From assembly GCA_951406725.2 (NCBI GenBank), contig OX597834.1:30628001-30692000 (forward strand): a DNA stretch of 64,000 nucleotides. Direction: 5' to 3'. This DNA comes from Octopus vulgaris (taxonomy: Eukaryota). Positions within the stretch are counted from its first letter, which is position 1. Every line of letters begins with the position of its first letter. Of the stretch, positions 1 through 64,000 are shown in pieces. The translations under genes and the position numbers were made by a program. The notes below the pieces were generated by a model. It had not been told where the DNA came from, did no database searches, and saw only the letters and a list, made by a program, of their open reading frames with translations.

Positions 1-185
1 AGTATAAAGTAACACACACACATATATATATATATATCAAGACTCTCTCCTATCTCCAGTCGTAGAGAGGTTGTGTTCCTCCGGCCCTCAAATCTGACAA
101 GTACTAATGCCACTAAGTATTTTATCGGTGCAAAACCAATTGACAACAACCATTAAAGCATATGTGTGTGCATGTATATATACAT

Positions 186-216
<31 letters not shown>

Positions 217-304
217 GTTAATCCAAACATGAAAACACAACAACGCGAGGACGTGGAACAAATATAGTATTATTGGATGCTCAGGAAGGAAGGGAAGAAG
301 GAGG

Positions 305-339
305 GTTTAACGTTTCAAGCGGAGCTCTTCATCGGAAAC
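305..339 (-). ncRNA. Minimal hammerhead motif (U4C variant) in a Penelope-like terminus (about 220-425)
   Basis: Minus strand reads gttt CCGATGA a gagc-tcc-gctt GAAAC GT T aaac. The loopless palindromic stem III (AACGTT) is typical of dimerising Penelope hammerheads. Confidence 0.55.
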
Positions 340-1901
340 ATAGGAGAAGGAAAGATCCAGAGAAGGGAAGACAGAGGAAAAAAAAAAAAAAAAATCGCCA
401 ACAGTACACACGCGGTCACATTTTGAATGTATATACTGTAAGAAACGCATAAGATAATTTATTTTCAAATGCAGAAGGAGGTTCAATTTCTGAAGGGCCG
501 CTTAAATGGGGCCCCACTATTTTTACTGCATTTACCTTGCTCCTATGCTTATTGCAGGCATGTACTGTCAGTAATTACTGTCAGGGTAGACAGTTGGTGA
601 CATTTATGTAATTAAACACACAAAAACTAAGCAAAACACAGGCACGTGACTGAGTTGAAGGCAGATTTACTTCTGCTTTTATAACACGTAAAGAAAACAT
701 TGTTGTAGGAATGTACACAGCACATGTACTACAGCAGTTCTATGCATAGCTTAAATACTGAGATTGAAAAGCAGGGGAGAATTATGCCTGCCTGATCTAA
801 AAAAAAAAAAGAACATTTTACATTTTATGCATAATAATCAGACTGACCTTCATAATTTTATTGAATTAGGTGAATATTTTGCCACGATAGGAAACTGTTG
901 CTCTCAATCTATTTTATTGAAGGTAGGCAGTGCCTACCTTGTCCACCTAGGTGGCACGTCCCTGGCTTATTGATTAAACTATGATTCAGCACCAGTGCTT
1001 AGCACATTTGCAGCAATAAGTTTGGCCATTCTAAAAACCTTCTTCACCTACATTCAAATTGAGATAAAGAGTTATAACAGGTACTATTCAAGTTGTGTGA
1101 ATATTAATATTTTGTAGTTTATGAAACTTATATTTTGTGAGTTTTTAAACATTTTCATTGTTGTTTAACAAGTTATCCTACTGACTGAATAGACAATATC
1201 TGAAACACTGACCTGCAAAATAGTGATCTCCATAAAATGTTTTTCCATTTATCTTTTTAAAATCAGTACATTAGGATAAGATAGAGATATGGCTGCTATT
1301 TCTAGCATATGGAGTGACCCTATAAAAGCATCCTCTTTGGACAAGAGGTAAAGCTACTGTATGTCAAATGTGTGTGTGTGTGCGCATATTTTTATATATA
1401 TATGCGTAGCACTTTGGGTAGGGGCCTTCCACTATAGCCCCGAGCCGACCGGAGCTTTGTGATTGAATTCGGTAGGTGGAAGTTACTGCCGTGAGTGTAT
1501 GTGTGCGTATAGCTGCTCAGTGCCTCTCTGAAAGAGAGAGAGGGATATATATATATGTGTATGTGTGTGTGTGTATACATAAATAATACATTTATACACA
1601 AACGCACACATGTATATACATAAACACGCACACATACATAACTATAAATAAATACACACACAATTCTCATCTACCACCTTCGATTCACAATAATGAAGAT
1701 ACTTGCTCAAGGCGTTGAGCTGTTCGCGTGTGATGGTGGGGGAGCGGGTTACAGAAGCGGGCAAGTGTGGTTGCAAAGCGCGATATATCGTTTTTAACGG
1801 TGGGACTCGAAGTGGATAAAGCTATAGACAATAGCCTGTGAATATTTAGTTAAAAAATTTAGAAAAGGCCGAAGACTGCACTACTACTACTACTACTACT
1901 A

Positions 1902-2316
1902 CTCTTTTACTTGTTTCAGTCATTTGACTGCGGCCATGCTGGAGCACCGCCTTTAGTCGAGCAAATCGACCCCCGGGACTTATTCTTTGTAAGCCCAGTA
2001 CTTATTCTATCGGTATCTTTTTGCTGAACCGCTAAGTTACGGGGACGTAAACACACCAGCATCGGTTGTCAAGCAATGCTAGGGGGACAAACACAGACAC
2101 ACAAACATATACACACACACTTATATATATATATATATATATATACATATATACGACAGGCTTCTTTCAGTTTCCGTCTACCAAATCCACTCACAAGGCA
2201 TTGGTCGGCCCGGGGCTATAGCAGAAGACACTTGCCCAAGATGCCATGCAGTGGGACTGAACCCGGAACCATGTGGTTTGTTAGCAAGCTACTTACCACA
2301 CAGCCACTCCTGCGCC
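1902..2316 (-). mobile_element. tRNA-derived SINE family A, full length
   Basis: Head ggcgcaggagtggctgtgtggtaag (A-box-like) ... gggttcagtccc (B-box-like), internal (TA)n, tail gactgaaacaagtaaaagag; many copies in the window. Confidence 0.9.
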
Positions 2317-2627
2317 TACTACTACTACTACTACTACTATTATCATTATTATCATTATTATTATTATTTTATTATTATTTGTTTTTTATTAAGGCGGCGA
2401 GCTGGCAGAATGGTTAGCAGGTTGGGTAAAATGCTTAATGGCATTTCGTCCGTCCTTGCGGTCGGAGTTCGAATTCTGCCGGGGTCAACTTTGCTTTTCA
2501 TCTTTTCGGAGTCGATAAATTATTAAGTACCAGTGAAACACTGGAGTCGATGTAATTGACTAGTCCCCTCACCCAAAATTGCAGGCCTTGTGCCGAGAGT
2601 AGAAAGAATTACCATTATTATTATATC

Positions 2628-2783
2628 ATGGCTGTGTGGTAAGTAGCTTGCTAACCAACCACATGGTTCCGGGTTCAGTCCCACTGCGTGGCATCTTGGG
2701 CAAGTGTCTTCTGCTATAGCCCCGGGCCGACCAATGCCTTGTGAGTGGATTTGGTAGACGGAAACTGAAAGAAGCCTGTCGTA

Positions 2784-2836
<53 letters not shown>

Positions 2837-3043
2837 ATGTGTGTCTGTGTTTGTCCCCCTAGCATTGCTTGACAACCGATGCTGGTGTGTTTACGTCCCC
2901 GTAACTTAGCGGTTCGGCAAAAAGATACCGATAGAATAAGTACTGGGCTTACAAAAAGAATAAGTCCCAGGGTCGAGTTGCTCGACTAAAAGGCGGTGCT
3001 CCAGCATGGCCGCAGTCAAATGACTGAAACAAGTAAAAGAGTA
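2628..3043 (+). mobile_element. SINE family A, near full length
   Basis: Same consensus; inverted relative to 1902-2316. Confidence 0.9.
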
Positions 3044-3887
3044 ATACACAAAGCACGCCATTCAACCGGTTCACGCTTCGTCACGAAGCACGTGCTAGTT
3101 ATCTCATTCAACACGCACGCACAAGCTGACATAATAATCCAACATGTAGCGCTTACACACACAGACACACACACACATCTGTTAATATGAACACACACAC
3201 ACAAATACTCACTCTCACGCGCGCGATTACAATGCTTACCACACCCTCACATTTCTAGAGATTCTCTATGTGGTCGCTCAGGCCGCTAGAAATAGTAGTC
3301 AAGTCTCTAGCTCTGCCAATTGCACTGTATCGTTTTAAATAAGGATTTTTCAAAAAAGCATGTTCAATGATTCAGTCAGTTCTTAACATATCCAAGGAAA
3401 GGCAAGGTGGTCACTGTTGAAATCAACTGTTGGTCAGAATTCACCTCGAGTGGTTCTTTTACTGAATCGAGGTAAAACACCCACCCTTTTCTACTTGGGG
3501 GTAAAACATAACAGCAAAATGCTTAAAATGAACGACGGAGCACAAAACAGACATGTACAACATATATACACGAATTCTCACATACATATTTTTACGGTCA
3601 CTTTCACTAATCTGTCTGTGTGTGTATACGGACACATGTACAATATACATACAACTACTGCATGTATGCTATATAAACAGGCACAGATATACACACATGT
3701 ACGTATCTTGTGTGGCTAATAAAGAAACATATATATATACATATACACATATACAAATATATGTGTATAACATACATGTATACATGTTATACATCCACAC
3801 GTATTATAATGCATGCAAAAAAATTCTCTCTTCGCAATTTTTCCATTGTATTCACACAATCCACAAGCGCACACGTGTTTATGTGTG

Positions 3888-3928
<41 letters not shown>

Positions 3929-4008
3929 GTATATATATATATGTGTGTGTGTATGTATGTGTATATATAATATATATATATATGTGTGTGTGTGTGTGTA
4001 TGTATGTA

Positions 4009-4099
<91 letters not shown>

Positions 4100-5014
4100 T
4101 CACGATACATAGAAACCTGGTTGACAGCATGTGACAGATTTTTCGTTTTCGCTCCAGACAAAAAAAAAAAGCGCAGTTCTTACCGAAATACATCAATCTT
4201 CCTTTCTTCAATGAATGAACAAACCGGGTGGTGTGTGTAAGCGTGTGTGTGTGTGTGTGTGTGACCGCAGATGAATAAAGAGTGGAGGGGAGGGATAGCA
4301 GGAAGGAAGGCGAGAAGGATGATGAGAGAATGAGTGAAGTTTTGACGGGATATCAGCGCTGATGGTTGGTTGCAGGGGACTAAGGGCTCGTATGAATGGT
4401 TACTTTATAGGGTAGCAGCGGGGCGGTGGAGGGTTCCGTTCCTCGACAGACTGAAGTGTTGACAGATGAGGGGTTAGGGTGTGACAGGAGATAAAAAGAG
4501 GACACAGTAGAGTGGAAGGGTAATCACAGGGAAAGGGGCAGCAGGGGAAAGGAGAAGGGCGAGTGAATGAATAGATGGATGGATGGATAATAGATATTAT
4601 ATACACAGACGCGCGAGCAGGGGTGGCAATAGGGTGTAGAAGTGTAGTCAGAAGGAGAAAATGGGACAGTTTAAATGTGTCTATTTCTTTCACTTGTGTG
4701 TGAAACTACACAAACGAAAGAGCAGTCAATACGTTCGTATACATACACACAAATATGTTTGAATAATTCTGTTCAGTACGGCCTCAGATTCAAAACCTAA
4801 CGTGTTTGAGACATCTATACACACACACACACACTTCATATGAAACATGTATACGTGTGTGTGTGTGTGTGTGTGTGTGTACACGCATACGTGTATGTAT
4901 ACTGTTAAATTTATTTTTAAGGTTTGGTCTCTAGGAACGAGGTTCGTCCCAAGTCTTCCAAAGTCACTATGACCTCAGCAAGGTCCACCCCATTAACATT
5001 TGTCAGAAACAGCT

Positions 5015-5183
5015 GGAGTGGCTGTGTGGTAAGTAGCTTGTTTACCAACCACATGGTTCCGGGTTCAGTCCCACTGCGTGGCACCTTGGGCAAGTGTCTT
5101 CTGCTATAGCCCCGGGCCGACCAAAGCCTTATGAGTGGATTTGGTAGACGGAAACTGAAAGAAGCCCGTCGTATATATGTATG

Positions 5184-5235
<52 letters not shown>

Positions 5236-5308
5236 TATGTATATATATATATACATATATACGACGGGCTTCTTTCAGTTTCCGTCTACCAAATCCACTC
5301 ACAAGGCT

Positions 5309-5356
<48 letters not shown>

Positions 5357-5547
5357 TGTGTGTGTTTGTCCCCCTAGCATTGCTTGACAACCGATGCTGG
5401 TGTGTTAATGTCCCCGTTACTTAGCGGTTCGGCAAAAGAGACTGATAGAATAAGTACTGGGCTTACAAAAGAATGAGTCCCAGATGTCGAGTTGCTTGAT
5501 TAAAGGCGGTGCTCCAGCATGGCCGCAGTCAAATGACTAAAAAGAGT
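5015..5547 (+). mobile_element. SINE family A with an internal inverted duplication
   Basis: Family consensus interrupted by a reverse-complement copy of its own middle segment (about 5255-5309). Confidence 0.9.
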
Positions 5548-5926
5548 ATGGGCAAAGGTGAGTGGGTGTTGGGGGAGAATTCCTGGGTGTCGATGTTCCC
5601 TTTACAAGAGAATCACACACAGTGGTTTCTATGTATGGGTGAGGAGAGGCGTCAGAGGTGACGAAAGGAGCAGAGATTAGGTTAGTCAGATGAGCCTGGA
5701 TCAGAGCTGGAACAAAAGTGACCATCTCCGAAGACTGGACTGCTAACAAGTTCACTTCCTAACCACATGCTTCAGAGTTCCATCCCGCTGCATGGCACCT
5801 CGACCCAACCAAAGCTTTGTGAGTGGATTTGGTAGATGAGAACTGAAACAATCTCGTTGTGCACATATGTATGCCAGCATGGAAAACAGACGTTAAATGA
5901 TGATGATGATGATGTGTGTATATATG

Positions 5927-6085
5927 CAGGAGTGGCTGTGTGGTAAGTAGCTTGCTTACCAACCACATGGTTCCGGGTTCAGTCCCACTGCGTGGCACCT
6001 TGGGCAAGTGTCTTCTACTATAGCCTCGAGCCGACCAAAGCCTTGTGAGTGGATTTGGTAGACGGAAACTGAAAGAAGCCCATCG

Positions 6086-6117
<32 letters not shown>

Positions 6118-6318
6118 CGTGTCTATGTTTCTCCCCCCAACATCGCTTGACAACCGATACTGGTGTGTTTACGTTGCCGTCACTTAGCGGTTCGGCAAAA
6201 GCGACCGATAGAATAAGTACTAGGCTTACAAAGAATAAGTCCTGGGGTCGATTTGCTCGACTAAAAAGGTGGTGCTCCAGCATGGCCATAGTCAAATGAC
6301 TGAAACAAATAAAAGAGT
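5927..6318 (+). mobile_element. SINE family A, full length
   Basis: Family consensus from head to tail. Confidence 0.9.
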
Positions 6319-6833
6319 AAAGGAGTACACATGTATCCATGTCTTTTTGTGTCCTCAACCATCAACTGACAACCAGTGTTGGTGTGTTTACATCCCCGTA
6401 ACTTAGCAGCTCAGCGAAACAGATTGATACAATAAATACCAGGCACTAACAAAAAAGGACTGGGGTCAATTTAGTTGACTAAAAATTCTTCGAAGCAGTG
6501 CCCCAGCATGGGCACAGTCGAATGACTGAAACAAACAAAAGATAAAAGAAAAGATGGGGAGAGGAGTGAGAAGGTTGGGGGTGAGTGTCCAACAGTTGGC
6601 TGACCAGTTTTGCTTTGTCCTTTCCTTCAGTTCACATATGATGTTGGACATCATGTGAGATGCTGGAGTCTGGGATGGGGAAGAATTCCATTGTAGGAAA
6701 TCGCTTCAGTTTTGTAATGGGTTATGATTTGAGTATTTTTAGCAAGGGTGTGAGATCCCCAGAGGGAATTCTAGCAAGGATGAGGTCTAACTTTTTTAAG
6801 ATGTGTGTGGATAGAGAGAGAGAGAAATAAAAA

Positions 6834-7190
6834 TCTCTATATATATAAACGGCAAAATGTCTGTGTGTGTCCTTTATACAAATCCACAAATTTTCAGTTA
6901 GAGGGCTCGCACTTTGTATGGTCATTCAAAACCGTCCAAGGGTGGTCGTGCACATCTTTACATTTCCCCAGTTACCCCACAAAGCCATTAAAAATCAACA
7001 GAAGTGACCTTTTTGTGAATTTTCTATCCAAAACCTAATCAAAATGCCCGAAACTTGATACGCCAATTGAATGCCAGCTAGCTGTATGTGATTGGTCGGA
7101 GATTTGGACAGTACTCGCGAGTATGTGTGCACACAGCTGTATATGCATGCACTAGCACTATGACCCAGCGTTGCTGGGTCATAGTGCTAG
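6834..7190 (+). mobile_element. Non-autonomous Helitron
   Basis: A|TC 5' end (tctctatatatataaac), 3' GC-rich hairpin, CTAG|T 3' end, no TSD: Helitron hallmarks. Confidence 0.8.
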
Positions 7191-9419
7191 TAGTTGAATA
7201 AAATTTGATCAAAAACCTAGTATGCTATACAAAGCTTGTCCCCAGACAGACAAACATGCAGACAGACAGGTGCAGGCATAGCTGTATGGTTATGAAGTTT
7301 GATCCCTAGACATTGTTTTGTCCCACTGGTTCAATCGCCCAGTGTGGCACCTTGGTCAAATGTCTTCCACTATAGCCCCAGGCCAACCAAAGCCTTGTAA
7401 GTGGAGTTAGTTAACAAAAGCTGAAAAAAGCTTGTTGTGTATGTGTGTGCATGTATGATACATGCATGTTGGTGTCTCTTAACATTGCTTGACAGTTGTA
7501 AATGAGTGTCACTGTCATACAAGCAGTGTTGTTCATTCCCAGTGTCCTCAATATCCTAAAGCATTCTAATGCTGTAGTTAATGAACAGGGACCATAACCG
7601 CCTGAAAAGTGCCGACTGAGAATGCTAACCATATGGTCCCTGTTAGTGTATATGTTTTCATTCATGTGCATTAGCTAGAGCGTTAGAGCATTTTAGCTCT
7701 TATTTCTAGCAATGTAAGTGTTTCTTAACACCCTACTTGCATTTAGTGACATTTGTAGTTCTCCATTTTGATGAAACATTGTAAACAAAAGTTCATATTG
7801 ATTTTATACACACGCCTTACATATATATATGAGAGAGAGACAGACAGACAGACATGATGATTCCTTCAGTTTCCATCTAAACAATTTCACTCCCAAGGTA
7901 ATGGTCATCCCACAGCTACAGGACAGAGGACAGCAGCTGATAATGTCCACACAGTGGAACTGAACTCTTGACCACACAGCCATGCCTGCACATATACTGA
8001 AGAATATTTCCAAGATCTCTGCTCACAGAGTTAGTACAGGTTTGGTGTGTGAGCTCTGGGCTGCATATGGACTACATCTGCACGGGTGGATAGCACAGAG
8101 GAGAGGGTGGTGATGTATAGGGGGAAGAGAAGGGGAATGGAAATGGAACCTTGAAGCAGACTACACACACACACACACGCATATATACAGACATATATAC
8201 ATGAGTGTGAATGATGCAAAGAAAGAAAGTATGGGAGATCAATACAGGTTCATTTAAGTATATGACTTCCAAAGGATTACAATCATTTATGTTATACTTC
8301 TTTGTAATTAATTACTATGAGGACTGATAGCCAAGTCTGTAGGAGGAGCTTACTGTGATAACTGCAGGACTCTCTGAATCTATATCTTACACATGCGTGT
8401 TTATGTGCTAACAGATATAAAATAATGATTAAGCAAAACAGGGGTGTGTGTGTATGTATACACATACACGCACGAACATATATACACACACACAGATTTA
8501 TACATACATGTGTATGTGTGTACAAATACGTGTATATATGTTTATTGATGTAATGATTAAACAAAATGAGTGTGTGTGTGTACCAATATAGATAACGTAA
8601 CCTTATTATATAAGCATGTGTGTGCGTGTATGTACATATATAAATACACACACACACACGTGCTCACTGATATAAAATAATGACTGAGCAAAATTGAAGA
8701 GTGTGTGTGTATATATACACTCATATACATGTGTGTGTAAACATATATATTTATAATGTATGCGTGTGTATGTATCTATATAATGTATGCAAATATTAAT
8801 AATTGTTAAATTTCTAAATAATATTAATTAATATATGTATTGGATTAAGTCTTTCTTTGTTTGATTTGCATAATAGTGGTTTTGTCTCTAATTTAATATA
8901 ATATATATTAAAGAGAGAGAGAGAGAGAGAAGAAAAGATATGTGTATAAAATAAGTGTATGTATGTGTAATATATAATGTATCTACTTAACAATCTCTAT
9001 CAGCCGAAATTGCGAGGATGATCCGGTTCTTGACTGAAGATTAGAGGCTTCGAATGACCCGTCTTTTTTTTTGTGTTGTCTCTTTGAGTGTTTTGCGTTC
9101 TTGTCCCATTTTGTATTTTTATATATATTTTTTATACACATATATATATATATATATATACATATATAAGTAGTTGAATGAATTATCTTAGTATGGATAA
9201 TTCGGTTAACCAATACCTGGGTAGCAAATTCAGGTCAGAAAAACACGGGTGAAGCTACATGCCAAGGGCAGAGATCACGTGCTTTCGTGTAGAAATTTAT
9301 GTTTTTTTTAATACAAATAAAGAAAGAATGGAGTTGAATGACGATTTAACAAAATTCCTTTATTCTCGACATATGTTTCAAAGGCTGCATATTCGTCGTT
9401 CAACTCCATTCTTTCTTTC

Positions 9420-9459
<40 letters not shown>

Positions 9460-9718
9460 TATATATAATTTGCGGTGGTGTATATATGTATGTATATATG
9501 TATATATATATATGTACACACACACATTATGTGGGTGATATTTTCAACTGAGACATTACAATCCTATCTGGTTCTTCAACTGCTTCAATTCTGTGTATTT
9601 ACCAGAATGCTGACATTTATTAATGGCTATCTCCATTGCGCTGGTGTGCCATTTTCTATCGTTAATAAAACTGTTGGCAAAAATGCCGACACGGGTCTGC
9701 CGGTTCTTATGTAATTAC

Positions 9719-9807
9719 CTTGTTGGCTCTTCAACTTTCTCTTTTGCAGTGACATCAAAATCAACTTTCTTCACAGCTGGTCTAACAGCTCTTTCTTCAT
9801 GTTCCTG
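9719..9807 (-). CDS. Candidate exon QEHEERAVRPAVKKVDFDVTAKEKVEEPT(R) (phase 0-2)
   Basis: Pyrimidine-rich NAGNAG acceptor tgttatcttccag|cag|gaa; donor AG|gtaatt; the other two frames contain stops; charged, protein-like composition. Confidence 0.65.
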
Positions 9808-11362
9808 CTGGAAGATAACAATCAAAGATAGAATATTATTTAAACAGTCTTGAAAATAAATAATCTCTCTCTCTCTATCACACACACAAGAATCACAATA
9901 ACACCATTGTACACAAAATCCAATAAAACAATTTCTTTAGTCTGTACTCAACAGTAGGCATGGCATGTATGTATACACACATAAATTTGTATCTCTATCC
10001 CACCCTCTCTCTCAACACATACACACATATAGATGGATAAATGGAGAGATAAAGAGACAGATATATGGATAAATATACAAACTTATTTTGTATACATGTG
10101 TAAAAATATTTACATATACGCTCACATATACATCATATCTTTACACATATGTACAAAATGCACAGAATGGATATATATTTATATACATACATGCAAACAC
10201 ATGCATGCATTACGTGTGTATGTATGTATATATATATATATACACTCACACTGAATGTATACATCTGTGTGTGTGTATATATGTTCACAGACCACAGATA
10301 CTTTTACAGATATATATATATATAAACATGAATATAAAAATTAAAAAAAGACAAACCAACCCAATGAAAACTGAACCCTCATTTCTTAACCACTCAACTG
10401 CAAAATACTTTCTTTTAAATAAACCTAAACTCCATAACTACAAGAAATTTTGTTGAGATTCGAAAACCTAGCTTCATGGATATATATTTCTATGTACAAA
10501 CTCTTCCATTTTCTTCCAGTAATCAATCCAGTCTTTCATAACACTGCACCAGAAATTTCTGTTTCCCATGATCTTCCATAGATCTTAAACTATCTTGTGT
10601 TTTGTCTACCAATAACACTGACTTCAGTTGAGTGGTGGTGTTTCTAGTATTAGGGATACAAAAATGAACATCTTCAGCATCTTTTAATGTCAGCTTTGCC
10701 ATGCTTGCATGGATCAGACAGAATTCATTGAAATGTATCCTGTATATATTTATTTACTGCCCACAAGGGGCTAAACATAGAGGGGACAAACAAGGACAGA
10801 CAAAGGGATTAAGTCGATTACATCGACCCCAGTTGGAAACTGGCACAAGGCCAGCAATTTTAGGGAGAAGGGGGAAGTCAGTTACAGCAACCCTCAGTGT
10901 GTGACTGGTACTTTATTTATTGACCCCAAAAGGATGAAAGGCAAAGTTGACCTCGGCGGAATTTGAACTCGGAACGTAACGGCAGACGAAATACGGCTAC
11001 GCATTTCGCCCGGCGTGCTAATGTTTCTGCCAGCTCGCCACCTGTATAGCCAGATACCATTCCTGTCACCAATCCTCACCAGCAGTTTCCAAGCAAGGGG
11101 ATATTCCCTTCCACGGCCAGACATGCTTCCACGATAGATTGCTTGAATGACATTGACACTCATCTACAAATATCATGCAATATCAAGACAAGTAAGCACA
11201 CACACACACACATGGACACACACAGGGCTTCTTTCAGTTTCTGTCAACCAAATTCACAACAATTTGGTTGGCCTGAAATTGCAGTAGTCTAAGTAGAATG
11301 CACTTGAACGAGGTACCTCACAGTGAAATTGAACCCAGAACCATGCGGTTGAAAAGCAAACA

Positions 11363-11673
11363 TCATAACCACACCCTCACAATATTCTGGAGGGTCTCCA
11401 AAATACAATGACTGATGCATGGCTTGTTGCTTAGTACAAAAGCAGTAGCCAGACAAGACCATCCCTGATGAGCAATAATAGAAAGGATGGAAGGAACGTG
11501 TCTGTAAATCTGTCTCCTTGGTCTTGGGCTCGTGCCATCAGTTGAGCTTTCATGGGAAGCGTATGTACCAGCATCAGAACGTTCTTGCAGGTTCTTCTTT
11601 ATGGCCCAAATCTCAAGAGAAAGCCTGCTGACTTGGTCCAATATACAGCTTGGCACCAGCATCATCATCGATG
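11363..11673 (-). other. Unique-sequence island with an acceptor and an open frame (ASMMMLVPSCILDQVSRLSLEIWAIKKNLQERSDAG...); possible exon, donor uncertain
   Basis: Good acceptor ctgttctgtctctttgcattttaaccacag|; one frame stays open for more than 100 codons. Several possible donors, none decisive. Confidence 0.35.
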
Positions 11674-11797
11674 CTGTGGTTAAAATGCAAAGAGACAGAA
11701 CAGGCACCACAAATAATAATGGTTTAAAACCAGCAATTCTAAGGAGGGGGGGATAGTCGACCAGATCGACCCCAGTATGTAACTGGTACTTATTTTA

Positions 11798-12025
11798 AAG
11801 GCGGCGAGCTGGCAGAAACGTTAGCACGCCAGGCGAAATGCTTTGCAGTAATTCGTCTGCCGCTACGTTCAAATTCCGCCGAGGTCGACTTTGCCTTTCA
11901 TCCTTTCGGGGTCGATTAAATAAGTACCAGTTACGTACTGGGGTCGATATAATCGACTTAATCCGTTTATCTGTCCTTGTTTGTCCTTTCTGTGTTTAGC
12001 CCCTTGTGGGTAGTAAAGAAATAGG
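11798..12025 (+). mobile_element. tRNA-derived SINE family B
   Basis: aaggcggcgagctggcagaaacgttagc...gttcaaattcc...gactttgcctttcatcctttcggggtcga...gtaaagaaataggt. Further copies at 2391-2610, 10750-11040(-), 14893-15030(-), 27470-27900(-), 60668-61260. Confidence 0.9.
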
Positions 12026-13088
12026 TACTTATTTTATCAACCCTGGAGGAATGAAATGCAAAGTTGGACTTTTGAACTCAGAAAGTGAAAAAGCAGAAAG
12101 AATTGCTGCTAAGCATTGTGTCTGGCATCGTCATAATCTTTTTTCCTATGGGAACAAGGCCAGAAAATTTGAGAGAATGGGGACAGTCGATTACATTGAC
12201 CCCAGTGTGCAGCTGGTACTTATTTCATTGACCCTGAAAGGATAAAAGGCAAAGACGTTGTCGGAGGAATTTGAACACAGAATGTATAGATTCAGAAGAA
12301 AAGATGCTCTGCATTTCGTCTGATGCTCTACCAATTCTACCAGCTCACCACCTTCTGAAACCATCAATAATAATAATTGTTTCTCACACATGGCACAAAA
12401 CAACAAAAGAAGAAAAGCAAAAGTCTTCTGTCAACAATTCAATGACAAAACAATAACGATACAAAATATAACAACAACAACAGTAATAACAATGAACCCA
12501 GCAACGGCCTCAATCATTAGAGGCCTTTAGGTGGTTGTTCGACGTGCTAGAAATAACAGCCAAATTTCTTCCCTCATCCGGTGGTGGTCGAGTGGTGTTA
12601 GTACAATGGTAGTGGGAGATGTTGTGTAAGCCTGGTGTTAGTGCAGTGGTGCTGCTGGGATAGTAGCGGTGCTGGTACAGTGGTGTGGTGTGGTGCTAGG
12701 CTAGGTGTTGTGACGATAGTGGTGGCATTACACAACCCACCTTTAAAAAAATGGTGGGGTTACACTGGATATGAAGATAACCAGATGACTAGATAGATAG
12801 TGTGAAATAAAAACTTTATGGTCACGGCTGGAAATACCTTTGATCCTGTAGGCCTATTAATCTAGAACTCGCCTGGGGCTAAACAACCACAGCAGTAACA
12901 ACAACATTATTAGCATCAAACGGATTTCAAACACAAGTCTTGTTTTGCTCTCCCAGAACACACACACAGACACACACTACAGAATGCACAGACTCATAAA
13001 AAACACACACTACTGTGTACAAACGACAACATATACACATACATACGCAATACAATTTACATAACAAAATGTACATACACACTCTCGA

Positions 13089-13119
<31 letters not shown>

Positions 13120-13399
13120 TATCCAAAGTAAATAAAGATAGGAATAATTACAACATTTATGTCTGATGACGAAAAGGGAAACAAAATAGAGTCCATATTT
13201 GTAATTAACAAGTTAATGATTCATTAAGACACACACATGTACATGTAAAGTTATGTCTGGGAGGTTAGAACATGGATGATGCGGAGGGGAGGAAAAAGAA
13301 GAAGTGAGTGTGTATACAAATGCGCGCGTGCGTGATATGTGTGAGGATAGGAGAGAGAATTGAGAAGGTAGGTAGGAGACGATGAAACTGAGAGGGGGA

Positions 13400-13915
<516 letters not shown>

Positions 13916-16076
13916 TTAGAATGTGTATGATGACGGAATAAAGAAAACAATAAAAGAAAATATAGATATATTGATAGAGAGAAGTAAGATGTACGACGCC
14001 TGTATATTAATTAGATGTAAGAAATGATGAGAGGGAGAGATGATGAGAGAAAAGAGAGACAGAAAAAAGATGAAAAAAGAGAAAAGATGAAAGAAATGAA
14101 CGACCATGAAAAGTACAAAAGACTGAAAACTTGATACAACAACTGAACATTATTATTATTATTATTATTATTATTATGAATGGTGGTGTGTATGGTGCTG
14201 GTGGTGGTGTAATAGGGTGGATGCTGTTGCTATGTTCAGGGTGTATTACAGTAAGGGTGGCAGTGTTGGCGGTGAGGAGCCGTAGAGAGATGTTAACGGT
14301 GAACTGTTGCTCTCTTATTGTTTGCCCTCCATTAGCCGGCCCTCAATCGAGCAGCAGACCTAAGCTTTCGGGCAATACAGCCATGACCATCTCACCTATT
14401 TCTTAGCACTTAATCCACAAACCTTGTGGTTTTTTTAGGAGTGCAGCCTGATGAACATAACATGTCTCAAGTTTATAAAAGTAAACGAAACCTGATGGCA
14501 GTTGTTTCTAGCATGTCAGATGACCACATGAAGGCCCTCCCAGCTACACACACACACACACACACTTGTGTGCTGTGATTTTGAAATTTCTCAAATTCCT
14601 TCCATAAGCATAGCTGTGTGGTTAAGCAGCTTGCTCCCTAACCAAGTGATCATGTTTTCAGTTCTACTGCATGGCCCCCTTGGGCAAGTATCTCCTCTAA
14701 CCACAGACCGACCTATGCCTTGTGTGTGGATTTGGTAGATGGAAACTGAAAGAAGCCTGTCGTGTGTTTGCCCCCCACCACCGCTTGACAACTGATATTG
14801 GTTTGTTTACGCAGCGGTTCGGCAAAAAACACCGATAAAATAAGTAACGGGCTTCAAAAAAATAAATCCTGGAGTAGATTCGTTCAACTAATACCTATTT
14901 CTTTATTACCCACAAGGGGCTAAACATAGAGTGGACAAACAAGGACAGACATAGGTATTAAGTCGATTACATCGACCCCAGTGCGTAACTGGTACTTAAT
15001 TTATCGACCCCGAAAGGATGAAAGGCAAAGTGTTCAACTAATACCATTCAAGACGGAACCCCAGCATGGCCGCAGTCCAATGACTGAAACAAGTTTATAA
15101 AAAAAAAAAAAAGATAAAAGCCCCAAGGAATCGTTCCGTCTTCCTCCAGTATTTGGCTGGCATCAAATAGTTATCAACCTCAGAAGGGCGAAAGGCAAGA
15201 ACTAACTTTGGCGAGGTTCGAACATAGAACATGAAAAACATAGAACATGACTTAATACGATAGTGGTGATAATCCATGTTTGTTGTACAGGTAGCGGTGG
15301 CGGCGATGCTATGATAGTAGTTTATTAGTGGTATGTATGGTAAAGTAGCGACGGTGGCATCAATGTTGGTGTTTAGACCCAGGAAAACCCCCGAATAAGA
15401 AAGACTTGTTGATCAAAAGCCATTCTAGCCGTGACCATTCCGTATGGAACTACGTTATTGCAACGTATCCTTTTTTCTTAATTCGGCAATGTGATTTGAG
15501 AGAAATTTGGCTGTTATTTCTCGCAGGGTTGAGCAACGGTAGATTAGAAAATCATTATGTTTTAACAAGAATAAAATTGACAGTGACTTCAGAAGTTCCG
15601 GCCAGCAAAGCCGTCATCGGACTGTGTAATTCATCTTGGCTATAAACATAATTATTTTGTCTTGTTTGATTTGTGTGTGTGTGTGTGTGTGTGTGTGAGC
15701 AAATGAAGCGAGACAGAAAAAATAAAGTCATACACATATACACACAAGCAAATCAAACGAGACAGAGGATAGTCACAAACATACACACACACACTGGCAA
15801 GGAAGAGTGTTTAACAAGTTCAAATTACAATAACTCCAAGAATAATAATATTATTATTGTTATTATTACTAACCGTGTCCGTGGCCAGAATTGTTGTTGT
15901 ATGTAACAACAATGTAGAGAGAAAAACACAATGTAGGTAAGATCCAACAAAGAAAGCGGACTCCGAGTGTGTGTAAGTGTGAAACAAAGACTTAATGTGT
16001 GTGAGAGAGAGATAGATAGATAGATAGATAGATAGAGAAACTGTGTGTGTTAGTGATGTGTATGTATTAGAGAATG

Positions 16077-16120
<44 letters not shown>

Positions 16121-16956
16121 TTTGGGTGATAGAGACAAACAGAATGTGTGAAAAAGAAAGGGAGAGAGAGAAAGGTGTATGTATAAGGGTGAGATAGATA
16201 GGCTAAATGAATGATGTGTGTGTGTGTGTCAGAGAAAGAATGAATGAGTGTGTGTGTTAGAAGGAAATAGGTTCTGTATGTATGTGTATTAATGAATGAC
16301 AGAATGTGTATGTATGTGTGTGTGTGAGAGAGAGAGAGAGAATGTGTGTGTGTGTATTAGTGTTATGTGCTTTCGGCGAAGTTAGTTTCAAAAGCAGGAA
16401 CTAGCATCGATCCATCATCATCATTATCATCATGGTAATACTCAAGAGAATAAACAACCCAATATATGGTTGATGGTGGTGGTGGTGGTGTTTTTTTTTT
16501 TTTTTTTTTCTAGATTAGTAACGGTGATGATGTGGTATTCATCCCAGATCGCACCTTAATAAAAAAAAAATTGATAAATCTATTGTCGTATACAACAGCG
16601 AAAAACAACAGTTGCTCTTGCTTCTACTCTTTCCTTCTGACGTCTGCTGTCTGCTCTGGGATTTGTGGATGTGTTTTTTTTGTTCTTTCTTTTTGTAATA
16701 ACAGCTCACCACTATCACCGCCACCACCACCGCACACTCGCTATATACACACACTCATCCTATACATACAGCAGCAGCAGCCTAGACACACACATACATA
16801 CATATATATATATACATATATACACACACCTTCAATGTTCTCTCAGCACGCGAGCGCGCGCAGACTGCTTCGTTTTCTCGCGGCTGCTTTCTTTTACAAA
16901 ACCGGATTGCTTAACAGGTTTGTGTGTGTGTGTGTGATGTGTGTGTGTATGTGTGC

Positions 16957-16988
<32 letters not shown>

Positions 16989-18129
16989 TCGTTCAGTGTA
17001 GACATTTCTTAAGATGTGTGTGCGTGTATACACGTATATATATTAGCAATATGTATGTATAGTGTGTGTGTGTATGAGTGTGTGTGTATGAGTGTGTGTG
17101 TGTATGAGTGTGTGTGTGTATGAGTGTGTGTGTGTATGAGTTTGTGTGTGTATGAGTTTGTGTGTGTATGAGTTTGTTTGTGTATGAGTGTGTGTGTATG
17201 AGTGTGTGTGTATGAGTTTGTGTGTGTATGAGTGTATGTATGAGTGTGTGTGTATGAGTGTGTGTGTGTATGAGTGTGTGTGTAGTGAGTTTGTGTGTGT
17301 GTGTATGAGTGTGAGTGTGTGTATGAGTGTGTGTTCGTTCAGTGTAGACAAGATGTATGTGCGTGTATACACGTATATATATTAACAATATGTATGTATA
17401 GTGTGCGTGTGTGTGAGTGTGTGCGTGTGACTGTGTGTATGTGTGTGTGTATGAGTGTGTGTGTGTGTGTACGTGCGTGTGTGTATGTGTTCGTTCAGTG
17501 TAGACATTTCTTAAGATGTGTGTGCGTGTATACACGTATATATATTAGCAATATGTATGTATAGTGTGTGTATGTGTGTGTGCATGCGTGTCAGAACACT
17601 ATGTGTACGTGTGTGCGTATATATTTACACACACACATACACACATAAAATGACTACAAAACACTTAGGGACGTTTATGCAAATTTTTTTTATACGGTTA
17701 GTACTTATGTGTATACACACACACACACACACAGAGCCATACATAAACACATACACACATACAAACACAGGTGCGTGTGTGTATGTGTTTTGCCTGCGTA
17801 AATCTGAATTGCCAACACGAAGTGGGTTCGCACCATTCACCTTATTCCACTTACATCACCTTCGTTATGACGACGACGACGACGATGATGATGATGATGA
17901 TGATGATCATCATCATCATCATCATCATCACCGCTATCATTAAGCACTAAAAGTGCTGCTGCTGCTGCTGCTGCTGTACAGCTGCCGTTAATTGTTGCCA
18001 GAGTTGCATCCCCAGCTGCTATGATTACCACCACCACCACCACCACCATCATCATTATTCTACTGATGACGACGACGCTCCCCACCCCATCACCACCATT
18101 ACTACTACTACTACTAATAGTACATTATG

Positions 18130-18160
<31 letters not shown>

Positions 18161-18785
18161 GACGACGACTGTTATACCATTTACTATTTCTACCACCGCC
18201 GTAATTAACACAACCGACGCCAGCACCACCACCACCACAACTTTCTTCTACTACAACATCTAATCCTGTTACCACCGCTACTACCACCAGAACTACTACT
18301 ACCAAAACTTTCACCACCGCGACTACCACCACTACAACTACAACCAAGACCACCACAACAACCACCACCACCGTCAGAAACCCCACTAAAACAGGTGATG
18401 AAAAAAAACTTAGCAGGTAACCTTCATCCACCTTATTACATTACTTGCCGCCCTCACCCTCACCCTCCATCCTCCCACACTCCTACCACGCCCACCACAA
18501 CACCACCAACAGCAGCATCACCATATTGCACTGTACGCCACCCATCCCCCTAACCTCACCCAACCAGGCAGCAAGCTACCCATCCTTAGTATCAAAGGCA
18601 TTACGAAGTACCCCACCACCACCAAAGGACTAATAACAGACTTACACATCAAACATAAACAACAACAACAATGAAGCACTATGTGGTCTTCAGCCATGCT
18701 TGAAACAGCAGCCAAAAGAAACATGTCCCTCAAATCACGCCCCTCATTGTCATAGATGTTTTAATGTTCATTTTTCCTTGGTTAC

Positions 18786-18952
18786 CAGGGCCGGCCTTAG
18801 GGTTGCTGGTGCCCCAGGCAAGCTGAACTTCGGCACGGTCATGGAAATTTCCTTGTCTTTGTCACGCAACCCCACCCCGCCCCTTGGTGCACCCCTAGCA
18901 CATGGCACCCTGGGGCGACTGCCCGAGTTGCCAGTACCTTGAGCCGGCCCTG
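18786..18952. mobile_element. hAT-type MITE (167 bp)
   Basis: TIRs cagggccggc / gccggccctg; 8-bp flanks ttggttac / ttgcttac (TSD with one mismatch). Confidence 0.8.
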
Positions 18953-19425
18953 TTGCTTACCTGGGTCTGATGGAGTAAAGTGGAGCAGATGTTTTGGGTA
19001 AAGCCAGATTCCCTTCTAATCACCGACCCCAACTTGTTTCCAAGCCAGGTAAGACTTTGCCCATGGCCAGACATGTTTTAGTGGAAGATTGGGAATGAAT
19101 GACACTGCTTGTATGACAGTGACACTTGTTTACAACTGTCACATGTTGACAATATGTCAAGACACATAAACCCACATATACACACACGTGTGTGTATGTA
19201 GGTTTGTATGTATATCATCATCATCATCATCATCATCGTTTAACGTCCGTTCTCCATGCTAGCATGGGTTGGACGGTTCGACCGGGGTTCTGGGAAGCCA
19301 GAAGGCTGCACCAAGCTCCAGTCTAATCTGGCAATGTTTCTACAGCTGGATGCCCTTCCTAACGCCAATATATATATATATACATATATATATATACACA
19401 TGCACACAGACATATACATACACAC

Positions 19426-19463
<38 letters not shown>

Positions 19464-19841
19464 GTGCACACACATACATACATACATACACACACGTGTG
19501 TGTGTGTATATATATATGCACACATACATAGACACAAATCTTTTATCCTTTACTTGTTTCAGTCATTAGACTACGGCCATGCTGGAGCACCACCTTGAGG
19601 AATTTGTAGTTGAGTGAATCAACCTCAATACAAGTTCTTTTTAAAGCCTGGTACTTATTTCATTGGTCTCTTTTGCTGAACTGCTAAGCCACACATGTAT
19701 ACATGCATATACACACATATACATACCCACAATACACACACATATTTATATGTAAATACATACACATATACACACAATATATAGGCCCTTTTGAGTTATT
19801 TCCTTTACCCAAATACTATGGAACAAAAAAGATTTCATAAC

Positions 19842-20370
19842 CATCATCATCGTTTAACGTCCGTTTTCCATGCTGGCATGGGTTGGACGGTTCGACTGGG
19901 TCTGGGAAGCCAGGGGTTTGCACCAGTCCCCCAATCTGATCTGGCAGTGTTTCTACATCTGGATGCCCTTCTTAACGCCAACCACTCCAAGAGTGTAGTG
20001 GGTGCTTTTTACATGCCACAGGCACAGGGGCCGGAGGAGCTGGCATCAACTGCAATCGGATGGTGCTTTCTATGTGCCACCGGCACAGAAGCCAGTCAAG
20101 GCGACGCTGGCATCGGCCATGTCTGGATGGTGCTTTTTACATGCCACTAGCATGGGGGTCACAACTATAATTTGCATTTGATTTTGATGTACTTGACTCA
20201 ATAGGTCCCTTCAAGCATGGCATGTCGCCCTACAATCCAAGGTACTTTTTGAGAGGGCTGGTTATGCGACACTGGTGTAGGTTACAGCTGTGAACTCACT
20301 TTGCCTCTGTGAGGTCCACCTCGTCCCATGTCTTCCTGGGTCCCCTTCTACCCTGGATTCCTTCCACTGT
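19842..20370 (-). mobile_element. RTE-clade LINE 3' end (ORF2 tail plus 3' UTR, (GAT)n tail)
   Basis: Minus-strand EGIQGRRGPRKTWDEV resembles the RTE C-terminal GRGRPRKTW motif. It is followed by the repeat ...ggcgttaagaagggcatccag...gcatggaaaacggacgttaaacgatgatg. Other copies of this UTR: 19215-19368, 20820-20995, 27145-27430, 38714-38865, 40275-40652. Confidence 0.7.
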
Positions 20371-20679
20371 TTGGGAGTGGCCATAATGAAGGTGGAAAAT
20401 ATAAAAAGGAACTCAAAAGGGGAGATGGAGTTATTTGGTTCATCTGTATTTTTGTCATTTTATACATATAAAGGAGATCGATATATAGATACCTCCATAA
20501 ACACACACACACACATCTGAAAGATGGGAGGATTAATTTTCAAATTGTACAGTTTTGTCATGAGAAAATCTGCAACTACAGAGCAGGTCAACTAGTCTAA
20601 GTTCATAGATGTGTGTGTATGTATGTATGTACGTGTGTATATATATCATGAGAACACATTCCCACAACAGTATAGAAAC

Positions 20680-20724
<45 letters not shown>

Positions 20725-21299
20725 CTATGACAGCATAAAAAAATGAGCATTCATCATAATTTAATATCTGTTTTCTATGCTGGCATATGTTATATACATG
20801 TGTATGTATGCGTGTTTGCTGGTACCACATGAAAAGCACCCATTACACTCTGTAAAGTGGTTAGTGTTATGAAGGGCATCCAGCCATAGAAACCCTGCCA
20901 AACTAGACAATTGAAGCCCGGTACAGCTCTCCAGCTTGCCGACTCCTGTCAAACTGTCCAAACCATGCCAACATGGAAACACGTTAAATGATTATGATTC
21001 ATATGTATGTATATAACAAATTAATAAATAAAACATATGTATATATGTACATACCTACATATATACATGCATATATGGGTACAGGACACCAAAAAACGTA
21101 GAACACAATGAGAAACGAAAACATAAAAACAAAAACATGGAAACAGACTTTTTCAAACAACGGAAAAACAGAGTACAAGACATACAACACAAGGAATATT
21201 CCCGTAGGTATGTACATATATGTATGTATATATGCATATGCTTTATTTATTAATTTGTTATTATATGATCGAATGCCACGCATCCACTTCCAAGTAAGT

Positions 21300-21382
<83 letters not shown>

Positions 21383-21414
21383 TTTATTTAAAAGCAGCAG
21401 AAATTCAACAATAC

Positions 21415-21452
21415 CTGTTACTCAGAGTTTCACGTTCCCGTTCGTCGGACAG
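21415..21452 (-). ncRNA. Minimal type I hammerhead ribozyme motif (U4C variant)
   Basis: Minus strand reads ctgt CCGACGA acg-ggaa-cgt GAAA ctc-t-gag TA acag: all three stems pair, GNRA loop on stem II, near-palindromic stem III. Confidence 0.7.
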
Positions 21453-21536
21453 TTTTGTTAAAATTTTAATAAAGCATATTACTCTACCCCTGGTATTTGA
21501 GTACTCTTTTTTTCCACCTTGTATGTGTTTACTCCA

Positions 21537-21596
<60 letters not shown>

Positions 21597-21774
21597 AGAA
21601 CTACTTGACATTGGCCATGTTAAAAAAAAAAAACAGATGGAATTTCATTCCAAACCTTATCTATTTCCACAATATTTATTGTGATTAGTGATTCTAACAA
21701 TACTAACAGAACAACAAATTCCGTGAGATCAACAACAACAGACTAAAACAGGAAATACATAACAAGAAAACAAT

Positions 21775-22143
21775 AAGACTTCTTTATACACAACATAACG
21801 GGTTTTTCCCAATGGAGTATAAATGAAAAGATTTTTTTGAACTTTGACCGTGTGAGCATCCAACATACAATTGTCCATGAGAGAAGCAAGACTTCTAATT
21901 GCAAATCACTTCCTGCTAATGTCTGTCCCTATGATTTCTTGATGGATGTTGCAAAACTTGGTCTAACTGGAAACTGTACTCTTTAAAACTGTACAGGTAA
22001 ACCAGTAGACATTAAACAAATACATTCTCACCTGTTCTGCCTCAAGAGTGCAGTAGCTTCTATAGCATACAGCAGCATTTTCTTTACAATAAGCCTTGTT
22101 CCACTGTGAAATTTTGGAGGTTCTAAATTTCTTAAAAGCATTA
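21775..22143 (-). pseudogene. Decayed Helitron Rep/Hel PIF1-type helicase C-terminal fragment
   Basis: Manual translation with stops and frameshifts: MLLRNLEPPKFHSGTRLIVKK..AIEAT / LPVQF*RVQFPVRPSFATSIKKS*GQTL / CFSHGQLYVGCS / NLFIYTPLGKTRYVVYKEVL. These match the PIF1/Helitron helicase motifs MLLRNL-P-L-NGTRL, RxQFP-AFA-TINKSQGQTL, FSHGQLYVA-SR and NIVYKEVL. Confidence 0.9.
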
Positions 22144-23414
22144 ATGTTTCAAGTTTCAAGAAATAAAGTGTCTTGCCCAAGAACACACAACACAGCCTGG
22201 TCAGGGAATTGAACTCACTATCTCATGATTATCAGTTCGATGCTCTTACCACTGAGCCACATATGTATATATATGTATGTATGTATGTAGCTAACATGGA
22301 AGACAGATATTAAATGATAATATATTCACAGATTAGCCAATTTACCACACACACACACATTATTTTACATCTGGGTTAATAGATGTGAAGAACTGTAGTT
22401 AATACGAATAAGAGTCTAATTAATATGAATCTACTAACGAGTTCTTTTACATGCTCTATTTATTAAATTCCTACGTTATAGAAATAGGAAAATAGGACAA
22501 CATTATTTTAGACACATAACGAACACAGACACACACATAGATTAGGCTTAGGATTATTATGATCTTGAAGACTCCTAACATAAGAGATTAACTTGGATTA
22601 CCAGTCCATCACAGATCAACTTCTCAGCCATTCTGGAACTCTTTTCACAGCAGACAAACACATCTTTAATTTTTTAGTTGTTTCAGTCATTAGACTGCGG
22701 CCATACTGGGGCACCACCTAGAAGGATTTTTAGATGAATAAATCAACCCCTGTACTTTTTTTTTCTTTAATGTTCAAGTACTCATTCTGTCAGTCTCTTT
22801 TGCCAAACTGCTTGCATGGGTTGGGAAATTTACTGAGGCAGACTTTCTATGGCTGGATGCTCTTGTTGTTGCCAACTCTCACCTATTTCCAAGTAAAGTA
22901 ATATTTCCCCCATGGCCTGACATGTTTTTCATGAATGATTGAAAATGAACAGCACCACTTGTATAACAGTGATGCTCATTTACAACCAATGCAAGATGTC
23001 AAAACAAGAGTACACACACGCACACACACACACAAACTGTGGACTTCTTTCACTTTCCACTCATTAAAGGCTTTGGTCAGCCTGGGACTATAATAGAAGA
23101 TACTAGTCCAATGTTCCACATAGGACTGAACCGGAGATCACATTGTTAGGAAGCGAGTTTCTCAACCACACAGCCACATCAGTGCTTATATTGTGTGTGT
23201 GTGTATGTGTGTGTGTGTGTGTGTGTCTCAGTCGACTCATCACAAGCAATAAATTAAATGACTCAATACAAGTATAGATTATTATTTAACACACTATAAT
23301 TGAATGGCTCCTGTTTCCAGTACTCTGTGTTACTCATTTCTGATCATAAGCACATATGTGTGGACACACACACAGAGGGACAGACACACTCTTTAAACCA
23401 AGATGAAGGCTTAC

Positions 23415-23510
23415 ATCCAAGACGTGGTCCTTTGTCCTGCCTGCAACCTCACTGGTTACAACAACAAGCGTTCCAGTTGTTAGGACCTGGTCAGTCATGC
23501 ATTTTATTTT
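23415..23510 (-). CDS. Candidate internal exon KIKCMTDQVLTTGTLVVVTSEVAGRTKDHVLD (phase 0-0)
   Basis: Acceptor acacactttcag|AAA ATA, strong donor GAT|gtaagc, 96 nt = 32 codons, no stops. Confidence 0.65.
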
Positions 23511-23744
23511 CTGAAAGTGTGTACAATTAAAATTACTGTTTTTGACACAAAACCCGCACACACCTTGGTTCAAGATGAACTGCAGTAAGGAAACAGCAGA
23601 GTTTAAATTGGTGAAGTGTGATAAGGTATAACAGGTGTGCAATATATGCACAGGTGTACAATACTGCAGAAAACAATTGCAACATAAATATAAAAAATAA
23701 CAATTTGTGGAAGCATAATTAGAAAGTGATATACAGGTTATCAA

Positions 23745-24020
23745 CAGAACAGCCTGCCCATGAAATTAACATGAAAGTGGTTGAGCACTCTACACTGATG
23801 CACAGACCCTTAATGAAGTTTTTAGGGAGATTCAGCATGACACAGAATGTGACAAGGCTGGCCCCTTTTCAATTCCAGGTACAACTCATTTTTGCCAGGT
23901 GAGTGGACTGATGGAACATCAAATAAAGTGTCTTACTCAAGGACACAACACACAGCTGGGGATTGAACTCATGACCTTACAATTGTGAGCCTAATACCTA
24001 AACCAATAAGCCACGCACCT
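23745..24020 (-). mobile_element. Third tRNA-derived SINE family; partial copies at about 22160-22260 and 29930-30065
   Basis: Minus-strand head gtgcgtggcttattggttt...gagttcaatccc (A/B-box-like), then tgtgtccttgagtaagacactttat; recurs in the window. Confidence 0.7.
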
Positions 24021-24037
24021 TCACCATATTGTGAGAT

Positions 24038-24080
24038 GCTTATAACACTTTGGTTTCCCAAGCGATCACTCACCAAAGTA
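24038..24080 (-). pseudogene. Possible degenerate 5S rRNA 3' fragment
   Basis: Minus strand tactttggtgagtgatcgcttgggaaaccaaagtgttataagc aligns by eye with the 5S 3' half as I recall it (TACTTGGATGGGTGACCGCCTGGGAATACCGGGTGTTGTAG), mostly by transitions; the match is short. Confidence 0.35.
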
Positions 24081-25320
24081 AAGACCCCCCTTCGGTCATG
24101 AATGACCCATGGGATTGCACCTAAAAAGTCCTCTGATTGCACCTAAAAAGTCTGTGTGGTATGAAGTTTGTTTCGCAACCACATGGTTCTGGGTTCAATC
24201 CCACTACATAGCATCTGGGCCAAGTATTTCTATTGTAACTTTGAATGAACAAAAGTCTTGTGAGTGGATTCGGCAGAGGGAAACTAAAAGAAGCCCATTG
24301 TGCATGTGTGTGCATTTCATTGTGTCTGCATTTGTCCCCCACCACCACTTGACAACCAGGGTTTGTGTATTTACATCCCTGTAACTTAGTGGTTCAGCAA
24401 AGTGATACCTATAGAGTAGACCAGGCTTAAAAAAGAAAAAATGATTTGCTTGACTAAAAATTCTTCAAGGCAGTGCCCCAGCATGGCCACAGTCTAAACC
24501 AAGTAAAAGATAAAAGATCTGTGTGTGTGTGTGTGTGTGTTTTATCAAAATTATTTTCAAGAAAGCCTTCGTTATTATGAATTGGGTAGAATCTACCCCA
24601 AGCAGCTATTAAATTACCATACAATCTTGATAAAATCTGTCTCACAGAAACATAAGGCCTGTTGTCATCTCATGAAACACCGAATACTTTGGAACATGTG
24701 AAAAACATTAAATTATAGAATCAACTTAAAACCCACCCACTTTACCAATTTCATGGGGGGTTTTTTGATGTTTTTTTTATATTTTCTAAAGGATTAAGTA
24801 AGGGATTTTGTATGTATTAGGGCATTTTCGTGGGTGTGTATTTGTGTGTGTGAATAGGAGTTTGTGTACATGCAATTGTGAATGTGTGTGTGTGTGTGTG
24901 TGTGTAAGAAACATGGGGGACTGGGATGGGTAGAGGGGAAGATGATGGGAGAATAATTCTTTTTTTTTTTTTTTTAAATTCAACACTCAAAGAACTTTTT
25001 GGGTAACAAGAAAAAATAACAAGAAACCAAGGCAACTAGTGTGACCACAAGTTCAATCCTACTGCACAGCACATCAAGCAAGTGTCTTATGCTAACTAAT
25101 GTCATGGTGCATTAGTAGAATACTCATAAGTGCAGTGATGCATAATATATCTACCCATACATACACACACACACATACATACATAGGGGCAGGTGTGGCT
25201 GTGTGGTAACAAACTACGCTGCAAACACATGGTCCTGGGTTCATGTACATATATACATACATCCATACATACATACATGTGTGTGTGTGTATGTATGTGT
25301 ATTAATGTGTGTGTGTGTTA

Positions 25321-25715
25321 TCTCTCTATATATAAAGCTGAAGTTGTCTGTGTGTGCCAGGTTTGGTAACCTTCAACTAACACTATCTCCTCCGAGACCC
25401 TGCGGCGCAAGTTGACCAAAATTGAGAGTATGATAGAAGAAGGCTTGCTCTTCATTCCGTAGAAGAAATAATTCAAATCAGACCATGTTAACACCAAAAA
25501 TTATTTACATCAAAAAGGTGCTTTTTTTTTTCTATGAAAATCCCTATTTTTAACGATTTTTTGACTGCTGTGTCACCATTTTCCGGTGTATTTCAACCAG
25601 AAAAATGTTCACTTAAAGAGAATAACAAGCTACATAATGCGAAATTTTTACTTTTCAAAAATTCCAATTCTAAAGGGTCGAAACAAATCCGAGCAATGCC
25701 GGGCGATACTGCTAG
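25321..25715 (+). mobile_element. Non-autonomous Helitron
   Basis: A|TCTCTCTATATATAAAG start, subterminal hairpin ccgagcaatgccggg, ends gatactgCTAG|T. Confidence 0.8.
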
Positions 25716-25851
25716 TGTTATTCTAAAAATAAACCACCACATCATTGAAATCCCAAAGTGATGAGAGAATGCATGATTAATTCAAAACAATGTGAATAAA
25801 TAAGCATTAGATTTGTCAGAATAATCTGAATGCAAAGGGGTTAATAATAAT

Positions 25852-25882
<31 letters not shown>

Positions 25883-25883
25883 C

Positions 25884-25952
25884 CGGTCTACTCTGGAACT
25901 CGACTTTTTTTCTTTCCAATTCAAAAACCTCGTCAGTCATGCATTTAATTTT
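25884..25952 (-). CDS. Candidate internal exon KIKCMTDEVFELERKKVEFQSRP (phase 0-0)
   Basis: Acceptor acacactttcag|AAA ATT, donor CCG|gtatta, 69 nt = 23 codons, no stops; phase-compatible with the 31386 donor. Confidence 0.55.
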
Positions 25953-26317
25953 CTGAAAGTGTGTATAATTAAAATTACTATTTTTGACACAAAACCTGCA
26001 CACAACTTGGTTCAAGATAAACTGCAGTAACGAAACAGCAGAGTTTAAATTGGTGAAGTGTGATAAGGTATAACAGGTGTGCAATATATGCACAGGTGTA
26101 CAATACTGCAGAAAACAATTGCAACATAAATTTAAAAAATAACAATTTGTGGAAGCATAATTAGAAAGTGATATGCAGGTAATGCATCATGCAATTACAA
26201 AGTAGAGTTTGGGGCAGAGAAACATGCAACAAAAGCAACATGCAGTAGATGCATCACTGTACAAACAACATGCAAACAGGGTACAAGCCGGTAGCATAGT
26301 TGCAGGGAGCAATTCAC

Positions 26318-26419
26318 CCAGGGTAATGGTTTTTCTTTGGTGGGGGGGGATTTCACTCTTTTGTTTACTGTATAAGGTTCTATAGTCTTGATGGGACCTT
26401 GATAAATGCAGGGGCTACC
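26318..26419 (-). CDS. Weak candidate exon GSPCIYQGPIKTIEPYTVNKRVKSPPTKEKPLPW (phase 0-0)
   Basis: tactcag|GGT ... TGG|gtgaat, 102 nt = 34 codons and open. Polypyrimidine tract is poor and a SINE lies about 25 bp upstream. Confidence 0.3.
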
Positions 26420-26442
26420 CTGAGTATACACATGGTAGCTAT

Positions 26443-26678
26443 ACCTATTTCTTTACCACCCACACGGGGCTAAACACAGAGAGGACAAACAAGGACAGAC
26501 AAACGGATTAAGTCGATTATATCGACCCCAGTGCGTAACTGGTACTTATTTAATCGATCCCGAAAGGATGAAAGGCAAAGTCGACCTCGGCGGAATTTGA
26601 ACTCAGAACGTAACGGCAGACGAAATACCGCTAAGCATTTCGCCCAGCGTGCTAACGATTCTGCCAGCTCGCCGCCTT
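26443..26678 (-). mobile_element. SINE family B, young full-length copy
   Basis: Reverse complement of the family B consensus; flanked by repeated gtagctata. Confidence 0.9.
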
Positions 26679-27430
26679 GTAGCTATATGGTAGCTATACC
26701 ACCGGTTCTACCTGCCAGGGTAGGGTAAAATGTGACAGGTGCAAATGAAAGGCATGCACCATGCAGTTATAGCAAACATGCAACAATATCAAGTATGCAA
26801 AGAAATGCTGCACACCTGTCTTTATTGTGACAAGCTTTGCATCTACCACAAACATTGCCACCCTGATGCCACCCTGATCCCACCCACATACATTTCTTGC
26901 CATCATCAGCCCAAACCAAGAGAGTTCTCATGGTCACTCGACCTGTTAGAAATAGAAGCTAATAATAATCTTTTCTACTATAGGTACAAGGCCTGAAATT
27001 TTGGGGATAGTGTCCAGTTGATTACATTGACCCCAGTGCATAACTGGTACTTATTTTATTAACCCTGAAAGGAGAAAACAAAGTTAACCTCAGCAGAATC
27101 TGATCTCAGATAGTAGCTAATAATAATAATAATAATAATAATAATCATTTAACGTCTGTTTTCCATGCTAGCATGGGTTGGACGATTTGACTGAAGACTG
27201 GTGAACCAGATGGCTGCACCAGGCTCCAATCTGATCTGGTAGAGTTTCTACAGCTGGATGCTCTTTCTAATGCCAACCACTCCGAGAGTGTAGTAGGTGC
27301 TTTTACGTGCCACCGGCATGAGGGCCAGTCTGGGGGTACTGGCAACGGCCACGCTCAAATGCTTTGTTCACCTGCCACCGGCACAAGTGCCAGTAAGGCG
27401 ACGCTGGTAACAATCACACTCAAATGGTGC

Positions 27431-27464
<34 letters not shown>

Positions 27465-28745
27465 GTTTCAAATTTTGGCACAAGGCCAGCAAGTTTGAGG
27501 GGATGGGGCTAAGTCGATGGTACTTATTTTATTGACCTCGGATAGATGAAAGGCAAAGTCGACCTCAGCAGATTTTGAACTCAGAATGTAAAGACGGATA
27601 GAATGCTGTTAAGCATTTTGCCCTGCGTGCTAACAATTTTGCCAGCTCTCTGCTTCATTAATAATAATAATAATAATGATAATAATAATACTTCCTAATT
27701 TTTAGCATCCTGCCAGTAATTTTGATGGGAGGGGCAAATCAGTTACATCACCTCCACTCCAGTACTTGACTGCTACTTATTTAATCAACCCCAGAAGGAT
27801 GAAAGGTGAAGTTGACTTTAGTGGCATTTGAACTCAAAACATACAGAGCCGGAAGAAATATCGCTAAGCCTAGGGTGCTAACGATTCTGCCAGCTCACCA
27901 CCTTTACATCAATAATAATAATAATAATAATCCTTTCTACTATAGGCACAAGGCCTGAAATTTTGGGGGGAGGGGACAAGTCAATTACATCAACCCGTGT
28001 GTCACTGGGTCAATTAGTTTCATTAAAACCCTTCAAGACAAAGCTCTAGCATGGCCACATGCCAATGACTGAAACAAGAAGACCTCCACCACCACCACCA
28101 CCACCATCACACACCATCTGATAATAAAATGTGACTCTGAGCCCCCCCCCCCCTCAATTAACTGACTTCATTATTATTATTATTCTTCGAAGTGCCTCCC
28201 CCTATTGGGAGTTCTAATTGTTACTTATATTTCGTTGTCATCCTGCTTTTGTACATGGACCTTTTTTCAAACGGACAAAACCCCTTTGTAACTTTCGTCC
28301 TGTGTTTTTGCCCCTTTATGTTTTAATTGATTTTTGTTAGCCCTTGTGGCCAATAAACGAACAAATTATTATTATTATTATTATTTCATAATATAATAAA
28401 CCCCACAATTACAGAAGGATTGTGGGGTGGGCATAGAGATAGAGAGAGTCCAGCAAAGCTGTTCTGGATGACCTCAGTTACAGACTGCTGTGACACAATA
28501 GAGACATCAGGTCTTTGTTTCTGTCTTCCTTAGCAGCTGCACTTGGGAACTTGCTTGGAATGGTTGCAGTGGTAGTAGTAGTGATGGTGGCAGTAACAAT
28601 GGGGCATTGTGAACTGTAGTCAAAATGGGGACAGTGATGGTGGTGGTGATGGCAGGCGTCAATGGTGACAATGGCCATTGGGGGTAGTGACAGAAGTAGA
28701 GGTGGTACTGATCACTGGTGAGGTGGTTATTTATTTATTTATATA

Positions 28746-29150
28746 GGCACAGGAGTGGCTGTGTGGTAAGTAGCTTGTTTACCAACCACATGGTTCCGGG
28801 TTCAATCCCACTGCGTGGCACCTTGGGCAAGTGTCTTCTACTATAGCCTTCGGGCCGACCAAAGCCTTGTGAGTGGATTTGGTAGACGGAAACTGAAAAA
28901 GAAGCCCGTCGTATATGTGTATGTATATATATATATGCGTGTGTATGTTTGTGTGTCTGTGTTTGTCCCCCTAGCATTGCTTGACAACCGATGCTGGTGT
29001 GTTTATGTCCCGGTTACTTAGCGGTTCGGCAAAAGAGACCAAATAAGTACTGGGCTTACAAAAGAATAAGTCCCGGGGTCGAATTGCTCGATTAAAGGCA
29101 GTGCTCCAGCATGGCCGCAGTCAAATGACTGAAACAAGTAAGAGAGTAAA
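28746..29150 (+). mobile_element. SINE family A, full length; an older copy follows at about 29348-29760
   Basis: Family consensus from head to tail. Confidence 0.9.
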
Positions 29151-30599
29151 AGAGTAAGTATTATAATCATTAAAAGAACAGGAATTAAAGAAGTCATAAT
29201 TACGTAATTCCTATTCTTTTGTCATTCAATGATTAATACGACACACTGTACTTGCCTAATGCTTTACTCCAAAGCATCAAGTATAATGAATGGCTATTAG
29301 TATTGCTATGCCTAGGTGAAATCATATAATATATATGTATATATATAGGTGCAGGTATAGCTGTGTGGTAAGAAGTTTGCTTCCCAAAAACAAGGTTCTG
29401 GTTTCAGTCCCACTGTATGGCACCTTGGACAAGTGTCTTCTATATCCTCAGGCTAACTGAAGTCTTGTGAGTGGATTTGGTAGAGAGAAACTAAAAGAAG
29501 CCTGTCATATATATATATATATGTGTATATATATGTATGTATGTATTATGTGTGTGTGTATCTTCATCTCTGTGTTTGTACCCCACCACTGCTTGACAAC
29601 TGGTGTTGGTGTGTTTATGTCCCCGTAACTTAGTGGTTCAGTAAAAGAGACCAATAGAATAAGTACTAGGCTTTAAAAAGAGTTGTGGGGTAGATTTTTA
29701 CAACTAAAACCCTTCAAGGCAGTGCCCCAGCATGGCCGCAGTCAAGTGACTGAAAAAAGATTATATATCACTGTATTGACTAGACTATGGGATTTTCTTA
29801 TACCCTGCTATTCGCAATGCACTTCTTCACATTGTCGTAGCTTCCAAATGAGGCCATCCCACAAGCTTGATGAGCAGGCTTGTTCAGTATTTCCCCAGAA
29901 CATGATACCAGTCTGTTGCAGAAGGACTCCTTTTTGCCAGCTGAGTGGACTGGAGCAAGATGAAATGAAGTGTCTTGCTCAAGGACACAACACATGATCC
30001 AGTCTAAGAATTTAAACAACAATCTTCAGATAATAAGTGAAACACCCTAACCGCTGGGACACACAGCCATTTTTACCAGAAGAGTGCTGACAGTGACTTC
30101 GAAGTGTCCACTTGTACAGCCTTTATTGATATCCAATGAAAGTGAGCAGGTTGAAACTTTGAGTCCCTCTCATTCTTCAAATTATAGAAGTAGAATAAAT
30201 CTGTACTCTACAAACAGTATTGAGTACTCTTTCAGTTTAATGTTAAATCATTGTTATTGTAACATGAAACAAAAAAAGGCAGCAAGCTAGCAGAATTGTT
30301 AAAACATTGGACAAAATGTTTAACAGTATTTTGTCCATCTTCCCATTCTGAGTTCAAATTCTGCCAAGGTTGACTTTGCCTTTCATCAATGAAATAAGTA
30401 GCAGTTGAGGATTGGGGATGAAGGAATCAACTAGACGCCTACCATCAAAATTTCAAGCCTTGTGTCTATACTAAAAAGGATTATGACATAAAAACAAAGA
30501 AGTGGAAAATGGAAGCAAAAGACAAGAGAATAGGATCACAGAATCACAGAGATGATAGACCAGGAATCCCAGATTAAAATGAACAATGACAGTTTATAC

Positions 30600-31216
30600 C
30601 AGTGCTTCTCAACCAGGATCCATATGACCCATGAGGGTCTACATTAGATTTTAGGGGGTTCAAGCCAGCAAAATAGAAATTTGGTGATTCTCAATAGTAT
30701 TTAAAGAGTCCAGAAATAAATTTTGCTTTTAGATGTATTTCTTGCAAGGAACAGCCAGGTTTCTTTCACTAATGTTTTACATAGTACAACATGCTTCCGG
30801 CCACTGAAACATGTTCTCTCATAGAGTTCTGTTGCAAACCTACACAAAGGAATGTGTGTGAAAAACCAAATAGGAATTTTGAAAGAAGTCTCTATAAGAC
30901 TAGTTTTTAACCCTTTAGTGTTCAGATTACTCTGTTAAATGTAATACTTTTTCACTCAAATTGTTTTGAATTAATCATGCATTATCTTATATCTTTGAGG
31001 TTTCAATGATGTGATTGTTTATATTTAGAATTGACATTGTAGGTTAGGTGTGAGAGGCCAGATATTGCCAGTTTGAATATAAAACATGTAGAATATTTGG
31101 GCCAGATATGGCCGGTTTAAACACTAAACGGTTAAACATGGAATGGCTATGGGAATGCACCAGAATAAAATAATAATGAAACAGGTTCATAGGAAGATAA
31201 TGGGTGAGAACCACTG
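30600..31216. mobile_element. hAT (Charlie-like) non-autonomous element with a nested TTAA element
   Basis: TIRs cagtgcttctca / tgagaaccactg; perfect 8-bp TSD GTTTATAC at 30592-30599 and 31217-31224. Confidence 0.85.
30911..31131. mobile_element. TTAA-targeting (piggyBac-like) MITE nested in the hAT element
   Basis: TTAA|ccctttagtgtt ... aacactaaacgg|TTAA; a half copy in the opposite orientation lies at about 25770-25844. Confidence 0.75.
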
Positions 31217-31385
31217 GTTTATACAAAATATTCTCCTTATTCAACCCCAATCTCCATTCCCTCCATGACCTTCATGTCATACACCCAACTAATGGTAAGG
31301 ATTATTACCTGAGTGATGAAAGAGCATTAACGTTTGTTAGGTTTTTCGTTTTCTACACACTACAGAAAGAAAGACAGGCACAAAC

Positions 31386-32134
31386 CTCTTTGGAAGTGTC
31401 TACTTTGATGCCGATAGAATTCAGCCGAGTTATTTTGGTAAGGGTAGGAGTATTTTTGGCATCGCATGCAACTTCGGAATTAGTTCGTGATTTTGCTCTT
31501 ACCACCAATTCCCTATTCGGAGCCTGCGAGATCTCCGACGTGCTCCAGCTTCGGTTCTCCACGGGTGTCCACTTGTGATGCGTTGTCGTGTCGAAGCTGG
31601 CGACAGAACTGTCGCCGAAACCCTTGCTGTGCGCTATGTCGAAGTCAGCCGAATGGGAAACTAGTTGTCGAGCGGCGGTCGTTATTGTCGTCGTTGTTGT
31701 CGTGTGGGGAAGATTTCTTTTGCAGAGACCGTCAGTAGCAGGGGACGGACCAGACTGAGGAACGGCCGGCTGACTGGCAGGAAAGCTCGAGATGCGTTTG
31801 TGGCGAGTGTGGTTGGCACTTCTTAAGATTAACTCCTTCGCTTCAGAGTCAAGCTGAAAATCCTCGTGGGAAGTAGGGTCGACTGGACAGCTGAACTTAC
31901 GTTGTACTGCATAGTCATACGCGGATGAATAAGTGGTCTCCGAAGTGTGGTGGGACTTTGTCTGCCGGAGCGGCTTATGATATGCCTGATCCGCTACTGA
32001 CGGCTGTGCAGGGGTGGCATCCACAGAAACAGTGTAGGCATTAGTACTGTTGGCGCTCGTAGTGCTACAAGATCTGGCTGTTACTTGAGAAGAATCTGAG
32101 ACTTTGTTTGGACTCTCTGGGGTTATACTGCTGT

Positions 32135-32172
<38 letters not shown>

Positions 32173-32377
32173 TTGTCGCTGCTGCTGCTGCTGGGGACTT
32201 TCTTGCTTTCAACTGTTATGGTAGTCACCTGAGTCTTGTCGGCAGTGGGTGTGGTGGAGATGAAGCAAGAGTCCTCAGATGGTATTTCGGCCCTGAATAC
32301 TTTCGGCTTTGTGTAGAGGGTACTGGGTGGCAAATCTGACGTAGAATGACGGTAGTTTATTCTGTCAGCTTTCACTT
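31386..32377 (-). CDS. Large internal coding exon (about 330 aa, Ser/Thr-rich, probably disordered) of an unidentified multi-exon gene
   Basis: Only long non-microsatellite ORF in the window (31353-32441). Acceptor ttttttctctctgtattgcag|AA GTG AAA (phase 1) at 32377; donor AAA GAG|gtttgt (phase 0) at 31386; 992 nt = 2 + 330 codons. Protein EVKADRINYRHS...RKFSCP...RHKRISSFP...RAKSRTNSE...KVDTSKE has several RxxS kinase-type motifs. No domain recognised. Confidence 0.85.
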
Positions 32378-32525
32378 CTGCAATACAGAGAGAAAAAAGT
32401 GTTAGATGGAAACAGATACACACACACACACACACACACACATACTACAGACATATAATTATATAAATATAATTAAGGGCATCTTAATTTGCGGTCTCTG
32501 CGAAAGAAATCTTCCCCACACGACA

Positions 32526-32909
32526 GGCGTAGGAGTGGCTGTGTGGTAAGTAGCTTGCTTACGAACCACATGGTTCCGGGTTCAGTCCCACTGGTTGGCA
32601 CCTTGGGCAAGTGTCTTCTACTATACCCTCGGGCCGACCAAAGCCTTGTGAATGGATTTGGTAGACGGAAACTGAAAGAAGCCCAGCGTATGTATATGTA
32701 TGTGTGTGTGTGTATATGTTTGTATGTCTGTATTTGTCCCCCCCGCCAACATCGCTTGACAACCGATGCTGGTGTGTTTACGTCCCCGTAACTTAGCAGT
32801 TCAGCAAAAGAGAATGATAGAATAAGTACTAGGGTTGATTTGCTCGACTAAAGGCGGTGCTCCAGCATGGCTGCAGTCAAATAACTGAAACAAGTAAAAG
32901 AATAAAAGA

Positions 32910-32910
<1 letters not shown>
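32526..32910 (+). mobile_element. SINE family A carrying a 34-bp host-exon-derived 5' extension (32492-32525)
   Basis: Family consensus begins at ggcgtaggagtggctgtgtgg; the preceding 34 bp are an inverted copy of 31698-31731. Confidence 0.9.
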
Positions 32911-32969
<59 letters not shown>

Positions 32970-33310
32970 GTAATATGAAAGACAGAGAGTGGGGTGGGGA
33001 GAGACAGTGGGAAGTGGTAAGCAATAACAAGTGAGTACCACAACAGTAACTACCACTATGAGAGTAACCACCATCACCACCACCACCACTACCACCATGA
33101 CCAACTACCATCCCACCTGCTACTACCACAACACCACCCACATCACAACAGAAACCACTGTCATTACAACTACATTACTACCACTAGTACTACCACCAAT
33201 ACTACTACTACTACTACTACTAACAACAACAACAACCACAACACTTTCTACTCTGCAAAAAAGTTTATCAATAGAGGATGTAAAGCGAAAGCAAATGGGA
33301 AGTCTATTGA

Positions 33311-33360
33311 ACTGACGTCAGTGATTATTGATCAATGAAATCAATCAAATATGGCAGCCA
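33311..33360. promoter_or_regulatory. Motif cluster: CRE palindrome, ATTGATCAAT palindrome, YY1-like site
   Basis: ACTGACGTCAGT (12-bp palindrome containing TGACGTCA, 33311-33322), ATTGATCAAT (33327-33336) and AAATATGGCAGCC within 50 bp of unique sequence. Confidence 0.4.
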
Positions 33361-33554
33361 GTCTTATTTTTTTTTTATTGATTTGGTTTGTCTTTATTCT
33401 TATTTTTATATTTTTTATTTATTTTCCCTCTGCATCCAGCAATTTGTTAGGATGTGTTCGGGTTGAATGGGTTTATAAATTTAGATATCTGCAAAGGGAA
33501 TTTTAGTGTAGTTGTTTTGTAAGTGGGGAAGTAGTGGGTGATGGGCACGGTGAG

Positions 33555-34230
33555 AGGGGAGAAGAGAGAGAGTGAGAGTGAGGAGGGAAAGAGAGAAGAG
33601 AGAAAGAGTGAAGGGTGAGAGAGAGGAAGAAGTGAGAAGGAAAGACAAGTAGAAAGGAGGGGAGGCAGATACAGAGAGAGAAAATAGGGCAGAGAGAGAG
33701 AGGAGAGGGAGGGTAAAAAGAGACAGTAAGAAGTCAAGGAGAAAGAGAGAGAGAAATAGGAGAGAAGGGAAGAACACAAAGAGAAAGAGAGAAAAATGAG
33801 AGAGAGAAAGAGAGAAAATGAGAGAGGGAAAGAGAGAAAATGAGAGAGAGAGAAAGAAAGAGAAAGGGAGAGAAAATTAGAGAGAGAGAAAGAAAGAGAA
33901 AGGGAGAGAAAATGAGAGAGAGAGAGAAAGAGAAAGGGAGAGAAATTGAGAAAGAGAGAAAATGAGAGAGAGAGAAAGAAAGAGAAAGGGAGAGAAAATG
34001 AGAAAGAGAGAGAGAAAGAAAGAGAAAGGGAGAGAAAATGAGAAAGAGAAAGAGAAAGGGAGAGAAATTGAGAAAGAGAGAAAATGAGAGAGAAAGAGAA
34101 AATGAGAGAGAGAGAAAGAAAGAGAAAGGAGAGAAAATGAGAAAGAGAAAGGGAGAGAAAATGAGAGAGAGAGAAAAGGAGAGAAAATGAGAGAGAGAGA
34201 AAAGGAGAGAAAATGAGAGAGAGAAGAAGA
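33555..34230. repeat. Polypurine (GA-rich) compound satellite
   Basis: Near-pure purine plus strand with repeated gagaaagggagagaaaatgagagaga units. Confidence 0.9.
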
Positions 34231-34537
34231 ACAATGACAAAGATGGTAGAATCAAAGAGTTGAAGAAAATAGCAATCTGTTGATCAATTATTGATGTCTA
34301 AATTAGGCAGGAGGACATGAATTTGTGAAGGAGAGATGAGGAGGGGGTATTAGGGTAGATTATCTACCAACAAGCACAATGACGTAAATTTGTTAAGGAG
34401 GGAAGGCATTAGGGTGGATTATTTTATCAAGAAGGCAGTGAACTGGAAGAATTGTTAACACACTGGACAAAAAAGCTTAATGGCATGGAGTCTGCCGACA
34501 CTGACTTTGCTTTCAATCCTTTCAGGGTCGATAAATT

Positions 34538-34976
34538 AAGTACCAGTTCCGCACTAGGGTCGATGTAATCGACTTAATCCCTTTGTCTGTCCTTGTTTGT
34601 CCCCTCTATGTTTAGCCCCCTGTGGGCAATAAAGAAATAGATATAAGTACCAATTGAGTACTTGGGGTCCATGTAATCGACTTAATCCCTTTGTCTGTCC
34701 TTGTTTGTCCCCTCTATGTTTCGCCCCCTGTGGGCAATAAAGAAATAGATATAAGTACCAATTGAGTACTTGGGGTCCATGTAATCGACTTAATCCCTTT
34801 GTCTGTCCTTGTTTGTCCCCTCTATGTTTAGCTCCCTGTGGGCAATAAAGAAATAGATATAAGTACCAATTGAGTACTTGGGGTCCATGTAATCGACTTA
34901 ATCCCTTTGTCTGTCCTTGTTTGTCCCCTCTATGTTTAGCCTCCTGTGGGCAATAAAGAAATAGATATAAGTACCA
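34538..34976 (+). repeat. Four tandem 108-bp copies of the SINE B 3' half
   Basis: aagtacca recurs at 34538, 34645, 34753, 34861 and 34969; the units are near-identical. Confidence 0.95.
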
Positions 34977-37900
34977 AATATTCAACTAGTTCTTCATTTA
35001 ATTGGCCTCCAGAAGTACAAATGGCATGGCCTAACTTGGCAAGATTGGAACAAGTCAGAAATATAAACATGTTGTGGTATTCTGGTAGAACTACATGAAA
35101 GTGTTATAGTATATTGGTAGAAGTCTGTGAATGCGTTGGGGCTCTACCAACAAACCTAAGCGTTACAAACTCCAATAAGCGATATTTGACAGGAGCAACT
35201 TGACCTGCTAGAAATAGCAGCTCAAATCTCCATAAATCAAACAACACAATCTTAAAATAAAAGATACACAAATGGCTTATGTAGTCATGGTTATCCTCAA
35301 AAACCAGGTGTTTATGTTTATGTTTATGTTTTCCAGTTTCAGCTCTTGAGCTGTGGCCATGCTGGGGCACCGCCATTGTGTGATGTCTTTTATCATAGAT
35401 TTTCTTCTCCCTCAGGAACGATTCCAGATTAAGCACCAACAACATCAAAATCCAAAAACGGAGTATGTACACAGCTACTTGATTTACTAAAAATAGCAGC
35501 TAAATATTTATCAAATCATGCACACTACATTCTTAAAAATAGGATAGATTGGGCAATGTAATCCAAAAGTAGAGAAAGGGTTAAGGTGGTCATGGTGGGA
35601 ATGTCTGTTCAATCAGGAGAGATAAGGTTTAACAGCAATGACATGCAATATTTGTGGCCATCAAGGAAGCCTTAGTGTAGATGTTAGAAACAACAGCTTG
35701 ATTTCCCTCAAATCATATATTGCTGTCTGTAAAAAAAAAAGAAAAAAAAACCGATTGACACATAGAACAAAATTGTCCAAGATAACCTTAGGAAAACAAA
35801 ACAAAAAGGCAAGATTGATTAGGCTGGCAGATTTTTGGTCATAGGATTCTTGAATTAGACATGACCTAGGACTAAATTGAAAATCAAGGATCAACTAGGT
35901 TGCACAACCTGAAAGACATAGCAGTGAAATCTCCCTCACATCACATTTTATTGTCTAAGACAAAATACTAGTAGGAATAGTTGTGAAATCTTCCTCACAT
36001 CACATCTGACTGTCCAAGACAAGGATAAAAAACTATGAGAAATAGTAGCAAAATTTCCCTCAAATCACATTGTAAACTCTTAAAAAATGGGACCTATTGA
36101 ATAAATGGGAGCTGAGCAAGATCTGTTTGGAAAATATATCGATTGGAATGGTCACAGCTAGAATGTCTTTGATGTTAAGCTTCCTGAATCAGAAGCGACC
36201 AAGGGCTAAACAGCCAATATCCATCACTATTCAAATTTAACCATCCACCCCCCTTATGCACACATATGCTGCTGTCTCCACCCCACCCATTCATATGCTA
36301 TTGCTACAGGCAGTACCCCTTCCACCCTCTCATCATGACTCCCCTTCAGACCAGAGTAGGAAAAGAGGGGGTGGGGGAGGACTGAGTGTCCACCCACCTC
36401 TCACCTACCCTCACCAGCCTGACATTTTAGTTCAGGTTTTCTAAATGCCAACTGTTATTCTGGTGGGGGTGGGAATGATGCTACGGGGTAGGGGTGATGC
36501 AAGGGGGTAGTGAGGAAGGGTAGGAATGATGCAGGTGGAGGTAGGGAAGGTGAGACAAAGGGGGGAGGGAATGAGGTGGAAGAAGTAGGACATGATGTGG
36601 GTGGATGAGTGCGGGAGGGAGGTGCATGAAACAAAGAAGGGAGAGAAGTGTACATGGGTGGGGTGGGAAGGGTGTTGGTGGCAAATGAAGTGAGGGATCA
36701 TTGATCGTGGGTGTGTCTGGGTGGATTGAGGTGTGCGTGTGTGTGCACATGTGTGGGGTGATGGGAGTGTGGTTCAGGAATGGTGGATGAGGGAAGGTGG
36801 TCAATGATGGATGGGGTGGAGGTGGTAGTCAGGGGTGGCGTGAGAAGGTAGACAAAGGTAGATGTAATAACAGCTGATTGGGTGGGTGGGGGTTGAGAAG
36901 AAGGATGAGAATGGGAAGTGATATAGATATGTCTAGTAATAGACAAAAGGATGAGTAGGGAGGGAGGGAGGAGTGAAGCACGGGTAGGTAGTGATGGTGA
37001 TGATAAATAATAAGGGTAGTGAGGAAGACAATAGTAATTATCATGAGGACAGTGATGGTGGCGACGGAGATATTGGTGGCGGTGGGGTGGTGGTGGTGGC
37101 AGTGATAAGAACCATTTATATAGATTGTGAAATTATGTCAAAGAGACTGGTGGAGGTCATGCTTGGATAGTTCAACATACCAACAAATATAATACATCTA
37201 TACAAACATGTTTACATATATACATATACATACACACACAAATCACACACATATATATATACACACACACACACACACAAATCACACATATATATACACA
37301 CAGACACATATATATACACACACACATATACACACATATATACACACACACACACACACATATATACACACACACACACACACATACACACACACACACG
37401 CACACATATATACACACACACACACACACATATATAATGTGATAAGTTATTTAACTCCAAGCCAGCCATAATCCAACAGATCTTATGATCAAAGACATTC
37501 CATGCATGAACATCCCATCTTTTTCCTATCAGCCACAGTATAACTGAGACTACATCATCTAATGTGCCCTCCTTCCCCTTATATTTAAAATGGCACAGTG
37601 TGCTTTGATAGAGACCTGGCTACTCTTTCTAGCAGACTCAGTGATCACATAACAGCTACCCTTGCCCGTACATTCATTCACGTATCATGTGGTAGACTTA
37701 GGCAACAAGCGGCTGCGTTCACATTTGTCTTGCCTGACTGAAGCTAGTCCCTCACCCACCACCATCTTCACCCGACCTCCACCCTTTCTATTCAAGCAGC
37801 CGACAATTGCAGCAGGAACGGATCCGGAAGGAAGGAAGGAAGGCAGCTATGTCAGCAACCAGTGCCAGACGTTCTGCCATTCCACTGCAACGGAATTAAA

Positions 37901-38029
37901 AGTGCCCGAATGTCTGTGATAAACTCCCCTTGAAATTCCTTTCAACACAAATGTGATTATAATAAGGATTCTCTTTATACGCTGCCATCAAGCTATCGAT
38001 CAATTTGTCATTTCATTTATCTCTCTCTC

Positions 38030-38081
<52 letters not shown>

Positions 38082-38280
38082 TGTGTGTATCAGTCTGCAG
38101 ATCCTTTCCCTTATCTCTCCATTTATATATAGATCTAAACATTTATCTATTGATCCTTCATTCTATCTATGTATTTATATATCTTAACAGCTATCTATTG
38201 TATACATACATACATACATACATACATACATACAGACTATTAATCTGAGTATCAATCTATTTATATATAATTCTATCTAT

Positions 38281-38317
<37 letters not shown>

Positions 38318-38450
38318 TCACTATGTATGTCTACCAATTTATAAAGCCATTGATCCATCAACCAATAAGTTTAACCATATCCACAACAAGTCATCTGATT
38401 TCTGGTAATAAATCATCATTAAACAATCACCCAATATATTTACCGCTACC

Positions 38451-38493
<43 letters not shown>

Positions 38494-38572
38494 ATACACA
38501 TATATGTATATATATATGTGTGTGTATGTATACACATATATGTGTGTGTATGTATATATGTGTGTGTGTGTG

Positions 38573-38609
<37 letters not shown>

Positions 38610-39765
38610 ACACATGTGTATGTGTATATATGTGTGTGTGTGTATGAATATATATCCCATAGTGGGTTACACCCATAACCCCTATCTTTGTATATATTTA
38701 TATATATACACATATCATCATCATCATTTAACGTCCGTTTTCCATGCTTCCATGGGTTGGACGGTTCGACTGGGATCTGGGAAGCCAGGAGGCTGTGCCA
38801 GGCTCCAGTCTGATTTGGCAGTGTTTCTACAGCTGGATGCCCTTCCTAACGCCAACCACTCCGTGCTTTTTAAATATATATATACATATATATTTATTTA
38901 TTTTTTAAAAAGACAATTATAACAATATACATACATGTATAACTTATTATGCTTTACATATATAGTATATGAAATATAAAAATACCAGTAATTATTAAAA
39001 TATATAAAGTAGAGCATAGAAAGTAGGATAAAATTTGTCTTTTGATAACTTTCTCCTACCTCTGTCTATACTTTATCTAATAAGAATAATATAATATAAT
39101 ACACCTAATAATAATAATAATTGATCGCTTTGTATGCATATACATATACATTTTAATATATGTATATGTGCTTATGTATATTTATGTATATGTAAAAGTA
39201 TGTATATATGTATGTATTTAAATTTATAACTTAACCTTATGAACTTTCTAAAATTTTTGACGAAGCTCAGAGACACACCCAAGTACCTTAATCTTATCTA
39301 CCAAATACTTCACTTCACTGAAGGGATAGAAATAAAGTGGGGTACTATGGCCTCTTGACTGAAACAGCTGTAAGATACTATCCTACACTCTATGCTCTAC
39401 GTTATATATTTTAATAATTACTGGTATTTTTATATTTTATATATATTATATATGTAAATCATAATATGTTATACATGTATGTATATTGCTATAATTGTCT
39501 TTTTAAAAAATATATAAATAGACATAATATAATGTCTAAAAGTTGATGAATACCACCTCTTCATCCCTTCAATTTTCTTATTGCCGTATAAATTAAGGGT
39601 AAAACAACTTTTTACCCTCACCCATTTATTACATTCAGTAGTGTAATTGCCATGCAATGAAAAAACACTTGTGAATTAATAATTGGGTATTCTACCAGCA
39701 GTATACTGGATAGATATTATCCCTTAGTTGGTTGGATTCACAACCTCTAACTCTCTTGGAATTTT

Positions 39766-39810
<45 letters not shown>

Positions 39811-40274
39811 CATATGTTACTCATAAGCAATAAATACATTTCCACCCTCTCGCAAGAATTCTTTCTAAATATCTATCAACAGCCACCCCTATATTTCTAT
39901 CAATTCACATTTGGGTACATATAAATGAGGGTGTACAGTATAATCCCAACGTTTATAATCTTTCATAAGTGCACAGACACACATAGATGCGTGCATACAT
40001 ATTCATTTTGATACAGAAATACACAAAGAAGTAAACCATACATTTAGTAGAAGTTCTTATTTGAAAACTGATGATTGATGCTGTTGCTACTCCGAGTACC
40101 TTATCTGTATATCTGAGTAATCACTGGTCAGGTGATAAATACCCAGGTTTTCTTTATTCTTCCCTCTTGTCTGAAGGATTGTAAATAGCTAGAAACTTAC
40201 AAGTCTAAAGGATTGCAAGTAGATTTGAAGTTAATCCCTAACTTCAGATGAATATATAATATATATATATAATG

Positions 40275-40652
40275 GCCTCCGTGCCGGTGGCATGTAAAAG
40301 CACCATCCGTTCGTGTCCGTTGCCAGCCTCGCCTGGCCCCCATGCCGGTGGCATGTAGCACCATCCATTTGTGGCCATTGCCAACCTCGCCTGGCCCCCG
40401 TGCCGATGGCACGTAAAAGCACCATCCGTTCGTGGCCGTTTGCCAGCTCCGTCTGGCACCTGTGCGGGTGGCACGTAAAAAGCACCCACTACACTCACGG
40501 AGTGGTTGGCGGTAGGAAGGGCATCCAGCCGTAGAAACACTGCCAGATCAGACTGGGCCTGATGCAGCCTTCTGGCTTCACAGACCCCAGTTGAACCATC
40601 CAACCCATACTAGCATGGAAAGCGGACGCTAAATGATGATGATGATGATGAT
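40275..40652 (+). mobile_element. RTE-related 3' UTR element with an internal tandem array of about 60-bp units
   Basis: 3-4 units of gtgccggtggcacgtaaaagcaccatccgttcgtggccgttgccagcctcgcctggcccc, then the family core and a (GAT)n tail. Confidence 0.7.
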
Positions 40653-40785
40653 ATATATATACATGCACACATCATCTAGGTAGTGGAGCGGCATCATTCA
40701 AAAGCTAAAACAATTCCAAATACATTGTGATCAGTGATGTATAACATCAGATAATCTGGTCAATACCATGATATATATATATATT

Positions 40786-40836
<51 letters not shown>

Positions 40837-42399
40837 CACACACACATACATACACCCACACATATATGCGTACATGTATAGATACACAAATGGATAGATA
40901 GACAGATAGATATGTGCAAATACACACATTCATATAATAGCTAGTTTAGAAACAACCACATAGGCCCACCACACACCCATCCAACCAACCAGTCAGTCAG
41001 TATGCCAAACATGCCACCAGACTAATATCTACTACAGTGGTATCTGCTGACCATTGTTAGTCATACCTGACATCCTTTACACTGACAATCAACCTACCTT
41101 TCAGCAGAGCAGTACATGCCCATTCATGTATATACAAATGTATACACATTTAGTCGTATATACATGAATGAGCACATATAGACATGTTTTGTATGTACAT
41201 ATTTTTCTTTATTCTTTTACTAATTTCAGTCACTTGACTGTGGCCTTGCTGGAGCACTGCTTTAGTCAAACAAATCGACCCCCACAACTTATTCTTTGTA
41301 AGCCTAGTACTTATTCTATCACTCTTTTTTGCCGAACCGCTAGCTTACATGGATGTAAACACACCAACATCAGTTGTCAAAAGACGGTGGGGAGGGGACG
41401 GACTAAGACTAAAGTAGAAGACATTTGCCTGAGGTGTCATGTAGTGGGACTGAACCTGAAGCCATGTGGTTGGGAAGCAAGTTTCTTACCACAGAGCCAT
41501 GCCTGTGCCTGGTGGATGTGAAGAGGTAAAAGTAACAGGAAAATCCATTTCTGGATTTATATAATGGAAAAAATTAGTTTTGTAAGGTGGGGAGATGCTG
41601 GGCATAGCATGGCAGGCATTATAATACACACACACACAGATAGATCATCAGTAAATCATAAATCCTCAATAGAAGCATCCTCCAAATTATAGAACAATAA
41701 AGAGTACAAAAGAAAGATATGGCTGGTCTATGGGGTCAGCCAGGGTTTCATGTTCACAAAGTGCTTAGTTGGACAGTGTTTCTTCACTGGATTATGATAA
41801 TGATGATATACACACATTACACAAACACTTGCATATATATATATATATATATCTATATATATATGCATATACACACACACACATATATATACACACACAT
41901 ACATACACACATATATGTATACACATACATACATATATACACACACACATATATACACATACACACATATATATACATATATATATACATATATACTCAC
42001 ACACATATATACATATATACACACACATATATACATATATACATACATATATATATATACATCCATATATATATATATACGTAGATGCATACATATATAT
42101 ATACATCCATATATATATATATATATACGTACATACACACATACATATATATATGTACATACACACATACATATATAGATACATACATACATATATACAC
42201 ATACTTACATACATATAGAAATAAACATATATATACACACACATATACATATCCACATTAGTATATATATATATGCACATATACATACATCAATCACATA
42301 CATATATGCATACAGTCACACACACACACATATATACACATACTTACATACATATAGAAATAAACATATATATACACACACATATACATATCCACATTA

Positions 42400-42440
<41 letters not shown>

Positions 42441-43255
42441 TATATATACATCAATCACATACATATATGCATACATAGTCACACACACACACACATATAT
42501 ACACATACTTACATACATATAGAAATAAACATATATATACACACACATATACATATCCACATTAGTATATATATATATGCACATATATATATACATCAAT
42601 CACATACATATATACATACATAGTCACACACACAGACATACATATATACATACGTACATACATACACACAAAATCACATCTATATGTATATGTGTGACTA
42701 AATATTATTACAATAATGATAAATGTATATCATTTGAAAAGTGTCAAAAACCTTGCTAATTCAGTAGTAGTAGTAGTAATAATAGTAGTAGTCAGTCAGT
42801 CAGTCAGAGGGACAGAGAGAAGATAAAACTGGAGTTAATGAGGACAGATCTAACTCTCAAGGAAAATCCAAAGGTAGCCCTCACCACCTAACCAGTATGA
42901 TTTAGGGAGGAATAAAAATCTTATTGTATGTAGGTATGTAAGTGTATGCACGTACGCATACATTACATGTGTGCGTGTATATATATATATATATATATAT
43001 ACTTACAATGTATGTATGTATGTATGTGTATGCACGTACGCATACATTACATGTGTGCGTGCTTGTATATCTATATATGCTTACAATGTATGTATATATG
43101 TATCTCTCCCTATATGCATATGTGTGTGTGTGTGTGTGTAGACATACTGATGGCTAAATGCTAAATATAGACAAGACTTACAGACAATCAATAGAAGCTA
43201 ACAACAGATCAATGAAGGCACAAGAATTGATAGATCGGTAAAACGGTGGAGATAT

Positions 43256-43337
<82 letters not shown>

Positions 43338-44033
43338 AAAGAGGCACGTCAAGGCAGGCAGGTAGATTTATATACATATAAAAGATAGATAATTAGATAT
43401 CTACCAGATAGATAGATCAGTCTCTATCTATCTATGATATGTGAGTATGTGTGTGTGTACACATATAAGATAGGTCAGTGGATGGTAGAAGACAGGTAGA
43501 TGGAGGTAGGTACCATAGTTTAGCTATGTAGGTAAACAGGTAGGTGGATAGTTATAGGGATAGATAATTACAGAGATGGCTAGAGAAAGGGAGAGAGTGA
43601 GAGGGAAGCAAATGGCAAGGTTGACAGAAGAGGAAGAGTTAGAAAATGATGACAAACCTCAGCAGTGAATTGAAGATGTTCAACGTCATCGTCATCAATT
43701 AGTATAAAAGAGAGAGAGAGAGGACTGAAATTAGCGAGAAGGCAGCCAGTCACCAGAGGTATACCAACAGCATGTGAGACCGTTGCTAAGCAGTCGACAA
43801 GTGTAGCGGTAGAATCGGTAAAGGAGGAGGCGGGGGGGGGGGTAAGGTGTGGAAGCAATGCAAGAGATTCAGCCGGCTGCCCACATCACTATCATCGTCA
43901 GCATCATCATTACAGCTGCTGCTGCTACACGTGGATTTTTCAAAGATCCGTTTCATTTCCGTGTGTGTATGTGTGTGTGCATGCATAGACATATATACAT
44001 TGTCAAAATTTCTTTTGTATACACACACACTTG

Positions 44034-44078
<45 letters not shown>

Positions 44079-44175
44079 CCATAAATACATTTACACACAT
44101 GTTCAAACACGTATATGCACAAGATACAGATATATGCATACAAATATAATCATCACAGACAAGCATATACATACT

Positions 44176-44217
<42 letters not shown>

Positions 44218-44743
44218 TAAATGTGTGGACATAGTTTTACATACTCACACTACACCCATATTACACACTATTTTACTAACACATACAAACGCATACATAT
44301 TTCAAACAGATTATGCAAATGTGCTCTCAGCACAAACACATTACACATGTGTAACACACCTTGCGTAACACACCTTATATATATATATATATATATACCT
44401 GTTGCACAAATATTATAAGCACACACACACATGTACACAAGCCAACAGGGTGGGGATTCAATGCAGTCATTTAATCTCCAAAGAACAAGTGTGATTCCCC
44501 TCAAATTATATTCTAGAAAGTAGGACACACTGCATGCTATGGTCTAGTGAGCCTCAGTAGACAGGAGTGGTCATGGCTGGAATGAATAAATTTGTTCACA
44601 CATTTTTATTTTGGGGGCTGGTCAAGTCTGACCGGGGACTCAACAGTTACAAGCGTAGATATTACAATACACTCATGTACATATACATAGCTATGCACAC
44701 AAATAATTACACACACATCCACGCATGCGCGTGTGTGTATGTA

Positions 44744-44779
<36 letters not shown>

Positions 44780-44867
44780 CATGTATATGTATGTGTATAT
44801 TATTTTATTTATTTTATTTTATCTAGTTTCATCTCCCGAGCTGTGGCCATGTTGGGGCACCGCCATT

Positions 44868-44911
<44 letters not shown>

Positions 44912-45950
44912 CATATATACAAATACACACACACATACATACAGATGCACACATATATTCATGCACATACTCCCACACACATTACATATACAGACATATA
45001 CATGCAGACGTATGCACAGATATGCACACACATACATGCAGTTGCATATCCCCCCCACACACACACACACATACATGCAAGTACATATCCCACCCACACA
45101 CATATATAGACACACACACACCCACACATATATTGGTGAGGATGATACGGGTTGCACTCTTAGCAGGAACAGTAACTTGAAGAGACAGAGGAAGAGAAAG
45201 GGGTGGAGGGGGTTCAGAGACAATAATCACAGGAGGAGAAGGAGGAGAGACGTGGGAGTGGGTATTGAGGGTGAAAGGCAAGAGAAGAAATGGTGTAGAA
45301 CAACAGAGCTATATGGTACCCCATCACTACCCCCATCATTGACCTTTTTAGTACCAAACAGGTGGATGGGGTTTTTTTTGTTTTTTTTTTCTTTGGTGCA
45401 CATCATACCTCCACTCTCCCTATATTTCTTTCTCCCACCACCATCACCACCACACATTCCTCCACCTGCTAGGTATTTCATCCTCCTACCGCACTGTTCC
45501 TCCACCCCTGATATATTTCATTCTCCCACCACCATTATTCCTCCACCCTTTTATCTTCTACATGTTTCAGACATTGGACTGTGGCCATGCTGGGGCACTG
45601 CCTTGAAGGGTCTTAGTCAAACAAATTTACCCCAGCGCTTACATTTCAGGTTAATATTCTCTTTTGCCAAGCTGCTAAGTTACAGGACATAAACAAACCA
45701 ACAGCAGTTGTCAAGTATGCACATCTCTCTATCTGTCCTCTCTCCCTGTCAATATGCACATATACATGCATGCACATATACAGACATATACATACACACA
45801 CATATACAGAGGCTTCCACACAGCTTCATCAACCAAATCCACTCACAAATCACTGATCAGCCCAGGGATATAGCAAAATAAAAAACATTTGTCCAAGGTG
45901 CCATGCAGTGATATATATATATGTGCATACACATATATATATATGCATAC

Positions 45951-45993
<43 letters not shown>

Positions 45994-46032
45994 TATACAC
46001 ATATATATGCATACATATATATATATGCATAC

Positions 46033-46071
<39 letters not shown>

Positions 46072-46078
46072 TGCATAC

Positions 46079-46110
<32 letters not shown>

Positions 46111-46688
46111 GCATGCATACATATGTATATATATATATATATATGCATGCATACATATGTATATATATATATATATATGCATGCATACATATGTATATAT
46201 ATATATATGCATGCATACATATGTATATATATATATGCATGCATACATATGTATATATATATGCATGCATACATATGTATATGCATACATGCATATACAT
46301 GCATACATACAGATAGCATACATGCATACATATATATGCATACATACATACATACATACACATACACATAAATGCACACACAAACATACATACACACACA
46401 TACACACATCTATATATAAGCACATGATTCCTTCATCCACCTTACACCCAATATTTCATTCACCCGGTCTACTTTTCATTCACCCCCCCCACTACATTTC
46501 ATTTCATTCACTAAATCCATGAAATGTCCACCTACCCCCGCACCCTGAGTACCCCGAATCCCACCCCATAACACCTACTAGCATATATGGACAAAGCCTG
46601 TCAGATTAATAATAAATAATGCCCTTTTTCCAATCGGAGACCCTTGGCTTTCATTTCTTCTTTCTACACTTCTCATTTATTACCTATC

Positions 46689-46721
<33 letters not shown>

Positions 46722-47457
46722 TTTTGGTTTTTGTTGTTTTTCCGTTGCTGCCTCCTTCTCTTTGTCTTTCTCTCTCTCCCTTTATATCTTTCATTCTCTC
46801 TGTTTCTCTCTCTCTCTCTTTATTTCTTACCCTCTTTCTGAATCTCTCAGACTTTCTCTTCCTTCATCCCTCCCTCCCTCCCTCGCATCTCTTTTGCCTG
46901 TTTAGAATTCAACAAGTCTTTTACAACAGACAACCACCACCACCACTACTACTACTATTACTACTACATCAAGGAAACAATGCAAGATACTCCCCCCAGC
47001 ACCCCCACCTATCATACCATACAATGACACACACGCAATGATATGTGCACCACACACACAAACTGAACACAGAGAGGTGGAGTAGTCAGAGTACAAAAGA
47101 GGGGAGAAGGAGGAGTAGAGAACTGAAGTCAAAATTCTTGCAGTCTGAATGAATGAGATTAGGTAGGGTTCACTATACACACACACACACACACACACAC
47201 AACCACCCTCTCTGTACCTCTCTCACTCTATCTCTCCTTACTATTCAGCTTCTCTTCCTCTTCCCCATCCTTCTCTTCTTCCTCTCCATCTATCCTTCCC
47301 CTTTTCCTCTAGCTCCTCTCTTTCTTCCAGCTCTCCTCACATCTTTCTCCCTTAACTCTTTCTCACTCCCTCACTCCACTCATCTGCCCTTATTTTACTT
47401 TCATCTCTCTCAATCAGTTCTTCCTCACCACACCAGCTCCCTCCCTCTTACACCACA

Positions 47458-48438
47458 CACTCAAACTGCCTAGCAGCTCAGCAGCTCCACTCAAGCCGCC
47501 TAGCAGCCTTACTCAAGCTGCCTAGCAGTGCAGCAGCTCCACTCAAGCTGCCTAGCAGTGCAGCAGCCCCACTCAAGCTGCCTAGCAGTGCAGCAGCCCC
47601 ACTTAAACAGCTTTAACAGTTCAGCAGCCCCACTCAAGCTGCTTAGCAGTTCAGAAGCTCCACTCAAGCTGCCTAGCAGTTCAGCAGCTCCACTCAAGCT
47701 GCCTAGCAGCTCAGCAGCACCACTCAAGCTGCTTAGCAGTTCAGTAGCACCACTCAAGCTGCCTAACAGTTCAGCAGCTCCACTCAAGCTGCCCAGCAGT
47801 TCAGCAGCACCACTCAAGCTACCCAGCAGTTCAGCAGCTCCACTCAAGCTGCCCAGCAGTTCAGCAGCTCCGCTCAAGCTGCCCAGCAGTTCAGCAGCTC
47901 CACTCTAGCTGCCTAGCAGTTCAGCAGCTCCACTCGAGCTGCTTAGCAGTTCAGCAGCACCACTCTAGCTGCCTAGCAGTTCAGCAGCTCCACTCAAACT
48001 GCCTAGCAGTTCAGCAGCTCCACTCAAGCTGCCTAGCAGTTCAGAAGCTCCACTCAAGCTGCCTAGCAGTTCAGCAACTCAAGCTGCCTAGCAGTTCAGC
48101 AGCTCTACTCAAGCTGCCTAGCAGTTCAGCAACTCCACTCAAGCCGCCTAGCAGCTCAGCAGCTCCACTCAAACTGCCTAGCAGCTCTACTCAAGCTGCC
48201 TAGCAGCTCAGCAGCACCACTCAAGCTGCTTAGCAGTTCAGTAGCCCCACTCAAGCTGCCCAGCAGTTCAGCAGCTTCACTCAAGCTGCCCAGCAGTTCA
48301 GTAGCACCACTCAAGTTGCTTAGCAGTTCAGCAGCTCCACTCGAGCTGCCTAGCAGTTCAGCAGCTCCACTCAAGTTGCTTAGCAGTTCAGCAGCTCCAC
48401 TCAAGTTGCTTAGCAGTTCAGCAGCTCCACTCAAGTTG
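47458..48438. repeat. 30-bp minisatellite, about 32 units (cactcaagctgcctagcagttcagcagctc)
   Basis: Direct tandem repetition with a few shortened units. Confidence 0.95.
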
Positions 48439-49176
48439 GCCTCACAGTTTCTCTGGATATAGGTTGCCAGGGAATCCTGCTGCTCTGTTTTCTTTTTGCA
48501 ATGCACAGAGGAATCCCGTTCCCTGCAGAGCCCTGTTGCATGGCGTGTCCTGTTGCTTGGGTTCAGGAGCTGGGATCAGGTCAAGAATTTTATTGCATAG
48601 GTTCAGTTCAGACACTTCTCTTAGAAGCAGCAGCAACACCATCCTGCATATGTGTGTGCATACATTACATACACGACTACAACAACAACCTACATACACA
48701 ACCCACTGTTTGCATGTGTGTGTGGCGGGGGGGAGGGTGATGGCAGCATCCAATGTGTCTCACTGTTCCAGTATTGATTTTTTTTTCTTAGCCTGGCGGA
48801 GAGAAAGACAGAGAAATTGGTTCCCCCCCTCTTCTTTTCCCCTCCTACTCCCAACAAGTGTGTGCACACGTGTGTGTCTGTGTGTGCGTGCATGAATGAA
48901 TGCATGCGTGCATGTGTCTGTGTGTGCGTGCGTGTTGTGAGAGGCAGTGAGGGAGGGGAGCAAGGGAAGCAGGCAGGGTTGTAGGTGTTGGAAGGTTCAT
49001 TGGAAGTGTGAGGCAGAAAGTGGAGTGCAAGGGTATATATAATATATATATATAGATAGAGAGAGAGAGAAAGGGGAGAGGGGGAGTGGAATGGAGAGCA
49101 AGGGGAGGTAGTAGTGGCAGATAACTGAACAGGAGAGGAGGAGAGATAAGCAGAAGGATAGATAACCAGACAGAGG

Positions 49177-49234
<58 letters not shown>

Positions 49235-50081
49235 CATACATACATACATACCACAAGAGAGAGAGAGAGAGAGAAAGAAGGGTGGATGGAGACATAGACA
49301 GAGAGATAGATGGATGGAGATAGACAGATACGGAGATATAGAGGGAGATAGGTAGGTAGCTAGATAGATAACTATGTGTAGGTGTGTATATATATATATA
49401 TATATACATACCACGAGAGAGAGAGAGAAGGGCGGATGGAGACATAGAGATATATAGAGGGAGATAGGTAGATAGATAACTGTATGCGTAGGTGTGTAGG
49501 TGTGTATTATGTATGTATGTTTGTATGCATGTATGTATGTATGTATGTATGCATATTATGTATGTATGCATATTATGTATGCATGCATGTATGTATAGCA
49601 TGTATGTATAGTTAGAGTGAAAAGCAGATATGACAACCATCCAAACTAAATGAAGATACGAGAGACAGAGAGATGGAAACAATGGCAGGAGAGGTGGTGG
49701 TGATGTTAGTGGGTAAATATAAGCAGGGTGGTTCTGGAGATAAGGAAAAAGGGTGGTTGCAGGGGGTAGTGGGGAGGAGAGGATAGAGGGAAGCCGGAAC
49801 AATCAATTAAGTGAAAGTCAGCTAATGTGAACTTAAGATATATATATGGGTGGGTATGATGAATACAGGGGTGAATTACGGGGAGGGGGGATTGTGAAGG
49901 TAGATACATACACACACAATATATACATACACACACACAATATATACATATACACACACAATATATACATAAATATACACAATATATACGTGTATACACA
50001 CACACAGTATATATGTATATACGTGTGTATATATATATACGTGTATACACACACACACGGTATATATATATTATATATATA

Positions 50082-50125
<44 letters not shown>

Positions 50126-50243
50126 CATACATACATACACACAAATAGTGTGTGAACTCAAATACATATGCGCACACAATATATACATATACACACACAC
50201 ACAATATATATATATATATATTTATATACACACACAAACACAT

Positions 50244-50279
<36 letters not shown>

Positions 50280-50313
50280 TACACACACTGTAATAAGTTT
50301 GTGTAGTAAACAC

Positions 50314-50690
50314 TACGAGATGCATTCAAGAAGTTTTTAGACCTTTTTAGGAGAAGCAGTTATAACTGTCCTAGTATATAGTCATTTTAGTAGTGTATCA
50401 TTCCTATACGTCTAATAAGCTGACCTGCCACCTTTTGTTATTCCAGATTGAAGGAGAGGGCTGTAACAGCACTTCCAACACTGCTTGTCAGAGTTGACTT
50501 AGTCTGCAGAATGCAATCAGGATGTGGAAGACAACGGAAGCTGTGTATGCAATCAAGTTTTGAGCTGAACTGGGCCAAAGCATTACATGAGATCTTATGA
50601 AACGCTCCAGACTGCTTACAGATAAAACTTGTAGGGAGCTGAGCATCTGTTTATCAGGGGCGCTGGAGGCCAGGCAAAGCAAGTCTACAG
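50314..50690 (+). pseudogene. Mariner-type transposon relic (5' TIR plus N-terminal HTH of the transposase)
   Basis: TA-CGAGATGCATTCAAGAAGT terminus at 50314. Decayed translation YAIKF*AELGQSIT / YETLQTAY / S*ASVY at 50546-50660 resembles the mariner N-terminus QRYAIKFC-KLGKSATETY-ML--AYG---SRA-V--W. Confidence 0.7.
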
Positions 50691-50885
50691 TACCTATACT
50701 ATGTGTGTGTGTGTGTGGAGAGAGAGAGAGTGTGTGTGTGTGTGTGTGTATGTGTGTGCGTGTGCATATACCAAGATGATGACATGAATGTGGGAAATTA
50801 TATTTAAGTGCATTCAGAGGAGTGAACACTGCTTGTGCCTGTGGGTATAATGGCATATACAGACATATTTATGTTTGAAAAGTAT

Positions 50886-50929
<44 letters not shown>

Positions 50930-51656
50930 TGTAATAAATAAAATATATGCATACATACATACATATATGTATGTACCTACATCTACATGTATATATACAT
51001 GCATATATAAATATATATATACGTGAGTACAGGACACCACAACTAGACGTAGAACTCAATGAGAAACAAAAACGGAAAAACAAGCATGGAACAAACCATT
51101 TTTTTACAACAGAAAAACAGAGTACAAAACAAACTACACAAGGAAAAATCCCCTTCATCAGCTGTCCCTAGTTCAACTCTAACGTGTTTCGAAGGTAAGA
51201 CAGAACACGACTCGTCAAACTAGCCCTTCCTGCGAGAGATTTAAAATAAAATTACTTCGCAGAGGGGTAAAAACAAAGAAAGAAAAAAATGTAACACAAA
51301 CAGGACGCAAAAATGATACAAATAAAAATACATGTACAAGATAGGGGTTATGGGTGTAACCCACTATGTGATATCATTCATCCAATATACTGTTGGTAAA
51401 GTACCCAAATTCTTAATACATAAATGCTTTTAATTGCAATGCAATTAAGTCATTTATTGTATTAAACGGGTGAAGGTAAAGAAATATTTTTACCGTAAAT
51501 TTATAATACAAATAAGAAAATGGAGAAACAAATTTGGTTTGTTCATCAACTATGGATCCAACATTATAATGTTGGATCCATAAGTTGATGAACAAACCAA
51601 ATTTGTTTCTCTATTTTCTTACTTGGATTATATATATATATATGTATATATATATA

Positions 51657-52027
51657 CTAAGGTATCGCCCAGCGTTGCTCGGTTTGTAAGGGAAATAACT
51701 ATATATTTTTAGAGAGTTATAGCCAAAAATAGCAAAAAATCCATTAAAAAAAAAAAATGATGGTAAATTTTTTTTAAATCGTTGACTCATAGACATTTTT
51801 AGAGTCACTTCTAATAAAGAAAATGCATTAAAATGGAAAAAAATGATGGTAAATTTTTTTTTAAATTGTAGACTCATCGTAGACGCGCGCTAATACCCAG
51901 AAGGGCTTGATATGAATCACGACTATAAGATACCCGGTTTTGGTTAAACTGCACCGCAAAATGTGGGAGTAGTTAGGAATCTAAATCGTAGGAGACAGAC
52001 ACACAACTTCACTTTTATATATAAAGA
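51657..52027 (-). mobile_element. Non-autonomous Helitron with an internal direct duplication
   Basis: Minus strand A|TCTTTATATATAAAAGTGAAGTTG start (similar to the 25321 element), subterminal ccgagcaacgctggg, ends gataccTTAG|T (CTAG variant). The segment aaaaaatgatggtaaattttttt..gactcat occurs twice. Confidence 0.75.
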
Positions 52028-52273
52028 TATATATATATAATCCACACCATATACACTGTTGCTGTACACAATGATGATGATGCTGTTCACTCAGTCACAC
52101 TCACTCACGCAATTCCATTCAGACACGTGCCCCACGTTCATTAAGAAACAATCAACATTCCTCCATAAATGGCAACAAGGAACCTTTAAACCAGCAGAAC
52201 ATCAACAACCGACTTGCTGACCTTCACCATCAAAATGGGGTTGAGGAATGTAATATATATTCTTATACATCAT

Positions 52274-52304
<31 letters not shown>

Positions 52305-52327
52305 AGAGGTAGTTTGGCTCCCAAATG

Positions 52328-52341
52328 GTTACCATAGCAAC
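52328..52341. promoter_or_regulatory. RFX X-box motif GTTACCATAGCAAC
   Basis: Exact match to the X-box consensus GTYNCY-AT-RGCAAC, inside a non-repetitive island (52310-52510). Confidence 0.5.
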
Positions 52342-52539
52342 AGTGGTGTGATAATCATTGTGGTCCATCAGAGAAGGATGTCATTAATTCTGGAAACGAT
52401 TATGAATCAGCAATTAGTGATAATTGCATTTGGTGCCTTGGTGGCACACAATGCGACGGGGAGCACACGATGCGACAGGAGCCACTTCTAACCTTCTCTT
52501 TGGTTACTGTCAGTGACACCAATGATTTTGTTCAGTTTC

Positions 52540-52932
52540 AGCTGAACGTATGGCCTCTCACTGTGGCCACAAGTGAATTGGTCAGCTGGCTATATTAATG
52601 ACCTCTTTACCAATAGCCACAACAAGTGGTGTGACTGACCTCTCTTATTATGGTCAGCTGGTGATTTTAGTGATCTCTCTCACTCTAGTCAAAACAGACC
52701 ACTAACTTAGGTCAACTGCCAAAGTTAGTAAATGACCTCTCTTGCTGAATCCACAACAGGTGATATGTCTTCCTGTGTCATGATCAACAGGTGATATTAG
52801 TGACCTCTATCACTACAGCCATAAGCTGTGAATACGACTGACCTTCCTCAGAGTCAATGGACAATATTAATGAGTGACCACTCACTGTAGCCAAAACAAG
52901 TGACACAACTGACCTCCCTCATCATGGTCAAC

Positions 52933-52969
<37 letters not shown>

Positions 52970-53290
52970 TGTGTACAGTGCTCAGGTGCACTACAACTCA
53001 TCTAAAGTGTATATATAATCAGGTGTAGTTTCGGCGGATTTCGGAAAGCACGAGGGCCTTAAAGGATGCAGTGTCATGGCAGTCAACAACTGACGCAGGC
53101 AGTTTATTCCATGCTTCAGCAACTCTGAGCGTGAGAAAATGTTTCCGAAAGTCATGGGAGCTGTGTTGTTTTCTGACTTTGTAGGCATGTCCACGTGTGT
53201 TCCACATAATATGAATGATCTCTTCCCACTATGGCCACAACAAGTGAACAGGTCAACTGGCTGTATTAATGGCTATTTCCACTGCACCCA
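52540..53290. repeat. Old degenerate tandem repeat (about 60-72 bp units) interrupted by the CR1 fragment
   Basis: ggtca(a/g)ctgg..atattaatgacctct..cact.tagccacaacaagtga recurs on both sides of the LINE insertion. Confidence 0.7.
52937..53205 (-). mobile_element. 5'-truncated CR1/L2-clade LINE 3' end with a (TTA)n tail
   Basis: ORF NTRGHAYKVRKQHSSHDFRKHFLTLRVAEAWNKLPASVVDCHDTASFKALVLSEIRRNYT* matches the CR1 ORF2 C-terminal motif TRGH..K...R..FF..RV...WN.LP..VV....FK; followed by a short 3' UTR and a microsatellite tail. Confidence 0.85.
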
Positions 53291-53759
53291 CAACTACATT
53301 CATCATCATAGGCAGATTTCTCTTACAACAGCCATTGGTCATCTGGTAACCATATTTTCTGCCAAGTCAAATTTTTCAAACCAAAATTTACAATGAAAAA
53401 AAGGCAAGTAGATTTTATGCCCTGAAACAGTTCTGGAAGAGCAAAAATTCCATGTGAAATGCAGCAGGGTTTGGAAAGAGAGTGATGCCATTTGAATGTT
53501 TACACTGTGCACCATGTTAACCTGTATGAAAGAAAATACAGTTTAGGCGTGACCATGCTTACTAAAGCCACAACGGGTGACAAGTAGTACACCTGGTACC
53601 TTTCTCACTGTGATCAGTTTGTGATTTATTTGACCACTGGTCATCATAATCGCTGATGGTGGCCTCCCATTGTGCTTCCAGCTAGTCACCTAAGTGGTCA
53701 ATGTGATTACATTATGTGATCACCATAGCCACATATGCTAACACTAGAAAATGTGCAAG

Positions 53760-53790
<31 letters not shown>

Positions 53791-54164
53791 GTGTGTGTGT
53801 ATGTATGTATGTATGTGCCTGTATGTATGTATATGTGTATGTGTACCTGTATGTATGTATGTATGTATGTGTGTATGTATGTATGTGCCTGTATGTATGT
53901 GTGTATGTATGTGTGCCTGTATGTGTGTATGTATGTATGTGTGCCTGTATGTATGTATGTGTGCATGTATGTGTGTATGTGTGTATGTATGTGTGCCTGT
54001 GTGTATGTGTGTATGTATGTATGTGTGCCTGTATGTGTGTATGTATGTATGTGTGTGTGTGTGTATGTGTGCCTGTATGTATGTATGTATGTATGTATGT
54101 ATGTGTGTATGTATGTATGTATGTATGTATGTGTGTATGTATGTGTGTGTGTATGTATGTGTGT

Positions 54165-54204
<40 letters not shown>

Positions 54205-56546
54205 ATGTGTGTATGTGTGTGTGTGTATGTGTGTGTGCCTGTATGTATGTATGGAGTGGATGGAAAGAAAGATGCTTTCTTCCAGTTCTGTATGAAGGCA
54301 AATTAGAGCCAGTTTGGTGTTTGGTAGAATTGAAGACTATTTCCTCACCTGAAGATAGATGGGACTTGGTGACAGGAAGGGCATCCAGCCATAGGAAATG
54401 CTGTCCCAATATACATTCAACAGACTCATTCAAGCATGGAAAAGCTGGCATTAAAACTGATGATGATTACACACACACACACACACATTTATGCAATGCA
54501 ACAAACTCAGCTGATCTGTCACCTCTGATCTCATTACTAATATGCAAATAATAGCAAAAATAAATATTTAAAAAAAAAAGAAAGAAACCCAGCAATTAGT
54601 TACGAGGAAGTAGAATGATAAAAACATCCGATAAAAAGTACCCAAACGTTCAAATTAATTATAGCAAAACACCCCATCCCCACCCAGCTCTTTGCTACTA
54701 CAGTCCCATCACCACTACTACCCCCCTATTTCTTAGAGTAACATCATCAACACTACCCCCCCACCTCCAGCAGAACCATTCATCCATCCACCCCACTCAA
54801 ATCCGGTTGGTTTCTTTAAGTCCCAAAGGGGTATCTGTTGTCAAATTGTGGAAGTAACATGGGGAGAAAAAGCTTTCGTCCCCTTTGCATGAAAAAGGGG
54901 TTGAAAAAGGAAAGGTTTTTTCACCCCTTTGCATGCTTCATTTAAAAACCAATAAATAATAATTGATAAATTATGGTTGTAGGTGTGGTTGTGTTGTTAA
55001 TTTGGGTCAATCCCAGTGCAGAGCACCTTGACAAATGTCATATACTTTGGCCCCAAAGTTGATCAAACCCTTGGCAGTAACATTTGGGAGACTGAAACTT
55101 GTGGGGCAGCCCAAGAGTGTCTGTGTTTGTGTGAGTGCATGTGTGGTTAAGAAGTTTTCTTCCTAACCACATGGTTCTGGGTTCAGTCCTACTGTATGGC
55201 ACCTTGGGCAAGTGTCTTCTACTATAGCCTTGAGCTGACCAAATTTTTTGGAGTGGATTTGGTAGATGGAAACTGAAAGAAGTCTGCCATATATATGTGT
55301 GTTTCTCTCTGTCTTTCTGTCCCCCTACTACTGCTTGAAAACCAGTGCTGGTGTGTTTACATCCCCATAAAGCCAAAAGCATACAATGCATGACAATGGT
55401 GATACACACAGGTATACATTTAGTGAATGCCCTTATCACAATAACCAGCAGAAAAACCATCCATAAAGTGGAGGTTCTGCTGGTGTACATAATGTGTGTG
55501 TTCAGAAAGAGGAGATCACCATCTGAGGCCATTCAGGGGACCCTTTGCAATTCCTGGATTGTTCCTGACCACCAAACAATGGTGAGGGACTGTTTCTTTC
55601 CAAATTCTAACCACGACTGAATTGGGTTTTCCAAGACATAATTCAGTTTTGGGGTAAAAGGAAGGATAAATTGCCCTGCATCTTGGAAGTCTTTAAATAG
55701 AACAAGAACACCAACAGCAATGTAAACAATGATGTTAAAAGTAATTAAGTTGAAGATAATGATTTCCTAATTGGACATGAATAATGAAAGAATAACAACC
55801 GCTACAACATCTGTAATTATTTCCAGAAATTTAAAAAAAAACTGAATGTAGAAATTAAACAAAAAAAAAAGACTAATGTATTATGTGTGTGTGAATGTGT
55901 ATCAATATATGTATATTCATACGCACACACACACATGCATGTGTGCAAATATTTGTGTGTCTGTGTGCATCTATATGTGTGTGTGTAAACAGTTATGTGT
56001 ATGCATAAATGTGTATGTGTATATATATATGTGTGTATATATATATATGTGTGTGTGTGTGTGAATATTTATATGTGTGTGTGGGTATGTATATGTGTGT
56101 GTGGGTATGTATATGTGTGTGTGGGTATGTATGTGTGTGTGTAGGGGTATGTATATATATATATATGTATGTATGTGGGGGAGGACATGTATATATGTGT
56201 ATGTGTGTGTATGTATATATATATATATGTGTGTATGTGTGTGAGTATGTATATATATGTATGTGTATGTATGTGTGTGTGTGTATGAAAGAAAAGATGA
56301 GAAAAGGAAAGGACATGGGGATAATGTGTTGGGATCAAAATGAATGACAGAAATTCAGGAAAGAAAGACAGCCACCACATCACCAAAGGAAGCCATATCG
56401 AGTTACCTCACACCGCCACCCACTCCCACCACCCTAATCTCCTTATTCTTTCAATTAATGGATAATGAGGAAACATTTAAGCGATGTTGGCATGCAACAT
56501 TGTGTCAATGAACAGGACCCGGGATATATTAGCCTGGTGCAGGAAG

Positions 56547-56595
<49 letters not shown>

Positions 56596-57075
56596 AGGAC
56601 AGTGAGGGTAGGGTGTGAATGCGTATGCGTACAACTGTGACTGTGTGTGTTTGTGTGCATGTGTATGCGAGGCTGCGTATGTGTACGTGTGTATTTGTGT
56701 GTGTGTGTGTGTGTGTGTGTAGCCACACCTTTGTAGCGTGGCTATCCATGTGAATGCATAAGTCTATTCTGCGTATCCCTATCCATCCCTCTTAATTTCT
56801 GTATGAGAATGTGTGTGTGTGTGTGTGTGTGCACATGTGTATGCATGTGTACATGTACACTTGTCTGTATATGCATGCATTTATCAGTGTGTGCATGTGT
56901 GTGTGTATGTGTGTATCTGTCCGTGTGGGTGTGGCCATCAATGTGAACACACAAGTCAGGGTTTCCTCATGTACATCTTTCAATGTGTGTGTGTGTGCAT
57001 GTGCGTGTGCGTGTGAGCATGCATGTGTGTGTGTTTGTGCACACATACACATCTGCACCTCTCTGTGAATGAGCA

Positions 57076-57147
<72 letters not shown>

Positions 57148-57672
57148 CTGCATATGAAGCAGCATGTGTGTTTCTGTATGTGCATGTGTGAATGTGTGTG
57201 TCCGTGTTCAGTTATGTGTGTGCATGTGTACGTGTGACTGGCTGGCTGGCTGGCTTGCTGGGAGAGAGAGAGGAAAGACTGAATACAGCAGTAGTCCTCA
57301 AGGAGGGGCCATATGGCCCTTGGTGGGATCCATATAAGATTTTCCTTGTTAATATTTATGTGCAAGAAACTGGATACACTTCTCGAATACTCAGAATATT
57401 TTAATTTTTTAATACAATCCCTAAAAATATTTCATTATAAAAATGCAGTAGAATGGGGTTTTTTTATATACACATTGAATTAGTATGAGAGAGCAGTGGG
57501 GTCAAAAAGGAATCAAGGGAGTCCATGGGCAAAAAGTGGTTGAGAAACAATGGAATGGACAGACAGACAGACAGACAGAGAGACATGCAGGTAGATAGAT
57601 AGATAAATAGATAGATAGGTAGATAAATAGGTAGATAGATAGATAGATAGATAGACAGATAGATAGATAGAC

Positions 57673-57765
<93 letters not shown>

Positions 57766-58520
57766 AATAGATAGATAGATAGATATTGATATATTGATGG
57801 TGTGTGGATAGAGAAGGGGAGAGAGAGGAATAAGGGAATGATAAAGAAAGAAAATGGAGAAGATTAGAGAGATGAAAAAGAGAGAAGCAAGATATAAAGA
57901 GAAAGGAGAGAAAGTGGGGGGAATGTAAAGAGAGGTGGGGGGTGCAGAGATAAGATGGGAAAAGAACAATAAAGAGAAACATTAAGAGATTAGAAAAGGA
58001 AGAGAGAAGAGAGGAGAAGGGAGAGATATAAAGAAAAGGGAGAGAGTAAAAGAAAGAGAGAAAAGGAGTTACAGAGAGGGGAGAGAGAGAGAGGAGAGGT
58101 GAGATGAAGAGAAAGGGAGAAGTATTTGAAGAGAATAGTGGGGGAGGGGTAGAGTGAAATAGATTGGTAAAATTCATTAACTTAAGCAAAGGGACGCACC
58201 TGGGAAGAGTGCAGAATCTAAATTAAATATATATGTATGCATACACACACATGTAAACACACAAATGCATAAACACACAGATACATATACACGTAAACTA
58301 ATCCTTAATAAATTAACAAGACCCTAATCAAATTTCAGTTGATTCAATCTTGATTGATAACGAGGTCCCTAGAAATGGGTCCAGTCTCAAATAAGAAAAA
58401 AAAAACAAATGATGGACCTGAAAGTCCTTGGCATATCATACAAACCCAGTGAAGAAAGAATAAGAACAATTCTATACAGTTTTAACCCCTTTTTGATAAG
58501 AAACCACTTGAGAAACCACA

Positions 58521-58900
58521 GGCGCAGGAGTGGCTGTGTGGTAAGTAGCTTGCTAACAAACCACATGGTTCTGGGTTCAGTCCCACTGCGTGGCATCTTG
58601 GGCAAGTGTCTTCTGCTATAGCCCCGGGCCGACCAATGCCTTGTGAGTGGATTTGGTAGACGGAAACTGAAAGAAGCCAGTCGTATATATGTATATATAT
58701 ATGTGTGTGTGTGTGTTTGTCCCCCTAGCATTGCTTGACAATGATGTTGGTGTGTTTAAGTCCCCGTCACTTAGCGGTTTGGCAAAAGAGACCGATAGAA
58801 TAAGTACTGGGCTTACAAAGAATAAGTCCCGGGGTCGATTTGCTCGACTAAAGGCGGTGCTCCAGCATGGCCGCAGTCTAATGACTGAAACAAGTAAAAA
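58521..58900 (+). mobile_element. SINE family A, full length; degraded copies at about 7270, 14608, 24150, 41210-41510(-), 55140, 59770, 60300(-)
   Basis: Family consensus; shares diagnostic variants (gctaac, ggcatcttgg, ccaatgcc) with the 1902 and 2628 copies. Confidence 0.9.
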
Positions 58901-59231
58901 AGTGAAAGAGAGATTGGCCTTGATTCTATGATACAAATTTCATGTTCTAGATTAGACCAAATTAAAACTTCCCATAATAAAATTTCAAGTAAATTTATGT
59001 TTCAAATCCCAGCTTAATAATGACAAATTATTTCACTAAATTCATTATTTTCAAAATTAATTGAAACAAAAAGTGCTTCAACAGAAATACGGTAATTAAA
59101 GACTTGTGGGTTAATTGATCTGAAGAAAATCAAAGAGACCATTACTTATTGAGAGGGATAGAATTTGCAGATATTATCATCCCACACGTGTCTGATTCTG
59201 CTGGATGTAATTGTCAATCAACATGATTTAA

Positions 59232-59452
59232 CCCTTTCGTTACCAACCCAGCCAAAACCGGCTCTGGCTCTGTAGTACAAATGTCTTGTTTTCCTAAGTT
59301 TTGCATTAAAATATACCACCAAACCTTAGTCGCAATTTATATATCTAACACTAGCTGAATGACAACTGAGTTATTTTACTAAATTCTTTGTTATATTTAA
59401 AGTAATTGAAAGAAACATAGAGCATCTCAAAATAAATACGGTAACGAAAGGG
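59232..59452. mobile_element. TTAA-targeting (piggyBac-like) MITE
   Basis: Perfect 13-bp TIR ccctttcgttacc / ggtaacgaaaggg flanked by TTAA on both sides; degraded relatives at about 58920-59110 and 59460-59600. Confidence 0.85.
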
Positions 59453-61546
59453 TTAACAGTCTTTCATACCAACCTACAAAAGACTGATCTACAAGGCAAA
59501 ACCACCAATTTGAAATGGTTTATATCTAAAATGAAACCTTTCATTTAATTTTATACAAGAATTTGAAATTCTGTGAATTTTTTTTCAAAATAAATTTTGT
59601 TCATAATGTGCATGCACAGCTTTGCGGTTACGTGAATTTATTTCCTGATTACATGGTTCTGAGTTCAATCCCAGAGAAAGGCAACTTGGGCAAGCGTCTT
59701 ATGCTATGGCCCCACGCTGATCAAAGTCTTGTAAGCAGGTTTGGTAGTGAGAAATTAAAAGAAGCCTGCTAGTATGGCTATGTAGTAAGAAGTTTTGGTT
59801 CCCAACCACAAGCTTTTTAAGTTCAATTCCACTGTGTGGCACCTTAAGAAAGTGTCCCCTATTATAGCCTTAGGCTGACCAAAGCCTTGTGAGAGGATTT
59901 GGAGAAAAAACCTGAAAGAAGCCTAATGTGTGTGTGTGTGTGTACGTGCACGCAGGTGCATGCATGAGTATTTATCCACCACCACTGCTTGACAACAGGT
60001 GTTGGTGTGTTTATGTCCCCAAAACTTAGCAGTTTGGTCAAAGATTGATAGAATAAGTACCAGGCTTTAAAAAAAAAGCAGTTGTTGATTTGTTTAAGTA
60101 AAATTCTTCAAGGCAGTGCCCCGGCATGGTCACAGTCTGATGACTGAAACCAGTAAAAGATAAAATATGTGTGTGTGTGTGTGTGTGTGCACACGTGTGT
60201 ATACCCTTCTCCTGACATTGCATGATGGTTGTAAACAAGCATCATCATCATAGACAGGGATAGACAGACAGACACACACAATGTGAATGTGTGTGCAACA
60301 GGCTTCTTTCAGTTTCCATCAACCAAATCCACTCACAAGGATTTGGTTGGCCTAAGGCTATAGTAGAAGACACTAGACCAAGGTGCCACGCAGTGGGACT
60401 GAACCCAGAACTATATGGTTAGGAAACAAAACTTCTCGCCACACAACCACGCATGCTCCTATGAGTGTATATAAAGGCACATAATTCCTCTGTCCAGTTA
60501 CGACTTGTCCATCCCATCCATTCATCTATTGACCTGTTCTCCCATCATTTTGTTCTTCCATCCACCCATCCATCCCTCCAAATCTACCCATCATCTCCTT
60601 CACCTAATCCACAACACACCCATGCACACGAAATATTTCTGTTAATCAATCAGTAATTACTTTCTTAAAGGTGGTGAGCTGGTAGAATCGTTAGCACGCT
60701 GGGCGAAATGCTTAGCGGTATTTTGTCTGCTGCTACGTTCTGAGTTCAAATTCCTCTGAGGTCGACTTTGCCTTTCATCCTTTCGGGGTCGATTAAATAA
60801 GCACCAGTTACACACTGGGGTCAATATAATCGACTTAATCCATTTGTCTGTCCTTGTTCGTCCCCTCTGTGTTTAGCCCCTTGTGGGTAGTAAAGAAATA
60901 GGTATTTTGTCTGCTGCTACGTTCTGAGTTCAAATTCCGCCTTTCATCCTGTCGGGGTCGATTAAATGAGTACCAGTTACGTACTGGAATCAATATAATT
61001 GACTTAATCCGTTTGTTTGTCCCCTCTGTGTGTAGCCCCTTGTGGGCAGTAAAGAAATATGAATTGTTACCGCGCTGGGCAAAATACTTAACGGTATTTC
61101 ATCTGTCTTTATGTTCTGAGTTCAAATTCTGCTGAGGTTGACTTTGCCTTTCATCCTTTCGGTGGCAATAAATTAAGTACCAGTTGTGTACTGGGATCGA
61201 TCTAATTGACTGGCCCCCCACCCCAAAAATGTCAGGCCTTATGCCTAGAGTAGAAAAGAATGATTACTTTCCAAAGATTTTTTTCTCAAGAGAACTCAGA
61301 ATTATTGAATTATTTTGCGTTTTTTTTCTGTTTACTTATCTTGCTTTATTTTTTTTTCGTTGTTTGTTTGTTGGTGCCATGTCTCAAATAAAATCCTCTC
61401 CACTGATGACAGTCTGGTGTTGGTGGGGGACAGCTGATGGTGTTGGACCAGTGGCGGAGCGGTGGGAGGGGGAGGCTTTTATTTTTAACACCAGCTGAGT
61501 CATTATATCTCCTTTCCTTACTGCCCAGTCCCCTGTCTTATCTTAG

Positions 61547-61583
<37 letters not shown>

Positions 61584-61765
61584 CACACACATACATACAT
61601 AACATACACAAACACACAAATGTGCATATACATACATATACGAAATTCACTCAAGTATGAGTGTACGAGATATATATATATATATGCACACAGAAACATA
61701 CATATGCACACACACACAAATATGCATATATGTACCAAATTCACTCAAGTATGTGTGCATGTATG

Positions 61766-61805
<40 letters not shown>

Positions 61806-62023
61806 AATACATACATATATACACACATATATATATATATACATGCACACATATTACACACATATACATATACTTACATGTATACACACACATACATATA
61901 CTTACATGTATACACACACATACATATACTTACATGTATACACACACATACATATACTTACATGTATACACACACATACATATACTTACATGTATACACA
62001 CACATACATATACTTACATGTAT

Positions 62024-62090
<67 letters not shown>

Positions 62091-62685
62091 CATATATTTA
62101 CATGTATACACTCATATACACCTCCCTCTTTGACAATTCCTCTTACTTTCTCTCATACAGCTCTCTCTCTCTCTCTCACACACACAATCCTCCACCCAAT
62201 CCTCTCACCTACAAACCATCTTTCTACTCTCCACAAGATTAGACTATTTTTCAGTTAATTGAACTCTTCCACCACCACTACCACCCTCACACACACACGT
62301 GTGTGTGTGTGCATGCATGCAGCCAACTTTGCACCAAATACCATCCGTCTGGTTTTGTCCTCACCCCTCCTTTTTTTCCCTGGCCCTCCCTCCTTGTATT
62401 GCTCTCTCACTCTCGCTGTCTCTCTCTCTCCTTACTCTCTATCTCTCTCTCTCGTTGTTTGTCTGTGACTTTTCTCTCTCCCTCTATCTTTCTCGATGTC
62501 TCTCTCACTCTTTTTGGTGGTCGTTTCTCTCTCACTCTCTCTCTCACCACTTCCAAAATAATCTCATAAAATTCTCTTATTTTATTCAGAAAAATCAACA
62601 TTCAAAGACATCTCCAACCTACAACATGTCTCCACTAACCTTCTGCACTAACTTCAATTCAAACATTCTTTGTTTTTCATACGTG

Positions 62686-62735
<50 letters not shown>

Positions 62736-62798
62736 GTGTATATGTATGCATGTGTGTAAATATATGTAAGCAGGTGACAGTTTGTGTGTGTGTGTGTG

Positions 62799-62862
<64 letters not shown>

Positions 62863-62866
62863 AAAT

Positions 62867-62904
<38 letters not shown>

Positions 62905-62935
62905 AAATATCTGTATGTACATGTGTGTATATATG

Positions 62936-62968
<33 letters not shown>

Positions 62969-63093
62969 TTTTATGTATGTATGCATATATATATAGAGAG
63001 AGAGAGACAGTTTTGTGCCATTTCATGGGCTCCTAAGGAGCGTTTTGTTCGAATACCTTGCTGCGCATTTGTTTTGGATTTTTAAATTCCTGG

Positions 63094-63179
63094 ATTTTCC
63101 TGAAGAGAATGCTGCAAAATGGTCTCCTTATTCAATCTGAATTTGGAAATTTGCGGCCTTTGAAACATGTGTAGAAAAT
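63094..63179 (+). ncRNA. Type I hammerhead ribozyme motif in a Penelope-like terminal repeat
   Basis: Stem I attttc/gaaaat; core CTGAAGA (63100-63106); long stem II gctgcaaaat/atttgcggc; GAAA (63162-63165); stem III AC-atgt-GT; cleavage triplet GTA (63171-63173). The stem II closing pair is G-U rather than G-C. Confidence 0.7.
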
Positions 63180-63275
63180 AATAAAAGGAATTCTGTAGAA
63201 TCTTCGTTCAGCTCCATTTCTTCCCTTCACTAAATATATATATATATATATATATATATTTTTATGTATGTATGC

Positions 63276-63388
<113 letters not shown>

Positions 63389-63401
63389 TATGTATGTATG
63401 C

Positions 63402-63433
<32 letters not shown>

Positions 63434-63583
63434 ATGCATATATGTTCCCTGCTCACCATAACTCGGATGCAGCTGTGCATTGTTAACCAAGTAGGGGAGA
63501 TGTCCTCTTGGTGTTAAAAATTCACAGTAAAGTCCATTCAAACGGTCAGTCATGTTGAAGTGGCTACGAAAATTAATCATATG

Positions 63584-63660
<77 letters not shown>

Positions 63661-63664
<4 letters not shown>

Positions 63665-63890
63665 CGGCAAGCTGGCAGACACGTTAGCACGCCGGGCGAA
63701 ATGCTTAGCAGTATTTCGTCTGTCGTTAAGTTCTGAGTTCAAATTCCGCCGTAGTCGACTTTGCCTTTCATCCTTTCGGGGTCGATAAATAAAGTACCAG
63801 TTTCACACTGGGGTCGATGCAATCGGCTTAATCCCTTTGTCTGTCCTTGTTTGTCCCCTCTATGTTTAGCCCCTTGTGGGTAGTAAAGAT
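63661..63890 (+). mobile_element. SINE family B inserted in (TA)n
   Basis: Family B consensus with (TA)n on both sides. Confidence 0.9.
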
Positions 63891-64000
63891 ATATATATAT
63901 TATCCTTCGAAACGTAGAGTAGATGAAACCATAGCGATTGAAGAAGGGGTTTTTTCTTTGTGTTAATTGTCCTGTACTCCATTTTTTGTTGTTTTTAAAA

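Follow-up and report, generated by a model that had tools for sequence, protein, structure and literature searches.

The window, a 64,000-nucleotide stretch of Octopus vulgaris DNA, contains a 992-nt coding exon of the octopus gene for CNK/CNKSR, a scaffold protein with the Pfam domains SAM, CRIC, PDZ and PH. The minus-strand reading frame matches the CNK/CNKSR proteins of O. sinensis and O. bimaculoides at 98% and 87%, respectively, and proteins named O. vulgaris align exon by exon over about 200 kb around the window. Contigs of the RNA runs X1, X6 and X7 stop exactly at the exon borders, 32377 and 31386, which identifies them as spliced RNA, and tblastn agrees with both borders. The intron upstream of the exon is about 51 kb long. 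Two alternative 5' splice donors, one near 31501 and the other at 31386, lie in the exon and are used in isoforms of O. vulgaris, O. sinensis and O. bimaculoides. The features considered below are these:

31386 to 32377, minus strand: coding exon of CNK/CNKSR, 992 nt, encoding a low-complexity linker between PDZ and PH (protein matches and spliced contigs).
31498 to 31675, minus strand: predicted exon-internal hairpin holding A31514 (in UAG, opposite C31655), independent of the SINE copy.
31698 to 31731, minus strand: exon arm that served as template, codons (D)GLCKRNLPHTT, with 11 adenosines.
32410 to 32445, minus strand: (UG)n tract in the intron, able to pair with the SINE (CA)n tract and so loop out the copy (competing fold).
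32453 to 32491, no strand: AT-rich stretch at the junction, containing a 12-nt palindrome and a 7-bp hairpin; possibly further junction filler.
32492 to 32525, plus strand (mRNA sense on plus, antisense in the pre-mRNA): inverted copy of the exon arm with one mismatch, at 32502; candidate editing-complementary sequence (ECS).
32526 to 32912, plus strand: full-length SINE, tRNA-type and of the family that dominates in octopus, lying antisense to the gene; the 3' end is approximate.
32698 to 32731, minus strand: (CA)n tract within the SINE, partner of the competing hairpin.

An inverted-repeat scan of the window pairs exon bases 31698-31731 with 32492-32525, two arms of 34 nt that lie 760 nt apart and are complementary at 33/34 positions (97%). 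The single mismatch falls on the pair 31721/32502, where in mRNA sense the exon has A and the copy has G, giving an A:C opposition in the minus-strand pre-mRNA; on the minus-strand reading, 31721 is the first base of an AAA lysine codon. The copy lies in the upstream intron, 115 nt from the intron's 3' end, and the last base of the copy, 32525, adjoins the first base of the SINE at 32526 with a gap of 0, such that the template lies 794-828 nt 5' of the SINE head, inverted and single-copy. The main points had been made in a preliminary description of the locus and are borne out here, the intronic position now being anchored by an exon end at 32377 that spliced contigs and tblastn both set. That description had also drawn attention to a difference of A versus G at the next flanking pair, 31732/32491. 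This difference carries no weight: exon arm and copy no longer match beyond the 34 nt, the next base is mismatched too (G versus T), and a second edit at 31732/32491 is ruled out since the pair lies beyond the matched segment.

When the whole 2.8-Gb genome was searched with A or G allowed at the mismatch, the 34-mer was found at two places only, both of them here, and a reversed control of the 34-mer gave 0 matches in the same genome. The pairing is therefore attributable neither to chance nor to a repeat consensus, and the concern that the 34-mer might belong to a multi-copy repeat is dispelled. Because the 34-mer is unique, a repeat consensus or a 5' transduction is ruled out as its source, and the terminal inverted repeats of a MITE or other DNA transposon are ruled out as well, one arm also being part of a reading frame that runs uninterrupted through the orthologues. 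The inverted exon copy at the SINE junction is a real structure.

The SINE family dominates this genome, with 364 heads in the 1.96 Mb examined and a density of about 1 head per 5.5 kb (319 in 1.86 Mb). The focal element has A- and B-box-like motifs by eye, ARAGORN reports no tRNA in the window, and the element appears to resemble the octopus tRNA-derived SINEs of Ohshima and Okada. Heads of the family are normally preceded by TATATA (A at -1 in 95/112, T at -2 in 79/112); the focal head is preceded instead by the exon copy. Both flanks of the insertion are TA/CA microsatellite, which keeps any target-site duplication from being recognized. The stretch 32453-32491, which separates the (AC)n tract from the copy, consists of nested short palindromes of low complexity that look like junction filler, and no local template longer than 10 nt was found for it. 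A tandem array with a 108-nt period and 98% identity between neighboring copies lies elsewhere in the window, at 34449-34977.

Did the copy and the SINE arrive together? The zero gap, the unique template and the non-standard context of the head make one integration event much likelier than coincidence, and the copy almost certainly arose together with the SINE insertion. To this extent the earlier proposal of a reverse transcriptase switching from the SINE 5' end onto the host transcript stands, with the copy directly abutting the SINE and replacing TATATA. An alternative hypothesis is that inverted copy and SINE came about separately, for example by a break-repair insertion and a SINE insertion of its own, or that misassembly produced the junction. 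Local inverted repeats of short length are indeed common, with 57 in a 1.19-Mb non-repeat sample, and the junction is known from the assembly, the read-contig matches there being swamped by SINE sequence. However, a gap of 0 to a head would have to coincide by accident where heads occur only about once per 5.5 kb, the end of the copy is not the TA-rich target that the SINE family prefers, many of the background inverted repeats resemble the ends of transposons (2/2 checked did so), and a mismatch within the copy would be unlike a read fold-back artefact. We consider independent origin or artefact improbable.

A survey of other heads was carried out on a sample of the genome, following the earlier suggestion that SINE 5' flanks be searched for inverted matches. 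In a first pass, inverted copies were found at 4/100 evaluable heads compared with 12/1517 control points, 264/364 heads having been excluded because their flanks were repetitive, simple or too short. In a second pass they were found at 4/87 full-length heads, 0/81 truncated heads and 7/1058 other repeat boundaries, the repeat mask having been built from a 1.96-Mb sample and thus missing lower-copy families. An enrichment of inverted copies at SINE heads was nonetheless rejected upon inspection, since the four are the focal case, two multi-copy repeat ends and one local hairpin. The focal case stands, and no second distant case with a single-copy template occurs among the 86 other full-length and 81 truncated heads, 167 in all; the structure is thus rare, at 1/168 heads surveyed with the focal case pre-selected, and counts of orientation do not decide between a DNA and an RNA template.

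The survey also brought up three elements in their own right. The first (L158:5300-5695; C20:12055300-12055695) is about 390 bp long, flanked by TA and bounded by 33-bp terminal inverted repeats, and 40/40 scored copies are at least 99% identical, as in a very young MITE family. The second (L091:1860-1998) is an older palindromic multi-copy repeat (70-88% identity) beside a SINE head. The third (L028, about 1665-1700) is a near-perfect hairpin of 32 nt that immediately precedes a full-length SINE head, possibly a snap-back junction product or a small palindromic repeat.

If the copy was written during SINE integration, which nucleic acid was the template? The preliminary description took the shared RNA sense of copy and SINE to mark a jump onto RNA. 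This part of the proposal is not supported: orientation does not pick out an RNA template, since a 5' DNA flank that folds back would yield the same arrangement, an inverted copy on the upstream side. In the model that we favor, SINE RNA would have undergone target-primed reverse transcription where the intron is AT-rich, 115 nt before the 3' splice site. The resected 5' flank would then have folded back by its 3' end onto the exon about 760 nt away, where a polymerase copied 34 nt, and the extended flank end would have been joined to the full-length SINE cDNA; neutral decay afterwards would account for the G at 32502. No microhomology is visible at the distal junction outside the copy, and it could hide in the first bases of the copy. 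There are precedents for such events. The text available of PMC10191854 reports, for human L1, 3+1 somatic insertions (0.3% and 0.1%) with an inversion by fold-back on the 5' side of the target, 52-220 bp in size; the accessible part of PMC11702581 describes three insertions with locally templated DNA; and many of the 5' extra nucleotides of zebrafish LINEs derive from the flanks, according to the portion of PMC4245944 consulted. Against the model stand the shortness of the copied piece, 34 nt, and the distance of its template, 760 nt, the human fold-backs measuring 52-220 bp.

A competing hypothesis has the reverse transcriptase leave the SINE 5' end for CNK pre-mRNA that was still being made and was not edited; 34 nt would have been copied from it, the product joined to the flank, and the G acquired later. 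The template does lie within an expressed exon, copy and SINE do read in the same RNA sense, and both a co-insertion of local pre-mRNA with L1 (once, in the text available of PMC10191854) and same-orientation chimeras of two RNAs (in the accessible part of PMC11702581) have been reported. Against this, fold-back predicts the upstream side as well as the orientation, the human counts, in the same text of PMC10191854, are 4 fold-backs versus 1 pre-mRNA case, and the copy bears no mark that only RNA could leave, such as a splice junction or an edit cluster. This explanation appears unlikely to us, at something over one chance in five. The preferred reading is that the 34-mer is a locally templated 5' extra sequence, likely written during SINE integration, and that its single G is most likely a later ordinary mutation, with DNA fold-back ranked ahead of an RNA template (roughly 0.6 to 0.27).

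The age and ancestral state of the mismatched site can be read from related proteins. The lysine at 31721, residue 678 of protein P0006 by arithmetic from the tblastn alignment, lies in the low-complexity linker, in a segment that is not conserved in decapod-type homologues. Lys is found in 14/14 named octopus proteins covering the site and in one further octopod sequence (P0032), and the genomes of O. sinensis, O. bimaculoides and a further octopod encode Lys there. An ancestral G in the exon, changed from Glu to Lys by CpG decay, is thereby ruled out, and the possibility raised earlier that G is the ancestral allele at 31721 falls away. At the D-S/G-LCK position, two outgroups have Ser and the window and O. 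sinensis have Gly; the copy bears the derived Gly codon of the vulgaris/sinensis lineage, which suggests a likely origin after this lineage had separated from O. bimaculoides. The Ser-to-Gly change falls at 31730, the second base of the duplicated arm, and would itself be A-to-G if the ancestral codon was AGT.

The preliminary description went on to interpret the G at 32502 as a written-back edit, in that the switch would have been onto an already edited transcript, the G would be a captured inosine and the copy would reinforce a K-to-E site. There are features of the mismatch that fit this proposal. It is A>G in mRNA sense, a change that makes up only 12% of decay changes for this base mix; A:C geometry is favored by ADAR, and edited adenosines in coleoids favor A:C mismatches in the portion of PMC8891338 available; and ADAR-edited retrocopies exist in human cells (PMC11702581, in its accessible part). 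On the other hand, the SINE itself has drifted by 2-5%, so that one mismatch in 34 is expected. The focal head differs from the family majority at 7/160 (or 8/165) positions, of which 3 are rare (at most 5/216 copies) and 0 are A>G, and decay at 2-4.8% divergence would leave at least one mismatch among 34 nt with a probability of 0.50-0.81. A clustered, one-directional excess of A-to-G is absent, with 1/11 adenosines changed in the copy, in a CAA context, and 0/7 of the SINE-head differences. Capture of an inosine would also require an RNA template, germ-line editing, and editing at a time when the partner strand did not yet exist. Of the robust recoding sites in squid, by contrast, 91% are of neural type in the part of PMC9068888 accessible. 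In addition, 31721 reads A in 3/3 RNA contig sets.

DNA contigs from a related octopus bear on the same point. Organism B, the source of run X20, has two exon changes in common with the O. sinensis protein, and its exon contig breaks off precisely at 31702. These contigs are built from a k=31 graph that collapses alleles (10.1101/2024.07.30.605881, from the text available), and the break thus indicates that the 30-mer 31702-31731 branches, as a 34-nt repeat free of mismatches would cause. A second reading is a heterozygous variant at the CpG at 31701, which could give the same break; X7 keeps such a bubble at 31514, and the X20 depth bins fit neither reading exactly. The break is for this reason a hint, rather than proof, that the mismatch is absent in organism B. 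Taken with decay as a sufficient source of the G and the lack of A>G among the SINE differences, this hint leaves the captured inosine very improbable.

Because the template lies within a coding exon, the insertion creates exon-intron complementarity whatever its template was, and folding predicts that copy and exon can form a duplex in the pre-mRNA. The 34-bp duplex with its A:C mismatch, as earlier envisaged, is energetically possible, with a calculated energy of -61.2 kcal/mol and 33/34 positions paired. In the predicted fold of 31650-32560 the duplex appears in both the MFE and the centroid structure (z -2.64). Over eight fold windows its pair probability is 0.997 in 4/8, including the longest upstream one, and 0.0 in 4/8. 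In the windows that lack it, the (CA)n of the SINE pairs with the intronic (UG)n around the copy, a fold that is 6-16 kcal/mol better, and the duplex is restored once the fold also takes in another (UG)n tract farther upstream.

Is this duplex edited? Contigs of 4/24 runs were compared, namely RNA runs X1, X6 and X7, which come from three studies, and the DNA run X20; such contigs show major alleles only. In each of the three RNA sets a single continuous contig spans the exon arm and matches the genome at all 11 adenosines, and a majority A-to-G at 31721 or any other adenosine of the arm is absent in 3/3. The K-to-E change proposed earlier is consequently not the majority state in any of them. 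Supplement files of PMC8382921, PMC9989829 and PMC9068888 gave 0 matches to CNK gene names, and a protein search for edited isoforms gave 2 matches, one an octopod with the genomic Lys and the other a distant homologue that does not align there.

The same exon holds a different candidate. At 31514 the contigs show T>C, or A>G in the transcript, changing AGG (Arg) to GGG (Gly); the change takes up the whole contig in X1 and 32.9 of 39.2 depth in X7, and is absent in X6. Arg is genomic at this position in three species, and the X20 DNA contigs have their cover outside 31250-31641, the interval that includes 31514. The site lies in the predicted exon-internal hairpin, which by itself is not exceptional (z -1.44). 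A31514 is likely a true high-level A-to-I recoding site, Arg to Gly, as judged from the RNA contigs. It is situated 13 nt from the alternative donor near 31501 and about 180 nt from the exon arm. Since X1 and X7 show A-to-G at 31514 and not in the arm, the SINE-linked duplex is not edited at majority level where the exon looks heavily edited, and the copy is not a major recoding element in the samples examined, as seen in major alleles.

A lesser role may be considered, in which the copy, whichever its origin, works as an editing-complementary sequence for a lineage-specific group of sites at 31714-31721, edited in a minor fraction of neural transcripts. Any editing of the duplex would be expected to affect several sites together and not just one (K>E, K>R, R>G, N>D and N>S at 31721-31714). 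The near-perfect pairing, its energy and its probability of 0.997 in half of the fold windows would suit such a role, and the exon is apparently an ADAR substrate at 31514. Conversely, the (CA)n:(UG)n hairpin is transcribed earlier and wins in the other half of the windows, the arm has no majority editing even in X1, where the 31514 contig is fully G, and the Lys sits in a linker that decapod-type homologues do not conserve. We regard a working role of this kind as doubtful, at under one chance in three. The more specific proposition, that the SINE insertion built a working editing-complementary sequence in one step, recoding CNK (K678E and neighbors) in the nervous system of vulgaris-group octopuses only, is somewhat less probable still, at perhaps one in four.

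A dateable, one-step gain of a near-perfect exon-intron duplex amounts to a natural experiment on the origin of cephalopod recoding sites, in which the same 11 adenosines can be examined in species or alleles that have the insertion and in those that lack it. Should editing be present, errors of SINE integration would be a source of recoding structures in a SINE-dominated genome, and if the copy is a working editing-complementary sequence, retrotransposition would be a direct maker of new recoding sites. If editing is absent, the locus would be a tidy germ-line example of a known junction by-product.

How does this structure compare with known systems? In a literature search that covered titles and abstract openings, with subscription papers mostly outside it, no description was found of an insertion that copies a host exon to make an editing partner strand. 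The Q/R site of GRIA2 is edited by means of an intronic editing-complementary sequence. The octopus copy is likewise an intronic partner of an exon with an A:C mismatch, but in the known cases the element-dependent editing has been measured, and the octopus copy is a candidate by sequence and predicted fold. Alu pairs induce nearby site-selective editing, as reported in the accessible text of PMC4053975, and the octopus locus likewise has a retroelement near a possible recoding site; the Alus pair with each other, whereas the octopus insertion copied the exon. In ADAR-edited processed pseudogenes, as far as the part of PMC11702581 available describes them, edited adenosines are written into DNA as clustered substitutions in inverted Alus, in contrast to 1/11 adenosines in the octopus copy. 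The copy thus has the anatomy of an editing-complementary sequence, lacks editing at majority level in the three RNA contig sets, and by the clustering of substitutions is not an edited retrocopy. Closer parallels come from integration junctions. The 5' extra nucleotides of zebrafish L2-clade LINEs, in the portion of PMC4245944 consulted, are likewise copied from flanking genomic DNA, those cases being LINE inserts in cell lines and zebrafish and the octopus case a SINE. The co-insertion of local pre-mRNA with L1 (PMC10191854, text available) would give the same RNA-sense fusion as the octopus copy. The L1 5' fold-back inversion (PMC10191854 and PMC11702581, in their accessible parts) shares with it a short inverted duplication of the 5' flank joined to a retrotransposon head, and is rare as well, at 0.3% compared with 1/168 heads here, that one having been pre-selected; unlike these inversions of 52-220 bp, the octopus case is a germ-line SINE of a mollusc with 34 nt copied from a coding exon 760 nt away. 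The octopus copy shows the testable features of flank-templated 5' extra sequence at non-LTR insertions.
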